Origin: Candidatus Brocadiia bacterium
GTDB lineage: Bacteria; Planctomycetota; Brocadiia; SM23-32
Assembly: GCA_046538485.1 (NCBI GenBank)
Contig: JBKHIT010000079.1
Coordinates: 1-18,373 of the forward strand
Direction of reading: 5' to 3'
Length of the DNA: 18,373 nucleotides
Position numbers and translations under genes: made by a program. Under the pieces are notes generated by a model. It saw nothing but the letters and a program-made list of their open reading frames with translations, had not been told where the DNA came from and ran no database searches. Positions within the stretch are counted from its first letter, which is position 1, and each line of letters opens with the position of its first letter. Shown piece by piece: positions 1 to 18,373 of the stretch.

Positions 1-31
1 CCCCCGAAACCAGAAAGCTGGTTGCAAGGCC

Positions 32-53
32 ACGCACTTTACCGAATAGTTAC
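32..53 (-). repeat. Outer inverted repeat, left copy (IS-end-like)
   Basis: Reverse complement GTAACTATTCGGTAAAGTGCGT matches 653-674 at 18/22. Confidence 0.6.
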
Positions 54-95
54 CCGCCGTATCCGGGTCGGACCCCGCCGTATCCGGGTCGGACC
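54..95. repeat. Perfect 21-bp tandem duplication across the left element end
   Basis: CCGCCGTATCCGGGTCGGACC at 54-74 and 75-95. Confidence 0.95.
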
Positions 96-617
96 AACAC
101 AAGTCCTTATGTGAACTCACCTTCCGACAATAAAGGACCGCATATAGAGCTTAGATCGGGGTTTTTGACCCCAAAATAGTGCTTCTAAGCAAAATCATGC
201 CTATTCCCCGATCACAGGATCTAATTTATGTCCGGAGAGGCCCAAAGGGCCATGTGGCCCCGACGCGTGGGCTTCCGCTCCTCCCGCATCAGGCAGGATC
301 ATCATCTTCAAAAGAAATTCACGCTCATGACACCGATGGGTCAGATGCCAGATGCAATCGGGTAAAAAATGTCTGTTCGCTCGGGGCAACGGGCTACCTC
401 CTCCTCTCAGCGACACGCAGCGGGCTGACATAAGCATATGGGATTTATCCACAACAGAGCACATCATTGTAGTCCGGCCAGTCCCATCCATCAATTCCAC
501 ACCCATCAGACTGCTTAGAATCCCCATTTCCCCCACAAAATGCCCAGTCTAAGCCATATATAGGGGGTGTTTTTGTCCTATTCCAAGCCCTCGCAACGAC
601 TTCGGTTGGTCCGACCC
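86..617. mobile_element. Non-autonomous (internally deleted) RAYT/Y1-transposase-derived element with symmetric inverted ends
   Basis: Perfect 13-bp IR: GGGTCGGACCAAC (86-98) and GTTGGTCCGACCC (605-617). GCTTAGA-N28-TCTAAGC at 149-190 and 513-554, each 50 bp inside an IR. Contains a RAYT-like N-terminal fragment. Confidence 0.72.
306..389 (-). pseudogene. N-terminal fragment of REP-associated tyrosine transposase (RAYT, Y1_Tnp)
   Basis: TTG at 389 preceded by AGGAGGAGG. (M)PRANRHFLPDCIWHLTHRCHEREFLLK matches the MPR/MAR..R......WH.T.R N-terminus typical of RAYTs. Similarity stops after 28 codons, with no HUH or catalytic Tyr. The frame runs on to a stop at 201. Confidence 0.78.
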
Positions 618-639
618 CGATAAAGCACCCCGATAAAGC
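614..639. repeat. Perfect 13-bp tandem duplication across the right element end
   Basis: ACCCCGATAAAGC at 614-626 and 627-639. Confidence 0.95.
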
Positions 640-652
640 GTACAGAATTGAA

Positions 653-674
653 GTAAGTATTCAGTCAAATGCGT
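653..674 (+). repeat. Outer inverted repeat, right copy (IS-end-like)
   Basis: GTAAGTATTCAGTCAAATGCGT, 18/22 identical to the reverse complement of 32-53. Confidence 0.6.
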
Positions 675-685
675 CAGTTTATACC

Positions 686-1192
686 CTACCGTGCCCTGTG
701 CCGGTAGGTTTCTGATTGGCCACTACGGTCCTGAGAGCATAATACACCATAGCCGCTTGGCCAACCGGCGCCGGATCCCATCTGGGCCATGGGCGCCAGT
801 GTATCTCCCAGCCTCCATACGATCACCACCATCATGTGACGGCCCGGTTGAACGCGCATATCATACGATTCAACAGGCCAGGCGTCCGGCGTACCACGCT
901 CGGGACCGCGGCCCAAAAAGGTCCCGTTGAGGTACAGCTCGTATCGCTCATCAGCGGAGACGTGTATTCGGAACTCTTTCTCCTCGGAAACCGTAAACTC
1001 GCGGCGAAAAGCCCAGACTCCAGTCTCCCGCGTCGCGTCGTGAGGATCGCGAACCCAGTGAACGTTGCGGAATGCGGTGGTATCCAATTCTTTATCGGAC
1101 TCATCTTCACAGTGAGAACTGCACCGATTGACACGGTCTGCGATGAAATCTTTTCCTTCTTTCATATCACCAGTTTCCACGGCTTCCTCCAC
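686..1192 (-). pseudogene. Truncated alpha-L-rhamnosidase-like (GH78) N-terminal domain
   Basis: FRREF...IHVSADERYELYLNG..LGRGPERG...ESYD...PGRH....VW....AP.AQM is typical of GH78 N-terminal beta-domains. Similarity ends at about residue 140 (~nt 765). The catalytic (alpha/alpha)6 domain is absent and the gene abuts the mobile region. Confidence 0.72.
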
Positions 1193-1267
1193 ATGTGATC
1201 GTCTCTCGTTCCAATCAACACGAACATATCACCGTCTTCGGACTTTTTCGTTTGATACTGCTTTGAG

Positions 1268-2272
1268 TCACTCAAGAAAGCTCTCCACATCGGCGATGGC
1301 CAGTCCAATCACCGTGTCGGCTCCGCCATAATAGACCCACAACTCGGTGTCGAACAGCAGGGCACCACAGGAGAAAATGACATCCGGCACGTCACCCTCA
1401 CGTTCCCACGGAAGTTCCGGTTCGATGATCGGTTCGTCCTGACGTTTGACGGTTTTCCATGGTTCATCCAGATCAAGCAGCATGAGCCCCAGGCGATACA
1501 CATCGTCTTCGTCGATTCCGTGGTAGACCGTCAACCAGCCCGCATCGGTTCTGATGGGGGGAGCCGCCGAGCCTGAACGTTTACAATCCCATTGGCCCTC
1601 CCGCGGATACAGCACGGGATGATTGTCGTCCCAGGTTTTGAGATCATCCGAGAACGCAACGGCAATGCCCGGTGGTGCCTCATAGTCGTCCATTGGCCCG
1701 CGCGTCCAGTACTCGTAGACGAAATCATCGGGGGAAAGATGTTTGTAACGCTGGTCCTCCGGCCGATGGAAGGCCACGAAACGCCCATCGATCTTTTCGG
1801 GGAAAAGCAGCGCATTTTTGTTGTGTCCCCAGTCCTCATACAGCATCATCGGTCCCCGGTCCTCCCAGTGCTCCAGATCTTTGGACACGGCACAGGAGGG
1901 GATCATCTCCGAATGGTTCTTCCAGTTGGTGTAGACGAGGTAGTATGTATCACCAATCTTTGAAATGCGCGGATCCTGGGGGTCATACACTTGGCCATCG
2001 ATATAGACTTTGTTGTGAAGGATGGGTTCATCGTCGCACTGGAAGTGGATTCCATCGAGACTCCGTGCGTGGCCGATGCAGGAGTCATAGACCCTTTCTG
2101 GCGTTTCCGGTTGGCCTTCATGGTAGACGGCTCGATAAAACAGATGGAACACTCCATCCTCGTAACACGCGGCGGCATTGAACACCGCGCTCTGTTCCCA
2201 GCGAACGTGTGTGCGGGGTGTGAGAACTGGTCGATCCGATACGCGGTGCAATGTGATGGGACGGTTGCCCAT
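1268..2272 (-). CDS. GH130 beta-mannoside phosphorylase-like glycosidase
   Basis: VFNAAA, LFYRA, IGHARSLDGIHF, QDPRI, KNALLFPEKIDGRFVAFHRP, PPIRTDAGWLTVYHG, GDVPDVIFSCG, YYGGADT. AGGAG RBS upstream. Confidence 0.9.
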   Translation of the reverse strand: MGNRPITLHRVSDRPVLTPRTHVRWEQSAVFNAAACYEDGVFHLFYRAVYHEGQPETPERVYDSCIGHARSLDGIHFQCDDEPILHNKVYIDGQVYDPQDPRISKIGDTYYLVYTNWKNHSEMIPSCAVSKDLEHWEDRGPMMLYEDWGHNKNALLFPEKIDGRFVAFHRPEDQRYKHLSPDDFVYEYWTRGPMDDYEAPPGIAVAFSDDLKTWDDNHPVLYPREGQWDCKRSGSAAPPIRTDAGWLTVYHGIDEDDVYRLGLMLLDLDEPWKTVKRQDEPIIEPELPWEREGDVPDVIFSCGALLFDTELWVYYGGADTVIGLAIADVESFLE

Positions 2273-2325
2273 AGCATTCTCCTTGTATATTAAGTCAGGT
2301 GAAAACGTTCGTTGAATGGCATTAC

Positions 2326-2370
2326 AATCGTAGTCGTGATGGGCGCCTTGATAAGGCGCAGATTACGATT
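2326..2370. terminator. Intergenic stem-loop (terminator or mRNA-stabilising hairpin)
   Basis: GCGCCTT-GAT-AAGGCGC (2343-2359) nested in AATCGTAGTC/GATTACGATT arms, just after the DUF3604 stop. No strong U-tract on the minus strand. Confidence 0.4.
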
Positions 2371-2384
2371 TTAGTTGGGTGCGT

Positions 2385-4307
2385 TCATGCCTTCTGCACC
2401 CACACCGGGGTCGTCCACGACATCTCACCGCCGCTTTCGGTAATGCGGGCCTGGTAGAAGTCCACCGGGCGATCGGACACCGTCTCATCGACATGTTCGA
2501 TGCTGAGGTTCTGACAGGGGTTTTTGCCCGTGTCGCCCACGAGATATTCGTTGTTTTTCAGGATTTCTGCTTTGATGATGCGGTCCGCGGCCCACACCTG
2601 CAGATTGATGCGTCGCGGCCGGTCCGACTGTATCTCCTCCCCCATAAATCCATCGTTCACCTCAAAGAACACCACTGTTTTGCGGCCGGTGGTGGTGAAC
2701 GTGCGACGGGCGAAAAGGGCGCCCCAGAGCGACTGCCGGGTCAGATCCCGAGCCCACACGGCGGCGAGCCCGTTCTGATACTGAAGTGTGGTGTAAGGAC
2801 CCGGTTCCTTCATGCGGGATCCCGGATTCCCATAGTGCGTATCGCTGCCACCGATGAGACCGAATTTGTAGCCTGCGGAGAAAATATCCTGTACCGTTCG
2901 CCCCTTTTTCGTCCCTTTCAGGGGTTTGCGGTTGCCGAAGTACTCGCTGTTCCCGTGTTTGGAGAACATCTCGATCACCGGCATGCTCGATTGATCGAGC
3001 TTGAAAAAATCATGCAGACCATCGGGATACCGATCCCAGATGCGCCACGAGATGGCAGGATGATGTGGAATCGCCATGACTTCGTGCTCCTTCAGGTACT
3101 CATTCATCGTATCCCAGGTTTCACCACCGTCCGTTCCGTCCTCGTTCTGCACCGGCTGCATCATCTCGGGGTTGCCCTCGAGAAAATAGAAATTGATGTC
3201 CTCATCGGTGCTCATTGGACTCAGCTCCACCCCTGGAAACGTGACGAAACGGTGCGGATCGTTGTATCGACGGGCCGCGTCGCAGGTTCGGGCCCATCGC
3301 TCCGGGTTATCACGGGTCTGGAAAAGGGGGGACATGAATGGGTGTCCGCTGCTGGGTTCGCCCCCCACGATGACCTGGTGATCCGCCGTTGCTGCGAAAT
3401 CGAGGACGGCGGTGTCGCGGGCGAACTGATAAGCCTCATCGAGGCTTCCCCAGGCATCCATTGACATCTCGGTGTGGGCATGAATCTCACCGAAATACAG
3501 CCGATACGGAAAGTCATCCTCCAGCTGAATGCAGGGAGTCGAACAATACGTCTCGTGGCCGTCGGCCACGCTGATCCGAAAATACGGTATGTCGGCGGGA
3601 CAGAAATGAACGCGCTTCACGCCATGGTCAGCCGGTGTCATCCGGATGGTTGCCGGAAGATTGTGGCCCACCTCGCGATTCATCACTTTCAGCTCGCCCG
3701 TGTAATTCACGCACCGATTGCCATGCCGGTCTTCCGCAACGATTGTAAGGCAGACTTCGTCACCGCATTTGTAAGTGGGCGTGAGATGCACATAGAAATG
3801 AGCTCGTCGACCGTTTCGCACGGACGGTGTCGGAAAATCAGCCACCTGTTTGTCACCGTCGGTCTCCCGGAAGCACTCAAAATGAACCCGATTGAACGAC
3901 TGGGGCGAGGTGCGGCATCCGGGACCACCATGGGACCGGTCTCCGATGTGAAAGGTGACGGAATCGCCGGGCTCGATGGTCCCATCCGTCACCATGCATT
4001 GAATGTATCGATCACGTTGAGGATAAATGGAAACGTGCAGCCGGGCATCGGTGTCGGACTGCAACCGGACGAATCCCTCCCCCTGTGGATCATCAACCTG
4101 GGGCAGAGAGAACCCGAAAGGGAGGCCGAGGACAAAGGAGTCGTCCTCGTGGATGGGGGTGTCCTGAAAACGAATCGTGATCGAAAAAGACCGCCACTGA
4201 CCGGCCCTCATTTTGTTCAGCCCACGGGTTGTTACAACATCGTGTGATATCTTAAAGTTGTTTGGTTTGATCAAGTTCCTCAGTCGCCTTTCATGGCCAT
4301 TTGGCAT
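2385..4307 (-). CDS. DUF3604 / PHP-like (CehA/McbA-type) metallohydrolase
   Basis: LYFGEIHAHT (HxH), LDFAATADH, IPHHP, EMFSKHGNSE, GGSDTH.GNPG, GLAAVWA..LTR.SLW.AL.ARR.F.TTG, C-terminal W.TP.WV. Start codon uncertain. Confidence 0.8.
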   Translation of the reverse strand: MPNGHERRLRNLIKPNNFKISHDVVTTRGLNKMRAGQWRSFSITIRFQDTPIHEDDSFVLGLPFGFSLPQVDDPQGEGFVRLQSDTDARLHVSIYPQRDRYIQCMVTDGTIEPGDSVTFHIGDRSHGGPGCRTSPQSFNRVHFECFRETDGDKQVADFPTPSVRNGRRAHFYVHLTPTYKCGDEVCLTIVAEDRHGNRCVNYTGELKVMNREVGHNLPATIRMTPADHGVKRVHFCPADIPYFRISVADGHETYCSTPCIQLEDDFPYRLYFGEIHAHTEMSMDAWGSLDEAYQFARDTAVLDFAATADHQVIVGGEPSSGHPFMSPLFQTRDNPERWARTCDAARRYNDPHRFVTFPGVELSPMSTDEDINFYFLEGNPEMMQPVQNEDGTDGGETWDTMNEYLKEHEVMAIPHHPAISWRIWDRYPDGLHDFFKLDQSSMPVIEMFSKHGNSEYFGNRKPLKGTKKGRTVQDIFSAGYKFGLIGGSDTHYGNPGSRMKEPGPYTTLQYQNGLAAVWARDLTRQSLWGALFARRTFTTTGRKTVVFFEVNDGFMGEEIQSDRPRRINLQVWAADRIIKAEILKNNEYLVGDTGKNPCQNLSIEHVDETVSDRPVDFYQARITESGGEMSWTTPVWVQKA

Positions 4308-4394
4308 CTTACTTCGACGCTCAAAGTTGAACGGTGGACGTTAGATACTCGGCGTAAACACCGCAAAGTGAACATATGTGTCATGATTGCTGTG

Positions 4395-5831
4395 TCAGTC
4401 ATCCTCTCGCGGCGGATATACTTCCGTGGGGTCCCCCGTGTCTCCGCACTCCTTCCGGAGCCGATTGAGTTCCTGCTTCAAGTCCGATATCTCTCCGGCG
4501 TATTGGGGATCGTCGTATCGATTCTGCCGTTCGTGTGGATCCTCCGACAGATCGTAGAACTCCCAGCAGTCTTCCGGCTGTCGGCCATCGTCACGCACCA
4601 GTCCGTAGTAGTGAATCAGCTTCCGATCCTCCGTCCGCACGCCGTAATGACTGGGGCGTTCGGGAGCATAAGGTGTCCAGTAATGGTAGTACGTGCTCTC
4701 GCGCCAGTCGTCCGGTGTCTCGCCCCGCAGGTTGGATCGAAAACTCCGTCCCTGCATCGCGTCCGGAACCTCTTCGCCGGCGTAATCGAGGAACAGCTCG
4801 GCGAAATCCACATTTGTGATGATATCGTCCACCACCGTTCCGGCTTCAATTTCCTCCGGATAGCGCACGATGAACGGCATGCGCAGGGACTCCTCCAGCA
4901 TGAACCGTTTGTCGAACAGATTGTGTTCGCCCAGGAAATAGCCCTGGTCGGAGGTGTAGATGACGATCGTATTCTCATCAAGCCCTGCCTCGCGGAGGTA
5001 ATTCAGCAGCCGCCCGATGTTGTCGTCGATCCCGGCCACCGTGCGCATATAATCGTGGACCATCTTCTGGTAGGTCGCCCGGCGGGCCTCTTCCTCATTC
5101 ATTCCGTCAACGTCGAGACGGGGTGGAGCGTACTCCTCCGGGTTGTCCAGGCATCGCTGTTTGTGGATCTCCAGCGGCCAGCCCTCGAACACCTTCCCCT
5201 TCGGACTCTCATCCCACATCATGTCCTCCGGCTCCGGAAACTCCACGTCGTCGTAAAGCTCGCGATACCGATCATGACTGTAGTAGGGGCCGTGTGTGGC
5301 TTTGAAATGGCACATGCAGAAAAACGGGTCCTCGGATTCCTCCTGAGATTCCAGCCACTGGAGGGTTTCGTCCGTGATGATGTCCGTCGAATGCCCCTCA
5401 TATTCAGTGCCATCTCCTTCCCAGTCCTGGCCTTTTTCCCACAGAATGGGGTTGTGGTAGCGGCCCTGATTGTGGAGCACATTGAAGTAATCGAACCCGC
5501 GCGGCTCGGTCCGCAGATGCCATTTCCCCAGAATCGCGGTGTTGTAACCGGCGGCCTGAAGATGTTTGGCCACGTGGTCCCGTTCGGGATCGAGTTCATC
5601 TCGCAGGGTGCGTACATCGTTCACATGACTGTGCTGCCCGGTGAGAATCGTCGCCCGACTCGGCACGCAGATCGAGTTGGTGCAGAAACAGTTCTCCAGA
5701 AGCGCACCGTCCTCGGCGATACTGTCGATGTTGGGGGTGTCGATGTAGGGAGCCAACCGGGAGTTGTAGCATCCCCACGCCTGCGAAGTGTGATCATCGG
5801 CCATGATGTACAGTATGTTCGGTCGTGCCAC
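4395..5831 (-). CDS. Cys-type S1 sulfatase, GlcNAc-6-sulfatase-like, with C-terminal DUF4976-type domain
   Basis: RPNILYIMADDH, CVPSRATILTG, GKWHL, YTSDQGYFLGEH..FDKRFM.EES. AAGGAG RBS. Confidence 0.93.
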   Translation of the reverse strand: MARPNILYIMADDHTSQAWGCYNSRLAPYIDTPNIDSIAEDGALLENCFCTNSICVPSRATILTGQHSHVNDVRTLRDELDPERDHVAKHLQAAGYNTAILGKWHLRTEPRGFDYFNVLHNQGRYHNPILWEKGQDWEGDGTEYEGHSTDIITDETLQWLESQEESEDPFFCMCHFKATHGPYYSHDRYRELYDDVEFPEPEDMMWDESPKGKVFEGWPLEIHKQRCLDNPEEYAPPRLDVDGMNEEEARRATYQKMVHDYMRTVAGIDDNIGRLLNYLREAGLDENTIVIYTSDQGYFLGEHNLFDKRFMLEESLRMPFIVRYPEEIEAGTVVDDIITNVDFAELFLDYAGEEVPDAMQGRSFRSNLRGETPDDWRESTYYHYWTPYAPERPSHYGVRTEDRKLIHYYGLVRDDGRQPEDCWEFYDLSEDPHERQNRYDDPQYAGEISDLKQELNRLRKECGDTGDPTEVYPPREDD

Positions 5832-5876
5832 TTTTCAGTCTCCTTTTTCTAACTGAGAAATCGCAATCGTAGTCGG

Positions 5877-7430
5877 TCAGCTCACGCAGATCTCAACGGA
5901 ATGCTTTCCTTTCATATCATACGAGATATGTGGATCACATCGTTCGCCATCCAGTCGGAACTCCTCGATGACCGTTCCTTCTCCGTCCACCTTCAGGTCC
6001 AGTGTCATATTCCGGCAACGGACTTCCCGCAGTTCCGCCCCGGCGAAATCAGACGGCACCGCCGGGTCAAACCTTATGCCATCTTCCTCCAGCCGTAAAC
6101 CGAAGACACCGTGCACAATCATCGCCAAATATCCCGAAGCCGACCAGCTCTGGTTGGGTTTGGGCGGCCGATACCGGCTCTGTGGGGAATCGACCGGTCC
6201 ATGATAGCCCTTGTACGGAGTGCCGTGAACGAGATGGTAGGCCTCGTAAAAGGTGCCGTCGGATTCGGCCACCATCTTCGTGATACCAGCGAGCATGTGC
6301 CCCAGAAAACCGGGGCAATCCGCCACCGACCCCGCCCAGCCGGCGAAACCCTGTATAAAGGGCCAGATCGAGCCGTTCCCCGTGCCCAATTTCTCCAGGT
6401 TTTCCCGGTCGAAACGCGGGAACATGGGCCAGGTGCATGGCACACCCCACTCCGAGGTGTAGGTGTTTTCTATGATTTGCTGGGCCCGTTCCCGATCAGC
6501 CACGCCCGTGATGATGGCCAGCATCTGTCCCACCGTGCTGGAATACTCGCACTGTTGACCGTCACCGTCGAGAAAATAGGCATACCGTTTTTTCTCCGGC
6601 AGCCAGAGTTGATCGTTGATGGCCGTTTTTAGATCCTCCGCCATCTGTGCGAAATATTGCTTTTCCTCTTCAGGCCGCCCCAGTATTCCGGCCGCCTGTG
6701 CCGCGATCCGCAGGGCATTGTAGTACAGACAGTTCGTGCCGATACACTGCATCTGGATCCGATCCTTGCCGGTGACCTCCACGTACCGCAGTATGTTCAT
6801 CCCCTTTTCCCAGCCCTCGTTGTAGGGTGGGGGATATTTGGCCCGCCCGTCGCCGAACGTTTCCGGGCCCCGGAAGAGACCGGTTTCCTCGTTATATTCA
6901 TATCCGATCAAGTCACCGACGGGTGTTTTTACGTTAAGGTTCTTGTTATACGATGGTCGCATGCGCCCCACATCCTCCAGCAGGGTGTTCCGCGTCGCGG
7001 TGTACGCCAGCTCCAGGAAATCCTCGTCCCCCGTGATCAGGTAGTAGGTCCACGCCGCCGTCGTCCAGGCGATTTTATCCCAGTATTGATCGGCGATGAA
7101 GATTTTCTCGTCCACGTACCAAAGGCACGAAAGAAGTGTTTCCCGGGCGATTTCTGGATGCAGAAACGCCCCACCGTGATAGATCACGAAGGAGACGTCC
7201 CGGTTGTGGGGCTGGCCCCGAAAACGGGGATCATACGCATCGGAGGCCGGTGACCATATCCTGAGTGTTTGACCGCGAATGTGGGGCGGTTTGTCGATCC
7301 ACCGTTTCTGCGGTTTGATTTTACTTTTGGCCTCCTCGTCGATGGTGAAATCCACGACATTGTCGCGGAGGGTATCCACTGCAGCCTCGAAAACCTGCTG
7401 ATACACTGGTTCGCTTGAGTTCAGGAACAT
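5877..7430 (-). CDS. (alpha/alpha)6-barrel glycoside hydrolase (amylo-alpha-1,6-glucosidase/MGH1-like)
   Basis: RDVSF, WD...W..AAW.YYL.TGD..FL, TN.LYY.AL, LK.AIN..LW, GSIWPF, QSWSASGYL......FG......I.F.P. Substrate unknown. Confidence 0.75.
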   Translation of the reverse strand: MFLNSSEPVYQQVFEAAVDTLRDNVVDFTIDEEAKSKIKPQKRWIDKPPHIRGQTLRIWSPASDAYDPRFRGQPHNRDVSFVIYHGGAFLHPEIARETLLSCLWYVDEKIFIADQYWDKIAWTTAAWTYYLITGDEDFLELAYTATRNTLLEDVGRMRPSYNKNLNVKTPVGDLIGYEYNEETGLFRGPETFGDGRAKYPPPYNEGWEKGMNILRYVEVTGKDRIQMQCIGTNCLYYNALRIAAQAAGILGRPEEEKQYFAQMAEDLKTAINDQLWLPEKKRYAYFLDGDGQQCEYSSTVGQMLAIITGVADRERAQQIIENTYTSEWGVPCTWPMFPRFDRENLEKLGTGNGSIWPFIQGFAGWAGSVADCPGFLGHMLAGITKMVAESDGTFYEAYHLVHGTPYKGYHGPVDSPQSRYRPPKPNQSWSASGYLAMIVHGVFGLRLEEDGIRFDPAVPSDFAGAELREVRCRNMTLDLKVDGEGTVIEEFRLDGERCDPHISYDMKGKHSVEICVS

Positions 7431-7567
7431 TCGCGTCTCTCGCTAACAAAAAGAAAAACTGCGGAACGGCGTACGAACAAGTACGCTCTGTCCGTTTGAG
7501 AGTGGGACATAATACTTGCGCAACTCCGTTGTCGTCTGACCGGTTTTGCCAGTTCTTGCGGTGGATT

Positions 7568-8986
7568 TCAATCTGCTGAACCAATGGATTGGGGTTCAAT
7601 GTTAAGCTCAGGACAACGGTGCGCCGCAGCAAGTGGTGCGTCATCCCGCGTCTCCACCATTCTGTCGTAAAGCCACCGATGATGGCATGTGATTTTGTCC
7701 TGAGAAGCCGGGTCATCAACAAGGTTGTTCATCTCGTAGGGATCCTCCCTCAGATCGAAGAACTGCCAGGGCTGAAAGCCCGTCAGATCTCCGGCAACGG
7801 TGTACTTGTACCTCTCCGAACGAAAACCGCGGTAGCACCACTGATGCAACGGCGCAGGCGGCCGGATTTCTGAAACAAATTCCAGCATCACCCCGGGCCG
7901 GTCGAGGTTATGTCTTTCCCCGCGCATCAGAGGCGAAAGATCTGTGCCCGAAACCTCGTGCCCGGGCTGCAAGCCACAGAGCCCGAGGATCGTTGGGAAC
8001 AGATCTTCGGTCGCTACGGGATCGCGAACCACCCGCCCCGGTTCCAACCCCGGTCCCGCCCCGATGAGGGGAATACCACAGGACTCCTCGAACGGGTACT
8101 GTTTGGCCCGCAGAGAATGAGCGCCCAGCATCTCGCCGTGGTCAGAGGCGAACAGGACGATGGTGTTCCGCTGCAAGCCCTCCTCAGCCAGGTAATTCTG
8201 AAGCCGCCCCATATTGTGGTCCAGATTCTCGACCATCGCATAGTAAAGCTGACGCTGTCGAATTATCTTGTCGCGATCAAGGGATCCCCGTGATGAAGAA
8301 TCAGGATCCATCTGAGGTCGTTCTTCGTTCAAAAAGTTCGGGGGCAAATCGATATCAATTCCCAGCCATTTCTCCTCCAACTCCTTTGGGGCCTCGAACG
8401 GTGGATGTGGCGGCTCGACCGAGATGACGCACGCAAAGGGCTGTCCTTCACGGTGTTTGTCGGTGATCAGGTCCATCCCCAAATCGAAAAGGCCGTCGGT
8501 CTGATATCCCTCGAGCTTCCGTGGAGTCGGGTCGTCGTCAACGAAGTAATAGGTGTCGAAGGGCGAGTTACGCAGCTCAAATCCCCGCCAGTGTTTCCAG
8601 CGGCCCTGGAGGTGTGGGGGAACGGGCCTCACACCCTCCCGGCGAGCACCGTAGCCGGGCATGTGGTTCTGACCACCGCTCAAATGCCATTTACCCACGT
8701 ACATGGTTTCGTAGCCGGCTTCGTTGAATTCATCGGCCAGAGTCCGTTCGGCGGGAGACATTCGCCACTCAATGGCGGGTATCATGCGCGTGTGTGCGTA
8801 TTTTCCCGTCATCAAGGTGAATCGGAACGGAACGCAAACGGGATAGGTTGAACAGGCATTATCGAATCGTACGCCCTCACCGGCCATCCGGTCCAGATTC
8901 GGGGTCTCAATATTCGGATCACCATAGATGCTGAGCGCGTCACGGCGAAGTTGGTCACACAAAACTACAATGACATTAGGATTCAT
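7568..8986 (-). CDS. Cys-type S1 sulfatase
   Basis: PNVIVVLCDQLR, CVPFRFTLMTG, GKWHL, PPHPP, SDHGEMLGAH, DLREDPYEMNNL. Start overlaps the upstream stop (ATGA). Confidence 0.93.
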   Translation of the reverse strand: MNPNVIVVLCDQLRRDALSIYGDPNIETPNLDRMAGEGVRFDNACSTYPVCVPFRFTLMTGKYAHTRMIPAIEWRMSPAERTLADEFNEAGYETMYVGKWHLSGGQNHMPGYGARREGVRPVPPHLQGRWKHWRGFELRNSPFDTYYFVDDDPTPRKLEGYQTDGLFDLGMDLITDKHREGQPFACVISVEPPHPPFEAPKELEEKWLGIDIDLPPNFLNEERPQMDPDSSSRGSLDRDKIIRQRQLYYAMVENLDHNMGRLQNYLAEEGLQRNTIVLFASDHGEMLGAHSLRAKQYPFEESCGIPLIGAGPGLEPGRVVRDPVATEDLFPTILGLCGLQPGHEVSGTDLSPLMRGERHNLDRPGVMLEFVSEIRPPAPLHQWCYRGFRSERYKYTVAGDLTGFQPWQFFDLREDPYEMNNLVDDPASQDKITCHHRWLYDRMVETRDDAPLAAAHRCPELNIEPQSIGSAD

Positions 8987-9405
8987 TCTTCTGAGCTCCT
9001 CGAAAACGGTTCACTGGTGTCGTCACATTTTTGCCTCAGCTCTTCCAGCTTCTCACGCAAGTGTGGAATAACCCCGGTGTAATCCGGATCGCCATAGCGA
9101 TTCCGGAGTTCATACGGGTCTTTCTGGAGGTCATAGAGTTCCCAGCACTCCTCCGGGTCGCGCAGACCGGCCCGAACCATTCCGTAATAGTAAATAAGCT
9201 TGTATCTCTGTGTGCGGATACCGTAATGGCTGGGCCGTTCCGCGGGCTGTTTCTCCCTCCGGTGATGATAGTACATCGCATCACGCCAGTCCTCCGGAGC
9301 TATGTGCGGAGTCCAAATAAATGGGGACAGACGCGAGTTGTAGCAACCACATGCGGCGGAAGCGTGATCGTCGGCCATGAGAAACAGGATGTTCGGCCGT
9401 TTCAT
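8983..9405 (-). pseudogene. In-frame internally deleted sulfatase (140 aa), paralog of 4395-5831
   Basis: ATG 9405 with AGGAGG RBS. The first 35 aa align with paralog residues 1-35 and are fused directly to a match of paralog residues ~372-478. The CxPxR core is missing. Confidence 0.85.
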
Positions 9406-9430
9406 TCTGGTACCTCCTCTCGGGGAGAAA

Positions 9431-10768
9431 TCAGGGGCTATCAGTTTTCGATGCACTCTGTTTCAACTGCTCAATCCGGTCGTAAAAGGCGGGTGCGGCG
9501 ACGGGACCGTCCAGCAGGGGATCGTTCGTATCCCGCATCCATTCGTAGAGGCGCGCCTCCAGGTCCCGGCGCACGTCCGTGTATTCCGCATCCTCCGCCA
9601 CGTTCTCCATCTCCAGCGGGTCCTGCTGCAGATCGTACAGTTCGGCACCGGTGGAACAGCTCTGGCGTTCCTCCGAACGGAGGTGAAAATTCTCCTGATA
9701 CAGATCCCGGTTGTTCAGGCATCCCCGACCGAAATGCTCGTGCGTGATCGGTTCAAGATTGTAGATGAACTTGTAGCGCTGCGTACGTATGCACCGCATG
9801 GGATCGTATTCGGTGTGGTAGGTTTTCTCCCCGAATATCTCGGTTCGTTCGGCATGATCCGCGCCCGTCAGCAAAGGCCAGAAACTGCGGCCGTGGATAT
9901 TGTCCGGCACATCTGCCCCCGCCGCCTCCAGCATCGTCGGCGTCAGATCCACGTTGCTCAAAAGACAATCGTGCCGCTGCCCTCCTTCGATGCCGCGCGG
10001 GTAGCGCATGAGCAGAAGGGATTCCAAACCCGGATCATACAGGCTGGTCTTTGCCCGTGGCACTCCCAGACCGTGGTCGGTGGTGACCACCACGATGGTC
10101 TCCTCGCTGAGGCCTCTCCGGTCCAGAAACTCCAGCACCCGTCCCAGACCCCGGTCCCAGTGCCGCACGCATGCCTGATGCCGGGCCATGTGACGCCTTG
10201 TCTCCGGTCCCGGATTGAGATGTTCGGGAATGGTGACGCCATCCTGCTCCTCCGGCTCATAATCGTCCGCGTTGTGAACGGCCTTCGTGCCGATTTCAAC
10301 GAAAAATGGGCTGTCCGGCCGGTTGCGCGTGTTGAGCCAGTCGGACAATGCATCTCCCGCCTGAAGGGCATCTTTTTGCCCATGTCGGGATGCGTCGTCA
10401 AAGCCACATATCTCCACCTGTTCGGGGGGGCAGTTCCCGCCCAGCGCCTCGTGGGCGATGCCAATGAGGGCCGTCTCGTATCCGGCGGCACCGAGCAATC
10501 GGGCAAGATGTTGCTCGTCATCATTGAGCGTCCATCCGAACGGCCCTCCGGTCAGGCCGAGCACTCCCGTGCTGTGAGGATAACGTCCGGTGAACATGCT
10601 GGCACGGGACGGGCTGCACTGCGGGGCGGTGGCGAAATGGTTCTCGAACACGGCTCCCTCTTCGGCCACCCGGTTCATATTCGGGGTGTGGACCGTTTCG
10701 ACATCGTACGGTTCGATGAACCGGCCAGCGTCATGACCGATGTAAACGATGATATTTGGGGTTTTCAT
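9431..10768 (-). CDS. Cys-type S1 sulfatase, sulfamidase (SGSH)-like
   Basis: PNII...HDAG, CSPSRASMFTGRYPH, TTDHG...PRAK.SLYDPG, ELYDL..DP.E..N.A. Confidence 0.9.
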   Translation of the reverse strand: MKTPNIIVYIGHDAGRFIEPYDVETVHTPNMNRVAEEGAVFENHFATAPQCSPSRASMFTGRYPHSTGVLGLTGGPFGWTLNDDEQHLARLLGAAGYETALIGIAHEALGGNCPPEQVEICGFDDASRHGQKDALQAGDALSDWLNTRNRPDSPFFVEIGTKAVHNADDYEPEEQDGVTIPEHLNPGPETRRHMARHQACVRHWDRGLGRVLEFLDRRGLSEETIVVVTTDHGLGVPRAKTSLYDPGLESLLLMRYPRGIEGGQRHDCLLSNVDLTPTMLEAAGADVPDNIHGRSFWPLLTGADHAERTEIFGEKTYHTEYDPMRCIRTQRYKFIYNLEPITHEHFGRGCLNNRDLYQENFHLRSEERQSCSTGAELYDLQQDPLEMENVAEDAEYTDVRRDLEARLYEWMRDTNDPLLDGPVAAPAFYDRIEQLKQSASKTDSP

Positions 10769-10888
10769 GGCAATTTGACCTTCACGTTCTGTGGTTCAAA
10801 AGTTTTCCTGTGGCAATGGACCGTTATTGACATACGTCATACCCTTCACTTGGATAAATCCGCCCGAGGACCGACCGCGGGCCGGTTA

Positions 10889-12274
10889 TCAGGTCCGATG
10901 GTGAGCATACGGACTCGGGCTCAGTCGTTCCTCCAGACGCTCCCGTAATTCATCCACAACTGCGGGATTGTCCCGTTGCATCTGACTCAGACAATTACAA
11001 GTCTCCGCGGGGTCCTCCTTCAGGTCATACATCTCCTCCGCATCGTTGTAGTAACGCACCAGTTTGTAGCGGTCGGTGCGAATGCAGCGCCACTGCCGGA
11101 GCGTCGAAACGATGTTGGTTCGGTGGGGCTGAGACGGATCCGAAAGGCAATCCGTGAAGGAGAGGGCGTGCATATGCGGGAGCGATGACAAACCGGCCAG
11201 TTCACAGATCGTCGGGTTGATGTCAATCAGCTCGATCAGAGCGTCACATGTCCGTCCTTCCGGTATTTCCGGGCCGGCCGCAATGAGCGGCACACGAATG
11301 GATGGTTCAAACGGCTGCTTTTTCATCCACATCTCCAGGTCGCCCAGCATTTCTCCATGATCCGAGGTGAACATGATGTAGGTGTCTTCCAGCTCACCCC
11401 GCTCCTCGAGGACGTCCATGAGCTGCCCGACCTGCTCGTCAATCAGCTCGATGTAGGCGCAGTAGGCCCGCCGGGCCTGCTGGATTGCGGCCGGATCCGA
11501 GGGCCCGGTGCCCTGGTTGTGCTGGAAATAGTCCGACCGTTCATCCTCGGGAGCCGGTATCGGGTCCGGCATCGGCCTGTCGGCGTACCGGTCGAAATAC
11601 TCCCGCGGTGGATCGTGGGGAACGTGTGGACCGGAGAAGGAAACGAAAAGATGCCACGGATAAGCCCGAGGAAAATCCCTCAGCCATTCAACCGCCCGCT
11701 GCCCCTGGTAAACATCAAGAAACGTCTCGGCGGGCAGTTCGGACGGGCTGTACCACATTGATGAATCGCTGTGTCGCTCCTCGTAGTACTTCTGATACAG
11801 GCCTTTTTCTTTCAACATGGCTCCGTAGGAACCCCGGGGATAGGGTTTCCCCAGGGAGTGACCCTTCCCCTCGCTTTCCATCGGATCGGTGAATCCCCAC
11901 TGGAACAACCGGGGCCGCCTGCCATCCGGGCCGTTGTCGCTGTCGCTCTTGGCCAGATCCAATTTCCCGCTGCAGGCCACCCGGTACCCGACATCCCGCA
12001 GCCGCTGGTAGTACGTGGTCCGATCGGGAGGCAGAAAACGGTCATTCTCATCCGCCCCCGTTATCCCGGGATGCAAGCCGGTCGCCAGGCCAATACGGGC
12101 CGGGGCGCAGAGGGGGGAATTGGTGAAGCAGTTCGGAAAGTGGACGCCGCGTCGGGCCAACCGGTCCAGATTGGGAGTGTCGAGAAAATCGGCGCCGGCA
12201 CAGCCCATGTAGTCCCAGCGCTGCTGGTCGGTCATGATCAACAGAACATTCGGCTTTGATGATGAATCAGACAT
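10889..12274 (-). CDS. Cys-type S1 sulfatase (choline-sulfatase-like)
   Basis: KPNVLLIMTDQQRWD, CAPARIGLATG, GPHVPHD, TSDHGEMLGD. Start moved to ATG 12274 to avoid overlapping the upstream gene. Confidence 0.92.
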   Translation of the reverse strand: MSDSSSKPNVLLIMTDQQRWDYMGCAGADFLDTPNLDRLARRGVHFPNCFTNSPLCAPARIGLATGLHPGITGADENDRFLPPDRTTYYQRLRDVGYRVACSGKLDLAKSDSDNGPDGRRPRLFQWGFTDPMESEGKGHSLGKPYPRGSYGAMLKEKGLYQKYYEERHSDSSMWYSPSELPAETFLDVYQGQRAVEWLRDFPRAYPWHLFVSFSGPHVPHDPPREYFDRYADRPMPDPIPAPEDERSDYFQHNQGTGPSDPAAIQQARRAYCAYIELIDEQVGQLMDVLEERGELEDTYIMFTSDHGEMLGDLEMWMKKQPFEPSIRVPLIAAGPEIPEGRTCDALIELIDINPTICELAGLSSLPHMHALSFTDCLSDPSQPHRTNIVSTLRQWRCIRTDRYKLVRYYNDAEEMYDLKEDPAETCNCLSQMQRDNPAVVDELRERLEERLSPSPYAHHRT

Positions 12275-12314
12275 GGTATTTTCCCTGTAATATCGCCGTT
12301 GACTGAAAGTCTCG

Positions 12315-13586
12315 TTATCTCTTTCCGTCCATGAATCGATCAACTTCCTCGCGGACAATGTCCGTCCATTCGCGGATGCGCTTCGGTTCATTCCGGCACG
12401 TGTGGGTATCTTTCATGATGATTTCCACCACGCATCCTTCGGTTTGCCGGAGGAAATCGCGGACGTACTCACGCGCGTGATCCGGATCCCAACCTTCCCC
12501 CGCGATGATCGATGGATTCGGTTTCCAGGAGTAAATATATTTGTCCTGGAGCTCGGCCGCGCTTTGTTCGATGTCGGCCCACGGGCTGATGGACACACGA
12601 CGTATGCGCGGTATTTTTTTGACCATATCGAGCTTGTCATGGAGCGGTTCACAACAACCGTAGGAGTTAAGACCGCATTGACTGAGAAACCGCTTTTCGT
12701 GATGCAGAGTGAATTCTTCATGCATCCTGGGCGAGACGTCGGCGAATATCTGCGCCGCGGAAAAACCCCACATATCGCAAAGCCGCACGTGCTCACCGTC
12801 AAAGTCATCCTGAGGCAGCTCGCTCGTATATCCGGTTCCGCCCTGCGCCGGATTGTGATTACGGTTGTTCAGGGACAGAGCGTCCTGTTGTTCCAGCTGG
12901 GTAATCATCCCCACGAACCCATCCACAATTTTCTCCAGCCCACGGTGGACCAGATCCGGATTATCCACCACATCCATCAAAACGCGCCCATGTCCCCGCC
13001 ACCGTGCAAAAACATCCATCGGGGCGAGCTTGATGCCGGTGCGGCCCTCCATTTCAACATCCAGAATATCTCCAAATAAATCCTCGTACTGTTCATAGCG
13101 CCGCCGGCTGGTCTGTCGATCCACGGAGATTTCCGGCTTCTGAATCTTGTCCAGATCGCCTGCGTCCTCTATGACGCTTTCAAAACGGTCCGCCCCGGTG
13201 GGATCCTCCGATTGCCTGCACCGGGTCTCGATACCCCAACCCGTATTTCTGATAACCAGGGGACAGGCGATCCGCGGTTCGATGACCGTATCATCGTCAA
13301 TATTCTGGCGGTAATAGATCCGCTCGCGGAGATCACGCTCCAGGCCGCGAAGGGGGCAATCCTCGCTCGTTTGCAGCTCGCTTTCGGGGAGCAGTTCTCG
13401 CCAGGATCCCTGGGGCAGCGTCAGAATCATGGGACGTACGGCTTCCAGATCGTTATGTCGTCGCCAGAGTTCGGCCTTTTCGTTCTGCACCGGATCATGT
13501 CCGATCTCCGCCACTCTTTTGGCGAGTTCACGAAGAATACGTCTGTCATTCCGCGATATGTCAATGACGTGTTCTTCACTTCCCAT
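12315..13586 (-). CDS. Uroporphyrinogen decarboxylase/MtaA-CmuA-superfamily-like uncharacterised protein
   Basis: WRG...VLMD..DNP..VH, VSP.M.EEF, YGCCEPLH, RRVSISPW, KPNP; GGAGG RBS. 3-bp gap after the GH130 stop. Confidence 0.65.
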   Translation of the reverse strand: MGSEEHVIDISRNDRRILRELAKRVAEIGHDPVQNEKAELWRRHNDLEAVRPMILTLPQGSWRELLPESELQTSEDCPLRGLERDLRERIYYRQNIDDDTVIEPRIACPLVIRNTGWGIETRCRQSEDPTGADRFESVIEDAGDLDKIQKPEISVDRQTSRRRYEQYEDLFGDILDVEMEGRTGIKLAPMDVFARWRGHGRVLMDVVDNPDLVHRGLEKIVDGFVGMITQLEQQDALSLNNRNHNPAQGGTGYTSELPQDDFDGEHVRLCDMWGFSAAQIFADVSPRMHEEFTLHHEKRFLSQCGLNSYGCCEPLHDKLDMVKKIPRIRRVSISPWADIEQSAAELQDKYIYSWKPNPSIIAGEGWDPDHAREYVRDFLRQTEGCVVEIIMKDTHTCRNEPKRIREWTDIVREEVDRFMDGKR

Positions 13587-13589
13587 GGT

Positions 13590-14717
13590 CTACCAACCTC
13601 CCTTCCACTCCGTCCGGGCCACCGCGATAAACCGATCCCCGGTTCCGTAATACACAAGCCACCGGTCACCGAAGCGAATCAGACTGGAGACGAAGGTGGC
13701 CGGGGCGAGTTGGGCGTCCTGGATCTCGAATGGTTCCCGTGGACGCATGATCGGTTGGGTATTCCGCGCGAGCACCGCCGTCGGATCTTCCGGGTCCATC
13801 AGAACCTGGCCGACCGTATAATGGTTGTCATCCACGCTGGCATCGCCACCCGGCATCCGGTTCCATGCGTCGTAGATGAGCACGATACCGCCATCGGTCA
13901 GCACGGCCGGCGGGCCGGGTTCCACCAGGGCGTGATCGAACCGGCCCCGCCGGGGCGAGATAACGGGTTTCAATGATTTTTGGTCCGCAGGAGGTTCGTC
14001 CCCGGTGAACGGATGCATCGGGTAGTCCCGGTCATAGACCTGGCGGTCGCTCCGTCCCCACATCTCAACCGGTTCCCAGTTGATCAGGTCGGTGCTGGTG
14101 GCGGCGAACGTCGTGCCGGGCCGCAGCCAGTACATCCAGTATTGCCCCTGGATGCGCGCTGCGACGAGCCGTTCTCCTTCCACCCGACAGACGATCGAGC
14201 CGGCCTTGCAGAACTGGTTCTCCATCCCGGCTCCGGCAAAGGCACATCCGTGTTTCGTCCAGTTCCGCAGATCCTCCGACGTCGCCACCGCGAGCCGCGC
14301 CGTGTTGCCGTCAAACGCCGTGTAGGTCAAAACATACCGGCCGTTCTCATCCTCCACCAGTCGCGGATCTTCGCATCCGCCCTGCCACTCATACGCGGCC
14401 ATGCAATCGTCGTCGGGATAGAGCACGGGGTCATCATGCCGTTCAAAGTGGATGCCATCATTGCTGATGGCCAAACCCAGTCGCGACGTTCCCTCCGGCA
14501 CACCGACGTGATCCTCGGCCCGATAGAGCATGTAGACCCGGCCGTCACGGACAACGGCGGCGGGATTGAAGACATCCTTACCCTCCCACTGAACCTCCCG
14601 TTCTCCCAGCGGACACCGGAAGCGACTGGCAGGGCGCGGCCCGAGAATGGGATCGCCGATGCGTTCGGGGGGTGTTATGCCCCACGTGGATAAATTGTTT
14701 TCTGTGGTTGTTGGCAT
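13590..14717 (-). CDS. GH130 glycosidase, beta-1,2-mannosidase (hydrolase)-like
   Basis: WE.KDVFNPAAVVRDG.VYMLYRAED, GTSRLGLA.S.DGIHF, EW.GGCEDPR, LVEPGPP, YYGTGD. Start set at ATG 14717 (AGGAG upstream); the longer ORF runs into the IS-like relic. Confidence 0.88.
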   Translation of the reverse strand: MPTTTENNLSTWGITPPERIGDPILGPRPASRFRCPLGEREVQWEGKDVFNPAAVVRDGRVYMLYRAEDHVGVPEGTSRLGLAISNDGIHFERHDDPVLYPDDDCMAAYEWQGGCEDPRLVEDENGRYVLTYTAFDGNTARLAVATSEDLRNWTKHGCAFAGAGMENQFCKAGSIVCRVEGERLVAARIQGQYWMYWLRPGTTFAATSTDLINWEPVEMWGRSDRQVYDRDYPMHPFTGDEPPADQKSLKPVISPRRGRFDHALVEPGPPAVLTDGGIVLIYDAWNRMPGGDASVDDNHYTVGQVLMDPEDPTAVLARNTQPIMRPREPFEIQDAQLAPATFVSSLIRFGDRWLVYYGTGDRFIAVARTEWKGGW

Positions 14718-14736
14718 TGTTGGATAAACTCCTGGA

Positions 14737-15040
14737 GTCATAAAACCTTTGTGATTTTTGTATACCGGACTTATGTTCCAATTCAGTGGAAAAGCTGGAG
14801 GCCCCGGCGACCTTGTGTCGCCGGTGAACAAGATTGAGCGAGCTACAATGAGCAAACACTCAACCAGAACCCCCGGGGTCTCGTACCAGCGTGAATGAGG
14901 TTACCTGAGCACAGAGGAGGTCATGAAAAAGGTTCAATCCTCGCCCTGTGCACATATTCAGGGGCAGGTCAAATTATGTGCTGATGTGCCGTAGCAAAAC
15001 CAATCTTCTTCACCCACGGGATAAACCCGTGGGGGCCGGG
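14737..15040 (+). mobile_element. Probable non-autonomous IS200/IS605-like relic lacking tnpA
   Basis: Highly structured segment 14795-14889, GAGGAGG RBS plus 23-codon ORF, and a perfect hairpin CCCACGGG-ATAAA-CCCGTGGG (15013-15033). Antisense to the operon. Resembles IS200 leader and end architecture from memory; boundaries approximate. Confidence 0.5.
15013..15033. repeat. REP-like/IS200-end-like perfect hairpin
   Basis: 8-bp stem CCCACGGG/CCCGTGGG with a 5-nt loop. Confidence 0.8.
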
Positions 15041-15113
15041 GGTCTCCTTTATCTGGTAGCAAATATTATCAGTGAGCAGTCACGCATCGATTCTGTTCTG
15101 GGTGCATGGACAA

Positions 15114-16595
15114 TCACGGCAGTTCATCGGAGATATCCCGGGCCGGAAACGGCACCCAGCGCTGCTGGGCGGGCGGGGTCTGATCCATGACGTTGTGCAT
15201 GTAGCGGCGATGGGCCTCGAGCACCTCCGCATACTCCGGGTCACCGGCAAGATTGTTGACATCGAGCGGTTCTTCGTCGATCCGACACAGAAATTCCTCG
15301 GGTTCCCCGCTCAGGGATTCCGCCGGACGATACACGTATTTGAAGTCCTGGCTTTCCACCATCCGCCAGTGCGTATGTTCGGAAAAGGCCATGTCGCGGA
15401 TCTTTTCCGTTTCGCCGCGGATGATCGGCATCAGGGATCGGCACAGAACGTGATCGTTGTGCGCCGGGAAGGACTTCGACAGGGCATCCTGCGGATTCAG
15501 ACCGGCGGCGTCCAGAATCGTTGCCGTCAGGTCGGTCATTTCCACCGGCGTACTCACGCGCTTCCGGGATTGATAATCGGGATGGTAGATCGCCGTGGGC
15601 ACGCGGCTGGAAGGCCACTGGGGTCGGCTTTTGCCTTCCTGCTTCTCGTCGCCGAGCATTTCCCCATGATCCGAGGTGAACAGAATGATCGTTCTGTCCA
15701 GTCGACCACGTTCGCGAAGCGCTCCCATGATCCGTCCGACCTGATCATCGATAACGGCGACCTTGGCCACGTATCCGCGGCGCCATTCTTCCCAGCGCTT
15801 TCGCCACTCCTCGTCAACCTCTCCCACGCCGTCCAGCCGGGGGATGTCGCGATTGTCCGCCGATTCAAGCAACGCATCCGCCCGTTCAAGCATCTCCTCC
15901 GGGGCGTTCAGCGGTTTATGCGGGCCGCAGAACGATGCGTGCAGGAACATGGGAGCATCATCCGGAGCACTTTCAATCGCCTCCACGCATTGTTGTCCAA
16001 TCACAGAATCGGCCTGATGCTCGGGTTCAAACGGCCACGGGACCACCTCCGGCATCACCGCGTTGGGCATGTCGATATCGGAGAAGGTCTCGAGGTGGTC
16101 ACGGTAATCTTCCAGTATCCCATGCCGTTCCAGATGCCGGCACCAGAAGCAGTAATCGCGGTAGGCCAGTTCCTGACCCGACACATCCCAGAGATGGTCG
16201 AAACCGAAACGTTTGAGTTGATCGTTGTTCTCCACCAGATTGTGTCCCTGACCGCGCGGCGTTTTCGTTTTATCGAACGGCCATCCCTGCAGCCAATGGG
16301 TTTTCCCCACCAGCGACGTGTGATAGCCGGCGTTTTGTAGCGCCCGTGCATAGGTGGGATGTTGCAGATCCAGATCCCCGGCCATGGTCAACATGTTGAT
16401 CTGGTGCGTGTATTTCCCCGTGAGCAGGGCTGTGCGGGCCGGTGCACAGACGGGATTGGCGGACACGCACCGGTTGAAAACGCATCCATCGCCGAGAAAA
16501 TCCATATTCGGCGTTGGGATCTGTGAATTTTTCCCGAAACCGGTGTAATCAACGCGATGCTGGTCCGTTGTGATCAAGACGATGTCGTAGTTCAT
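15114..16595 (-). CDS. Cys-type S1 sulfatase
   Basis: IVLITTDQHR, CAPARTALLTG, GKTH, GPHKP, FTSDHGEMLGD. Confidence 0.92.
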   Translation of the reverse strand: MNYDIVLITTDQHRVDYTGFGKNSQIPTPNMDFLGDGCVFNRCVSANPVCAPARTALLTGKYTHQINMLTMAGDLDLQHPTYARALQNAGYHTSLVGKTHWLQGWPFDKTKTPRGQGHNLVENNDQLKRFGFDHLWDVSGQELAYRDYCFWCRHLERHGILEDYRDHLETFSDIDMPNAVMPEVVPWPFEPEHQADSVIGQQCVEAIESAPDDAPMFLHASFCGPHKPLNAPEEMLERADALLESADNRDIPRLDGVGEVDEEWRKRWEEWRRGYVAKVAVIDDQVGRIMGALRERGRLDRTIILFTSDHGEMLGDEKQEGKSRPQWPSSRVPTAIYHPDYQSRKRVSTPVEMTDLTATILDAAGLNPQDALSKSFPAHNDHVLCRSLMPIIRGETEKIRDMAFSEHTHWRMVESQDFKYVYRPAESLSGEPEEFLCRIDEEPLDVNNLAGDPEYAEVLEAHRRYMHNVMDQTPPAQQRWVPFPARDISDELP

Positions 16596-16721
16596 GAATC
16601 GGTTGTCCTGTGTGCTGAATGCCTACTGATAAGATGTTGTATGAGTATTCGATACAGTTCGAACGATGCGGCCTCCGTGCCGTTTGCCATTGGAATTCCA
16701 GTTCGGGCTGATACGAGTGGT

Positions 16722-17825
16722 TCACACCCTCTCGACCCGCAGACGGACCTCCCGCTTACGCGCCTTGATTTCCTTGCCTGAGCGCGGGGGAACGACGGTT
16801 CTGAGCGGAACTTCTTCCCCCTTTCGCTGACGTTCAAGCACGTCGACGGCCCTCTTCAGCATTTCCACATTGTCGTAACCCAGAAAACGAACGGGAATCG
16901 GGACCTGTGGTGTTTCGGGGAAATTACAGTGAGCAACGACGCTCATCTGGTCCGGGCGACGAATTCCTGCGGCAATCAAACCCGCACACGCGGGTTCCAC
17001 CAGCGTATCATCCGCGATAATGAGACCGTCAGGCCGAATGCTCTGGCCTTCGTGCATGAGAAGATGCGCCACGTCGTAGGCGGTTTCGGGCGTGGATGTA
17101 TTGATTCGAACAAACCAGTAATCACGGGTCGTCATCCCCGTCTGATCGAGTTGTTGCCTTAACTTCTGGCGCAACTCATCATTCGTGCCCGTCAACACTG
17201 CCACCCTGTCTCTGTCGGCTTCCTGCAGCAGCTTCACCGCACGAGCAAGATAGCTATCGCCGTCCATGGTGATGCCCGGGACCTGGTCCCGCACCGGCTC
17301 GGTCAACGTGGCCACAGGCATATCGGGGTGATCAAAAAGAATCTGCAGCGCCAGCCCCTGCGGACTGGATGCGAACAGCACGCCGGCCAGACGGTGTGCC
17401 GCGCAATCGCTTCTCAGGCGATTCCACTCATCGCCCGCCGGTTCCGTAACCTCAAAATAGGGAACAATTTTCACGCTTCCCGCTTTTTCAACGTCCGGTA
17501 GGAGTGACATCAGAACGGAAAGCCAGCCTTGGCCCTGCCGGAGTTGATCCCGGCTAAACGGAAAGACTATGGCGTAACGAGAAAGGTTCGGGGGAGAATC
17601 CTCCACGAACGTGCCGGCTTTTCCGGCAGTCCGGACGAACCCTTCCTCCACCAGTCTGTCGAAGGTGGCCTGCAGGGTGGTGTTACTGACATCAAATTCC
17701 TCCAGAAGTTCGGTGCGACGCGGAAGCTGTTCACCGGGCGCATACTCCCCATCCGCAATTCGCCGACGCAGCTCGTTCGCCACACGCCGTCGCACAGTTC
17801 CACGTTCTTTATTCGGCATGGACAT
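16722..17825 (-). CDS. GntR-family regulator with C-terminal LacI/periplasmic-binding-like effector domain
   Basis: LRRRIADGEYAPGEQLP....L..EF.VS..T....FDRLVEEG.V......GTFV HTH; C-terminal RPDGLIIADD...GL..AG...PD...VV. ATG 17825 has a GGAGGAG RBS. Confidence 0.88.
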   Translation of the reverse strand: MSMPNKERGTVRRRVANELRRRIADGEYAPGEQLPRRTELLEEFDVSNTTLQATFDRLVEEGFVRTAGKAGTFVEDSPPNLSRYAIVFPFSRDQLRQGQGWLSVLMSLLPDVEKAGSVKIVPYFEVTEPAGDEWNRLRSDCAAHRLAGVLFASSPQGLALQILFDHPDMPVATLTEPVRDQVPGITMDGDSYLARAVKLLQEADRDRVAVLTGTNDELRQKLRQQLDQTGMTTRDYWFVRINTSTPETAYDVAHLLMHEGQSIRPDGLIIADDTLVEPACAGLIAAGIRRPDQMSVVAHCNFPETPQVPIPVRFLGYDNVEMLKRAVDVLERQRKGEEVPLRTVVPPRSGKEIKARKREVRLRVERV

Positions 17826-17843
17826 ATACTCCTCCGCTCTTGA

Positions 17844-17879
17844 TATAATCCGTCTTGCATTATACGACAACGGATTATA
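17844..17879. promoter_or_regulatory. Palindromic candidate operator
   Basis: Perfect 10-bp IR TATAATCCGT (17844-17853) / ACGGATTATA (17870-17879) with a 16-bp spacer, overlapping the -10 box and the expected TSS. Confidence 0.6.
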
Positions 17880-17901
17880 GAAGGATTAAGCGGATTGTCA
17901 A
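17874..17901 (-). promoter_or_regulatory. sigma70-type promoter of the regulator/operon
   Basis: Minus strand TTGACA (17901-17896), 16 bp, TATAAT (17879-17874), about 50 bp upstream of ATG 17825. Confidence 0.8.
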
Positions 17902-18373
17902 GCACAAAAGCAAAAATGCAGGCTCAGAACTCCTGATCTCTTGGGGGAAGGTCGGACTGATGTTTGTTCTATAAGTCTTTTTTTATGTGAGGGTTAGGTG
18001 GTGGGGGGAGGGTTTTGCTTGCGCGAATTGGGCTGGAAAATAAAATGATACCTTTCCCCCAGTTTTTTGTCTGTATCCCGCAGACATAAAACAAAAACCG
18101 AGAGGAAAGGCAGGCACCTATGCCACAAGCTATTCTACCATTTATCGCGCCCGGTGCAACCCCGCTTAATGAGAGGAATTTGCGCTGTACCCTTTTTGGG
18201 GTTTGTGCAGGCCAGGGTTTTTCTGGTGCTGCCCCAAAGTCCCTGAGTATGCTGAGTGCAAATTCCTTATTTTTCCTTCGGCAAGAGGCATAGACGTTAT
18301 TATTAATGTTTTCTGATACACCCTCCCTGCGTTTGGGGAAAAATCAGCCATCTTCACATGATTATGCCGCCGT

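Follow-up and report, generated by a model that had tools for sequence, protein, structure and literature searches.

The locus at positions 81-622 of the window, by which we mean the entire analysed stretch of 18,373 bases, raises the question of whether a short piece of a transposase gene enclosed by two mirror-image ends is the remains of a mobile unit and, if so, of what kind. The window is contig C53 of a host assembly that comprises 143 contigs and is 88% complete. The locus is, very probably, a non-autonomous, internally deleted copy of a TIRtron, an element of ~0.95 kb whose sole gene, encoding a RAYT-like HUH/Y1 transposase (TIRYT), lies between inverted ends of ~110 bp.

Both ends of the element at 81-622 are ~110 bp long and inverted with respect to each other, and each consists of a terminal box, GGGTCGGACC, followed at a fixed spacing by a subterminal hairpin. 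An earlier reading made from the sequence alone had reported a perfect 13-bp inverted repeat, and it is indeed present: GGGTCGGACCAAC is found at just two places in the 18,373 bases of the window, 86-98 on the plus strand and 605-617 on the minus strand, versus a mean of 0.07 matches in shuffled controls, 1 of 200 of which reached two. Allowing one mismatch, the terminal inverted repeat is 18 nt long (81-98 and 605-622), and at 86% identity it reaches 28 nt. The two GCTTAGA-N28-TCTAAGC blocks described in the same reading are also found at equal depth on both sides, at 149-190 and 513-554 and at no other place in the window (0.00 in shuffles), separated from the 13-nt repeat by exactly 50 nt (99-148 and 555-604). 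The left, gene-distal (3') end occupies 81-191 on the plus strand (nhmmer E 5e-13); on that strand its terminal inverted repeat at 81-98 includes the box GGGTCGGACC at 86-95 and is followed by the 50-nt spacer and the hairpin at 149-190 (plus strand), which has an inner GGGGT/ACCCC stem and whose stem forms in the minimum free energy and centroid folds of both strands. The right, gene-proximal (5') end occupies 512-622 on the minus strand (E 8e-13), with its 18-nt terminal repeat at 605-622 and the box at 608-617, both on the minus strand, and the hairpin at 513-554 (plus strand) recognized by pattern match and fold. Rfam gave no match in window positions 1-1000, and no RNA dataset was listed as containing the window stretch.

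The element starts 80 nt from the contig start and adjoins another repeat, a setting in which a chance inverted repeat or an assembly artefact has to be weighed. This explanation is considered refuted, its chances being practically nil, given the shuffle values of 0.07 and 0.00 and the existence of a family of 77 end copies in the same genome. In addition, one contig from run X1 spans 94-711 with zero differences, although it does not count as independent support because X1 may be the source sample.

Between the ends lies the remnant of a RAYT-like (TIRYT) gene at 306-389 on the minus strand, comprising a TTG start and 27 further codons (PRANRHFLPDCIWHLTHRCHEREFLLK), and preceded on the same strand by a ribosome-binding site, GGAGGAGG (397-404, by sequence reading), 7 nt upstream of the TTG (389-387). 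Both features thus occur where the sequence-only reading had placed them, and the remnant peptide shares 79% identity (E 2e-16) with the N-terminus of the full-length, 267-aa homologue found in metagenome locus L092. The remnant stops ahead of the SNHxH and YxDxNMVR motifs and is left with neither the HUH motif nor the catalytic tyrosine; beyond its 28 codons the reading frame has no relatives. Membership in the Y1_Tnp/RAYT profiles, which had been proposed for the peptide, is borne out for the full-length homologues (6 of 6 match Y1_Tnp) and not for the remnant itself, Pfam giving no match for the short peptide, for the 111-aa ORF at 201-536 or for a 32-aa piece. A promoter-like site, TTGATG-17-TACAAT, faces the remnant at 466-494 on the minus strand; the evidence for it is weak, three such sites being found in 1-1300 versus 1.1 +/- 1.1 in shuffles.

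The position of the deletion was revealed by comparison with sister samples, represented by Logan contigs of one study aligned to the window. In runs X2, X3 and X4 a contig matches the window from 307 rightwards and continues for 255 nt with different letters. The 30-letter consensus of this continuation, translated by hand in the frame of the remnant, reads ...LLK-FARDREKYM and fits the family consensus FLLRFAKDRxxY. The uninterrupted gene thus exists in the sister samples, and the break in the window copy, previously placed at 305, lies at 306/307. The proposal that this copy is a deletion derivative is supported: both ends, the ribosome-binding site and 28 codons are still there, and elsewhere the gene continues past the break. 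Word depth in the sister samples for the pieces 164-259 and 371-500 is far above that of the flanking host gene. Two apparent joints in the contigs were set aside: the joint 53->599 is not an excision and represents another locus (C46), and the joint 197->371 was not relied on, its sides being just 26-30 nt.

The interior stretch at 192-305, of which the sequence-only reading took 201-305 for possible cargo residue, shows no similarity to RAYT loci or to the rest of the genome, and no source for it was found by blastn in the host genome, by tblastx against eight homologue loci or by blastn against 80 metagenome loci. A C-terminal reading frame for this stretch was considered and dropped as unconvincing. 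Contigs from other samples cover window positions 164-259 with 1-2 differences, and part of 192-305 may therefore belong to the family. In the host genome, blastn with the interior 201-503 returned only the window itself, as did 195-515; the interior being single-copy, nothing indicates that the window copy moved after the deletion, be it in trans as the sequence-only reading had proposed.

The ends, as opposed to the interior, are repeated throughout the host genome. The right end gave eight further full-length blastn copies at 75-86% identity and one 32-nt match, and the left end gave five further matches. An nhmmer profile started from 12 copies returned 38, 70, 77 and again 77 matches at E<=0.01 in successive rounds, a converged total of 77 end copies. 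Their tips fall into two subfamilies, GGGGTCGGACC and GGGGACGTACC, and the window's left and right ends represent two distinct end types, the same two that are paired in a 403-bp element on contig C54. In 60 anchored copies, conservation begins 5 nt outside the G-run (T in 29/60, then A in 44/60, then A/T in 52/60) and the sequence further out is random. Both marks were located in 53 of these copies, and in 38 of them the box and the TTA of the hairpin lie 65-66 nt apart. The end design of this family is a terminal box (GGGTCGGACC, or GGGGACGTACC in the sister subfamily) with a GCTTAG...CTAAG hairpin ~51 nt inward.

Convergent pairs of ends span 112, 112, 166, 324, 403, 448, 460, 461, 461, 533, 981 and 2007 bp, the 533-bp pair being the window element in nhmmer hit coordinates (86-618). 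Tandem ends are present on contigs C82, C55, C44 and C92, and single ends outnumber pairs. No target duplications were seen at the end copies in the host genome, nor around the window element. The smallest paired forms are two 112-bp head-to-head doublets of two truncated ends, at C103 9514-9625 and C110 28495-28606, which are REPIN-like in appearance.

The 981-bp pair, at C99 37117-38097, encloses the sole intact gene of the assembly, which encodes 261 aa (245 aa from the MPRANR start) and matches Pfam Y1_Tnp at E 6e-13. Searched against the host genome by tblastn, this protein gave nine matches, eight of which, at >=35% identity, correspond to the intact gene itself and seven remnants; all eight lie 9-148 nt from an end copy. 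The ninth is a homologue on C90 with 19.6% identity and no end nearby. Of the remnants, the one on C130 has residues 3-79 fused to 233-255 by an internal deletion, and the one on C121 has residues 13-102, cut off by the final 30 nt of an end. Three more are on C4, C43 and C110, another is that of the window, and the seventh is at C99 44856-44954. The seventh belongs to a partial copy from C99 44765 onward, which repeats the left end and the last 33 codons of the intact element at 189 of 190 positions (99.5%). The match starts 3 nt outside the G-run, the outer flank is unrelated, and the copy is interrupted where another end copy begins, just short of the contig end. C68 3060-3383 derives, at the DNA level, from the C99 element by internal deletion.

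Multi-copy miniatures are present as well. Those at C99 32975-33435 and C121 22808-23255 share 88% identity over 399 bp, and pieces of the interiors recur on at least ten further contigs. This ~450-bp miniature, seen also at C8 24048-24264, C103 5284-5501 and other places, has GGGGACGTACC-type ends and a non-coding interior. The ends make up a dispersed family in which they occur singly, in pairs, in tandem and in miniature elements, and intact relatives carry the gene between them. An intact gene with the window's own end subtype was not found in the 88%-complete assembly, and no other transposase was found inside the paired elements examined.

Outside the host, public metagenome contigs were scanned for GGGTCGGACCAAC-N48-52-GCTTAG, which returned at least 121 stretches, 80 of which were fetched; some matches to this 19-base pattern could be due to chance, and L059, L128 and L136 look like one sequence deposited three times. 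Among the 80 fetched of at least 121 stretches, the spacer is 51 nt in 70, 50 nt (the window's value) in 6, 52 nt in 3 and 49 nt in 1, a skew that does not look like chance. Convergent exact boxes are present in 26 of these 80 loci, at distances of 196-337 bp (n=15), 441 bp (n=1), 565 bp (n=2) and 931-976 bp (n=8). A RAYT homologue at E<=1e-5 is carried by 20 of the 80, and the 28-aa remnant of the window matches 21 of them, with a best identity of 79%. Intact members with the same ends include L083, L092 and L124 (267 aa each) and L089 (247 aa), while several short pairs keep just the first 17-43 codons, like the window copy. The box, spacer and hairpin are visible at both ends of nine elements inspected (six of 931-976 bp and three shorter derivatives), none of which shows a target duplication. 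Two near-identical derivatives on different contigs, L079 and L112 (565 bp between boxes), carry a 43-aa N-terminal remnant and resemble the window copy.

These observations allow us to weigh a different view of the family, that of a domesticated REP/REPIN-RAYT system in which only the ~110-nt units move, one by one, by means of a stationary RAYT kept by the host, the window being a dead duplicate of such a locus and not a copy of a unit that had moved whole. The excess of single ends over pairs, the tandem and clustered ends, as in BIMEs, and the single intact gene in the assembly all agree with it. We nevertheless consider it unlikely, as RAYT remnants lie beside ends at seven separate places and one partial copy is 99.5% identical within an unrelated flank. 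Moreover, eight full-length units of near-constant size (931-976 bp) occur within unrelated flanks among the 80 metagenome loci fetched, graded deletion derivatives retain the first 17-43 codons, and there is no GTAG-tagged short palindrome. 

The association of gene and ends extends to related genomes. With the protein as query, the host genome and 40 related ones were searched; 30 loci from 27 genomes were fetched, 26 of them with a tblastn match, including two loci of the host genome itself (L015 and L043). In 15 of the 26 homologue loci an inverted repeat spanning the gene outscores all 30 shuffled controls, one of them (L021) marginally. The closest homologues (41-50% identity) have the same end design: a 23-nt perfect repeat with a CTTAC...GTAAG hairpin in L016, GCTTAGA...TCTAAGC blocks at both ends in L017, GGGTCGGACC at both ends in L041, and GGGTCTGACC in L042. 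An 18/18 repeat, GGGGTCGAACC / GGGGTCGAACCACGGTAA, surrounds a 50%-identical gene in L045, a contig labelled 'uncultured Victivallales bacterium'. A separate related-locus search with the protein returned one locus, and Rfam gave no match in four related loci. Intact homologues flanked by the same box and GCTTAG hairpin at a fixed spacing, which the check proposed in the sequence-only reading called for, are found on the host contig C99, in related genomes and in public metagenomes, and they support its interpretation.

The same data bear on the possibility that the locus is a miniature of an unrelated transposon, for example of the DDE type, that captured a RAYT fragment or inserted around it. 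The termini are classical-looking inverted repeats, and the frequent T-A outside the box in the host (A in 44/60, T in 29/60) recalls TA-targeting families. Against this, several genomes and many metagenome contigs have the gene together with the ends, the ends diverge together with the protein, the paired elements examined contain no other transposase, no target duplication was seen, and the T-A is missing from the metagenome relatives, all of which makes such an origin highly improbable. 

The assignment of the enzyme rests on family profiles, motifs and a predicted fold. In Pfam (E<=10), Y1_Tnp is the sole family above the cut-off in all six full-length homologues. The best-scoring family is NCBIfam NF047646 (REP-associated tyrosine transposase, equivalog), with 66.9, 68.5 and 58.0 bits for three full-length homologues, below its cut-off of 80; transpos_IS200 (NF033573) reaches 21.6-27.7 bits, its cut-off being 55. 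In an alignment of 10 sequences, the SNHxH and YxDxNMVR motifs do not vary. L092, the closest full-length relative, was modelled with AlphaFold (pLDDT 78.6, pTM 0.79), and the best Foldseek match of the model is 4ER8 (E 4e-6, TM 0.69), which is E. coli TnpA-REP bound to a REP hairpin, followed by the IS608 and ISDra2 TnpA proteins. These solved relatives bind to a hairpin in the DNA and, via an HUH metal site and a tyrosine, cleave single-stranded DNA and join it again. The model predicts an additional folded C-terminal part of ~75 residues (~157-233) without a Pfam name; the Foldseek matches listed cover the core and not this part. A PDB sequence search with the intact protein gave no match.

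A REP is a 20-40-nt imperfect palindrome with a 5' GTAG tag, and a REPIN consists of two REPs in inverted orientation. As in REPtrons and REPIN-RAYT systems, the gene here is bracketed by inverted cognate repeats that are dispersed and clustered, and 4ER8 is the best structural match. However, the ends are ~110 nt, with the box as the conserved tip and no 20-40-nt GTAG-tagged palindrome, the gene is multi-copy and decaying rather than single-copy and conserved, and the NCBIfam equivalog score falls under the cut-off. Insertion sequences of the IS200/IS605 group have no terminal inverted repeats, their left and right hairpins differ, and their TnpA is a dimer of ~130-150-aa subunits. The present elements share with IS608 and ISDra2 the HUH/Y1 catalytic fold (as modelled), subterminal hairpins and the lack of target duplication, but have inverted repeats and score below the transpos_IS200 cut-off. 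Like bacterial MITEs, the family includes short gene-less units bounded by the inverted ends of an autonomous element, with true multi-copy miniatures in the host genome and 196-337-bp pairs in metagenomes, whereas the window's own deletion form is single-copy and no target duplication was seen.

The closest correspondence is with the TIRtrons and TIRYTs, RAYT-like genes between long inverted repeats that were named in 2013 (Di Nocera, De Gregorio & Rocco, BMC Genomics 14:522, PMC3733652). Their repeats are described there as families of moderate abundance, present as singles, dimers and groups, and some or many of them begin with GGGGWSAS (PMC3733652). The elements described here agree with that account in having a Y1 RAYT-like gene between long terminal inverted repeats, not GTAG REPs, and 77 end copies dispersed as singles, dimers and groups. 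They differ from it in that the window copy lacks an intact Y1 gene between the repeats, 28 codons being left, and in that the ends are ~110 bp and two-part, with a box, a ~51-nt spacer and a hairpin. The GGGGWSAS motif, shared by some of the published repeats and so not strictly TIRtron-defining, is matched at 7 of 8 positions by the right tip GGGGTCGG and at 6 of 8 by the left tip CGGGTCGG; the sister subfamily tip reads GGGGACGT, the repeats here beginning with GGGGTCGG or GGGGACGT, and the tip of related locus L029, GGGGTCAG, matches at 8 of 8. The window element therefore belongs to an already-described kind, as a decayed TIRtron derivative. With regard to the sequence-only reading, its premise that RAYT-type enzymes go with short REP hairpins only is out of date in view of the long inverted repeats of TIRtrons and TIRYTs, and its suggestion of a RAYT subfamily forming mobile units with defined ~105-bp ends is supported in substance, while its novelty is lost to the 2013 description (PMC3733652).

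In Quentin et al. (2018, PMC6006769), 20 of 26 TIRYTs are placed in TnpAY1 subclass 2.1, which takes in 291 of the 292 members of RAYT Group 1 in Bertels et al. (2017, PMC5581495) and is defined by HTH-type C-terminal domains (Bac_DnaA_C, HTH_23, HTH_28). High flanking-repeat counts are given by Bertels et al. for RAYT groups 2 and 3 only (PMC5581495). Our proteins resemble subclass 2.1 in the class-2 (TnpA-REP-like) core, the ~100-residue C-terminal extension, the lack of canonical REPs nearby and inverted repeats that begin with GGGG[AT][CG]. In contrast, Pfam did not detect Bac_DnaA_C, HTH_23 or HTH_28 in the six full-length homologues, and the copies here look like a decaying insertion-sequence family, whereas the authors of subclass 2.1 report no evidence for autonomous mobility (PMC6006769). 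A full-text search for either name, TIRtron or TIRYT, found no bench study of these elements.

By analogy with the solved enzymes, the intact TIRYT would read the hairpin and nick at or near the terminal box, and it might then move or copy units bounded by two ends without target duplications. Tandem stutters, which the sequence-only reading does not mention, cover both tips of the window element. On the left, a 21-nt sequence is duplicated in tandem across the tip and flank (53-73 and 74-94, together 53-94, 100% identical), giving an extra partial tip at 60-74; on the right, a 13-nt sequence is likewise duplicated (614-626 and 627-639, together 614-639, 100% identical). In the host genome, 59 other tips were compared and 7 of them have a second partial tip 18-53 nt further out; a second box on the same strand, 21-34 nt away (108 nt in one case), occurs in ~7 of the 80 metagenome loci fetched of at least 121. 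Such stutters would be traces left by a nick that was resealed or by synthesis that restarted. On its own the window copy cannot move and would need the enzyme of an intact copy with matching ends. Neither an empty site nor a direct transposition event was seen in these data.

A stronger proposal, that TIRYT elements are fully autonomous insertion sequences and that their ends may also be landing pads favoured by two or more other repeat families, is one we put forward tentatively, judging it somewhat less probable than its opposite. If true, this would be the first HUH/Y1 family to move as a unit with symmetric two-part ends (a box and a hairpin ~51 nt inside), and the stuttered tips would show precisely where the nick is made; according to the literature consulted, loci of the RAYT type are not known to move as units. 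The host and metagenome loci show a graded series from full-length elements through partial-gene derivatives to miniatures. The additions to the known kind are modest, namely i) the two-part end geometry, ii) the deletion series, and iii) the recurrent tip stutters. The box, the 51-nt spacer, the hairpin and the candidate nick site provide substrates for the biochemistry of a single-strand HUH enzyme acting on inverted ends. For annotation, the family accounts for 77 repeats and probably for some of the contig breaks in the host assembly.

The hairpin was further assessed by folding and covariation. When the window ends are folded as single-stranded DNA, the GCTTAGA/TCTAAGC stem forms in all four strands, with modest z scores of -0.5 to -2.4, while the terminal box alone gives no stable hairpin. 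The 48-nt hairpin region has a mean folding z of -1.8 in 34 distinct copies, and RNAalifold with DNA parameters returned no consensus structure for 38 end copies. The TTA/TAA core of the hairpin is invariant and neighbouring stem positions pair in 11-18 of 28 distinct arm pairs; by pair count the covariation of the stem is weak, although G-C is exchanged for C-G in some cases. Support for selection on the hairpin is weak. In the intact C99 element, the last ~8 codons of the gene sit inside the gene-distal subterminal hairpin (C99 37205-37235), and for this reason conservation of the GTAAG arm at that end may partly reflect coding constraint. The C-termini of the homologues in L016, L017, L041 and L045 have a recurring motif, (R/K)E...(S/P)Y.

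Two other repeats are found in the vicinity of these ends. Window positions 1-52 (minus strand) correspond to the terminus of a different repeat, likewise not mentioned in the sequence-only reading, whose interior is absent from the assembly. This terminus occurs at 11-18 places in the genome, and its full-length (46-60-nt) matches are almost all at contig ends (C100, C21, C130, C119, C84, C24, C106 and C70); longer copies are present at C46 19154-19259 and C27 1-97. It stops 10-11 nt outside a GGTCCGACCC box in four cases (C53, C84, C130 and a variant on C104) and lies inside an end copy in three (C70, C46 and C139), and this recurrent position beside or inside end copies suggests that the repeat targets them. 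Searches for its identity gave no Rfam match and just 24-25-nt matches in relatives, the ORFs near one such match being uninformative. The second repeat interrupts six end copies (C25, C60, C43, C95, C48 and C70) at one and the same position of the hairpin loop. Window positions 653-727 are a diverged copy of it (73-78% identity), as are C70 14020-14093, C60 58030-58103 and C75 9232-9304, and in runs X3 and X4 the word depth over window positions 649-756 is ~970-2140, compared with ~5 for the neighbouring gene.
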